Below are positions 1 to 45,895 of a stretch of 45,895 bases of DNA, one piece after another; position 1 is the first letter of the stretch, and each line of letters begins with the position of its first letter. The DNA lies in the IMG/VR virus record IMGVR_UViG_3300031732_000043, positions 1 through 45,895 of that record, one strand, 5' to 3'. Under the pieces are notes generated by a model. That model did not search any database and had not been told where the DNA came from. It saw only the letters and a program-made list of their open reading frames with translations. The translations under genes were made by a program, and so were the position numbers. The DNA is from a virus. Taxonomy: Duplodnaviria > Caudoviricetes.

Positions 1-254
1 GCATCGGGATGGGCCACTACCTTCGGAACTGCACTGAACATATGCTGTTCTGCACGAAAGGGAACAAAGCCACGGATCGTAACGACGTTCCGAACTACAT
101 CCTGGCAGAACGGACTGAACACAGTGCAAAACCCGCGAAATCTTATCGGCTGGCTGAAGAACTATCCAATGCCCCCCCCCGCCTGGAACTGTTCAGCAGG
201 GAATCCAGGTGCGGATGGGACGTGTGGGGCGATGAAGCAGATCCAGATGAATAA
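1..254 (+). CDS. MT-A70 family N6-adenine methyltransferase, C-terminal part (5' truncated)
   Basis: IGMGHYLRNCTEHMLFCTKG...EHSAKP...RLELFSRESRCGWDVWGDE, the typical MT-A70 C-terminal motifs. Confidence 0.88.
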   Translation, partial: IGMGHYLRNCTEHMLFCTKGNKATDRNDVPNYILAERTEHSAKPAKSYRLAEELSNAPPRLELFSRESRCGWDVWGDEADPDE

Positions 255-609
255 ACCAGCGTGATGATCGTTCAAGATATATGCCAGCCAATCACACAGC
301 GTATCGATGCAGAAACAGTATGTTACCCTTCCAAAATCCGGTGAACGGGGGTGGTTCACACTCGGCTGAACTGATCCCATCCCACGGCTGTCGGCTGATG
401 CGACGGAACAGTGACGTGAAACACCCAGCAAACGGCCAGGTTCGACAGTGTTGGATCGGCCTGGTTCACGGCCCGCTGGGGGTTCAGGCCCCCACCCTGA
501 ACGTTGTAGGGCCATCCCCAATGGGTAGGTACCGGGGGAAGCCGGGTATTCCGGCCATTCCCCACCGCTTGCCGTTTCTGCCAGCAATACCGAGAACGGT
601 GATCAGTGG

Positions 610-1395
610 ATGGTGCAGAAAAACCTGAACTTCGAGGAAGCCACCCAGGTGGAAGAATCCGACATCCACCACACGAACGCAAAACAGCAGGGAAACGATG
701 CAGAAACCTGGGTGAAACACAGGTATTCACTCGAAGGCCAGCGTGAAGATCAGTTCCCCACCTTCGCACACGACGTGTTCGATCCCAGATCAGGAACGCC
801 AGGTGAAGTGAAATCCTGCCAGATCCGGTATAACGGCAGCGGTGGCCGTGGCCGGTTCCAGATCTGGGATTACGCACATCGGGAACTGCTTGATTCTGGT
901 GGATTTTACGTGTTCGTGGTTCACGAACCCAGGGTTCAACCCCATCAGATGCACGTGTACTTCCACCGGCCACTGTCGGCAGCAGCCGTGGATGAACTGA
1001 TCGGGAACTGGCACCCCATCGATCACACCCTTCGGCCAGATCAGGCCCGCCGAACCGAAATCAGCCAGTCGGCCATCTTCACCGACATCGACGTACACAG
1101 AATCACCGAGGAACAGGCACACAAACAGAACGGAAGCGGCCCCGAGGAATCCCAGGGAAGTGATCCCGCCGATCAGGAAGCAGGGATCCCCCAGGTGGAA
1201 CGTGTGAACGAAATCATCGAAATCATCCGAGAACTGGAAGCACAGCACGATGAACAGGCAGCGGAAGAATCGAAGATCCTGGCCGAAGCCGGGAAGCGTG
1301 GAATCGATTCAGACACAGCACAGCACCACATCGATGAACTGAAGAAACGGGGTGAAACCTATATGCCCCGTGATGGTGCCTTCCGGGTGACGTAA
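610..1395 (+). CDS. PD-(D/E)XK nuclease-like protein with C-terminal MCM-like winged helix
   Basis: HDVFD...GEVKSCQ catalytic-like motif and GGFYVFVV strand; last ~65 aa (IIEIIRELE...GIDSDTAQHHIDELKKRGETYMPRDG) resemble the haloarchaeal MCM C-terminal WH domain. Confidence 0.7.
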   Translation: MVQKNLNFEEATQVEESDIHHTNAKQQGNDAETWVKHRYSLEGQREDQFPTFAHDVFDPRSGTPGEVKSCQIRYNGSGGRGRFQIWDYAHRELLDSGGFYVFVVHEPRVQPHQMHVYFHRPLSAAAVDELIGNWHPIDHTLRPDQARRTEISQSAIFTDIDVHRITEEQAHKQNGSGPEESQGSDPADQEAGIPQVERVNEIIEIIRELEAQHDEQAAEESKILAEAGKRGIDSDTAQHHIDELKKRGETYMPRDGAFRVT

Positions 1396-1396
1396 G

Positions 1397-1672
1397 ATGA
1401 ACCCAGATCAGGCAGAACAGGTGCTGGCTGCCGAACTGGATATGATCCAGGAACAGGCAGCAGCCCAGTTGATCGAGAACTACAAAAGCAAAGGCGATGC
1501 GTGGCTGGAATACGAACCCAGATGGCATATGTGGAAGGGGATCGATGAACTTTTTTCAGCCACCCATCACGCCAAACGTGGCAGAACCCAGGATTTTGAA
1601 CGGTGCCTGGCCGATGGCCTAAACCACATCCTGATGGCTTCCTACCTTCAGCACGACAGTGATCAGGTGTGA
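1397..1672 (+). CDS. Hypothetical helical protein (weak resemblance to MazG/dNTP diphosphohydrolase-like folds)
   Basis: 91 aa ORF coupled to the upstream gene; LADGLNHILMA helix; function uncertain. Confidence 0.55.
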   Translation: MNPDQAEQVLAAELDMIQEQAAAQLIENYKSKGDAWLEYEPRWHMWKGIDELFSATHHAKRGRTQDFERCLADGLNHILMASYLQHDSDQV

Positions 1673-1736
1673 CACTGAACCCCAGCGACCAATCACCGTT
1701 CCATAGACCGTTAGCAACACGTTACACGCACCCCAA

Positions 1737-1793
1737 CCCCAGGCACTGAACCCGGAACCCCCGGAAGTAGGTGCCTGGGGCCTTTTTTATTTT
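1737..1793 (+). terminator. Hairpin plus T-tract terminator closing the early/methylase unit
   Basis: CCCCAGGCAC (1737-46) pairs with GTGCCTGGGG (1771-80), followed by TTTTTTATTTT. Confidence 0.6.
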
Positions 1794-2220
1794 AACGAGT
1801 GATTTTACACCAGTTACCCATCCAGACAGCACATCAGGCACCCCATAACAAATAGCCCCGAACCCGTTGCTTCACCCGCCTGCATCCGGGAACGTTCCTG
1901 ATCACCTTCCATCGTTTCCACACGGCAGGCCACCAACCGTTCCACCAGGGGATACTGATCACCATCCCCCCTGGGGGATTCCCCACACCTAATCCACCCA
2001 GTGCCATCAGCGGCCACAGCAGCCGCTGTGATCCGTTTCATCCACGCCAGGTACCATCCATCGTGTGACCCTCGAAGCACAGCACGTGCTGCCAGCAAGC
2101 CACAGCCACGCCAGCCCTACAACCGTGGGGTTCTCGTAGGGTTCTCGCGGGCCTGAAAATGGCTTCCCGGAAAGCAGCGGGATGGCCACCTAAATCCTGA
2201 TACAAACATTAATTCTGCAT

Positions 2221-2844
2221 ATGGCTGGTTCAGAACAGGATCCAGCAGGCGGGGATGGCGATATGTGTGGGTATCCAGCCCAGCGTGGCCCCTGCCAGAA
2301 CCCACCGACAGAAGGGGAACGGTGCTGGATCGAATCCCACACTGTTGATCCCGCTGATCCCCCGAAGGAAGTAACGGATGGCCGTGGTGCGCCTGAAGGG
2401 AACGATAATGCACTGGGAAATCCCGGTGGTACAGCCCCAGAAGGGAACACGAACGCAATGATCCACGGCCTGCACATGACTGCCGAACGACTGCTGGAAG
2501 TGATGGACGGTCGGGAACAGGAAGAACTGAAATCGGCCTTCCTCGAAAAGCGGGAACGCTGCATAAACGACCGACAGGCGTTCAAGCTGGCCGTGTTCGA
2601 TGTGATGGAAACATCGCTGATGCAGGAAATCATCGATGAAGGGATGCACGAATTCATCCAGCAGGGTGAAGATCCAGATGATGGGTTTGATCGGTTCATG
2701 CAGGAAAAGATCGAAGCGATGCAGGGATTCCGAAGGGAACAGCGGCTGGGCCTACACTACGAGGGTGCTTCAGCACAGCACCAGGGTTCCAGTGGAAACG
2801 GGGGGCATGATAACCTGGATCTGCTGGTGAAGGATGCAGACTGA
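2221..2844 (+). CDS. terS: Terminase small subunit (putative)
   Basis: GAPEGNDNA...APEGNTNAMIHGL repeats typical of small terminases, N-terminal Cys/His cluster, upstream of the large terminase. Confidence 0.75.
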   Translation: MAGSEQDPAGGDGDMCGYPAQRGPCQNPPTEGERCWIESHTVDPADPPKEVTDGRGAPEGNDNALGNPGGTAPEGNTNAMIHGLHMTAERLLEVMDGREQEELKSAFLEKRERCINDRQAFKLAVFDVMETSLMQEIIDEGMHEFIQQGEDPDDGFDRFMQEKIEAMQGFRREQRLGLHYEGASAQHQGSSGNGGHDNLDLLVKDAD

Positions 2845-2944
2845 ACGAACGGACAGTAAATCGGGCCAGAACGAAACAGCAAAATCAAATCCCTGGGGAA
2901 TCCTTCCCTGGTGGTTTACGAACGGAAACTAATTCAGATAAAAA

Positions 2945-3109
2945 ATGAACGAAACGGTGCAAGCAGATGTGGATGCAAAGGGAACGAATTGCCGCTGCTG
3001 TGGGAACACACTCGAATCCCCAGGCGGGAACCGGCTGTGCCAGGCGTGTGAAACCGAGGGGTGCGACCCCAGCACACGGCTGTGCCTGAAGGATCTGGGT
3101 GATGCGTGA
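2945..3109 (+). CDS. 54 aa Cys-rich zinc-finger microprotein (below ORF-track cutoff)
   Basis: Manual translation MNETVQADVDAKGTNCRCCGNTLESPGGNRLCQACETEGCDPSTRLCLKDLGDA; stop overlaps the next start. Confidence 0.65.
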   Translation: MNETVQADVDAKGTNCRCCGNTLESPGGNRLCQACETEGCDPSTRLCLKDLGDA

Positions 3110-3480
3110 TGGTCGAACACAGCACCCAGGAACTGATCGATGCAGCGGCAGATGCCCACGATGTGGATCTTGATGCAGCGATTACAGCAGTCGATCCTGA
3201 TCCAGAAAGCAGCCGGATCTACATTCTGGAAGAAGCCCCCCGTGGCTACAGGCTGATTGAATTCGGCCTGGAAGCTGGCTACCCCGAGGAAGGCCAGCCT
3301 GCATCCGAGGAACCGATGATCATCCCGGAATCGGCTGTGGGGGCAGTGCAGGGGTTGCTGCACAGTGCTGGGTTGCACCAGGCCCATGATGCACTGATCG
3401 ATGGCAGCACCCGGCTTCGGGATGTCGCTGAAGGGATGGGCGTTTCTGAACCGCTGCATACTGATGGCGGGGAACGGTGA
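3106..3480 (+). CDS. Hypothetical acidic protein
   Basis: Acidic ORF ending in the TDGG motif common in haloarchaeal virus genes; overlapping junctions. Confidence 0.7.
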   Translation: MMVEHSTQELIDAAADAHDVDLDAAITAVDPDPESSRIYILEEAPRGYRLIEFGLEAGYPEEGQPASEEPMIIPESAVGAVQGLLHSAGLHQAHDALIDGSTRLRDVAEGMGVSEPLHTDGGER

Positions 3481-4013
3481 TGGAACGGCCTGATCCTGCG
3501 GATGTTCGGATAGAACGACTGGTTGAACCCAGCGACATCAACCCCGAGGATCGATCAGGTACTGGGTTGCTGGTGATGGCCCCGTGGGAATTCATGCTGA
3601 TGGGCGTGGCTGGCCGGAAAGATGCGTATTCCGCCCACTGGTGCTGCCCCCGCTGTCTTGATCCTGGATCCCTGGGCCACGAAACCACGATAAAGGGCCA
3701 CGGGATGCAGGTTCACTGCCGATCTGATGAAAATCGGGATGAACGGGATTACCTTCAGATCACCGATGAACACCTGGGTCTGTTGAAGAAAGCCGGGGAT
3801 CTACAGGTGACGGTGAACCCATCGATTGGCTGTCGCTGCTGTGGCTTCCACTGCTACCTGGAAGAAAACGCATATCAGGTTCTGTCCGATTGGACCGGGG
3901 CAGATGAAGAACGTGATCCAGCAGCGGTATTCACGAACCGGATCCAGAAACTGAACGAACATCGGCCAGGTGCGTTTCAGCGACTGTCCGAATTCGTGGA
4001 AGGTGGTGCGTGA
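3477..4013 (+). CDS. Zn-binding protein, DUF6527-like
   Basis: CCPRC and VTVNPSIGCRCCGFHCYL motifs. Confidence 0.55.
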   Translation: MMERPDPADVRIERLVEPSDINPEDRSGTGLLVMAPWEFMLMGVAGRKDAYSAHWCCPRCLDPGSLGHETTIKGHGMQVHCRSDENRDERDYLQITDEHLGLLKKAGDLQVTVNPSIGCRCCGFHCYLEENAYQVLSDWTGADEERDPAAVFTNRIQKLNEHRPGAFQRLSEFVEGGA

Positions 4014-4294
4014 TGCTGGCCAGGATACCCGACTGGCTCCTCGGGAAGAAGCTGGCGAACAGCGACACCCGCCATCGGCCAGCGTGGTTCCCCCCGAAAC
4101 GGTTCGACATCCGGGTTCTTCGGGAACGCCTGGCCGTGCTGTCCATCCCCCCGCATAAGCCCCCGTATCGAAGGCACCAGCGGCTGAAGATGTGGGCCTG
4201 CACGCCGGGAATCATCGGGAAGCCCCGGTGTGTGAACGCCATCGTGGAACTGGATCTGGATGAACGGGAACTGAACGCGGATCTGTATCGATGA
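4010..4294 (+). CDS. Hypothetical basic protein
   Basis: Overlap-coupled ORF, R/K/W rich. Confidence 0.55.
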   Translation: MMLARIPDWLLGKKLANSDTRHRPAWFPPKRFDIRVLRERLAVLSIPPHKPPYRRHQRLKMWACTPGIIGKPRCVNAIVELDLDERELNADLYR

Positions 4295-4542
4295 TCCCGA
4301 TGGCTGATAATCAGGATCCGTATCTTCGAGGTTCCCCGAAACCGCTGGAAGCCTGGATCCCCACGTGTGGCTGGGGAATAGCAGGAACATCGGCAGAACC
4401 GGATGGGATAATCTGGGTGCAGGAAGATGGGCAGCCCACAATCTGCCCCTGGTGTGGATCAGAAGGCTGCCTGGAACGTGCATCTGGTGATGATCTTCCC
4501 GAGGATCGGCAGCCGAACGCTCGAATCATCCGTGATGTGTGA
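4291..4542 (+). CDS. Small Zn-ribbon protein
   Basis: PTCG and CPWCG motifs, coupled start. Confidence 0.6.
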   Translation: MIPMADNQDPYLRGSPKPLEAWIPTCGWGIAGTSAEPDGIIWVQEDGQPTICPWCGSEGCLERASGDDLPEDRQPNARIIRDV

Positions 4543-4599
4543 TCGGACTGAAGAACGCGGATCAGGGAACGGACTCGGATCTGCCCCCGAGGGGTAGCC

Positions 4600-6465
4600 A
4601 TGTCTGGCGATACTGATACATCCTGGATTGAAGGTGAAGCCGAAGCACCCCGTGGTGAAAGTGAACGTGCTGGATCCATCCCCGATGATGATCTGGAAGC
4701 AGCCAGGGAAGATATAATCCAGTTCGCTGAACGGCTGCTTCGAGTGAACGGCAAGCAGTTCGATTACAGCGGGGAATATCAGTTCTGGCAGGAACCCCTT
4801 CGGGCTGTGGTGGCCGATGATACTGAACGGATCCACATCTGGAAGATGGCCCGTGGGCTGGGAAAGACTGAACAGGAATCCATCGTGGAACTGTTCATCC
4901 CCAGCACGGGGAAGATGATGGACATCATGCACAGCGTTCCCCGTGCTGATCAGTTAAACAGTTACATGAACCGAACGGTGGGCAGGAAGGTGGAAACCAG
5001 TGCTGGCGACCCCCCTATCTTGATGTCCATGCTGGATAACAACAGGAATCGGGTGGCAGTAAAGCGGAATAAGTGGATCACAGGTTCGTTCCTCGAAGGC
5101 AGATCTGCCTGGGGAGACGGAAGGGCAATTCAGGGCTTCCACGGCCAGTTCGGTGCAGCCGATGAAGCCCAGAATTGGACATCAGCAGCCCTTCAGAATC
5201 TGAAGGAAGCCATCGATTCCGGGATGGCCAGGGTGCTGCTTACCGGAACCCCGGATTACGAGGGAACGGTGTATCACGAACACTGGCAGGAATCCACACA
5301 GTACCGCTGGCACTATTCCTGCCCCGAGTGTTCGACTGATCAGACCATCACGCTGGATTCCGTGGAAGTGATCGACACAAATCCGAAACGGTGGGGGCTT
5401 CGCTGCCGACAGTGTGGCCGCGGCTTCGAGAAAGCCCAGATCCTGGATAACGGATTCTGGCAGGCCACGAATCCCAGCGGCGTGCATCGGGGATACACCA
5501 TCAATCAGTTGGTATCCCCCCGCCATCCACTGGATGAAGTAATGCGAAGCCGGGAACTGGCGTCCACCACGGAAGGTGATTTCCGGCGGTATAAGCTGTC
5601 CCAGTTCTATTCCGGGGGTGCGAAGCCGATCCCGGAAGCAGCGATTTACGCCTGCTGTGATGATGCGAAAACGCTGCACCAGGAAGCCATCGAAGGGGCT
5701 GGCCCGTATCACGCCGGGATAGACTGGGGTGGTGGTGAATCCGCTGATACGATGGTGGTGATCATTACAGTCGATGATCGGAATCAGAACCACTGGCCGA
5801 ATCACATCCAGATCAGGAACGTGTTCCGGGTGGATTACGAGCATCGGACCGAAGAACTTCGGAAGGTGGCAGAAATCCTGGATCGGTTCCGGGTTACGAG
5901 AAACGGCAGGGGGATGGCTGATCTGGGGTATGGCGAAGCCCACGTGGATTCCATGCAGCGTGGGGATAAGCGTGAAAACGCCATCCCAGAACGTGGCTGG
6001 GGATCCTACATATACGGCCATCGCTTCGATCTGTCTCCCACAAACGAAACTGATGGAAAATGGCCGTTCCTGAAACGTGATGGGAAAACGGTTCACGCTG
6101 CCCAGGCACCGTGGGCAAATCGGGTATTTGATCTGTTCCCCGAGGTGCAGGGCTACGATGATGCACCAGATCCAGGATCGGTGGGGTATGAAACCCAGCG
6201 AACGCCGGATAAACGAATCACCATCCCGTATCAGGATGAAGTTGAAACCCGTGAAACGATGAATTACTGGTTCGATCATCTTACCTCGGTAAAACGGGAA
6301 TTCACCGAAACCAGAACGGGGAACCGGAAAGAACGGATCACCACCTTCCAAAGCAGCCAGAAAGATGATGGATTTTACGCACTGCTGTATGCCTATACTG
6401 CTGCCTGCATCGGTGGCAAGCGGGGGGGCTTCCAGCCGATGAAGATCACGGGTGGAACAGCCTGA
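4600..6465 (+). CDS. terL: Terminase large subunit, lambda GpA-like
   Basis: Walker A KMARGLGKTE, Walker B AADEAQ, LTGTP motif, CPEC/CRQC zinc, WQATNP..HRGYTINQLVSP, nuclease AGIDWG. Confidence 0.92.
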   Translation: MSGDTDTSWIEGEAEAPRGESERAGSIPDDDLEAAREDIIQFAERLLRVNGKQFDYSGEYQFWQEPLRAVVADDTERIHIWKMARGLGKTEQESIVELFIPSTGKMMDIMHSVPRADQLNSYMNRTVGRKVETSAGDPPILMSMLDNNRNRVAVKRNKWITGSFLEGRSAWGDGRAIQGFHGQFGAADEAQNWTSAALQNLKEAIDSGMARVLLTGTPDYEGTVYHEHWQESTQYRWHYSCPECSTDQTITLDSVEVIDTNPKRWGLRCRQCGRGFEKAQILDNGFWQATNPSGVHRGYTINQLVSPRHPLDEVMRSRELASTTEGDFRRYKLSQFYSGGAKPIPEAAIYACCDDAKTLHQEAIEGAGPYHAGIDWGGGESADTMVVIITVDDRNQNHWPNHIQIRNVFRVDYEHRTEELRKVAEILDRFRVTRNGRGMADLGYGEAHVDSMQRGDKRENAIPERGWGSYIYGHRFDLSPTNETDGKWPFLKRDGKTVHAAQAPWANRVFDLFPEVQGYDDAPDPGSVGYETQRTPDKRITIPYQDEVETRETMNYWFDHLTSVKREFTETRTGNRKERITTFQSSQKDDGFYALLYAYTAACIGGKRGGFQPMKITGGTA

Positions 6466-6538
6466 AAACCCCCGGCAGAATAGGAACCCGGAAGCAGCGG
6501 CTTGTATCGTTTACTTTCGAGGTTGTTATCATCTATGT

Positions 6539-6727
6539 GTGGGTGATGATGATGGCGATTCAGATGGTTGTGATCTGCTGGAACGGGATTTCACCCGGTA
6601 TGAAGTGTACTGGCATGGGTTTACGCTGATAATATACGATACACAGAACCCCGAAGCGTGGGTTCGATCCACGTTTTATGTTCCCGTGGCAGGCTTCGGT
6701 GAAGATGAATCGCCGGAAGATGAATAG
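6539..6727 (+). CDS. Small haloarchaeal protein (DUF7331-like); start uncertain (ORF open from 6452)
   Basis: LIIYDTQNPEAWVRST motif recalled from haloarchaeal small proteins. Confidence 0.5.
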   Translation: MGDDDGDSDGCDLLERDFTRYEVYWHGFTLIIYDTQNPEAWVRSTFYVPVAGFGEDESPEDE

Positions 6728-6793
6728 GTCGGTGAGAGGTGACTAAATCCATCGGAATGGTTGTTTTAATACCCAGGGTGCAACAGCATTGCT

Positions 6794-7123
6794 ATGTCCA
6801 GACCGATCAGCATTGATGCAACGCTGGATACATCCGGCGGTTCTGATGATCAAGTATCGCAAACAGCGACGGTGGATAGTGAATCAGCAGTGTTGCAGGT
6901 AGAAAATCGTGGATCCAGCACGGATGTGGATTTCCACCTGGAAGCCAGGCTGGATGATTCCCTATCCTGGGCCGACTGGATCGAAGCGTATTCGGCTGTG
7001 GGGAACGGGTCGGTGAAGATGGACCCCATTGATCTGGAATCCGTTGCTGAAGTTCGGGTTAGAATCGTGAATTGGGATGGTTCAAACCAAGCCGATGTGC
7101 GTGCTGAACTGGAAACCAGGTGA
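6794..7123 (+). CDS. Beta-rich putative virion protein
   Basis: Acidic 109 aa ORF with beta-strand pattern, between terL and portal. Confidence 0.6.
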   Translation: MSRPISIDATLDTSGGSDDQVSQTATVDSESAVLQVENRGSSTDVDFHLEARLDDSLSWADWIEAYSAVGNGSVKMDPIDLESVAEVRVRIVNWDGSNQADVRAELETR

Positions 7124-7129
7124 TTCTGG

Positions 7130-7534
7130 ATGGCACGAAACCCAACCCGGAAACCGAACCCGAGAAACTTCAAAACCGAATCGATCAGTACAGACCGTGC
7201 AAGCATCAATAAGCGCTTGAATGTATCTCAATCCCAACTGCAAATCTCATCTAATTCTATTCCCTATCAGAGCTCTTATATAGCGCTTGAGGGCGAGGGG
7301 CGGAACGCCGATAACTTGGATAACATCACGGGCGGGCAAAACGAGGGAGACTTGATAATGTTGCGAGCAGCGGCTGAAAACATCACTCTGCGGCATACGC
7401 AGGGAGGAGCCGGAGAGCTACATCTAGAGGGCGGGACAAATAAAACCCTCAGAGGGGCACAATACCGGATCATCTTGACGTATAATGCGTTCAATGACAC
7501 TTGGGTCCAGACCACATCGCTCATCCAGACATGA
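7130..7534 (+). CDS. Putative fibre/adhesin-like virion protein with compositionally foreign C-terminus
   Basis: DNLDNITGG..EGDLIMLR...IILTY..W fibre-tip-like pattern; atypical oligonucleotide usage from ~7205. Confidence 0.55.
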   Translation: MARNPTRKPNPRNFKTESISTDRASINKRLNVSQSQLQISSNSIPYQSSYIALEGEGRNADNLDNITGGQNEGDLIMLRAAAENITLRHTQGGAGELHLEGGTNKTLRGAQYRIILTYNAFNDTWVQTTSLIQT

Positions 7535-7667
7535 TGACAGAGTGCTGGCCGGGCGGTTCATAGTGAGATATATTGACCGGCCAATTCACCGCCCACGGAC
7601 ACTGTTAAAACCCAACATCAATCCAGCGTGATGTGCGTTTTTACCGACTGGTTTCCACAGTCGTGGT

Positions 7668-10040
7668 ATGGAACTGCCGGATTCGCTTCGGAACCTGCTT
7701 ACTGGGAACGCTTCTGATCCTGGGGCAGCGGGATCACCGTCCGAACGCTCGAAGCAGGTGGATGGTGGCCGCATCGTGGCTGAAGGTGAACAGGAAATCA
7801 GCATCCAGATCCCTGAAGATGCAGATGTGGATCGGGAACAGATTGAAGCAGCCCTTTCTGGCCGTGGTGGATCGGTAAACATCGAAGGCCAGGCGGGTGG
7901 GGATTCCCAGGTTACGCCAGTGGCCAGCGGGATGGACATCCACATCACAAATTCGGAATTCGATCTAACCAGATGGCAGGATTCCCCGTTTCTGGATGAT
8001 CGAATCGTTAACTTCGAGAAAAACAGAATCGATTATAATCAGACTGTGGCCGAGTGGATTCTGGCCCAGGATGATCTTATCCCCGGAATCCTAATCAGGC
8101 TGAAATCGCTTTTGCTGGGTGATGATGGGCTTCGGGTGGAACCCGAGGATCCAGATTCCCAGGCAGATCAGCGGCTGAAGGAACACCTGGAAGAAGTGTA
8201 TGCAGCCGATTCTGATCACGTCGAAGTAGACCCCCAGCGTGTGGTGGATCGGGTGCTGGAACAGAACGTGATGAACGCCGTGTGGGTGGGACGATCCACG
8301 GACCTTCAGCACCTGGATGTGGATGATCTTTCGTATATCAAGGACGGGGAAACCGGCCAGGAAGTATATATCCAACAGCCCACGGGATACACCACGTTTT
8401 CGATTAGCGATGATGGGGAACCATCGCTGGAATCTGATCACACCGAGGAATCCCAGGCATTGCTGATCGGGGAACACGTGCTGGATGTTCGGCTGTATCG
8501 AAACCCACCGCTGGAAGCCGTGGCCGATGATGTTGTGAACAAACTTCAGATGAAGCGATTCCAGGGCAGGAAGGCTGAAATCGCTTCCATCGGGGGGATT
8601 ATCATCCGGGTAAACCCACCGGCCTGGCTTGATGAAGAAGATTACGATCAATTCATCCGCGAACAGGATAATGAATTCGGTGATTCGGATGGCAGGCTGC
8701 TGGAACTGGTGATGGCCAGGCAGATCGAAGCCGCACTGGAAACGCTCGAAGATTATCAGTCGGCCACGGTGATGTCCATCCCCGAGAACTGGGAAATCGA
8801 AACGGTGGAACTGCCGGAAATGAACGAATCCATGCAGGATATGATCCGTGGATATAATGAAGCCATCGCCAGGCGGCTGCTGCTACCCCTGGATCTGCTG
8901 GAACTGGAAAAGGGAAGCGAACTATCCAGATCCACAATGATGCAGATGTTCCTGAACACGATGGCGGGCTGGCAGGGACAGATCACGGATATGTTCGATG
9001 GGTTCGGCAGGATCCAGGCCGACATTCACGGGATTGACGGCAGCGTAAGCCACAGCCTGCCCCAGATCAGTGCGAAGGACACCCAGGAAATCCTGAAACT
9101 ATTTAATTTCGCTGGGCTGCTGGGTCTTTCCCAGTCGGAAGCCCGTGAACTGGCGAACGTGCTGGAAGGGGTTGATCTGGATTCCGATAATTCTGGTGTG
9201 GATATGCCGGAACCAGGTGGCCCCGAGGATCCTGAAGAACGACAGCAGCAGATCGATGAAATGCTGGAAGAACAGCGAAATGGCCAAAATCAGGGGCCTG
9301 GAACCGAAGAAGAAGGGGATGAACCCCAGGGTGAAAGTGGTGAAACCACCACACAGCAGGCCGTTTCAGGTGATCGAAGCCCGAACAGTTCGGCTGAACC
9401 CCCCGAAGGGTTCCCCACCACCTGCCGTGACTGTGGTGATCGAACCCGGATGAAGGGAAATTTCGTATGCCCACAGTGCCACGATGATGTAGATCCAGAT
9501 GAATACGATGGGGAACTGGCCGCTGCCCTGTCAGATGAAGGGGCCATCAAACATGGACAGACAGGGGACCCGATCTGCTGGGTTTGTGGTGATGAAGCCC
9601 AGGTGGTGAACGTAACCCCACCGTATGAATTCGCCTGTTCGCATCACGGGATTTCCCCGAACCACGTGGCCATCGACGAAGCAGATCTGGATGCAGCCGC
9701 TGCTGGCCTGCCCGACAGTTGGGAAGAAGATGATCACGTGCAGGCAGCCCACGCTTTCACTGGGTTCAGATCTGCCAGGGAAGCCGCTGCCCACGTCAGA
9801 ACGCTAATCGAACAGCGAACGCCGAACGGTTACACCGGGGAAACGAAACGCGAAGGTGATGATCGATTCCAGATCCTGGTGTTCGATACGAACGGGGACT
9901 TTGATGGCAGCCTGCACGTTTCGAGGGACCCCACCAGGGAAACCAGGTGGATGGTGACTGGCGGGGATCGGTATTTCTCGGATCGAAGATTCGAGGAAGT
10001 GCGTGATCAGCGAAACAGCACCGAAGAACCTGGCGAATAG
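7668..10040 (+). CDS. Portal protein (putative) with long C-terminal extension
   Basis: 790 aa, positioned between terL and the gp7-like gene; helical core; acidic linker, then CxxC pairs. Confidence 0.7.
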   Translation: MELPDSLRNLLTGNASDPGAAGSPSERSKQVDGGRIVAEGEQEISIQIPEDADVDREQIEAALSGRGGSVNIEGQAGGDSQVTPVASGMDIHITNSEFDLTRWQDSPFLDDRIVNFEKNRIDYNQTVAEWILAQDDLIPGILIRLKSLLLGDDGLRVEPEDPDSQADQRLKEHLEEVYAADSDHVEVDPQRVVDRVLEQNVMNAVWVGRSTDLQHLDVDDLSYIKDGETGQEVYIQQPTGYTTFSISDDGEPSLESDHTEESQALLIGEHVLDVRLYRNPPLEAVADDVVNKLQMKRFQGRKAEIASIGGIIIRVNPPAWLDEEDYDQFIREQDNEFGDSDGRLLELVMARQIEAALETLEDYQSATVMSIPENWEIETVELPEMNESMQDMIRGYNEAIARRLLLPLDLLELEKGSELSRSTMMQMFLNTMAGWQGQITDMFDGFGRIQADIHGIDGSVSHSLPQISAKDTQEILKLFNFAGLLGLSQSEARELANVLEGVDLDSDNSGVDMPEPGGPEDPEERQQQIDEMLEEQRNGQNQGPGTEEEGDEPQGESGETTTQQAVSGDRSPNSSAEPPEGFPTTCRDCGDRTRMKGNFVCPQCHDDVDPDEYDGELAAALSDEGAIKHGQTGDPICWVCGDEAQVVNVTPPYEFACSHHGISPNHVAIDEADLDAAAAGLPDSWEEDDHVQAAHAFTGFRSAREAAAHVRTLIEQRTPNGYTGETKREGDDRFQILVFDTNGDFDGSLHVSRDPTRETRWMVTGGDRYFSDRRFEEVRDQRNSTEEPGE

Positions 10041-10042
10041 CG

Positions 10043-11035
10043 ATGGCTGGAACCCCGACAGAGACAGATAACCGAAGGGCGAGGCAGCGGTCCAGCCAGG
10101 TGGTTCGTGAACTTCGCCAGGAAATTCAAACCTGGATGGAAGATGAAGGAATCCAGATTTGGAACACATCCACTGGATCCCCGAGGGAACGCGCCAGGCA
10201 GATGAACGAAATAATCACTCGAATGTCCAGCGAAAAGTTCAGGCGGGAACTGCTGCCGTCGCTCGAAGAACAGCGGGAAATCACAATGCGACGGGCAGCG
10301 AACGCTTCGAGTGAAAACATCCGGCAGGCCCTTCAGGGGCAGGTGGATGAATCAGATCTGATCGGGCCAGTCGGACAGTTATCCCAGCGGGATCACCGCC
10401 TGAACAGCGTAATGTCCCAAATCGATGCTGGTGTGCTGTATGAAGATGGGGATTCCATCGCTGAACAGGTGGGTGATCGGATCAGTCGGCAGTTACGGAT
10501 CGGATTCGCTGAAGGGGAACCAGTCCGATCCACAGATCCAGATGCAACGGATCTAACCAGTCGGGTGCAGCGTGTGATGAACAATTCTGATTTGGATATA
10601 GCGGGCGATTCTGGCATGACTATCCAATCACGGGCTGAACTGATCAGCCACGATTCAATCCAGGATGCACACACCAGTGCAGCCCACCAGCGGTATCTGA
10701 ATAACGGATTCAGATATGCACGATATGATGCAGTGGTGGATAACAAGACATCCGAGGTGTGCAGCAGGATGAACGGAACAATAATAGATCTGAAAGATAA
10801 CCCAGGGATGAAACCACCGAACCATCCGTGGTGCAGATCGGACATCATCCCGCTGCTGGAACCAGATGGGGAAGCGATTTCCGAGGAAGAAATCGGTGAT
10901 GAACATCTGGATCAGATCTGGGGGACAAATTCCTTCAGGCCTACCGCCATCGATACGGAAGCCGAGTATAACCCGACAGTGCTAAACGATCTGATAAACC
11001 AGGCTGAAGCGAATCGGGCCAGTTCGCTGGGCTGA
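10043..11035 (+). CDS. SPP1 gp7 / Mu gpF head morphogenesis protein
   Basis: AVVDNKTSEVC...PPNHPWCRS motif. Confidence 0.88.
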   Translation: MAGTPTETDNRRARQRSSQVVRELRQEIQTWMEDEGIQIWNTSTGSPRERARQMNEIITRMSSEKFRRELLPSLEEQREITMRRAANASSENIRQALQGQVDESDLIGPVGQLSQRDHRLNSVMSQIDAGVLYEDGDSIAEQVGDRISRQLRIGFAEGEPVRSTDPDATDLTSRVQRVMNNSDLDIAGDSGMTIQSRAELISHDSIQDAHTSAAHQRYLNNGFRYARYDAVVDNKTSEVCSRMNGTIIDLKDNPGMKPPNHPWCRSDIIPLLEPDGEAISEEEIGDEHLDQIWGTNSFRPTAIDTEAEYNPTVLNDLINQAEANRASSLG

Positions 11036-11354
11036 ACCCGTCATGTGAATAAGCGAGGCGACAGAAACAGCCCCCAGATCAGAATCGATTCTGCGGGCCA
11101 TATTTGCGTTCTGATGGCGTTTAGGGTGGCAGGGATGTATCACACCCGGCGATAAAACAAACGGGTTTGGGCGTTTCAGCATGGTAAGACCCTTCAATTC
11201 AGCAGTTTCGGGTGGTTCAGGGGGTTACTTAAAGGACACCGCCGGGAATACTGCATATCATCTTTTTTAGGTATGTCACCCTATCACCCTGGGACCAAAA
11301 TAGGAACGTCCCCAACTTATAGGTAAGAGGGTTGAAGTAAACTAATTGGAAGTG

Positions 11355-11846
11355 ATGGAAGGTGATCGAAGCCAGCAGGGTGATCAGCCTGCTGTGGATC
11401 CTGGTGGAACAGAACGGAAAACATTCGGAACGAAACCATATCTGGATAAGGAAGGCCGGGAACTTCTGAATCGGGCTGCTGAACAGATTCAGCGGGATCT
11501 GCCGGAATACGTATCAGATCCTCGAAATCCATCTGCATCAGACTGCCTGAAGTGGCTGAAGGATCGAAGCGGTGAATATCTAAATTCCGAACTGATGGTG
11601 AATCTGCTGGCCAAAGGGCTTACTGCTGAAGAATCGCTGGTGTGGCTGCTGTGGAAGCACAGCGGGCTGTCACCCCGAGAAATATTCTACGCCCATGAAG
11701 GGAAGGAAACTGCTGGCCGTTCTGGGGTGGATCGCCAGGCCATCAGGAACATCCACGCCAGGATCAGAACGGCAGCGATGAAACTGGATGTAGATGTGGA
11801 TGCTGAACTGGAAGCTGATCTAAACGCACTGGATGGTGAATCCTGA
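11355..11846 (+). CDS. Putative HTH DNA-binding protein
   Basis: LTAEESLVWLLWKHSGLSPREI...IRNIHARIR resembles sigma-R4/LuxR-type HTH; TTATA at ~11317 upstream. Confidence 0.5.
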   Translation: MEGDRSQQGDQPAVDPGGTERKTFGTKPYLDKEGRELLNRAAEQIQRDLPEYVSDPRNPSASDCLKWLKDRSGEYLNSELMVNLLAKGLTAEESLVWLLWKHSGLSPREIFYAHEGKETAGRSGVDRQAIRNIHARIRTAAMKLDVDVDAELEADLNALDGES

Positions 11847-12241
11847 TGTCCAATTCCGAGGAACCCCCCGGATCCAGGCTTCAGGGGCTGAAGGAAGGAA
11901 GGCCGTGGGAACGCCTGTATGCGTATGCGTATTTCACCATCCTGCTGCTGATCATCATCGGTTCCCTGTCCGTTTCCATCTGGATGGGATGGATCGAACC
12001 GAACGTGGTGATCAATTTCCAGCCTGATCTGGGCTGGGTGGGTGAATACTTCGCTGGGCTGCTTCTGGTGCTGTTCGGCGTGTGGTCGTTCATCCAGTTA
12101 GTTCGGGTGGCTGGAATTGGCTTCTTCCGGGGCCTGATCGGAACCACCGCCAGAATAGCTGATAATTACGAACTGCCACAGCAAGCCGAAGGCCCACCGC
12201 CGGATCAGGAAGATCAGGATCAGGAAGAACGGGAATCCTGA
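11846..12241 (+). CDS. Membrane protein (2-3 TM)
   Basis: Hydrophobic segments; acidic tail. Confidence 0.7.
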   Translation: MSNSEEPPGSRLQGLKEGRPWERLYAYAYFTILLLIIIGSLSVSIWMGWIEPNVVINFQPDLGWVGEYFAGLLLVLFGVWSFIQLVRVAGIGFFRGLIGTTARIADNYELPQQAEGPPPDQEDQDQEERES

Positions 12242-12576
12242 TCCAGCCAGGCTGCCAGTGCAGATCCAGCAGCCACCAGAATTACATCCAACAGCACATC
12301 TTCTGCCACCTGATCTTCCCCCACTGATTTGTCTTTATAGGGCCAGGCACCCACGCTGAATTCACCCAGTTCAAAGGGAACGCTGATCAGCAGGCCGATC
12401 ACGGTGGCTTCTTTCGGTGATGTAAATCCAGGCAGTAGGCAGGCCGCCGATCCGATGCTTATCCCCGCTGTGAAGTGGGACAAATTATCCCACCACCAAA
12501 ACTGGCGGTATTCCCCGATTAGATGCAGACTGAAAGATGCAATCCCGGCCAGTAGGCCACGAATCACGGTGTGCAT
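12220..12576 (-). CDS. Small multi-pass membrane protein (WWD..SH..E..D, DUF2238/VanZ-like)
   Basis: Four hydrophobic segments with WWWDNLSHFTAG, FELGEF and EDVLLD. Confidence 0.65.
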   Translation of the reverse strand: MHTVIRGLLAGIASFSLHLIGEYRQFWWWDNLSHFTAGISIGSAACLLPGFTSPKEATVIGLLISVPFELGEFSVGAWPYKDKSVGEDQVAEDVLLDVILVAAGSALAAWLDQDSRSS

Positions 12577-12680
12577 ATCCCTACACAGGGCGAAACACTC
12601 GAAAATGCACATCCCGCTGGTTTTTGGAAGCAGCGTGATGGCTGTTTATACGGCGTTCGTGGATAGACCCAGATGCAGAT

Positions 12681-14735
12681 ATGGGTGCAGGTTCACAGAA
12701 CCAGGCAATTCACAGCCTGATCGAAGATTTACAGTCGGCTGCCGATACGCTGAACCATATCGCTGCACAGGAATACCAGTTCGATCTGAACGATTTCGTT
12801 CAGGGTGGTTCTGCCGGTGGTGACTGGCAGGGGATCATCCTGGATCGAACGGAAGAAGGTTCGTTCAGCGAACGAATCAGAACTGAAGATGGGGAATCTG
12901 CCGATGTTACGGTGGAAGGTTCACCGGAAAACCCAGCGTATCTGGTTCGTTCGATGCAGGAACGTGAAGATGGCTGGATTCCTGGAACTGCACGGATGGC
13001 ACACCGGGAAGAATCGATGGAATCCTGGAATGTTTCCCAGGATGAAATCGCTGAACTTCCTGATGAAGCATCCCAGCACAGCGATACATCCGATGATCCC
13101 GAGGAAGATGAAGAAGATCGGGGTGATCTGGAAGGGATGGCTGTGGACGGATCAGATCCGTTCCACGCTTCGCTGGAAGCCCAGGATGAACCCCAGGCTG
13201 ATGCAGATGGCCTTCGGGGGATCATCTGGGCTGAAGGCCAGCACGACCTGTGGGTGAACGGTGAACCCGCATCAGTTCACGTTCCGGCTGATACCATCCA
13301 GGCCACGTTCCAGCGGCTTCAGGAACGGATGGCTTCCGAGGGTGTGAAGATCGGCTTCGATCATCCCGATCAGGATTCTGTGGCTGCACAGACAGCACTG
13401 GGTGAAATCGGTGAAGCCCAGGAAGTGGTGCAGGCCACCGAGGAAGGCCAGGAAGTAATTGCGATGCGTGATTCCCAGTTCACGAATTCTAAGGCTGTGG
13501 AAGCCGCTGAAGCCGGAGAATTCGATGGCATGGGATTTTCCATCGTGGGAAACATCGCACTGGCCACTGGCGAAGATGGGGACCCCATCGAACGGGATGA
13601 TGGCAGCCTGGAAGTGGCTGCTGTGGACATCCAGCGTATCGATGTCGTTCCAGAACAGGCTGTGGAACAGGCACAGATCGGGAATCTGCCGGAAATGGCT
13701 TCAGCAGCAGCGGCTGCTGGCCGACTGGCGGCTGATTCCCCGAACCAGGCAGCCAAAGGGTTCGTTCGCACCCTTCGGGCTGCTGCTAACTCGGTTTCGG
13801 CAGCGAACAGGCCACTTCAGGCCGCTGTGGATCAGGCCATTCGTTCCCTGGATGTGGATCGATCAGATTCTATTCAGGCGATGGCCACCAGTGCAGGAAT
13901 CGAACCTGATACGGTTCGGCGCATCGTGAACAGTGGCAGAATAGACTGCCCACCCCAGGATGTGCTGGAAGGGTTCGCTTCAGCACTGGAAGTTCCTTCC
14001 GAGGAACTGATCGATGCAGCGGAAGCAGGTGGATGTGCGTATGGCGAAGCCGAACAAACCAAAGCGAACAATCACATGACAGATCAGGATACCACGGATG
14101 GTGATTCTTTCATCACGGACCCCGAAGATCTGGATGCAGCCCAGTCTGCACTATCCCAGGCTTCGGATGTGGTGGAAGCAAAAGATGAACAGATCCAAGA
14201 ACTGGAAGCGAAGATGGCCGATCTGACGGATCAGGCCCAGCACTTCGAGGAAATCGCTGCCAGTCATGGAATCGATCTTTCCGAAGATGATGTCTCCGCC
14301 CAGGATGTGGTAGATGCACACACCGAGGATCTTCGGACGGAAATCGCTGAACTGGAAGCAGCCCTTCCCGCTTACGATCTTTCTGAAGATGATCAGGAAG
14401 ATCGAACCGAGGAACTGGCCGGATCCAGCATCAGCGAACTGAAATCAATGGCGGGCGAGCGATGGCGGGAACACGGGAAGGCAGTTTCCAAACAGTCGGA
14501 ACTGTCGGCTGCCGTGGCTGCCGATGAATCGGTGGGCAGCGTGGAATCTGCATCCGGTTCGGATGGCGATGCAGATGAAGCAGCCCAGGACGTAATGACT
14601 GCACGGGAACTGATGCAGGCCAGCGATTCCGGCCAGTCGCCTGCCGAATTCGTGCAAGCGGAATACGGAATCAGCCCCGAGGATTACGATAATCCTGGGG
14701 AACTACAGTCGAAGATCACCGGGGGTGCTAACTAA
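12681..14735 (+). CDS. Prohead protease-scaffold fusion with extra domains
   Basis: Upstream of the capsid genes; GFDHP, GFSIVG and RIDVVP protease-like motifs; C-terminal acidic coiled coil. Confidence 0.72.
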   Translation: MGAGSQNQAIHSLIEDLQSAADTLNHIAAQEYQFDLNDFVQGGSAGGDWQGIILDRTEEGSFSERIRTEDGESADVTVEGSPENPAYLVRSMQEREDGWIPGTARMAHREESMESWNVSQDEIAELPDEASQHSDTSDDPEEDEEDRGDLEGMAVDGSDPFHASLEAQDEPQADADGLRGIIWAEGQHDLWVNGEPASVHVPADTIQATFQRLQERMASEGVKIGFDHPDQDSVAAQTALGEIGEAQEVVQATEEGQEVIAMRDSQFTNSKAVEAAEAGEFDGMGFSIVGNIALATGEDGDPIERDDGSLEVAAVDIQRIDVVPEQAVEQAQIGNLPEMASAAAAAGRLAADSPNQAAKGFVRTLRAAANSVSAANRPLQAAVDQAIRSLDVDRSDSIQAMATSAGIEPDTVRRIVNSGRIDCPPQDVLEGFASALEVPSEELIDAAEAGGCAYGEAEQTKANNHMTDQDTTDGDSFITDPEDLDAAQSALSQASDVVEAKDEQIQELEAKMADLTDQAQHFEEIAASHGIDLSEDDVSAQDVVDAHTEDLRTEIAELEAALPAYDLSEDDQEDRTEELAGSSISELKSMAGERWREHGKAVSKQSELSAAVAADESVGSVESASGSDGDADEAAQDVMTARELMQASDSGQSPAEFVQAEYGISPEDYDNPGELQSKITGGAN

Positions 14736-14737
14736 CG

Positions 14738-15151
14738 ATGTCGAACAGCAGATACGTGGCTTACCAGCCAGGTGAAACCGTTCCGGTGGAACTGGATGAT
14801 AATAACGCTGAAGTGGGTGATCTGATGGAAGTGTCTGGCGAAGGCACCGAATTCAGCCAGGTTCAGCGGGCCACGGATGATTCGGCTGCCATCGGGATGC
14901 TGGTGGCAGGCGATGAAACCACCGATCACGCTGTTCGGATTTCTAAGCCGGTGTGGTATCTCACCGAGGAAGGCAGCTACGATGCTTCCGCTGGTGATCT
15001 GGTGGCCGAACGTGCAGATGGCACAGTCAGCGATACAGAAAGCGACGGAACCACGGCTGTAACCCGTGGAACTGCTTACGGCCAGGTGTTCAGCACCCAC
15101 GTGCGTTCGCTGCACGTCGGGGATCGTATCGCTGTGGCCGTTTACAGGTAG
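14738..15151 (+). CDS. Capsid decoration/cement protein
   Basis: 137 aa beta-rich ORF between scaffold and major capsid gene; AIGML..GD, AGDLV pattern. Confidence 0.65.
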   Translation: MSNSRYVAYQPGETVPVELDDNNAEVGDLMEVSGEGTEFSQVQRATDDSAAIGMLVAGDETTDHAVRISKPVWYLTEEGSYDASAGDLVAERADGTVSDTESDGTTAVTRGTAYGQVFSTHVRSLHVGDRIAVAVYR

Positions 15152-15161
15152 GTGATCAAGA

Positions 15162-16265
15162 ATGGCATTTACACTTAGCAAGGCTGATCAGATCAGCCCC
15201 AAAACGCTTCGGAACGAAATCGTTCGTACCTGGGATAACCAGGAACGGGATGGTGCGCTTACTGCCACGGAAGTGTTCCCGCTGGTGGAACTGTCCGACA
15301 GTGAAGAAACCTACTTCACGATGGATGGCAGCGAAATGCCGCTGCCCCGTGGTGATCTTCAGTCGGAATCCACTGTGGTGGACATGGATGATCTGGATGA
15401 ATCCCAGATCGATGTGGAAACCTTCAAAGCGAAGATCGCACCGGAAAAGGGTGCGAACACGGAACTGAACACGGATCAGGAAATCCTGAATCTATTCGAG
15501 GCAGCAGCCGACGTGCTTCGGCTTCGGCTGGACCTGGCCCGTGAACTGGTGGCCTGGCGTGGCCACGGCGGGATCGAAGGGCTGATCGGTGAAGAAGGGG
15601 TTTCTGCACACTCGGATATTCGATCCGATGCTGTGATTACCCCCGGAACGGCCTTCAGCGATACGACGAACAGCAACCCCCAGAATCACTTCACGGAAGC
15701 CCAGTTCCAGATCGAAGAATACGGGGAAATGGTTACGATGGGGAACCTAACCGCATACGTTTCCCCCAGCGTAATCCGAGATCTGAAGCAGAACGATGAT
15801 CTGGAAGGCCGGTTCAGCGGTGTAGAAATCCAGGGGCTTACCGAAGATCAGGTGGCTAACATCCTTCCCGTCGAAAACCTCGAAGTGGTTCGTACACAGG
15901 TCGTTCGCACTGATGCGAACGGCGAACCCATCGATGATTCGGGGAACCCGGTGGCAAAACCGGAAAATGCAGCGAAGGATAACGTTCTGGAACCCTGGAA
16001 CGAATCGGCAGGGGAAAAGAAGCGTAACATCGTGATCGGAACCCCCGGTGAACAGTTCGCTTTCATCCCGTGGTTCGCGGATCGGCTGGCAGAACACGCT
16101 GAACAGGCACCGCCTGGCGGGAATTTCAGCGCGGATATGCAGAACGGGTTCCTAACCCAGATGTGGACAGAAAACGATCCCCTGGTGACGTGGATGAAAA
16201 TCGCCCAGGAAATCGGCTTCCACCTGCACCGGCCACGGAACTGGGCAGTGATCCAAGACATCTGA
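15162..16265 (+). CDS. Major capsid protein (HK97 fold, inferred)
   Basis: 367 aa, canonical position, GGTGA SD motif upstream. Confidence 0.82.
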   Translation: MAFTLSKADQISPKTLRNEIVRTWDNQERDGALTATEVFPLVELSDSEETYFTMDGSEMPLPRGDLQSESTVVDMDDLDESQIDVETFKAKIAPEKGANTELNTDQEILNLFEAAADVLRLRLDLARELVAWRGHGGIEGLIGEEGVSAHSDIRSDAVITPGTAFSDTTNSNPQNHFTEAQFQIEEYGEMVTMGNLTAYVSPSVIRDLKQNDDLEGRFSGVEIQGLTEDQVANILPVENLEVVRTQVVRTDANGEPIDDSGNPVAKPENAAKDNVLEPWNESAGEKKRNIVIGTPGEQFAFIPWFADRLAEHAEQAPPGGNFSADMQNGFLTQMWTENDPLVTWMKIAQEIGFHLHRPRNWAVIQDI

Positions 16266-16277
16266 AGGTGATCCCGG

Positions 16278-16724
16278 ATGGAAACACTGCACTGGCCGCG
16301 AAGAAGCCAGTTCCGTGATCCACAGCGTGATCTTCGGTTCAGCGGGCCTGGAACCTTCGAGGTTCCCGAGGAAGCCGCTGATGAATACCGATCACGTGGG
16401 TGGCAGGATCCCCCCGAAGAAGCCCAGGATGAATCCGAATCGGAAGCAGATACCGAGGAAGAAGATTCCGAGGAAGAAGAAGATCCCGAGGAAACCCAGG
16501 ACGAATCCGAATCGGAAGTAGATCCCGAGGAAGCCGATTCCGAAGAATTCGATGCTGCCGGGTTCGTGGATGATTCCTGGCAGGCTGTCACCAGTGCCAT
16601 CGAAGCCGGTGAAGTGGATGCACATCTGGTTGAAGTTCGGGAAGCCGAAGAAAGCGGAAATGGTGATCCTCGAAGTTCGGTGATCGAAGCCATCGAAGAA
16701 CGGGAAGATCAGGTTCAGGGGTGA
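16278..16724 (+). CDS. Acidic protein following the major capsid gene
   Basis: Hyper-acidic linker and C-terminal RSSVIEAIEER helix. Confidence 0.7.
   Translation: METLHWPRRSQFRDPQRDLRFSGPGTFEVPEEAADEYRSRGWQDPPEEAQDESESEADTEEEDSEEEEDPEETQDESESEVDPEEADSEEFDAAGFVDDSWQAVTSAIEAGEVDAHLVEVREAEESGNGDPRSSVIEAIEEREDQVQG
16408..16547 (+). repeat. Imperfect tandem duplication within the acidic linker
   Basis: CCCAGGA(T/C)GAATCCGAATCGGAAG(C/T)AGA occurs twice (QDESESE x2). Confidence 0.6.
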
Positions 16725-16731
16725 ATCCCAG

Positions 16732-17085
16732 ATGTCGTGGCTGCTGGATCTGATCGAAGCAGCCCAGGCACACACCTGGGTGATGGTGTTCGTGCTGTGG
16801 CTAACAGTCGTTGCTGGCGGGAAACTGATCCACGCGAAGGTTCAGGATAACGGCAGCGACATCGAAGATCTGGCCGAAGAACAACAGCAGATGGCCCAGG
16901 AAGTTCATAGCATCGATATGAAACAGGATCACATCGTGGAACGCCAGGAAGTGGTGCTGGATCAGATTGGTGTGAACGAACAGGAAATTCAGGAACTGCG
17001 GGAAGAACAGGCCCGACTGGATGTAAAGACCAAAATCGATGATGTGTTTTACCGCGGGGATGGATCCGATTCCGGGGATGATTAA
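16732..17085 (+). CDS. Single-TM protein with coiled coil
   Basis: N-terminal hydrophobic helix, then heptad-like Q/E-rich region. Confidence 0.7.
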   Translation: MSWLLDLIEAAQAHTWVMVFVLWLTVVAGGKLIHAKVQDNGSDIEDLAEEQQQMAQEVHSIDMKQDHIVERQEVVLDQIGVNEQEIQELREEQARLDVKTKIDDVFYRGDGSDSGDD

Positions 17086-17087
17086 CC

Positions 17088-17561
17088 GTGGGTAAAGTCA
17101 CTTCCTCGGATCTGGATGATGATCACTGGGCCACCACTGCCCAGGTGCTGGATCACATCGACATTCCACAGAAGGGATCCGATCCAGATGTGGAATCGTG
17201 GATTGTTTCGGCCACGCATACGGTTCAGTCGTGGTGGAAGGAAGCCACGGATGGCGATATTTCGGGTGATCTTCCCGATACGGATTCATCGGATCCGAAC
17301 ACCTTCGAGGAAGATCAGCCGCTGCTGAACGATGCAGTGGCACTGCTGGCAGCCAGCGAAGCCCACGAATCAAAGGCTCAGAACATCCGGGATGATGAAG
17401 AAGCAGATCGGAAGCACGTGTTCCTGGAACGTCGGGCTGAATCGAAGTTCGATAACTGGAAAACACGGAAGGGATACGGATCCACCGATACGGTGCAGAA
17501 ACAGGATCGATCCCCATCCGTGGGCAGATCCAGTTCGCTGATCGATCTGGGTGATCAGTGA
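17088..17561 (+). CDS. Head-tail adaptor (putative)
   Basis: Position; WATTAQV..HI and LNDAVALLAA pattern of gp6/gp15-like connectors. Confidence 0.55.
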   Translation: MGKVTSSDLDDDHWATTAQVLDHIDIPQKGSDPDVESWIVSATHTVQSWWKEATDGDISGDLPDTDSSDPNTFEEDQPLLNDAVALLAASEAHESKAQNIRDDEEADRKHVFLERRAESKFDNWKTRKGYGSTDTVQKQDRSPSVGRSSSLIDLGDQ

Positions 17562-18085
17562 TGGGTGATAACCAGGTATCCATCGAAGTGGATGTGGAAG
17601 AAGCCCAGGCAGCCGTGGAAGCCTGGCGTGAAGCCATCGGTGATGGTGCTGAAGGGGCTGTTCGGCAGTTAGCAGTGCTGTCTGAACAGCACATGAAGGA
17701 AGAAGCACCGGAAGGTGTGGGCCACCCTGATGTGAACCTTCAGAACACCATCGCTTCGGAAGAAGTGGAATCCGATCCACCGATCATGCTGATCAAACCG
17801 AGGAAACTAACGGATGATGGCTGGCCGCTGCACCACGCCATCATCGGTGAACCCTCGGTTCCCCAATACAGCGATACAAAGCCCCCCATCGATCCACTGA
17901 TGGCGTGGGCAGCGGCTAAACTCGGGGATCCCCAAGCAGCCTGGCCGATTCGGGAAACAATCTTCCAGGATGGGCACAAATCGTTCCCGAACCCGTTCGT
18001 GGATCGATCCATCGAATCCTGGAACGATCAGATCCAGGATGTGGCGGATGATGCAGTGGCCCAGGCGTTCAGCGGGGTGCTGTAA
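17558..18085 (+). CDS. Neck protein, HK97 gp10-like
   Basis: MKEEAP..G...LQNTI and PNPFVDRSI motifs. Confidence 0.65.
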   Translation: MMGDNQVSIEVDVEEAQAAVEAWREAIGDGAEGAVRQLAVLSEQHMKEEAPEGVGHPDVNLQNTIASEEVESDPPIMLIKPRKLTDDGWPLHHAIIGEPSVPQYSDTKPPIDPLMAWAAAKLGDPQAAWPIRETIFQDGHKSFPNPFVDRSIESWNDQIQDVADDAVAQAFSGVL

Positions 18086-18152
18086 TAGTCATGGATCCGG
18101 GAACGCTTCATGGCACGCAGGTGCTGGCACGCAAGCTGGGGGTGGGGAAATA

Positions 18153-18722
18153 ATGGTGGATGTGAATCCGACTGAAGCAGGGTTCGATCCTGAAGATTTC
18201 ACCGGCTTCACACGGGATCATCTTCGAGCGTTCAGCAGATTCCGTTCGGTGGCCATCGATAACCACCTTCAGAACGGGAATCTGGATGGATCTGGGGAAA
18301 ACCCGGATGTGAAACATCACATCAAAGGTATAGTGGATACGAACACGCTGCTGAATCAGTACGAACTGCCGGTGGTGATGTCGGTTCCCACCGAGGTATC
18401 CAGCCAGCCCCGAACGACTGCTTCAGATGATACCACGTTCGGCTTCGCTGTATCTGCCTGGGTTTCCGATTACGATCAGGCATACGGCCTGGAAATGGCC
18501 CAGGTGATCATCGGCCAGATCGTGAATAACGTCGAATCGAATCGCACCCTCGAATCATCGCCAGGGGCTGGGGATCCCATCGCTGTGGATGCTGGCCTGG
18601 CGGGGCTGAATTCCGTAAATTATGGGTTTGAACTGAATGTGGATTCCCAGTTCACCCTGAAATACGGAACGGCTGAATTCGAGGTTCAGATAAAGCGGGA
18701 ACGGACCCAGCACTTTGGGTAA
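18153..18722 (+). CDS. Tail completion/terminator protein (putative)
   Basis: Position before the tail tube; likely ATG start at 18153 within ORF 17970..18722. Confidence 0.55.
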   Translation: MVDVNPTEAGFDPEDFTGFTRDHLRAFSRFRSVAIDNHLQNGNLDGSGENPDVKHHIKGIVDTNTLLNQYELPVVMSVPTEVSSQPRTTASDDTTFGFAVSAWVSDYDQAYGLEMAQVIIGQIVNNVESNRTLESSPGAGDPIAVDAGLAGLNSVNYGFELNVDSQFTLKYGTAEFEVQIKRERTQHFG

Positions 18723-18760
18723 GAACAGGCATAGAACCGAACCGAACTTGATCCAGAAAG

Positions 18761-19222
18761 ATGAACGAACTACCTAAGACGGATTCGGGTTCTGAATTCA
18801 TCCAGTTCCGGGGAAGGCAGGCTTCCGTGGTGTTGGATGAATTCGGGATCCGATTCACCGACATGGTGAAAGAAACCCCTGATGGTGAACCAAACATCAG
18901 GATGCACGAACCCCTGCCAGTGGCTGATGCGGAAGCCATCCGTGCAGGCGAAGCAGAATCGAACGCTGTGGCCAGGCCGGTGGCCGAACAGATCACGAAC
19001 GGTGATCTGGCGAATCCGCTGATCAATTGGGGGGTCATGTGCGAATACCCCACTGAAGATGGCGTGTGTGGTGACGTGTTCGATACGCCGAAATCGCTGA
19101 ACGGCCACCTTTCGCACCATTACGATGGCGAACCCGAACCTGAAAACCAGCGTGATGTGAATTCATCTGCATCGGATGAAGATAATCCAGATGAAGATGG
19201 ATCCGAGGAAGGTGATCAGTAG
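18761..19222 (+). CDS. Protein with C2H2 zinc finger
   Basis: CEYPTEDGVCGDVFDTPKSLNGHLSHH. Confidence 0.65.
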   Translation: MNELPKTDSGSEFIQFRGRQASVVLDEFGIRFTDMVKETPDGEPNIRMHEPLPVADAEAIRAGEAESNAVARPVAEQITNGDLANPLINWGVMCEYPTEDGVCGDVFDTPKSLNGHLSHHYDGEPEPENQRDVNSSASDEDNPDEDGSEEGDQ

Positions 19223-20227
19223 ATGCCCATAGGAACAGATGGCCAGTCGTTCAAAGGATACTGTGGAATCGCTGAAGAAAACGCATACGGTGATGGGGCT
19301 TCCCCAGGTGCGTTCCTACCGATCCGTTCGGATGGATTCGGTGCTGGGAACAACCCGCTGTATCAGTCGAACATTCGGGGCAGGGATCGGTACGCTGCCG
19401 CTGCCGGTATGTTCGATGATGATGGCGATGTGGAAATAGTGGCAGGCCCAGAAAACGGCCTGGGATACCTGCTGAAAGCGGCGTTCGGCAGTGCATCGGT
19501 AAGCACCAGCGACGAATCCGGCGATTCCACAGAAGATACCGGACTGCATCAATTCAGCCCAGCCGATGATCTGCCTTCCCTGGCAGTAGAAATCGGCCTG
19601 GGAAGCATCGATGCTGCCCAGCACGTCGGTGTGGGTGTGGATACACTCGAATTCAGCCACACGCCGGAAGAATACCTGGTGGTTACGGCTGGCATGACTG
19701 CCAAAGAATTCAACTTACAGGGCAGCCAGTCCAGCCCCACGTATTCCGATCTTCGGCCTTTCGTGTGGCATGATGGAACGATCACCGTGGAATCCACGGA
19801 TCGAACTGCCGACATCGCGGAATTCACCGCTGAAGTGTCGAATAACATCGATGAAAAGATCCGAGGTGAACGATCCCCCACAAAAGCCCACACCGGCCAG
19901 CGGGTAATCAGTGGGAACCTGAACCTGGATTTCGAGAACACGGATGTGGCTGAACTGTTCCTGGGTTCAGCCGGTGCTACCAACCCGGAAGGTGGGCTGA
20001 AGGAAGTGGAACTTCAGGCTACATGGACATCCCCCGAAGTGGTGGCTGGATCGAAGAATTACGAACTGGATCTGCACATCCCGAACGTTCGACTGGAAAC
20101 CTACGATGCGAACCTGAACGAACAGGACGCCATCGTGGAAAACATCGCCTGGGGGGCAGTGATGGATTCCAACGAGGGATACGACATGGAAGCCGAACTG
20201 GTGAACGGTATCACATCTTCCTATTAA
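19223..20227 (+). CDS. Major tail tube protein
   Basis: GIAEENAYG start, LGYLLKAAFG, LPSLAVEIG, GQRVISGNLNLDF and ELVNGITSSY end, typical of siphovirus tube proteins. Confidence 0.85.
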   Translation: MPIGTDGQSFKGYCGIAEENAYGDGASPGAFLPIRSDGFGAGNNPLYQSNIRGRDRYAAAAGMFDDDGDVEIVAGPENGLGYLLKAAFGSASVSTSDESGDSTEDTGLHQFSPADDLPSLAVEIGLGSIDAAQHVGVGVDTLEFSHTPEEYLVVTAGMTAKEFNLQGSQSSPTYSDLRPFVWHDGTITVESTDRTADIAEFTAEVSNNIDEKIRGERSPTKAHTGQRVISGNLNLDFENTDVAELFLGSAGATNPEGGLKEVELQATWTSPEVVAGSKNYELDLHIPNVRLETYDANLNEQDAIVENIAWGAVMDSNEGYDMEAELVNGITSSY

Positions 20228-20314
20228 ACTCCCTGAACGTGATCCCGTTCCTCGGATCCGCAAACACGTTCTTCTACTTCGATCACTGTATCAGGTTTAC
20301 CCATGTTCGTACTG

Positions 20315-20556
20315 GGTTAGTTCGGTGTTAGGTGCGATGTTAGTTCAGTGTTAGGTGTTAGGGTGATTCAGCAGTGCAGTGTTAGGCAGATTCCCAGTTT
20401 TCACCCACCGCTATGATGAATGAATGTTAGATCGGTGTTAGCCAGTATTACTACTACTTATCTGACTTAAACAGTAGTAAGTAGTAGTGTGCAGAAACCA
20501 ACCGAATCTAACAGCTACGCCGTTTCTGCACCCTAACACCTAACACTCACCTAACA
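20315..20556. repeat. Iteron array around an AT-rich palindrome; candidate replication origin
   Basis: 7 forward TGTTAG and 4 reverse CTAACA; perfect 19 bp inverted repeat 20347-65/20529-47; central inverted repeat ACTACTACTTA 20450-60/TAAGTAGTAGT 20478-88. Confidence 0.75.
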
Positions 20557-20590
20557 GCGAAAATTGCCGGTTCACGCGCACCGCGTTCGT

Positions 20591-21196
20591 TCAGTTCGTG
20601 TTCCCCATCCAGATGGCGTTCTTTCCACGATGCTTCTTCAGGGTGACAGAACCGAGGTAATACCCATCTTCACGGTTTTCCTTCAGTCGTTCCATCACCC
20701 GCCTGGCCTTCACGGATGGATTCGCTGAATCCTGAAACCCCATCCACTTCACGATTTTCGAGGAAGTGACAGGCGAACCCACCATCCGTTCCTGGATGAT
20801 CTTCAGAAATAACTGGTTTGAACGCGCATCGATCAGGCTGTTAGCAGCCGGAAAATCAGCCATTTCCTGCACGAATTCAGCACCGGATTCACCGCCGACT
20901 TTGCCGTTATCCAACCGATCAGCCAGATCTTCCACGGTTTCCACGTTCTGTTCGACATCCTGAACCTGCCCTTCGAGCGATTCGATCCGTTCGGCCATCT
21001 GATCCATCCGTTCTCGCTGTTCCTGAATCACTTCCCACAGTGCGGCCCGTGATGGAATATCCACATCGCCGTGGGTTTCCTGCACTTCGCCTGCCTGTTG
21101 TTCCAGGTGTTCCAGTATCTGTTCATCTGACGGTGCTTCAGCATCCACCTGATCGGGATCTTTCCCGATTCCAGTGGATTCAGCAGATGTTCCCAT
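20591..21196 (-). CDS. Coiled-coil plus C-terminal winged-helix-like protein; candidate origin-binding protein
   Basis: Acidic coiled coil, then basic VTSSKIVKWMG...KARRVMERL...VTLKKHRGKNAIW; flanked by iteron repeats. Confidence 0.65.
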   Translation of the reverse strand: MGTSAESTGIGKDPDQVDAEAPSDEQILEHLEQQAGEVQETHGDVDIPSRAALWEVIQEQRERMDQMAERIESLEGQVQDVEQNVETVEDLADRLDNGKVGGESGAEFVQEMADFPAANSLIDARSNQLFLKIIQERMVGSPVTSSKIVKWMGFQDSANPSVKARRVMERLKENREDGYYLGSVTLKKHRGKNAIWMGNTN

Positions 21197-21294
21197 GATT
21201 GATCACCGTTCCACCGACAGCACCGTTCCACCAGTGAACTGCCGGTAATCTGTGCTGTTCTGTTCCCCCCGACAAATAGGTTAGGGAACCGTTC

Positions 21295-21332
21295 GTTCAG
21301 TGTTAGGTGCGATGTTAGTTCGGTGTTAGGTG
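21295..21332. promoter_or_regulatory. Second iteron cluster between divergent genes
   Basis: 36/38 nt identical to 20320-20357. Confidence 0.7.
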
Positions 21333-21397
21333 GTCGGGAAGGCTGGCCGAATCCAGCGTGATGGCGGTTTATGGCTTGCAGAATACAGGATGCACGT

Positions 21398-21898
21398 ATG
21401 GCTGCCGAACGAACCGAGGAAACAGATCCTGATGTGGATGATGCACAGTGGGCCAGTGAACAGGAATACAAACAGGAAGTGCAGGAAAGCCAGGATGTGG
21501 TGGTTCCGAAGGGTGATATGAAGTTCAGGATCACCCAGGAATCCCCGATCAGGCAGGCTGCACTGGTGGATGAATACAATATCCGCCAGATGGAATCCCT
21601 GGTGGAAGAAATGCCTGAACAGACCGATCTTCAGCAGGATCCTGGCCAGATCGATGGTGATGAAGCAGATGCAGTTCTTCGACTTATCGCTTATTTCCGT
21701 GATCTGCTGGAACCGAACGTGATGAAGCCGGATGTTCACTGGGCAGATCCCCACGGTTCCGGCTTCGATCTGTCCACCCTGCACGATGAAGATCTGATCC
21801 ACCTGGTGGATCACGTAACTGGCAAAGATGCTGGAATTATCCCAGATGAAGGGTCACCCAAGGAACGGAAGCAGCACCGGGCTGAAAGGTTTCGCTAA
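21398..21898 (+). CDS. Tail assembly chaperone (G-like)
   Basis: Precedes the tape measure gene; ends TTT CGC TAA; likely start at 21398. Confidence 0.75.
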   Translation: MAAERTEETDPDVDDAQWASEQEYKQEVQESQDVVVPKGDMKFRITQESPIRQAALVDEYNIRQMESLVEEMPEQTDLQQDPGQIDGDEADAVLRLIAYFRDLLEPNVMKPDVHWADPHGSGFDLSTLHDEDLIHLVDHVTGKDAGIIPDEGSPKERKQHRAERFR

Positions 21899-22208
21899 AA
21901 ACCCCATCATCGTGCAGGCAGGTGTGATGGGGGAAGCATACGGAACACCACCCGATACAATGCTAAACGCTGATCTAACACCGGCAGAACGATTCTGGTT
22001 CAATAATGACGTGTGGGCAGCCACCCGCAAATTCGAGCGAACGGTAAAGCAGCAGAACGCTGGTGGCACTGCTGGCCGGGAATCCCAGGAACTGGCTTCC
22101 GAACAGATACAGCGGGCTGCCCAAGCTGATGATCCCGCTGCCCCCGAGGAACAGATTGAAGCACTGGAACGGGTGCAGGAAATCAGACAGATGCAGGGGA
22201 ATCACTGA
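21890..22208 (+). CDS. +1 frameshift extension of the tail chaperone (GT-like)
   Basis: TTT-CGC at 21890-95; the +1 frame reads FAKNPIIVQ... to a stop overlapping the tape measure start. Confidence 0.72.
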
Positions 22209-24883
22209 TGGCGGGGCAGGCGAACGTCGAAGTGCTGGTGGAAGCCGTCACGGAAGCAGCCGAATCTTCGCTGAATGAAGTATCTGGATCACTCGAAGAA
22301 ACAGGTGATGCAGGTGCTGATGCAGCCGATGGCATGGCCGATGCTGAAGATGCAGCCGATGGTGCGGGCAGTTCGATGGCCACAGCAGCCGATGATGCTG
22401 AAAACCTATCTGATGCGTCTTACGATACAGCCGATGGCCTGTTTGAAATCGATGCAGCAGCAGCCGCTGCATCTGGTGGGCTGGCAGCAGCGGGAACGGC
22501 CATGCAAGCACTATTCGATAAAACCCAAAGCACCAGGGAATCCCTTGGAAGAACGGCTGCAACCCTGGGTATGACTCGGGATGAAGTTTCTGGAATGGCC
22601 ACGGATCTGTCTAATGCCACCTTCCCGTTGGAAGATGCTGAAGCCACGCTTTCAAGCCTGGCCCAGCAGGGGGTTGAATCCGAGGAAGATCTTCGGAATG
22701 TAGCTGATTCGATGGATGCAGTGGCCGATGCGACCGGATCCAGTGCGGAATCCATATCTGATTCGATGGGGCCAGCACTTCGAGCGTTCGGAAACGATCT
22801 GGAAAACGCCGAAGAACACATGGATACGTTCACGTTCGTGGCCAGAAACACCACCCAGGATGTGGAAGGGTTCAGTTCGGTGGTGGAACGGCTGGCACCC
22901 GAACTTCAGGAAATGGGGCTGTCCCTGGATGAAACGGCTGCTATCATGGCAGCACTGGAAGAAAAAGGAATCACCGGCAGGCAGGCCATCCGGGAATTCC
23001 GCCAGGCGACCCGTGAAGCAGAAGGGGATCAGGCTGCCCTTCGGGAAGAACTGGGACTATCCGGGGAAGCCATTGCTGAACAGGAACAGGCACTGTCAGA
23101 AGCCGAAGGAACCACACGCGAACACGCTGAAGCAGCGAACGAATCCCTGACTGCTACTGATTCGCTTCGAGCAAAATTTGATGATCTGATGCTTCAGGCC
23201 AGTGAAACCCTCGGGCCAGTGAACGCACTTGCCCCTGCATTGCAGGGTGTGGGAACGGCTGGGCTGGCCCTTTCAGCGGTGAACACATCAGCAGTAATCC
23301 CCAGCATCACTGGTGTGGTATCGGCACTGGGGCCGATTCTGCCGATACTGGCGGCTGTGGCCGCTGCTGTTGCTGCCCTATACGTCGCCTGGGAAAATAA
23401 TCTGGGCGGAATCCGAGATAAGGCCCAGGAACTGTGGGAACTGCTTCAGCCACTGTTCCAGGATATTCAGGATGTGATTCGCCAGTTCGTTCAGGTGGCC
23501 ACCGATCTGTGGAACCAGTTCGGTGATGAAATCATGGCAGTGGTTGATGCAGTGTTCGGAACCATCTTGAATATCATCATGGTGCAGTTGGATGCGGTAA
23601 TATCCGCCATCAGGGTGGTTCTGAACATCATTCAGGGTGACTGGGAAGAAGCCTGGAATATTGTGAAGAACTTCTTCGGCAGAACGCTGGGAAGAATCCA
23701 GCAACTGCTTACAGGCTGGGCTGATGCGTTCGCAGCCATCCTGGGTGGGCTGGGCCAAACCATCGCTGGGTTCGCTAATACCACGAAACAAATCCTGCTG
23801 TCGGCAGTGCAGGCATACATCGGGTTCTGGCGAACCCTCGGTGAAACGCTGCTGGAAATTGGCCAGCGGATATTCGATTTCCTTACAAACATCTTCACCA
23901 GTCTGAAGGAACGGCTGTTCGGGCTGGGGAATCAGATCCGGGAAGGAATCACGAACCGATGGAACCAGTTGAAGGAAATGGTGCTAACCATTGGCCAGAC
24001 ACTGTTCGACAGGACAGTGGGCAGGTGGTTGAATCTGATGCAGCGGCTGTTCGATCTGGGAACCCAGGTAAAGCAGGGGATTATCCAGCGGTGGCAGGCG
24101 ATGAAAGAACGGGTGGTTTCCATCGGCCAGGCACTGTATGATGCGACAGTCGGGAAAATCACGAACCTGAAGAACCGGCTGTTTGAACTGGGGAACCGGA
24201 TCAAAAACGGGATCACCCAGCGGTGGAACACGCTTCAGAACCAGGTGCAGAACAAAACCCAGATGCTATATGATAAGACCGTGGGGAAGATCACGAATCT
24301 GAAGGAAAAGATTCTATCCCTCGGTGATAACATCAGGGACGGGCTGAAGGAACGATTCACCCAGATGAAGGATCGGGTGCAGGAACAGGTGCAGCAGGTG
24401 AAGGAAAAGGTCATTCAGAAGTTCAAGAACATCAAAGAACGGCTGTTCGGAATCGGGGAAAACATCCGCGAATTCTTCCAAAATCTGTGGGCGGATCTTA
24501 AAGCATCCGTTCCTGATGGCGATGATCTGGTTCCCGATGTGCCAGATGTGGATGTGCCTGGATCAGATATGGCAGGCGATGCAGCCGGTGCAGTAGGCGG
24601 TGCAGCCAGCAGGCTGCCCGGCCTGGCCGAAGGTGGCCGGGTGGCCGAAACTGGGCTGGCACTGGTGCATGAAGGTGAAACGTTCATCCCAGATGAAGTG
24701 CTGGATCAGGCGAACCAAAACCAGGATCAGCAGCAGCCCACAAGAACAGCCCCCGAAACAGTAGAACAGCGAACTGAAGTAAACGTGGATGTGGCTGGAA
24801 GCCTGGATAACGACCCGTACCAGTTCAGTCGTGATCTGGCCACCCAGGTGCAGAAAGAAATGCGGAATCTAACGGGAACTTAA
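22208..24883 (+). CDS. Tail tape measure protein
   Basis: 891 aa Ala-rich helical protein, W-spaced repeats, LAEGG...LVHEGE C-terminal motif. Confidence 0.93.
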   Translation: MAGQANVEVLVEAVTEAAESSLNEVSGSLEETGDAGADAADGMADAEDAADGAGSSMATAADDAENLSDASYDTADGLFEIDAAAAAASGGLAAAGTAMQALFDKTQSTRESLGRTAATLGMTRDEVSGMATDLSNATFPLEDAEATLSSLAQQGVESEEDLRNVADSMDAVADATGSSAESISDSMGPALRAFGNDLENAEEHMDTFTFVARNTTQDVEGFSSVVERLAPELQEMGLSLDETAAIMAALEEKGITGRQAIREFRQATREAEGDQAALREELGLSGEAIAEQEQALSEAEGTTREHAEAANESLTATDSLRAKFDDLMLQASETLGPVNALAPALQGVGTAGLALSAVNTSAVIPSITGVVSALGPILPILAAVAAAVAALYVAWENNLGGIRDKAQELWELLQPLFQDIQDVIRQFVQVATDLWNQFGDEIMAVVDAVFGTILNIIMVQLDAVISAIRVVLNIIQGDWEEAWNIVKNFFGRTLGRIQQLLTGWADAFAAILGGLGQTIAGFANTTKQILLSAVQAYIGFWRTLGETLLEIGQRIFDFLTNIFTSLKERLFGLGNQIREGITNRWNQLKEMVLTIGQTLFDRTVGRWLNLMQRLFDLGTQVKQGIIQRWQAMKERVVSIGQALYDATVGKITNLKNRLFELGNRIKNGITQRWNTLQNQVQNKTQMLYDKTVGKITNLKEKILSLGDNIRDGLKERFTQMKDRVQEQVQQVKEKVIQKFKNIKERLFGIGENIREFFQNLWADLKASVPDGDDLVPDVPDVDVPGSDMAGDAAGAVGGAASRLPGLAEGGRVAETGLALVHEGETFIPDEVLDQANQNQDQQQPTRTAPETVEQRTEVNVDVAGSLDNDPYQFSRDLATQVQKEMRNLTGT

Positions 24884-24885
24884 CC

Positions 24886-26193
24886 ATGTCGTTCAGCCTA
24901 ACCATCGCTGGATATACCTTCGAGAACCCGCCAGAACAGTATTCTAAAACGCTGGAACTGGGAAACGAACCCCAGCGGCTGTTCAGGCGAGTTTCACCCC
25001 AATATTACCGTTCAGACAGTCAAAATATCAGCGTATCCCTCGGATCCACGCTGGCACTGAACCCAGCACTGGGCGGGACCGATGATCTAAACGAACTGGA
25101 ACGGCTTCAGGAAATCGCCATCGATGGCACCGAAGTGAAAGTGGAATTCAACCCGTTCATATCTGGGCGGGGGGTAATCGTGAATAACCCGTTCGGCCAG
25201 TCGGATGGGGAAGCGAATTACGATTTCACGATAAACATGAACAGCCTGGATACGGATGCTTCAGCATATCCAGCCAGGCAATATCCAGATACGCCGAACA
25301 CGTTCAAACTGGGCGAACTGGAACTGGGATATGATCCCCAGTCGGTGACTGAAACATACAGCCAGGCCACCGAACAGGTGGATCGGCTTCAGGGGATCAG
25401 CCAGACAGTGGATAATAAGGGCCTGATTCCTCGGGTGCAGATCCAGGGCAGAATTGATGGGGCAGGCCAGCGGGAACTGTGGGAACGTGGTAGATCGAAC
25501 AGCCTGTCATACCTTCAGGCCGAATTCCAGAACGGATATGCACTGATCGATTCCCTCGAAATCGGGAATCTTACCGAAGCCCCCCACTATCTGAAGGGGA
25601 TGTTCGATTACCAGGTGGATCTGCTTATCGTATCAGATCCAGATTCGGGGATCGGAAACGTGCAAAAACGGGTGGATAAGGGGGTGAAGGAAGATGGAAC
25701 ATACGTTTCGGATCGGGAAATCGATGGAACGATCACCGAAACAGATTCAGGCGTTCGCATCAGCAGCGGCAGCGGTGCAATAAATAACATATACACCGAG
25801 TGGACGCGGAAGGAAATCAGCCTGGGATCGGATCAATACCGATACATCTGGGCCGAAGATCCCGATACGGATGGTTTCGGCAGTATCGAATCGAACACAT
25901 CCGGGTTCCCGAATGACGTGATCGAACTGTATGAAATCGAAACCACATCTGGCGATATAACTACCCAGATCGACAGGCGGATTTCGCTGATGATTCAGCA
26001 GGGAATTACGGCAGATTTCGTGTTCACCAGCCAGTTCGATGTGGATGATAGCGAAATCGAATTCAATTCTAAATATCCCTTCACCGATCAGATCCAGATC
26101 GATGATGGCGGGATCAGCGCGAACCCCGTGGATCGATCCACCACCACACAGTTCGACGTGGATGATTCGGATGTAGAATTCACGCTAAACTGA
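24886..26193 (+). CDS. Tail tip protein (distal-tail-like, internal duplication)
   Basis: Follows the tape measure gene; two similar domains; C-terminal QFDVDDS repeated. Confidence 0.65.
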   Translation: MSFSLTIAGYTFENPPEQYSKTLELGNEPQRLFRRVSPQYYRSDSQNISVSLGSTLALNPALGGTDDLNELERLQEIAIDGTEVKVEFNPFISGRGVIVNNPFGQSDGEANYDFTINMNSLDTDASAYPARQYPDTPNTFKLGELELGYDPQSVTETYSQATEQVDRLQGISQTVDNKGLIPRVQIQGRIDGAGQRELWERGRSNSLSYLQAEFQNGYALIDSLEIGNLTEAPHYLKGMFDYQVDLLIVSDPDSGIGNVQKRVDKGVKEDGTYVSDREIDGTITETDSGVRISSGSGAINNIYTEWTRKEISLGSDQYRYIWAEDPDTDGFGSIESNTSGFPNDVIELYEIETTSGDITTQIDRRISLMIQQGITADFVFTSQFDVDDSEIEFNSKYPFTDQIQIDDGGISANPVDRSTTTQFDVDDSDVEFTLN

Positions 26194-26253
26194 ATCAGGC
26201 CCCCTGAAACCCTCGGGATACGCTTTAACTGTCGAACCAGACAGTATCACCAC

Positions 26254-27225
26254 ATGGCCACCCAAGCAGAATCACAGGATACGATTGCGGGAATCGTGGA
26301 TACATTTGCCACGATGTTGGAAAACAATTCAGGGTATTCTGATGCAGATACGTCGGTCGTGAACGATCAGTCAAACGACGACTGGCACAATAACGGCAGG
26401 GTGTTTCAGCACACTGGCACTGGGATATACATTCTGTTTTTCATCACTTACGGTAACTTCAACAACCGCCAGGGAATCGCGTTTCACATCAGCGAATCCT
26501 GGAACGGCACCTATGGGACTCCCGAAAACAGAACCGACATATCGAATACCAACAGCCCACCGTACAATGAAGCTACTAATAACAACGTTAGCATCCAGCG
26601 TGCGGGGGATTCATTCACCGATAATAACGGGTCTGATAAGGGGCTGTGGGCGTTTACTGACGATTATCTTGGAAACTCAAGAACTGATTTTGCACAAAAC
26701 TTCAGTGCCACCTTTTTCGCTTCCGTAACGCAGGATCACTTCACCATCGGGGCCTGGAACACGACATCAGGCAATAATGGTGGTTCTGCCTGTTACACCT
26801 TCCAAAACTCGAATAAACTGTGGGATGATGGAACGTCGAACGTGGCCCTTTACCACATCTGTAACCACACGTATCAACACTTCAATTCCACGTATTGCTG
26901 GAATTATAATTTATCAGAAGATAACTGGTATGACGGCACTGAACAATTGAATAATTACGCTTGTGCCATCACAAACGCTATGTATGGACAGATAAATCCG
27001 GCTTCCCAGGATGATACAGTGTTCCTTCGGCAGCCGGTGGTTCACGATTCAGCATCTGTGGAAATCCCCATCGCCATATACGATCCACTAATCCCGGTGG
27101 ATCGGGATGAAGGCCCATCCCACGGCGACGAAATCGACATCCCAGATGGAACTACATACAGGATAATGCGACAGTCGGGGGCTTCCCAATCACGAACTAT
27201 TACGGTGGGTATGCGGTATCAGTAA
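26254..27225 (+). CDS. Putative receptor-binding/minor tail protein
   Basis: N/T/Y/W-rich, lower-GC centre, within the tail tip module. Confidence 0.55.
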   Translation: MATQAESQDTIAGIVDTFATMLENNSGYSDADTSVVNDQSNDDWHNNGRVFQHTGTGIYILFFITYGNFNNRQGIAFHISESWNGTYGTPENRTDISNTNSPPYNEATNNNVSIQRAGDSFTDNNGSDKGLWAFTDDYLGNSRTDFAQNFSATFFASVTQDHFTIGAWNTTSGNNGGSACYTFQNSNKLWDDGTSNVALYHICNHTYQHFNSTYCWNYNLSEDNWYDGTEQLNNYACAITNAMYGQINPASQDDTVFLRQPVVHDSASVEIPIAIYDPLIPVDRDEGPSHGDEIDIPDGTTYRIMRQSGASQSRTITVGMRYQ

Positions 27226-27231
27226 CGGCAG

Positions 27232-27897
27232 ATGGCCAGTTATTCAGCGGAAACAGTCGGGGATACTGTCGATTCTACTGAACGAACCGATCAGCAGCGG
27301 CAGGCTGAAACCCTCGAAACTGTATCCGGCCAGCACAGCAGCACGATATGGCAGGCCGAAACGCTGGAAATCATCGGTTCAAGCAGACCCCCGAAACTGT
27401 GGGATGCAGTTACGCTGAACACGACTTACGCGCCCAGATCGACAAAAAACAGGAATGGGCGGGTGGTGGCCGATGTCATATCAGGCACCTATATCCCGGC
27501 TGGATCGTTCGCACAGACAGATGTGCGTGTGGTGGATACGGAAGGGAACCTAATCACGGAAGCGAACTGGTTGGTGGCCAAAGGTTCGCTGTCACCATCC
27601 ACCCCCTTATCCGAGGGTGAAGGAACGATTCGCACCCTGAAGAACCAGTATGATGATTTCATCGTTCGGGCTGATTCGGGATACAGCGGCTGGGATGTGG
27701 CCTGGGAAACGGTGGATGATCAGGATCCCCTGAACGCTGGCTTCGAGGATAGTAAGGATATTGTGGTAGATCCGATCTTCCCAGTGGTGGGTGCTGGTGA
27801 ACCCGAGGAAGGGGATCTGTGCGTTCTGGTGGAAGATGAATTGGCTATGTCCGAATCCGGTGAAACAGCCATCGGTGATGAAGTGATGATCCTGTAA
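27232..27897 (+). CDS. Minor tail protein
   Basis: N-terminal (W)QAETLE repeats; position. Confidence 0.55.
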   Translation: MASYSAETVGDTVDSTERTDQQRQAETLETVSGQHSSTIWQAETLEIIGSSRPPKLWDAVTLNTTYAPRSTKNRNGRVVADVISGTYIPAGSFAQTDVRVVDTEGNLITEANWLVAKGSLSPSTPLSEGEGTIRTLKNQYDDFIVRADSGYSGWDVAWETVDDQDPLNAGFEDSKDIVVDPIFPVVGAGEPEEGDLCVLVEDELAMSESGETAIGDEVMIL

Positions 27898-27935
27898 GCA
27901 CCGTGGAAACCAGCGTGAAGGCCGTTTAACCACGC

Positions 27936-28661
27936 ATGGAATCACCCAATTTCATGGAAACTTCCGTATCGCTTCGAGGAACGTTCACGTTTCGACTGAA
28001 GGATCCTGATGGCAGCGTGGTGGAACAGCGGGAATTGAACAGCCTGGTGGATGTCGGCAGGCTTCAGATCCTTCGCGTTCTGGGTGATCTACCGGAAGAA
28101 CAAACCGGGATCACCTTCAGCGGGGATGGATCCACCACCGTATTCAATCTAAACCCACCGTATTATCCTGTTTATTCCATATCGAACGTAACTGTGGATG
28201 GGAACGCGCAGGCAGAACACACTGATTTTTCGGTGGATTACTGGAACGGGGAAATCCACTTTGATGCAGCCCCCAGCAATTCCACCGATAACATATCTGT
28301 GGATGTGGAATATATCCAGCATCCGTTCCGATGGCTGGCCGTGGGAACGGATGGATCGGCCATTCAGGATTCCCAGGATGGGCTACTGTCTGAATCGGAA
28401 CGTGTGGAACTGGATCCGAACACGAACAGCGGGGAATACAGCCTGGATGCGGGTGCAGTGGATCTTACTGGCAACTGGTTGTTTGCTGGAAATCAGGCGA
28501 ATGTAACCATCGCTGAAGCCGGGCTATTCGGGATGGCAGGCAGCGAAGCGAACGCGGATTCATCTGAAGATGATATGCTGAACAGAACGGTGGTATCACC
28601 TGCCATCGACAAATCCAGTGGGCAGGAACTGGAAGTGACGTGGACATTATCGATGGGCTGA
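27936..28661 (+). CDS. Minor tail protein with DUF2460-like insert
   Basis: FSGDGSTTVF...DFSVDYWNGEIHFDAAP; IAEAGLF...KSSGQELEVTWTL. Confidence 0.7.
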   Translation: MESPNFMETSVSLRGTFTFRLKDPDGSVVEQRELNSLVDVGRLQILRVLGDLPEEQTGITFSGDGSTTVFNLNPPYYPVYSISNVTVDGNAQAEHTDFSVDYWNGEIHFDAAPSNSTDNISVDVEYIQHPFRWLAVGTDGSAIQDSQDGLLSESERVELDPNTNSGEYSLDAGAVDLTGNWLFAGNQANVTIAEAGLFGMAGSEANADSSEDDMLNRTVVSPAIDKSSGQELEVTWTLSMG

Positions 28662-28676
28662 ACGGGGTTTTGAACC

Positions 28677-30404
28677 ATGCCTGATTACTTTTCCATCGGC
28701 TGGGATGTATCTATCCAACCCGAAGGGGATGTGTCGGATGATGCAATCGAAGTGGTGCTGGAACGAAATGAAGAAGGGAACCAGGCCACGGTAATCCTGG
28801 ATACGTCGGAAACCCCCCACGCACTGGAAGAACAGTATCAGATCCAGATAACGCTGGATGATGGGAACGACAGCGTGGAATTCACCGGCTGGGTGGATAA
28901 CGTAGATGATGATGCACAGAAACCCATCGTGACGGTGGATGCACGTTCGGCCACTGGCGTGATGAAAGATACATCGATGGTGGGGAACGTGGATGAAAAC
29001 ACCATCTTCGAGTTACTGGAAGGAATCCTGGATGAAGGGCCATCCGAAATCCGGGAAATCACGTATGACCCCAGCCCGTATCTGGCCGAATATGGAAACT
29101 TCCAGCGGGACGTGGATTTCGGTGCCATCGATGTATATAAATCGGGTGATGAAACGCTATACCGCGAAGAATTCGAGCAACGGGAAATAGCGAATGAACC
29201 CGTGGAAGTGCAGATCATCTGGGATTCTTATGAAAACACCCATCAGGATTACGTGATGGAAATATACGGGGAAACCGATGCAGGCCAGGAAGTTACAACC
29301 GAAGTGGAACTGCCGCTGGGAAGCGGCGTGAATCAGGTGTTCGATTCGAGGAAGCAGCGACTTTCCTTCGATTCGGCTGATCGGGTGGTGAAAATCTCGG
29401 GAATCCAGACTAACATCCCCGATCAGTTATCCCCTGGAAATGAAGTAATCTTCCGGGCAGATCTGTTCAACTACGTTCGCACTGATTGGTTCTGGAACGT
29501 GGGCAGTAACAGTTCGGTGTATGATGCAGTTCGCACCCTGGTATCCTACCTATCTGCCACTGATCAGCAGAACACCTGGAACTTCTACGTAGATGATCAA
29601 TCAGGCGAACTGTTGCTATACACTGGCGATGAACGCCAGGATTCGAGCGAATTCACGTTCATCGAAGGCCAGAACGTAACGAAACCTGTGGTAACTCGGA
29701 ATTTGGATGGCGTTCGGAACATGGTGAAAGTCCGGGGTGCTGCCGGGATCACCGTGTGGGCATGGGCCTTCAAAGGTGATCTTCGATACAGCACTGAAAG
29801 CCCATTCGATGCTAACACCTCGGTATCCTTCCCCGATGGTGGAACCACGTTCGCTTCCAGCCCGCAGAACGGGGTGAACGACATCGATGAAATAAACATC
29901 CGTGCTGAACAGCTAAAGGGTGCCAGAATCACATCAGTGGCCCAGGCCATCGAAATCGCACAGCGTGGCCTTCAAAACTTCATCCGAACGGCAGTCACCG
30001 GAACAGCCCCCAGGCCAGGAATCCTGGATGTTCATCCGGGTGACATCGCTGAAATCTACTTCCCCAGCCGTGGGATTCCGCAAAAGGTGGATGATAATCG
30101 GTATGAAGTGCAGAAAGTGGCATACCGAGTCACGCCGAACGATGCGAAAACGGAAGTTGATTTCGGTATCCGAAGGCCGAACGTGGCCGATATGATCCGT
30201 TCAGGCGGTGGGATAATGCGAACGGATTTAGATTCAGACATCAATGAATTCGCACAGAACACGCCTGGTGGTGTGGGTGGTGGTGGATCCGGTGATGATG
30301 GCCCCTTCCCGGTTGTGGGAACGCTCGAAAAGCAGAAACGGGATGGAACATGGCAGGTGAAAGGTGAAGATGGAAATCTATACGATAATGTCCGAGTGAT
30401 CTGA
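28677..30404 (+). CDS. Baseplate hub/tail tip protein
   Basis: FTGWVDNV, VRNMVKVRG, VHPGDIAEI and YEVQKVAY motifs of hub proteins. Confidence 0.65.
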   Translation: MPDYFSIGWDVSIQPEGDVSDDAIEVVLERNEEGNQATVILDTSETPHALEEQYQIQITLDDGNDSVEFTGWVDNVDDDAQKPIVTVDARSATGVMKDTSMVGNVDENTIFELLEGILDEGPSEIREITYDPSPYLAEYGNFQRDVDFGAIDVYKSGDETLYREEFEQREIANEPVEVQIIWDSYENTHQDYVMEIYGETDAGQEVTTEVELPLGSGVNQVFDSRKQRLSFDSADRVVKISGIQTNIPDQLSPGNEVIFRADLFNYVRTDWFWNVGSNSSVYDAVRTLVSYLSATDQQNTWNFYVDDQSGELLLYTGDERQDSSEFTFIEGQNVTKPVVTRNLDGVRNMVKVRGAAGITVWAWAFKGDLRYSTESPFDANTSVSFPDGGTTFASSPQNGVNDIDEINIRAEQLKGARITSVAQAIEIAQRGLQNFIRTAVTGTAPRPGILDVHPGDIAEIYFPSRGIPQKVDDNRYEVQKVAYRVTPNDAKTEVDFGIRRPNVADMIRSGGGIMRTDLDSDINEFAQNTPGGVGGGGSGDDGPFPVVGTLEKQKRDGTWQVKGEDGNLYDNVRVI

Positions 30405-30683
30405 AACCCACCTGCACGAATCGATCCTAAGGCAGCCAGCAGCCGTTCTGAACGGATTCGTTTCTGAAGGTGCCATCCATAGGGCCACCATCGATTACGC
30501 ACACGAGCATACAGCCGTGGCTTCGAGGAAGCAAATCAGCAGTGAAGGGGATTCCCCGTGGATGGAAGATCCATCCTGGTGGAACGGTGGTTTCCCCCTG
30601 GATCCTGATCGGATCCAGCAGGCACGTGGTTCTTCAGCCTACCAGGATATAGGTGTTCGGGAACTGCTTTGCAGGCTGCGGAA

Positions 30684-30709
30684 GTTAGTTCAGTGTTAGT
30701 TCAGCGTTA
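30684..30709. promoter_or_regulatory. Third iteron cluster upstream of the early region
   Basis: GTTAGTTCAGT-GTTAGTTCAGC-GTTA with 11 bp period, matching the 20339-54 unit. Confidence 0.6.
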
Positions 30710-30784
30710 TGGTGGCAGGGTGGCAGGGAAAGAACTAAGTGACACCCACTGCAACCTTCAGGTAGGAACGAACCACATCCAGAT

Positions 30785-31205
30785 ATGGCCTGGCCAGTTC
30801 GGTGCTACCCCGTGAACATCCCTGGGCTGCACTGAACCAGGCGGGCGAAGCCCCCGAACGGGAACCAGCGGCCACAATACTGGTTTCCCGGCTGTGGTGG
30901 CCTGCCCCGTAAGCACACGGATCACCACAGTCGGCAGCAGTGAACAGGCGGCAGGAACGGGAAGATCACCCTGGCGTGGTGGGAACCCCGATCCAGCAGG
31001 CTTCAGCCCAGGCGAACGGCTGGAACCCCTGGCAGAAACGTGCTGTTCCGAGGGATGGCCAGCAGTTCAGAACCCAGCGGGGGAAGATGGGCCAGAACCG
31101 AGGATCAGGCGTGGAACGGACACATCAGATCCTGCTGGGTGAAAGGCCCAGTGCTATGGAAACCAGCGTAAGGCAGTGTTTTCTTCCCTGGCTGCTGGAA
31201 GTACA
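30785..31205 (+). ncRNA. Candidate large structured non-coding RNA or leader
   Basis: No acidic ORF; multiple G-U-containing helices and GNRA-like loops. Confidence 0.45.
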
Positions 31206-31218
31206 ATGAAACGGGTTA

Positions 31219-31286
31219 CACCGGAAACCCGCCAGGTTTCGGCCTGGTGGGACGGTGGCCTTTGATCCTGGGGCTGATACAGGATC
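31219..31286 (+). ncRNA. Hairpin plus pseudoknot RNA motif, copy A
   Basis: CACCG/CGGTG, CCCGCCAGG/CCTGGTGGG, GCCT/GGGC, GATCCTG/CAGGATC. Confidence 0.75.
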
Positions 31287-31319
31287 CGTTCGCACAAACG
31301 CAATGTGTGCATCAGAACG

Positions 31320-31613
31320 ATGAACGACAGTAGAATCATCGAAACGGTCGAAGTAAAGGTATTCAAGGAAGATCCGGCAGCCTTCGGTGGTGAAGAAACC
31401 CACAGCAGGCCGTGGTGGGCTGATGATGTGGATGGCGATGAACACCCTTACTGGGTGATCGATTTCCTCGAAGCCGGTGGCTGGCTGAAGCACCTGCCGG
31501 AAGCCGAAGTGGGTGAACCAGTGGAAGGTATCACGGTTCACTACAACCCCGAGGAACGGAACGACATCCAGAAAGTGGTGCTGCCGGATGGCAGCGAAGT
31601 TACGGAACGGTGA
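31320..31613 (+). CDS. Hypothetical early protein
   Basis: Acidic ORF; ATG 34 nt after motif copy A. Confidence 0.7.
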   Translation: MNDSRIIETVEVKVFKEDPAAFGGEETHSRPWWADDVDGDEHPYWVIDFLEAGGWLKHLPEAEVGEPVEGITVHYNPEERNDIQKVVLPDGSEVTER

Positions 31614-31912
31614 TCAGCATGATCGAAGAACTTCGAGAACATGATAGCGTGGAATCGGTGGAACAGGCAGAATATGATCCGGCTTACTGGATGGTGGCCG
31701 TGGATAGCCAGGAATCCTTCCGGGATACTTGGATGAAGCAGCCCAGTGGGACCTTCCGGTTCCCCCAGGAAGTAATCGATCAGGTCCAGATGGATCTGGC
31801 CTGGCAGATCGATAAACTCGAATTCCGAGTGTCGGGTGATTACGCTGGCTGTTTCACCCTTCGGCTGGTTCGGGACCCCTCGAAGATCCAGGCGGCACAG
31901 GGTGATCTGTGA
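31610..31912 (+). CDS. Hypothetical protein
   Basis: Acidic, overlap-coupled. Confidence 0.7.
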   Translation: MISMIEELREHDSVESVEQAEYDPAYWMVAVDSQESFRDTWMKQPSGTFRFPQEVIDQVQMDLAWQIDKLEFRVSGDYAGCFTLRLVRDPSKIQAAQGDL

Positions 31913-32292
31913 TGGTGTTCGCTGATAAGGTAATCGAAAGCAGCGGCAGCCCCGATGTATGGATCACCGAGAATCTGAACCAGGATCCAGATGATCGGGC
32001 GGCAGAATCCATTCGGGTGGTGTGGAAACAGATCAGGATGAACATGGGCCTGGTTCGTGTGGTGGCTGTGTCCGTGGATCGTATCCAGGATGGATGCAAA
32101 AGTGGCCGAAGCCATAATATCCCGGAATCAGTTCCCGAGGATCACACCGAGGCACTGGATACCCAGGTGCAGTTAGATCTGCTGGATCGATACACCCGTG
32201 AACAGCGGATGGTGTTCCCCCAGTTCGATCTGGAACGGAACGTGAACCCGGATCCAGTGGATCCCGAGGAAGCCAGGGAAGGTGATGTGTGA
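31909..32292 (+). CDS. Hypothetical protein
   Basis: Acidic, overlap-coupled. Confidence 0.7.
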   Translation: MMVFADKVIESSGSPDVWITENLNQDPDDRAAESIRVVWKQIRMNMGLVRVVAVSVDRIQDGCKSGRSHNIPESVPEDHTEALDTQVQLDLLDRYTREQRMVFPQFDLERNVNPDPVDPEEAREGDV

Positions 32293-32492
32293 TGTCGGTG
32301 AAGTTCACCTGCCCAGACTGCGGGGAAGAACATCCGGCTGGATCCGAGGAACGGATCGGTGAACCGGAAACCACGGTGGCCAGGCGTTCGACTGGCTTCA
32401 GTGGTGGAATTACCAGCCTGAACGATATGAACGGCAGTTTCGCTTACGTGGCGGAACTGCCGTGTGGCCACCGGATCATCACGGTGAACTGA
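32289..32492 (+). CDS. Zn-finger microprotein
   Basis: CPDCG and LPCGH. Confidence 0.65.
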   Translation: MMSVKFTCPDCGEEHPAGSEERIGEPETTVARRSTGFSGGITSLNDMNGSFAYVAELPCGHRIITVN

Positions 32493-32541
32493 TCAGGCGG
32501 GGGCCTGGAACCGGATCCCCCGGTTCAAACCCCACCTTTTC

Positions 32542-32625
32542 CACTGGAATTCCACCGAGGAACCACCTGTATGCAGGTAATTCCTGGTGGAACGGTGCTG
32601 GCTAATCCTGCCAGAAACCAGGATT
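32542..32625 (+). ncRNA. Hairpin plus pseudoknot RNA motif, copy B
   Basis: CACTG/CGGTG, TCCACC/GGTGGA extended stem, CTGG/CCAG, AATCCTG/CAGGATT. Confidence 0.75.
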
Positions 32626-32666
32626 CGATGGCTGCCACGATACGGCAGCACCGAGGTAATACAACG

Positions 32667-32936
32667 ATGGAAGCGAACGAACTACCCGAACGGATTGAAC
32701 CGGCTGATGAATATCTCGACGTGGGAACCCGATTCCTGGATAATGACTGGGGATCGGAAGCCCAGTGGAACCAATACGAACAGGTCACATCCGTAGTGTA
32801 TCACCATGATAATGCACACGGCGAACGGGTGTTCAGCGTGATCGGTGAAGATGTTCCTGGATGCTTCACGTGGGTGTGCGAATCGGATGTGATGTTCGTG
32901 AACGGTGCTGAATCGGAAGAACGGCTGGTGGCCTGA
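32667..32936 (+). CDS. Hypothetical protein
   Basis: Acidic; GAGGT SD-like motif before ATG 32667. Confidence 0.7.
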   Translation: MEANELPERIEPADEYLDVGTRFLDNDWGSEAQWNQYEQVTSVVYHHDNAHGERVFSVIGEDVPGCFTWVCESDVMFVNGAESEERLVA

Positions 32937-32939
32937 ACC

Positions 32940-33059
32940 ATGAACCAGAACAGATCTGGATTCCACGGGAAGTATCGGGCTGCCTGGAAGAACGGACAGA
33001 CCACCAGCGGCTTCGATGCACGGCTGGTGCTGGAAGAACGGCTGGCGGGTGATCGATGA
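32940..33059 (+). CDS. 39 aa microprotein
   Basis: Manual translation MNQNRSGFHGKYRAAW...; fills the gap and is coupled to the next ORF. Confidence 0.45.
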   Translation: MNQNRSGFHGKYRAAWKNGQTTSGFDARLVLEERLAGDR

Positions 33060-33205
33060 TGGAACCCGAGGAAGCCACCCAGTTCCAGCGGAACATCTTG
33101 TGGCTTGCCCGTGAAATCCGGCAGAAAGATGCAATCGAACAGATTCGGGAAGTGGCCGATCACATCGATTCAATGGATTCCTGGCCTGGTGATCAGGATG
33201 TCTGA
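33059..33205 (+). CDS. 48 aa microprotein
   Basis: Manual translation MEPEEATQFQRNILW...; coupled junctions. Confidence 0.5.
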   Translation: MEPEEATQFQRNILWLAREIRQKDAIEQIREVADHIDSMDSWPGDQDV

Positions 33206-33551
33206 AGATCGGAACATCACGATGCACTGCCACGCTGAACTGGCTGAAACGAACGAACACGGAAACCCGAAAACGTGCAGCACCGAACTAACCGAGGAAG
33301 AACACGGCCAGTTCGTGAAGCAACCTCGGGGTGAAGATCGGTTCGGGACCCGGCTGGAAGATCGGTTCCAGATGGGCTGCATCCGGCTAACCTGCCCCGA
33401 CTGTGAAACGGTGCATCACGCCTGCAATATGTGCCACGATGCACAGGGGCCTAACGGCTGGTATCGGGGTGAATCGACTGGGACGCAGATGGCGTGCGAT
33501 AACTGCAACCAGAAAGAAGCCGCCAGACAGCGGCAGGATCCACATTTCTAA
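33198..33551 (+). CDS. Multi-CxxC zinc-binding protein
   Basis: CPDC, CNMC, CDNC. Confidence 0.65.
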   Translation: MSEDRNITMHCHAELAETNEHGNPKTCSTELTEEEHGQFVKQPRGEDRFGTRLEDRFQMGCIRLTCPDCETVHHACNMCHDAQGPNGWYRGESTGTQMACDNCNQKEAARQRQDPHF

Positions 33552-33553
33552 CG

Positions 33554-33889
33554 ATGAACGACATAGCGAACCACATCCAGCAGATGGATGAACAGGAACT
33601 GTGGGATCAACTGGGCCAGCGAATCCAGCAGGAACACGGTGGCACCGAGGAAGGCGAAACAGTTCTGATCACCCTAACGATCAGCCAGGAACTGTTCGAT
33701 CACGGTGCTGGCCTGGATCAGTGCATCAGTACCGGAATCGCGTGGGGTGTTGATCAGGTTGAAGCATCCAGGGAAAAACTGGAATCGGCCAGCGATGCGA
33801 TTCTGGGATTCCCGAACGATGGCGTGATCCATATCGATCAGATCCGGGAAGAACTGGTTCGGACCCTCGGGGATGATCATGGTGGCTGA
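33554..33889 (+). CDS. Hypothetical protein
   Basis: Acidic ORF. Confidence 0.7.
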   Translation: MNDIANHIQQMDEQELWDQLGQRIQQEHGGTEEGETVLITLTISQELFDHGAGLDQCISTGIAWGVDQVEASREKLESASDAILGFPNDGVIHIDQIREELVRTLGDDHGG

Positions 33890-34103
33890 AGCCACCCTTC
33901 AAATCCCTCGGATCGAAGCCGAACGGGATACGAATGATCATATTCAGATCGATCATCTGCGTGGGGGAACGGTTGCACTGGATACCGATCAGGCGGCGAA
34001 GGTGGCACTGTTCATTCTGGCCACGAACCCGATGCGGGAACCCGGAACCTGCCAGATCTGTGGCCGGCGAAAAGGAACCAGCGGAAATGGGGGGATGCGA
34101 TGA
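33879..34103 (+). CDS. Hypothetical protein with CQIC
   Basis: Overlap-coupled ORF. Confidence 0.55.
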   Translation: MVAEATLQIPRIEAERDTNDHIQIDHLRGGTVALDTDQAAKVALFILATNPMREPGTCQICGRRKGTSGNGGMR

Positions 34104-34222
34104 AGGGCAAAATCCAGAACTGCCTCGGTTGTGATCGGTTGGTGAATCGATTAGTGAACCCGGACCACTGTCCGAACTGCCAGCGGAAATTCAGGCGTGG
34201 GTTCGGTATCGCTGGGCCGTGA
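34100..34222 (+). CDS. 40 aa Zn-finger microprotein
   Basis: MKGKIQNCLGCDRLVNRLVNPDHCPNCQRKFRRGFGIAGP (manual translation). Confidence 0.6.
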   Translation: MKGKIQNCLGCDRLVNRLVNPDHCPNCQRKFRRGFGIAGP

Positions 34223-34242
34223 TCCCCACCGAGGCATATTTC

Positions 34243-34315
34243 AACCGGAAATCCACCAGGTGGTTCCCGTCGCCTGGTGGAACGGTTCGGTTTGAACCTG
34301 GCCGCAATCAGGTTC
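34243..34315 (+). ncRNA. Hairpin plus pseudoknot RNA motif, copy C
   Basis: AACCG/CGGTT, TCCACCAGG/CCTGGTGGA, CGGT/GCCG, GAACCTG/CAGGTTC. Confidence 0.75.
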
Positions 34316-34357
34316 CGACCGGCTGCCGTAAGCAGCAGCGGATTCGAGGAAGGAACT

Positions 34358-35647
34358 ATGGCTAACAAGCCAGTGAACCCCGATAACTGGGATTCGTATG
34401 CCCAGGATGGGGAACGTGAAGTGGTACAGAACAAAGAACGCGGCTGTGGATACCTGAAGGCCGAGAACGCATACATCCGATGTGATCCGGCAGCGTTCAG
34501 CACCGATGGTGTGCTGCCTGGGTTCGTGGCCATCGTGGATGATAACGGGGATCTGCATCCGATTCCGTTCAAAGAATCGCTGCCCCGTGGATACGAATCG
34601 ATTAACGGAACGAACTTCCTGGCAGCAGCGGAAACCGAACGGAACTTCCAGCCGCTGTATCCTGGTGGGCCTGATGCGTCGGAATCCCACCAGGAAGCCC
34701 ATGAATCAGCACTGGAAAATCACGTGGAAGCAGGGCAGTATGATTCCCTCGAAGCCGTTCCACGTTCGGAACTGGCCCGCCATCTGGATCGGATGGCCAC
34801 CGATGGGTTCGACGGCCCCCACTGGGGAAAGATCACGGCAGCGAACAGCCAGGATCTGATGATGCGTGTGGGGAAATCATACTATGATTCCCCCTGGGAT
34901 TACATCGATGAAACGCTGGAACTGGGGCTGAATAAGGGAATTTCGGTTCACTCGAATAAATCCCCGCCAGTGATCCAGCCTGGCAGAACCCGTGCGTGGC
35001 TGATCCACCCCCACGCCTGTGGTGAAGATATGCCGGGGGTGATCGGCTTCAGTTACCTAACCCGAACCATCTTCACCACCGATAACGATGGCGAGGTTCC
35101 GGCCTACGCTGAAGATTACGCTGATGCAGGGAAGATGGATATTGTGGATGTAGGTGAACCGGACCCGAGGGAAGAAGATGAAGATCGGGAAGGGGAAGAT
35201 GTGGCTGAAGGCCATCAAACCCTGGATAACTTCGATCTGGAAGAAGGCAGAACCCCCGGCCACGAACCGGGCAGCAGTGCAGCGGGATCAGCTCTGGAAG
35301 ATGCTGTGGAAGATATGGCTGCCGAAGTGGATGATGTCATTACCAGGGGGGATGTGGTGCCACCCCAGCAGATCGAAGAAATGCAGAAAGCCGAACTGTC
35401 GGAACTGGCTGGCCAGAACTGGCTGAACGTGGATCGGCCACCGGAAGAATATGATGCCATATACGCCTGGAATCAGGGGAAGGAAACAGGCGGTGGCCTG
35501 CTGGGAATCATCGATAACAGGAAGGTGACTGCATCGAATAACTTTTCCTGGAATTCCGAAGAACATCATGGAACCAGTCACGTGGGGCCATACACCGTGG
35601 AAGTTCGTGAACGGGATGGCCAGCGGATGATCCTGGTGGAAAAATGA
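34358..35647 (+). CDS. Large hypothetical protein
   Basis: Likely ATG at 34358; ERGCGYLK and VGKSYYDSPWDYIDE..LGLNKGI; no confident family. Confidence 0.75.
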   Translation: MANKPVNPDNWDSYAQDGEREVVQNKERGCGYLKAENAYIRCDPAAFSTDGVLPGFVAIVDDNGDLHPIPFKESLPRGYESINGTNFLAAAETERNFQPLYPGGPDASESHQEAHESALENHVEAGQYDSLEAVPRSELARHLDRMATDGFDGPHWGKITAANSQDLMMRVGKSYYDSPWDYIDETLELGLNKGISVHSNKSPPVIQPGRTRAWLIHPHACGEDMPGVIGFSYLTRTIFTTDNDGEVPAYAEDYADAGKMDIVDVGEPDPREEDEDREGEDVAEGHQTLDNFDLEEGRTPGHEPGSSAAGSALEDAVEDMAAEVDDVITRGDVVPPQQIEEMQKAELSELAGQNWLNVDRPPEEYDAIYAWNQGKETGGGLLGIIDNRKVTASNNFSWNSEEHHGTSHVGPYTVEVRERDGQRMILVEK

Positions 35648-35787
35648 CTGGCGAAAAGACAGTTCGGATTTTTACTTCGGATCTGAAATCGCTGGCCAGA
35701 TCCAAATCCGTGAAAGCACGGGCTGATGATGGCACCACAGTGCGAATCAGATCACCCCGTGGTGGGCTGGATCCAGATCAGATCTGA
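35644..35787 (+). CDS. 47 aa microprotein
   Basis: Manual translation; ATGA overlap. Confidence 0.45.
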   Translation: MTGEKTVRIFTSDLKSLARSKSVKARADDGTTVRIRSPRGGLDPDQI

Positions 35788-35790
35788 ACC

Positions 35791-35925
35791 ATGCCAGGAA
35801 ATCAGAACGCAGAACTGGCCGATGCTGAACGGCTTTCAGAACAGGCATGGGAATACCATCGGGAACGCCAGTTAAGGGAACTGGGTGTGGATCCTGATGC
35901 ACTGAACGGTGATCAGGATGTCTGA
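35791..35925 (+). CDS. 44 aa microprotein
   Basis: Manual translation; overlaps the PCNA start. Confidence 0.45.
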   Translation: MPGNQNAELADAERLSEQAWEYHRERQLRELGVDPDALNGDQDV

Positions 35926-36712
35926 AGCAGCCCAGGAACCCGAGGAAGGAACCGAACCGATGATGAAGATTATCGCTGAACAGGCACTGCTGGCCGACAT
36001 CGTGGATGCACTGGATCCGCTGGTGCGTGAAGCGAACTTCCAGTGGCTGCCTGGCAGGTTACGAATCTGGGAAGTGGATCCAGCGAACGTGGCCAGCGTT
36101 TACATCGATCTGAACACCGAGGAATCAGATCAGATTCAGCACTATTCCGTGCAGGATGGCGGGTTCAAAAACGGCCTGAAACTGCCCACCCTGGATGATC
36201 TGCTGGGATACGCTGATGCTGATGATCTGGTTCAGATCGAATTCAGCGAATCCCATAACTGGCGGTATCACTTCGATTTCCCCCAGGCTGAAGCAGATGT
36301 GGGCGGGATCGACCCCGATTCGATGCGAAGTCCACCGGATCGGCCATCATTAGACTGGCCAGCCCAGTTCACCCTATCCGGGGAATCGTTCAAAGATGCA
36401 GTGGATCTGAACGATATGTTCAGTGATCACCACACCATCCGTGCAGGCGACGGCCAGGTGCAGTTCGTGGCTGAAGGGGATACGGATGGTGGAACCTTCA
36501 CCCTCGAAGAAGGGGATGGTGAACTGGAATTCCACCAGCACCCAGATTCCGTGCAGCAAGCGATGTTCAGTCTGGATTATATGGGTGACATATCGAAGCC
36601 GCTGAAGAACGTGGATCAGATCACGATGCACGTTTCGGATAATCACCCGGTGCTGATCGAAGCCGGTCTATTCGAGTATATCCTGGCCCCACGGATCGAT
36701 AACAGCCTGTAA
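35918..36712 (+). CDS. pcn: Archaeal PCNA sliding clamp
   Basis: VDPANVASV, IDPDSMRSPPDRPSLD, AEGDTD, MFSLDYM and YILAPRI motifs. Confidence 0.93.
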   Translation: MSEAAQEPEEGTEPMMKIIAEQALLADIVDALDPLVREANFQWLPGRLRIWEVDPANVASVYIDLNTEESDQIQHYSVQDGGFKNGLKLPTLDDLLGYADADDLVQIEFSESHNWRYHFDFPQAEADVGGIDPDSMRSPPDRPSLDWPAQFTLSGESFKDAVDLNDMFSDHHTIRAGDGQVQFVAEGDTDGGTFTLEEGDGELEFHQHPDSVQQAMFSLDYMGDISKPLKNVDQITMHVSDNHPVLIEAGLFEYILAPRIDNSL

Positions 36713-36763
36713 TCGATCCTCGAAGGGGCTGGCCTTCTTCTGTATCGTGACATACGGTTTATA

Positions 36764-36835
36764 AACCGGAAATCCATCAGGTGGCAGCGGCTGCCTGGTG
36801 GAACGGTTCGGCAGCATCTGGCCGAAATCAGATGT
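36764..36835 (+). ncRNA. Hairpin plus pseudoknot RNA motif, copy D
   Basis: AACCG/CGGTT, TCCATCAGG/CCTGGTGGA, CGGC/GCCG, GCATCTG/CAGATGT. Confidence 0.75.
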
Positions 36836-36842
36836 GCTGGCG

Positions 36843-37085
36843 ATGTTCAACAGCAAGCAGAACGCACTGGAACACCGTGATACGGTAATTTCAGTTCTGT
36901 CCGATGCGTTCGGTGAAGATCTGGCCTGGCACACCCATCCCGTGCTGGATGGGTGCGTGGTTCGGATCCCCGAACAGGTGGAACAGGAAGCGAAAGAAGC
37001 CTTCGAGGAAGCCGGATTTCCCATCACAGATCAGGGCAAATCTGGCGACTGGAAGGAACTGAAGGTAAATCCAAAGCATGACTGA
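36843..37085 (+). CDS. Hypothetical protein
   Basis: ATG at 36843, just after motif copy D. Confidence 0.65.
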   Translation: MFNSKQNALEHRDTVISVLSDAFGEDLAWHTHPVLDGCVVRIPEQVEQEAKEAFEEAGFPITDQGKSGDWKELKVNPKHD

Positions 37086-37341
37086 AGAAAACGAAAGCGA
37101 ACACGTGAAGCGAACGGATGAAGGTGCATCGATCCAGGCCGAAATCACCCGAGGAACGGGAACCCGTGATCAGGAAAAATGGCGAATCAAAGGGAAGGGT
37201 GAAACGGCAGTTCAGGCCATCGAAGAATTCAGACAGTCGTATCGGGATGTGATCGGTGAAGATCCTGCTGGATCCCTGGCCGAACACGCCAGGCAGTTCG
37301 ATCCCCAGCGGGATCAGGACGGTGATGAAGATGGAAACTGA
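37078..37341 (+). CDS. Conserved haloarchaeal virus/plasmid protein (DUF7389-like)
   Basis: RTDEGASI...TRGTGTRDQEK motif. Confidence 0.6.
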   Translation: MTEENESEHVKRTDEGASIQAEITRGTGTRDQEKWRIKGKGETAVQAIEEFRQSYRDVIGEDPAGSLAEHARQFDPQRDQDGDEDGN

Positions 37342-37672
37342 ACAGATCGAACTGGCCGATGGCGTTCAGGTGGAAGTGGCCGAAGATCCCGAGGAAGCCG
37401 AACTGGTGGCCACGGCAGCCACGGTTTCGGTCGAAGAAACGGTTTCCACGGGTGATTACGAATCATATAAGCCGTATGCCAGCACCAGGGTGCAGATCAC
37501 CCCTGGGATTCGGCTGGCCAGCGAAAACCACGAACTGGCGTTACGGCAGCGGCTGCTGAACATCCACCGGCAGGTGCATCAGGAAGTGCAGCGGATGATC
37601 GATAACCGGCTATCTGAACCATCCTTCGAGAATTGGGAAGCGAAGATGCTGGGTGATCAGGATGGATCCTGA
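37331..37672 (+). CDS. Hypothetical protein
   Basis: TVSTGDYESYK motif seen in phage hypothetical proteins; acidic. Confidence 0.65.
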   Translation: METEQIELADGVQVEVAEDPEEAELVATAATVSVEETVSTGDYESYKPYASTRVQITPGIRLASENHELALRQRLLNIHRQVHQEVQRMIDNRLSEPSFENWEAKMLGDQDGS

Positions 37673-37997
37673 AGAAGTTCCGAACCCAGATGAAGGTGGA
37701 ACTGATCCCGAGGTTCCCACGGCCACGGTGGATGATACGCTGGTGGTGGAAGATGGCGAACTGATCCTGCCTGATTATCTGGTGGGATACGTCGGTGACT
37801 TCACCATCAGAAGCCCGAACGCGACAGGCAAAATGGACACCACCGAACACGGCCTGGGTGAAACTTCGAGCCTTCTGGGTGTTGTTCCTGAAGATGGGGA
37901 TTATCACAGTGATCTGGAAGCCGGGATGCTGGCCATCCAAACCGAAGAACATCCAGAAAAGGTGTTCAGAATCGTAGAAGGTGGTGACGGTGCCTGA
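37662..37997 (+). CDS. Hypothetical protein
   Basis: Acidic, coupled. Confidence 0.65.
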   Translation: MDPEEVPNPDEGGTDPEVPTATVDDTLVVEDGELILPDYLVGYVGDFTIRSPNATGKMDTTEHGLGETSSLLGVVPEDGDYHSDLEAGMLAIQTEEHPEKVFRIVEGGDGA

Positions 37998-38403
37998 ACG
38001 CACCATCACATACTGGCTGGTGGTGGACTGGAAGCGTGAAAAGATCAAAGCCAGGAAAACCGAACCCAGCCAGTCGGAACTGGGAACGAACGAACTAAAG
38101 GTGGAAGGTGAAATCACCATCCAGAAGCCTGAAATAGAAGTTCCGAAACTGGCCGCTGAACTGAAGATCCCCGAACCTCGGATCAGGCGTGTGCTGGCCG
38201 AAGGGATGGATGTGGATCACCCCGACTGGTGGGAATCAGTGGAAGAAGTTTTCGAGGAACACCCAGATCTGGTGGAAGAACGTGGCGTGGATGCACTGCT
38301 GGGGAAAGTGATGATCACCGATCCTGGCACCCCGAACCCGGAAGATGTGCGTAAAGAAATCCAGGAACGGCTGCACGACATCCACGAACCCAGCGAAATA
38401 TGA
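37981..38403 (+). CDS. Hypothetical protein
   Basis: Acidic, coupled; start may be 37990. Confidence 0.65.
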   Translation: MVTVPERTITYWLVVDWKREKIKARKTEPSQSELGTNELKVEGEITIQKPEIEVPKLAAELKIPEPRIRRVLAEGMDVDHPDWWESVEEVFEEHPDLVEERGVDALLGKVMITDPGTPNPEDVRKEIQERLHDIHEPSEI

Positions 38404-39056
38404 TCCCCGAACTGAATCTTATCCAGGCCAGCATCCTGTTCGTGATTAGCCTGGCGTTCCTGGCCGCTGGCACCTGGCTAAAGCGGGTGGGGAACGCCGA
38501 AGCGAAGAACCGAATCAGGCTGATGTGGCTGGCACTTCGAGGCGAGGATTACACCCAGCCACGGATGGATCCAGGTGAAGGCTGGGTGTTCAATCAATTC
38601 GAGGAACCAGCCCACGCTGAAGATCCAGTGCTGGCGTTGCTGGTTAGATCCAGCCGCGCTGAAGCCCGTTGGTATGCACTTCACACGCTGCTGAATCGGT
38701 GGCAGAACGAACGGCACGAACGGCTTCCGATCAATCAGGATCAAGAACTGGATCGGTTCCTTCGCCAGCAGTTCCGTTCAGCCACCGATGAAGCCCGTGA
38801 AGCCATCGAAGCACGTGCTGAACTAACCACAGTCGAAGATGCAGATTCAATGCAGTGGAAATACGTGATCGAAGATCCGGCCACGGGATACCGGCAGGAA
38901 ATCACGATGTCGGAACGTGATCTGATTAGGCATGGGCCTGGCACCGAAACCCTCCCCCCAGCAGTGCAGAACCGGCTGGATCGGTTCGGGGATCAACTGC
39001 TGCACCAGATAGAAACCGAAGCGGATCTGGAACCCAGGATGTCGGGGGTGGCCTGA
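38400..39056 (+). CDS. Protein with N-terminal TM helix
   Basis: LIQASILFVISLAFLAAGTWL. Confidence 0.7.
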   Translation: MIPELNLIQASILFVISLAFLAAGTWLKRVGNAEAKNRIRLMWLALRGEDYTQPRMDPGEGWVFNQFEEPAHAEDPVLALLVRSSRAEARWYALHTLLNRWQNERHERLPINQDQELDRFLRQQFRSATDEAREAIEARAELTTVEDADSMQWKYVIEDPATGYRQEITMSERDLIRHGPGTETLPPAVQNRLDRFGDQLLHQIETEADLEPRMSGVA

Positions 39057-39059
39057 TCA

Positions 39060-39401
39060 ATGACGAGAAACCCACCCTTTAGCCTGGATGATCGAACGCT
39101 CGAAGAAGTGCTTTCCACCCCAGCCCATCCTGCATCTGGCCGGATCGAATTGGCCGTGGGTGTGGATGAACTGAAAGTGGGATGTGACTGCATCAGCCAG
39201 CTACGGAAGCCAGAACCGAAGCCACGGGATCCAGACCCAGATCTGCCGGATGATCTGCCCGAAGATCCAGACTGGGCTGATCCCACCACCATCGAATCAT
39301 ATGATAAGTGGTGGCTGAAGCAGTGCAGAACGTGTGGTGGGATATTCTGGCGGCACGATGTGAAAGCTGATTATGGTGATCCACGGATGGACATACGATA
39401 A
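39060..39401 (+). CDS. Hypothetical Zn-binding protein
   Basis: CDC and CRTC; Pro/Asp linker. Confidence 0.6.
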   Translation: MTRNPPFSLDDRTLEEVLSTPAHPASGRIELAVGVDELKVGCDCISQLRKPEPKPRDPDPDLPDDLPEDPDWADPTTIESYDKWWLKQCRTCGGIFWRHDVKADYGDPRMDIR

Positions 39402-39404
39402 ACG

Positions 39405-39803
39405 ATGAACGAAAACAACACTGAATCAGATCGGATTTCAGGCGAACAGGGAAGTGTAAAACCCGAGGAAACCCTTACCGATGTCGTTCGGCAGGTGGCC
39501 TTTGCTCGAAGCGATGGCGAAAAGGGCACGATGCGTTCAGCAGCGAACGGTGCCTTCCTGAACTGGCTGGCACAGTTCGCACACTCGGAAGTGGAAGATG
39601 ATCAGGAAATCCTGGCCTTCGCACTGAAGCAGCAGGGATTCGATTCCTGGGAAGATTTCGTGGAATCGTTCCACGCTGCCGATGAAGCCACGATGTCGGC
39701 CAGGAAAACCCTGGAAGAACTGGATGTGAAGGAAAACCTCGGAATCGAAGAAGAACAGAACTTCACCCTGGTGGATCCAGATGAAGGTGATTCAGATGGC
39801 TGA
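39405..39803 (+). CDS. Hypothetical protein
   Basis: Acidic ORF. Confidence 0.7.
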   Translation: MNENNTESDRISGEQGSVKPEETLTDVVRQVAFARSDGEKGTMRSAANGAFLNWLAQFAHSEVEDDQEILAFALKQQGFDSWEDFVESFHAADEATMSARKTLEELDVKENLGIEEEQNFTLVDPDEGDSDG

Positions 39804-40209
39804 AGGGGTGCAGACTGGCGGGGAATACACCTGCACCACGTGCGGTGATCCCCTGAACATCATCGGCCTGATGCAGCACGACTGTGAAGAAGTGCTGTCG
39901 GCAGCCGATCTTTCCCAGGGTGAACGTTCCACGCTGATGTATGTGGAAGCCCGCCTGGTGGATCAGGGGGGTGAACTAGATCTGGAACAGATGAACTACC
40001 ATGATCAGCAGAACCTGAAACTGTTCGGTGCTGCTGGAATTCTGGATGTGACGGAACGCCATCTTTCCGTGAATCACGGGGGGATGGAAGTGGTGAAGTT
40101 CACGGATCGGGGCTGGGATCTGGTTCGGGATTCCCGCCAGATCCGTGCAGCCCAGCACGTGGATGAATCTGTGGACATCGGGGACGTTCCCGAGGAAGGT
40201 GATGGCTGA
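39796..40209 (+). CDS. Hypothetical protein (CxxC plus possible winged helix)
   Basis: CTTCG; ERSTLMYVEARLVDQGG...MN..D...FTDRGW. Confidence 0.65.
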   Translation: MAEGVQTGGEYTCTTCGDPLNIIGLMQHDCEEVLSAADLSQGERSTLMYVEARLVDQGGELDLEQMNYHDQQNLKLFGAAGILDVTERHLSVNHGGMEVVKFTDRGWDLVRDSRQIRAAQHVDESVDIGDVPEEGDG

Positions 40210-40415
40210 TGGTGGTTCCAGTATCACTTCGGCCAGACCGAAGGGGACAGGTGTACGTGAAAGGCCGTGGCTGGATCCCAAAGGAAGAAACCCGCGAATA
40301 TCAGCGAAAGAAGCAGCGTGAAGAAGTACGTGCAGCACACGCTGAAGAAATGTGGCGAAAACACCGAAAACACCGTATCAGGCAGGGAATCGGGCTGATA
40401 TTCGGTGATAACTGA
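40209..40415 (+). CDS. Small basic protein
   Basis: Coupled ORF, R/K rich. Confidence 0.55.
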   Translation: MVVPVSLRPDRRGQVYVKGRGWIPKEETREYQRKKQREEVRAAHAEEMWRKHRKHRIRQGIGLIFGDN

Positions 40416-40825
40416 TGGCCCACCCACTGGCGTGGAAGCGAACGGTGGAACTGGCTGATGCACAGCTTCGGATCAGCCGGAACAGTGTGCTGGGCTTCGA
40501 GGAAGATGAAGATCCCCAGCAGGTGATCCCGCTGCTGATCGATCACGGCCTATTCCAGCAGCCGCTGGGGGACCACCGAGAACTGCACATGAACGGTGGA
40601 AATGAACCCATCCAGATTCAGGTGCAGAACAGCCGTGGTGAAGGAACGTGGGAACTGGTGCTGGAACCTGGCCAGGCGAAAATCACATATCGTGGCTGGC
40701 TGGATGCAGTGATCACCCCATCGTTCGGGTGCAGCATCCTTTCGAGTGAAGAAACCACCATCAGGCGAATCGAACACGAACTGAATCGGATCGGTTATTC
40801 ATTCGAGGAAGCGGAAGGGGGTTGA
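40415..40825 (+). CDS. Hypothetical protein
   Basis: Coupled ORF. Confidence 0.65.
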   Translation: MAHPLAWKRTVELADAQLRISRNSVLGFEEDEDPQQVIPLLIDHGLFQQPLGDHRELHMNGGNEPIQIQVQNSRGEGTWELVLEPGQAKITYRGWLDAVITPSFGCSILSSEETTIRRIEHELNRIGYSFEEAEGG

Positions 40826-40836
40826 ATCCCCTTCCA

Positions 40837-40910
40837 AACCGGAAATCCATCAGGTGGCAGCGGCTGCCTGGTGGAACGGTTCGGCCTGGATCTGGCCGAT
40901 ATACAGATCC
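40837..40910 (+). ncRNA. Hairpin plus pseudoknot RNA motif, copy E
   Basis: AACCG/CGGTT, TCCATCAGG/CCTGGTGGA, CGGC/GCCG, GGATCTG/CAGATCC. Confidence 0.75.
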
Positions 40911-40930
40911 ACACGAAAGGTGATCGGCAA

Positions 40931-41392
40931 ATGGCTTCATTACTGAACGAAACAGCAGAATCCCTGAAAGCGAAGGGGATCAGAATCGAACGCTGGGATG
41001 AAGATCCCAGGAACGGGAAGAATATCGGCTTCAGATGTGGCTTCGAGGAAACCCGCTGGTGGGTTTCAGCACTGAAGCAGATTCCCCGAAACGAAAAGAT
41101 CGGGATTATGGATCGGCTGGCGACGAAAGCAGCGAAACAGGAAGCGATGCTGCTGATCCGCATCGGGACCCGGCGGTGGCCAGGTGATGCGCTGGTGTTC
41201 AATCCAGATGCGTATCTGGATCACGGCGAACGATACACTGCCGATGAAGGCCGGAAGCAGCGTGGGGAACGCTGGATAAATCTGCCAGCATCCTGGGGCT
41301 GTCGGCTATCTGCATACGTGGATGGCACGGATAAACCCAGGGTTCAACCCACCGAAGCCGAGGAAAAACGGCCTGATGGCGGGTGGTTCTGA
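40931..41392 (+). CDS. Hypothetical protein
   Basis: GGTGA SD motif before ATG 40931. Confidence 0.7.
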   Translation: MASLLNETAESLKAKGIRIERWDEDPRNGKNIGFRCGFEETRWWVSALKQIPRNEKIGIMDRLATKAAKQEAMLLIRIGTRRWPGDALVFNPDAYLDHGERYTADEGRKQRGERWINLPASWGCRLSAYVDGTDKPRVQPTEAEEKRPDGGWF

Positions 41393-41787
41393 TGGTTGAT
41401 TACGGACCACCCGAAATCACCACGCTGGATCCTGGTGATGATGTGAAGGTATATTATCTATCTTCCCGATCTGGGAATGAAGTATCCCGGAAGGGAACGA
41501 TGGTATTCACCACCCTGGTGGATGATGGGGAATTTTACTGGGTTCACACCGACAAAACGGAATCCCTGAAACACCAGTATATCATCCTGTACGAAAGCGA
41601 AACTGAAGATGGTGACCCAGTGGTTCTGGTGACATCCGCCACGGTAACAGCCGATGAACCGAACGATGGTGATCCGGTGAAACCAGGGAAATACCACACC
41701 ATCACCTTCAGCATCGACAGAAAAAGTCACCTGGGGCTGTGCAGTCGGGTGATGAAAGACGGGGTGAACATCAATGTCGAATTATAG
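41392..41787 (+). CDS. Hypothetical beta-rich protein
   Basis: Coupled ORF. Confidence 0.65.
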   Translation: MVDYGPPEITTLDPGDDVKVYYLSSRSGNEVSRKGTMVFTTLVDDGEFYWVHTDKTESLKHQYIILYESETEDGDPVVLVTSATVTADEPNDGDPVKPGKYHTITFSIDRKSHLGLCSRVMKDGVNINVEL

Positions 41788-42196
41788 CGAAAAGGAACTT
41801 CAGCAGTTCCTGCATCAGAATCGGTTTTACACCCAGAAGGCACCCAGCAGCGGCCACGGTGTGATGGATGTCGAAACCGAGGAAAACATCGATCAGGCCG
41901 ACATCGTGGCCATCCGTGATGATGCGGAAATCAGCCAATATGACGGCCACACACCGCTGGTGCTGCTGATCGAAGAAAAGCACCAGGCCGACTGGCCTGT
42001 TTACATCGAAGATCAGGAACGGGATCAGTTACGCCGGATCCAGCAAATGACTGGTGGCACCAGCCTGCTGGCTGTGCAGATCAAAAACACCCAGTATCCA
42101 CACACGTTCTTCTACCTCGAAGATCTGGTGGATACAGGCCAGCACTGGAAGATCCCCGATGAAAGCAGCGGGAAGGTGTTAGATGATGTCACATAA
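41774..42196 (+). CDS. hjc: Archaeal Holliday junction resolvase, Hjc-like
   Basis: SEKELQQFL...KAPSSG...ADIVA...LIEEK. Confidence 0.8.
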   Translation: MSNYSEKELQQFLHQNRFYTQKAPSSGHGVMDVETEENIDQADIVAIRDDAEISQYDGHTPLVLLIEEKHQADWPVYIEDQERDQLRRIQQMTGGTSLLAVQIKNTQYPHTFFYLEDLVDTGQHWKIPDESSGKVLDDVT

Positions 42197-42401
42197 CCGA
42201 TCCAGCGGTATGGGCTTCATCACCTTCACCCTGAAGTTCCTGTTCATCCTGGTGGTATCAGCAACCAGCGTGGGCCTGCTGATCAGCGGTGTGGTGATGT
42301 ATCCAGGCCCGAACGCTGTTGGCTTCATTGGAACCGGCCTGTTCATGCTGGTGTTCCTGGCCATCAGCGGCACAATCACCATGCAGGTGCTTTCACGATG
42401 A
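42183..42401 (+). CDS. Two-TM small membrane protein
   Basis: Two hydrophobic helices. Confidence 0.65.
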   Translation: MMSHNRSSGMGFITFTLKFLFILVVSATSVGLLISGVVMYPGPNAVGFIGTGLFMLVFLAISGTITMQVLSR

Positions 42402-42898
42402 TCAGCGAACAATGGGATCCTCGAATTCCATCCTGGGATCTTCAGGCTGAACCCAGGAAGATCCAGAAATCCAAAGCGGTGGTGCTGGTGAACGGCAAGC
42501 CCAGTGAATTCGCTGATGTTCACGATGGCCCAGCGGTGTATATCGGCAGATCGAACGATCATTACGATCTGTCGGAATCAAGCCTGCACAACCCGTTCAG
42601 CGTGCAGGATCACGGCAGGCTGGAATCGGTGCTGAAATACGCCGAACACCTGGTGGAACAGGTGCAACAAGATCAGAAGTTCAGGGAAGCCGTATGGCGG
42701 TGCCACGGCAGGCCCGTGGCCTGCTGGTGTGTTCCCGAACTGTGCCACGGCCACGTGCTGAACCTGTTTCTGACGTATCGGCTTCGCACCGACTGGAATC
42801 TCGAAACGATACAAGAACAGATTCAGGATCGGGTTCGTTCCCACGTGGATTACCAGATCCAGCAGGGGAACGCAAATCCGGCTGAATATCAGGCATAA
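42398..42898 (+). CDS. DUF4326 family protein
   Basis: VYIGR...NPF...GRPVACWCVPELCHGHVL. Confidence 0.88.
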   Translation: MISEQWDPRIPSWDLQAEPRKIQKSKAVVLVNGKPSEFADVHDGPAVYIGRSNDHYDLSESSLHNPFSVQDHGRLESVLKYAEHLVEQVQQDQKFREAVWRCHGRPVACWCVPELCHGHVLNLFLTYRLRTDWNLETIQEQIQDRVRSHVDYQIQQGNANPAEYQA

Positions 42899-42900
42899 CG

Positions 42901-43974
42901 ATGGCCGAAATCCAAACCCCCCGACAGTTCAGGGAAACGCCAGTGCTGGAATCAGTCACACCCACCGCCTGGGAACCACCGAAGCCTGAACCGTTCGATC
43001 CCCAGGCTGCCTTCGAGGAAGCCAGGGAAACGACCGAGAATCTTCGATTCGCACTGTTCAGCGGTGGGTACGACAGCCTGGTGGCCTGCCACCATGCGAT
43101 GGAACAGGATCTGGCCGATGTGATCCTGCACGCCAATACGCTTACCGCCATCCCCGAGAACACCCAGTTCGTTCGGGACGTGTGCGAAGCGTATCACTGG
43201 CCCCTTCGGATCATCGATTCCCCGAAAACGCTCGAAGAATTCGCACTGTCCACCCGGAACGGGGATCCATACGGATTCCCCGGAAATGCAGCCCACAGCA
43301 TTGCGTTCCGGTGGTTCAAAGAACGGGCCTTCCGCCAGGCAGCGAAGAACAACCCAGCCAGGAAGCCAGATCTGGTTACGGGTGTGCGAAAGCGGGAATC
43401 GGAAAAGCGTATGCGAACGGTGACTGGGGAAACCCAGGAAGTGGATCGATTTATCTGGAAGGCCCCGCTGTGGGATAAAACCGATCAGTGGATGAAGCAG
43501 TATATCCAGGAATACGATCTACCCAGATCCATCGTGGTGGAACTGCTGGATCGATCTGGTGACTGTTTCTGTGGATCGTTCGCTGATCGATTCAGTGAAC
43601 TGGATCGGCTGAAGAACCCGTGGCAGCACATCAGTAGTGATCAGGCCAGTACCGTGTGGAATCTGTTCAGCCTGGATCGGATCATTCCGTTTGTGGATGC
43701 ACTGAAGGAATTTCACGACTGGCTGATGGCGGTGGAAGAACGGGTGCAGGCCGAAATCGGAACAGATGAAGGATACTGCTGGTGGGGCCATCCATCGGAT
43801 GATTCCCCAGCACTTCGCACAGCGAAGGCCGAACTGGAAAAAGAAGAAGGCTGCCAGGTGATGCTGTGCGAATCGTGTGAAGATCGAACGACACCGTGGG
43901 AAACGGTATCAGCGGAAGAATACGATCAGATGCAGAACACCGAGGAAGATCAGGATACCAATGAACGACAGTAA
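42901..43974 (+). CDS. PAPS reductase (CysH/DndC-like PP-loop) family protein
   Basis: FSGGYDS PP-loop, GVRKRESEKR, RSGDCFC, C-terminal CESC. Confidence 0.87.
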   Translation: MAEIQTPRQFRETPVLESVTPTAWEPPKPEPFDPQAAFEEARETTENLRFALFSGGYDSLVACHHAMEQDLADVILHANTLTAIPENTQFVRDVCEAYHWPLRIIDSPKTLEEFALSTRNGDPYGFPGNAAHSIAFRWFKERAFRQAAKNNPARKPDLVTGVRKRESEKRMRTVTGETQEVDRFIWKAPLWDKTDQWMKQYIQEYDLPRSIVVELLDRSGDCFCGSFADRFSELDRLKNPWQHISSDQASTVWNLFSLDRIIPFVDALKEFHDWLMAVEERVQAEIGTDEGYCWWGHPSDDSPALRTAKAELEKEEGCQVMLCESCEDRTTPWETVSAEEYDQMQNTEEDQDTNERQ

Positions 43975-44473
43975 CGCACCGATCACGTATCAGGTAGTGG
44001 AATCGAACGGCAAGCTGGTGATGGAACCAGCGTGGAACGCACCAAACCCAGATTCGGATCACCGAGGTTCAGATCTGGATGAACTGGCGGTGGCCCACCT
44101 GCACATCGCCAGCCTGCAAGGAACAGATGAAGAAGGCAGGCCCCTGCTTCCCCCGATCATGCAGGAAATGGGCTTCGAGGAAGGTGATGAAATCACGCCT
44201 GCCGACATCCTGGAAGCATACGTAGAAGCAGTTCGGCCAGCGGTGGAAGCGATCCGGGAAGCAACCCAGGAAATGATCGAAGCGATGCAGCCAGCCTTCC
44301 ACCAGATGCACCAGGCGGTGCAGAACGCTGCCGTGGATCTGAATCACGGCGGGATCGATCAGCAGGCAGCGAACCCCCGAGAACAGAAACTGCCGGATAA
44401 GATTATCGAAGCCAGGGAACAGCGGGAAGCCCAGCGGGATCACCACCGAAGGCAGGCCGGTGATGAACGATGA
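43961..44473 (+). CDS. Hypothetical protein
   Basis: Acidic; likely ATG at 43961. Confidence 0.7.
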   Translation: MNDSNAPITYQVVESNGKLVMEPAWNAPNPDSDHRGSDLDELAVAHLHIASLQGTDEEGRPLLPPIMQEMGFEEGDEITPADILEAYVEAVRPAVEAIREATQEMIEAMQPAFHQMHQAVQNAAVDLNHGGIDQQAANPREQKLPDKIIEAREQREAQRDHHRRQAGDER

Positions 44474-44625
44474 TGATCGGGATAGCTGCCGTGCTTGCCC
44501 TGATGGGGATTCTGCTGTTCATCACCGGGGTTATCCTGGGGATTTCCATCCAGAAACAGGCGGAAACGTATTCAAACCCGAACCAGAAGCGAACTGTGGA
44601 AGGTGATCAGCGTGGAAATCAGTGA
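44470..44625 (+). CDS. 51 aa single-TM microprotein
   Basis: MMIGIAAVLALMGILLFITGVILGISIQKQ... (manual translation). Confidence 0.6.
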   Translation: MMIGIAAVLALMGILLFITGVILGISIQKQAETYSNPNQKRTVEGDQRGNQ

Positions 44626-45163
44626 ATTAACCGACATGGCGGATGGATACGAACCGTGCGACCCGAACAGCCAGCCATCCCGAGAACTTCAGGATCACAT
44701 CATGGAACCCGTCGATCAGTGGCTGCTGGATCACGGTGCTGTAGATTCCGATGTTGTGGAAGATGCGATGGCGGTTTGGCAGGAACTGGGGAAGCCCGTG
44801 CTGGATGAAGATACCATCCCAGTGGATGTGCAGGAAGAACTGGATCACCTGGATCCAGATACGATTCGGCAGGTGCAGCCAGCGGTGGTGAAGAATTACG
44901 CCGAACGACTGAAGCCGATGGTGTTTGAATCCCTGGGCCTGGCAGCCATCCCGCTGAATCTGCTGGCCAGGATCGAAAACGACGCGGTAATCATTGGCCA
45001 GATGTTCGGCGTTCCCCGTGATGATGGATACGTTCCCGTGTTGATCCTCGAAACCACCGTGGCCGGTAGGATGGATAACGCACTGTCACAGATGCACGGA
45101 CTGTTTCACCTGCTGAACGACTGTTACAGCGAAGATCCCGAGGAAATACAGGTGATGCTGTGA
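44603..45163 (+). CDS. Hypothetical protein
   Basis: Acidic ORF; start uncertain. Confidence 0.7.
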   Translation: MISVEISELTDMADGYEPCDPNSQPSRELQDHIMEPVDQWLLDHGAVDSDVVEDAMAVWQELGKPVLDEDTIPVDVQEELDHLDPDTIRQVQPAVVKNYAERLKPMVFESLGLAAIPLNLLARIENDAVIIGQMFGVPRDDGYVPVLILETTVAGRMDNALSQMHGLFHLLNDCYSEDPEEIQVML

Positions 45164-45717
45164 TGGATGAACCAGATACAGAACCCGATGAACAGGAAGT
45201 GGAACTACCCCCTGCACCACAGCAGGATGAACTAAGCGGGATTAGCGAACGGCTTCAGCGGTATAACCAGAAAATCCAGGAACAGGCGTTCCTGCTGGGA
45301 TACCGAAACGGCTTCAGGGAAGGTGAAATGGCCCAGGGACTGATGATCGAATCCAGGCGAAAGCAGTTATCAACCGAACGGGAAAGCACCCGCCAAGCGT
45401 GGCAGGAAGTGGAACACTGGCTGGTGCAGAACGGGGCCTTCCTCGAATCCGATCAGGATGCAGAAATCACGCACCCCCCTGGCCTGAACCTGTATCTGGG
45501 GGCCTTCGAGGGAACGCCGATGATACAGGTGGCAGGTGAACGCATCGCTGTCGATGATTTCCAGATGAACTGGGAACCAGTCCCCAGCGGCAGGCCACAC
45601 GATGGCTTCAATCCAGCATCGGAATCAGGAACGATTCAGGTAGATCTACGCTTGGATCTGCCTGAAGATTCCGAGGAACGCCAGGCACTGATGGAATTCC
45701 TGGAAGGGATGCGGTGA
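45160..45717 (+). CDS. Hypothetical protein
   Basis: Acidic, coupled. Confidence 0.7.
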   Translation: MMDEPDTEPDEQEVELPPAPQQDELSGISERLQRYNQKIQEQAFLLGYRNGFREGEMAQGLMIESRRKQLSTERESTRQAWQEVEHWLVQNGAFLESDQDAEITHPPGLNLYLGAFEGTPMIQVAGERIAVDDFQMNWEPVPSGRPHDGFNPASESGTIQVDLRLDLPEDSEERQALMEFLEGMR

Positions 45718-45723
45718 TCTTCA

Positions 45724-45895
45724 ATGTCTGAAACTGATTACCTACAGTTCCCGGAACTGCCCCCTATCCCGAACGGTAAATACCGGACTGTGATGGCTGA
45801 TCCCCCGTGGGCATACGATGATGATCTTCCAGGCCCAGGTCGTGGATCAGGTTCCCATTACGATACCCTGCACGCTGGCAGCGTGGCTGGGATGG
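45724..45895 (+). CDS. MT-A70 family adenine methyltransferase, N-terminal part (3' truncated)
   Basis: Manual translation MSETDYLQFPELPPIPNGKYRTVMADPPWAYDDDLPGPGRGSGSHYDTL..., containing the DPPW catalytic motif. Confidence 0.88.
   Translation, partial: MSETDYLQFPELPPIPNGKYRTVMADPPWAYDDDLPGPGRGSGSHYDTLHAGSVAGM

Follow-up and report, generated by a model that had tools for sequence, protein, structure and literature searches.

A repeated bulged hairpin and covarying pseudoknot at the heads of early gene blocks in HHTV-1-like haloviruses

The DNA analysed here (the window; 45,895 nt) comes from an HHTV-1-like halovirus, a virus of salt-loving archaea. Its early region carries five copies, W1–W5, of an element of about 70 nt that is predicted to fold as a hairpin (P1) followed by a knot (P2/P3). 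The main features of this region are as follows.

30731–30740, + strand: TATA-like box, predicted early promoter, downstream of GTTAG repeats; its TAAGT is invariant in four viruses
30762–31218, + strand: conserved, covarying, non-coding leader of about 450 nt directly before W1; start approximate
31219–31286, + strand: W1, with P1 at 31219–31257 and the knot at 31258–31286; a third hairpin comes next; ATG at 31320
32542–32625, + strand: W2, with a long apical P1; TTTT ahead of it at 32537 and a third hairpin behind; ATG at 32667
34243–34315, + strand: W3; ATG at 34358, of a 429-aa gene (HHTV-1 gp52 homologue)
34276–34286, + strand: P1 3′ strand GGTGGAACGGT (example), also at 32586, 36797 and 40870; GGGA variant at 31246
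36764–36835, + strand: W4; PCNA gene upstream, with a small hairpin and then TTTATA in between; ATG at 36843 (HHTV-1 gp55 homologue)
40837–40910, + strand: W5, its initial 49 nt those of W4, its P3 different; ATG at 40931
1750–1793, + strand: predicted terminator, a hairpin and long T tract behind the final early gene (the run is circularly permuted); no element

A sequence-only reading of the window had proposed the five-copy element, and its coordinates and P2 and P3 strands were reproduced exactly. With 11 further copies from HHTV-1 and two IMG/VR relatives, 16 are available from four viruses, three to five per genome; they represent about five positional loci and are not independent trials. 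A descriptor written on pairing alone, a bulged hairpin with an adjoining H-type knot, matched nowhere but at W1–W5 on either strand of the window, and once in total across 20 order-4 Markov genomes of equal length, scanned on one strand each. Nested folds of W1–W5 gave z scores of −3.8 to −5.3, equalled by none of 200 shuffles for each copy. A covariance model scored W1–W5 at 64–84 bits, compared with 21 bits for the next match (the antisense of a copy), and recovered a held-out copy, A3, at 43 bits; A3 also forms P2, a helix absent from the model.

P1 spans 45–90 nt, its pairing maintained across apical inserts of 12–61 nt, and carries a 3-nt bulge located 3′ of a P1a helix of 4–5 bp in 16 of 16 copies. 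The knot comprises a P2 of 4 bp (3 in two copies), an L1 of 1–2 nt and a P3 of 6–7 bp, with no L2. The short, A-rich L3 of 4–5 nt described earlier is not always kept in the relatives, where L3 measures 2–13 nt. Most conserved bases are paired; the only unpaired ones are those of the GA(A/U) bulge, a single A and the pyrimidine L1. A reading of P1 as interdigitated T-loops, presumably resembling RNase P and T-box, was dropped, since the bases of the putative T-loop are paired in every one of the 16 copies, in one case through a double change. T-loops in general are described in the available part of PMC4919913.

Double changes occur at all four P2 pairs and five of the seven P3 pairs, and the knot covariation score was reached by none of 500 shuffles, in a test on 15 of the 16 copies whose MAFFT alignment has some rows out of register. 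Across 367 cells in the 16 copies, G-U pairs outnumber A-C pairs by 17 to 1; G-U pairs had been noted in P3, and P2 of W1 and W3 contains them too. Together, the P2/P3 covariation and the G-U excess make a + strand RNA fold well supported, as proposed from the G-U pairs, and the view of the element as a viral cis-acting structured RNA heading early gene blocks is supported. P1 behaves differently from the covariation once ascribed to it: within P1a only the outermost pair covaries (C-G 8, A-U 6, mismatch 2; n = 16), and the remaining four P1a and six P1b pairs yield a single double change across the 16 copies. The P1 3′ strand, GGTGGRACGGT, does not vary, and substitutions in the 5′ strand lead almost only to wobble pairs. 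The sequence conservation of P1, together with the separate reuse of its 3′ strand (see below), implies a sequence-specific factor, and one that may act on DNA.

The early-region gaps without a small ORF all contain a copy and the remaining gene junctions overlap or abut; copies stand where the stop/start overlap between genes breaks. The genes downstream encode unrelated small proteins of no known family. The first copy comes after the leader, and where the early run stops there is a hairpin and T tract instead, so the element goes with block starts. An ATG follows just 3′ of each copy, as had been claimed, at 33, 41, 42, 7 and 20 nt from the knot (W1–W5); the third hairpin said to be frequent there folds in W1–W3, weakly (3 bp) in W5, and is absent from W4. 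Upstream, TTT occurs within 8 nt of 11 of the 16 copies and is missing from five (two of the five in the window), compared with a background of 1.7–1.9% of early-region 8-mers and 5.1% in large non-coding regions. The sole run of four or more Ts in HHTV-1 34500–48600 adjoins a copy; seven such runs occur in the window between 30700 and 45895. An A/T run of at least 5 nt at −45 to −15 precedes three of the 16 copies, so that most have no upstream TATA box. Only at locus 4 does TTTAT adjoin P1a, in four of four copies, and there it could be a TATA box.

Away from the elements, the P1 motif occurs by itself at five further non-coding sites in the window, two of them ahead of a gene for a predicted winged-helix protein.

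1695–1703, − strand: stand-alone 9-mer core TGGAACGGT
1936–1946, − strand: stand-alone motif, non-coding, before the terminase small subunit gene
20591–21196, − strand: 201-aa gene, predicted coiled coil and winged helix; candidate motif factor
21205–21236, − strand: tandem motif sites before the ATG of the winged-helix gene
30578–30588, + strand: stand-alone motif, non-coding, ahead of the early promoter; three relatives have it on the other strand

The core 9-mer occupies nine non-coding places in the window and eight places in HHTV-1, with about 0.2 expected per 4 kb. Since a TATA-like box precedes the tandem sites by about 25 nt, they are placed in a predicted 5′ UTR. The first, CACTG-GTGGAA-CGGTG, is invariant in six viruses and forms a near palindrome, CACTG-N6-CGGTG, whose helix is the 5-bp P1a helix of W2, here closing a 6-nt loop; the second shares bases with a GGTGAT ribosome site in five of the six. 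In structural comparison, DNA-binding winged helices make up most of the best matches to the winged-helix protein (Z up to 6.9); Foldseek returned no match at E < 0.001, and a PDB sequence search with the regulator alignment gave coiled-coil matches only. The + strand at 1933–1947 is complementary to 14–15 nt of W2–W5, an antisense idea that was set aside, transcription there being only conjectural.

Rfam 15 has no match to the elements or leader in the window at E up to 10, consistent with the earlier failure to recognize a known family, nor any over elements or leader in L004–L006 at E up to 5. Pattern scans for P1 returned five metagenome and three GTDB matches, none with a knot on inspection, which we read as chance; relaxing the scan on viral sequence raised 24 loci, of which five belong to the three relatives already known and 19 have no P1. 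A search for loci with a PCNA query yielded none. In fragments of three more distant genomes, G003–G005 (capsid 70% identical; 44–89% complete), the best covariance-model match had E = 0.38 and no shared repeat was found. Core-motif matches in G001, at L015:12961 and L065:9262, may be coding. The element is undescribed in the literature searched, which included six of the nine supplements of a catalogue of candidate viral RNAs (PMC10690425).

The copies are located at mosaic breakpoints and mark the boundaries of shuffled cassettes. Copy A2 differs from H2 and B2 at three positions in the 56 nt of P1, and the next 30 nt share 10–11. Among contigs of other strains, four of the five compared turn unrelated close to the 5′ edge of W2, from 6 nt before it to 4 nt inside. 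As a side effect, the common core would act as a crossover point for gene-block shuffling. Two known repeats are similar in this respect: the HF2 intergenic repeats, which also precede halovirus early genes and are tied to shuffling (PMC8707807), and the promoter-stem-loop (PeSL) cassettes of HGTV-1 and T4, likewise repeated, intergenic and tied to genome shuffling (PMC3950731). Both carry TATA-like promoters, however, whereas an AT-rich promoter motif accompanies only three of the 16 copies here, and the covarying knot is a feature of the present elements.

We favour, at a rough probability of 0.4, a reading in which the element is a 5′-boundary element that caps sub-operon mRNAs once the U-rich linker has been cut, and P1 may be a handle for a viral regulator. 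One long early transcript would start from the promoter near 30735; a host nuclease would cut it in the U-rich linker just upstream of each element; and the hairpin and knot would then stall 5′–3′ decay. The nucleases may be aCPSF1 or aRNase J, both archaeal β-CASP RNases. According to the available part of PMC11616081, aCPSF1/FttA favours U-rich RNA. The RNA data comprise one RNA-library run with five short contigs, giving neither ends nor strand; the contig over W2 extends 36 nt upstream of its match start, so the library contained uncut RNA or DNA. A pure barrier leaves the invariance and reuse of the P1 3′ strand unexplained, which calls for a second, putative role: the strand may be a handle for a viral regulator, possibly the winged-helix protein.

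One close parallel is the xrRNA-D class of diantho-, polero- and umbraviruses, described here from the available part of PMC6299227. These plant-virus knots are likewise compact and intergenic, with stems little conserved in sequence, ahead of coding sequence at the 5′ ends of coding subgenomic RNAs, and, as here, the pseudoknot is supported by covariation. In xrRNA-D, however, the 5′-most helix is itself knotted and the loops are conserved, whereas here a separate, sequence-conserved and self-contained hairpin precedes a knot with variable loops. The setting also differs: a dsDNA archaeal virus, three to five copies per genome, and nuclease resistance that is only putative.

Control of translation appears unlikely, whether the element would promote de novo initiation where each coupled block begins or act as an operator for the winged-helix protein, which would also repress its own mRNA; yet copies are located exactly where the stop/start overlap is lost, the knot comes within 7 nt of an ATG and the tandem motif lies in the predicted 5′ UTR of the winged-helix gene. 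The H-type knot of the T4/T2 gene 32 operator, with an L1 of 1–2 nt and a second stem of 6–7 bp before a start codon, has stem and loop lengths that the present elements share; it is single-copy, bound by gp32 and without an upstream conserved hairpin, whereas ours are multi-copy, preceded by a conserved hairpin and unmatched in Rfam. Against translation, the knot-to-start spacing ranges from 7 to 42 nt with or without the third hairpin, several copies have an ordinary SD-like sequence, and the knot sequence is unconstrained. Slightly less probable still is a nut- or put-like antiterminator, in which the nascent element, with or without a viral protein, gives read-through of the U-patch or of later terminators. 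A U-patch or hairpin immediately upstream of most copies, their general lack of internal promoters and the long structured leader at the operon start would fit, yet the element lies downstream of the U-patch, and the early operon has few T runs to read through. [quoted passage not shown]

We consider it improbable that GGTGGAACGGT is primarily a winged-helix operator in DNA, a roadblock or activator site within a promoter-stem-loop-like cassette, with the RNA fold secondary. The invariant P1 3′ strand, the enrichment of the core at non-coding places, the near palindrome, the structural matches of the protein and the inversion of the site before the early promoter relative to three relatives would all suit such a site, but it does not account for the covariation of the knot, its RNA loop geometry or the G-U bias, nor for P1 pairing preserved over long apical inserts. 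The seemingly strong avoidance of the motif by coding sequence loses significance under a codon-aware null (0 seen, 0.78 and 0.72 expected), and the absence of both gene and element from the fetched parts of G003–G005 is unspecific because these lack the whole early module. An undescribed class of self-cleaving ribozyme, splitting the early transcript into blocks, is more improbable again, despite a compact, multi-copy, intergenic knot: conserved bases are chiefly paired, and no Rfam ribozyme matched at E up to 10, including hammerhead, HDV-like, twister, pistol and hatchet, whose topologies differ. There is halovirus precedent in the available part of PMC3088659, where a hammerhead variant of HF1/HF2 lies 13 nt before the first early-operon gene and an mRNA 5′ end maps no more than 3 nt from where it cuts; the position is the same, but the hammerhead core is absent here. 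Cleavage by the host tRNA splicing endonuclease in the bulge after P1a seems very improbable. The 3-nt bulge, 3′ of a short helix in every copy, resembles half a bulge-helix-bulge, but the second bulge and its outer helix are absent (outer helix 0–2 bp in 16 of 16) and the Haloferax enzyme strictly needs the complete motif (PMC7714728, available part).

Bulged hairpins between blocks also recall the T7 early transcript, in which five RNase III hairpins, the first after a leader, are without the knot found here; to our knowledge, archaea generally lack RNase III.

More broadly, and doubtfully, the early operon may be under an RNA-level network of the 450-nt structured leader, repeated knot caps resistant to archaeal 5′–3′ nucleases or to termination, and a winged-helix protein that regulates itself and recognizes one P1a helix on all of them. 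Cutting, stalling, read-through and binding are directly testable because the element is short, natural compensatory variants exist, and both HHTV-1 and its host are cultured. Very few structured cis-acting RNAs of archaeal viruses appear in the literature searched, and the finding bears on how the long early operons of archaeal viruses face U-tract, nuclease-driven termination. If true, the RNA-level network would be the first archaeal exonuclease-resistant RNA or RNA-directed antitermination system within that literature, and a portable 70-nt mRNA cap would serve haloarchaeal genetics as a tool.

The window, a virus record of 45.9 kb, encodes a terminase sharing 71% identity with the one from Haloarcula hispanica tailed virus 1 (HHTV-1; Madisaviridae). 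Both sequencing runs containing more than half of its early region are labelled halite metagenome.

Features of the window
20316-20437, +: GTTAG repeat cluster
20512-20555, −: GTTAG repeat cluster
21280-21325, +: GTTAG repeat cluster
30404: end of structural genes, then a non-coding stretch
30684-30695, +: GTTAG repeat cluster
30762-31218, +: leader (~450 nt), non-coding, conserved, covarying, directly before the first element copy; no Rfam match
after the non-coding stretch, ~15 kb, +: early region of small genes, mostly unknown
31219-31286, 32542-32625, 34243-34315, 36764-36835 and 40837-40910, +: element copies W1–W5

Named early genes encode PCNA, Hjc, DUF4326 and a PAPS-reductase-like protein; the PAPS-reductase-domain gene (42901-43974) possibly acts in DNA modification. 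The GTTAG repeats, often spaced by 11 bp, are kept in relatives next to predicted promoters; they probably serve as sites on the DNA for a regulator or a replication protein. Strong word bias across the window (seen versus expected: TGAG, 3 versus 40; GGAG, 6 versus 56; CTAG, 2 versus 18; AGCT, 21 versus 178; CGAG, 150 versus 44) suggests restriction avoidance.

The ~70-nt element, predicted to fold as a hairpin (P1) followed by an H-type pseudoknot (P2 and P3), parses at all five positions proposed in the sequence-only reading. Its shared architecture is borne out by a pairing-only search of the window, which returns these five and no other (20 simulated genomes give one match), and each nested fold is better than 200 of 200 shuffles. 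Four viruses hold 16 copies: five in the window, four each in HHTV-1 and the IMG/VR relative G002, and three in a second relative, G001. In a MAFFT alignment of 15 copies, double changes at 4 of 4 P2 pairs and 5 of 7 P3 pairs uphold the claimed covariation; the alignment's covariation score is matched by none of 500 shuffles, in a test that relatedness inflates by the tool's own warning, and sliding the structures along the alignment lowers the paired fraction to 21–45%. The model, built without the sixteenth copy, still found it at 43 bits, and that copy also forms P2, a helix not encoded in the model. The parse of all 16 copies (367 paired cells) contains 17 G-U against 1 A-C, with 9 other mismatches, indicating the + strand as the RNA, as first read.

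As supposed, an Rfam search gave no match. Outside this clade, pattern scans covering metagenomes, GTDB and IMG/VR gave no copies; they require near-exact motifs, so diverged forms would escape. In the literature searched, which did not include the first description of the HHTV-1 genome or three supplements of PMC10690425, no account of the element was found. We regard it as an undescribed RNA family of archaeal viruses whose predicted structure is well supported by comparison. Some copies are followed by a third hairpin with a covarying stem (32630-32650 in the window; equivalents in L003, which is HHTV-1, and in L004 and L005), its loop often 7 nt of the form WCGWWAC. At L003 35069-35248 the annotated start of HHTV-1 gp43 falls within copy H1, the ATG downstream of the element being likelier; gp41 and gp42, annotated in the conserved non-coding region, are possibly spurious.

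The two modules are under opposite constraint. The knot is fixed in shape and free in sequence (P2 4 bp, or 3 in two copies; L1 1–2 nt; P3 6–7 bp; L2 absent), whereas the P1 3′ strand, GGTGGRACGGT, is constant across the 16 copies except at R and its 5′ partner changes almost only to wobble pairs, which argues that the 3′ strand is read as sequence. The proposed P1a covariation accordingly stands at the outermost pair but not at P1's other pairs. The apical part ranges over 12–61 nt. The motif core, TGGAACGGT, expected ~0.2 times per 4 kb, occurs at nine window sites, all non-coding, four within elements and five alone. In six viruses, two of the lone sites stand in tandem upstream of the ATG of a 201-aa gene on the minus strand; the one listed first, CACTG-GTGGAA-CGGTG, is invariant there and makes, as RNA, the P1a helix with a hexaloop and, as DNA, a near palindrome. 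Structure prediction gives the protein a coiled coil and a winged helix (pLDDT averaging 73 and exceeding 90 in the C-terminal domain), with middling structural matches (Z up to 6.9) that speak to fold only; we infer that it may bind the motif. Compared with HHTV-1, G001 and G002, a motif-bearing structured segment (~30540-30605) lies in the opposite orientation. Two distant relatives (L060, L062) have a 70% identical capsid protein and an unrelated early module; element and winged-helix gene are absent from their examined parts.

Every early-region gap lacking a small ORF contains a copy, the remaining junctions overlapping or abutting; as first read, the elements lead early gene blocks. At the close of the early run there is a hairpin with a T tract rather than an element. 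In 11 of 16 copies a TTT is found no more than 8 nt upstream (background 2–5%), a count drawn from about five loci and therefore not 16 independent trials; only 3 of 16 have an A/T run upstream at promoter distance. Within the leader, which follows a TATA-like box at conserved spacing, 37 of 98 predicted pairs are doubly changed among four viruses, the structure deriving from the same alignment, and the single-sequence fold reaches a z of only −2.0. The leader contains a GCAGAAAC ... GTGGAACGG pair flanking a variable helix, which we take to be reminiscent of RNase P specificity-domain joints. Mosaicism is evident among the copies: W4 is the same as W5 over the first 49 nt, copy A2 combines the P1 of H2/B2 with a different knot and gene, and strain contigs switch sequence at the W2 5′ edge.

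Several other roles were weighed. Translation control is unlikely, and antitermination slightly more so. A DNA operator cassette, favoured by the near palindrome and disfavoured by the G-U excess, is improbable. HF2-type promoter repeats (PMC8707807) and HGTV-1 promoter stem-loops (PMC3950731) each share one feature with the element, which belongs to neither. A new ribozyme, for which PMC3088659 offers a halovirus precedent, is less likely still; the element resembles catalogued ribozymes in one feature but does not belong among them. The same holds for bulge–helix–bulge substrates, and cleavage by splicing endonuclease is very improbable.

We favour, at a probability of roughly 0.4, a 5′-boundary cap. 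Against it, one RNA-library contig spans the 5′ boundary of an element, and the knot forms no ring around the 5′ end. The element resembles xrRNA-D in one respect but differs from that class in topology and is not a member. An RNase J family model has a match in Haloferax volcanii, a control genome (score relative to cut-off not given). FttA/aCPSF1 prefers U-rich RNA and cuts ~23 nt from the growing end (PMC11616081), making it unlikely that the element stops the terminating enzyme itself, an option raised in the sequence-only reading. Under the cap model, which has a parallel in what intergenic xrRNAs may do for coding subgenomic RNAs (PMC6299227), the early transcript would be cut in the U-rich linker and 5′–3′ decay arrested at the element, leaving the mRNA of each gene block separately stable.
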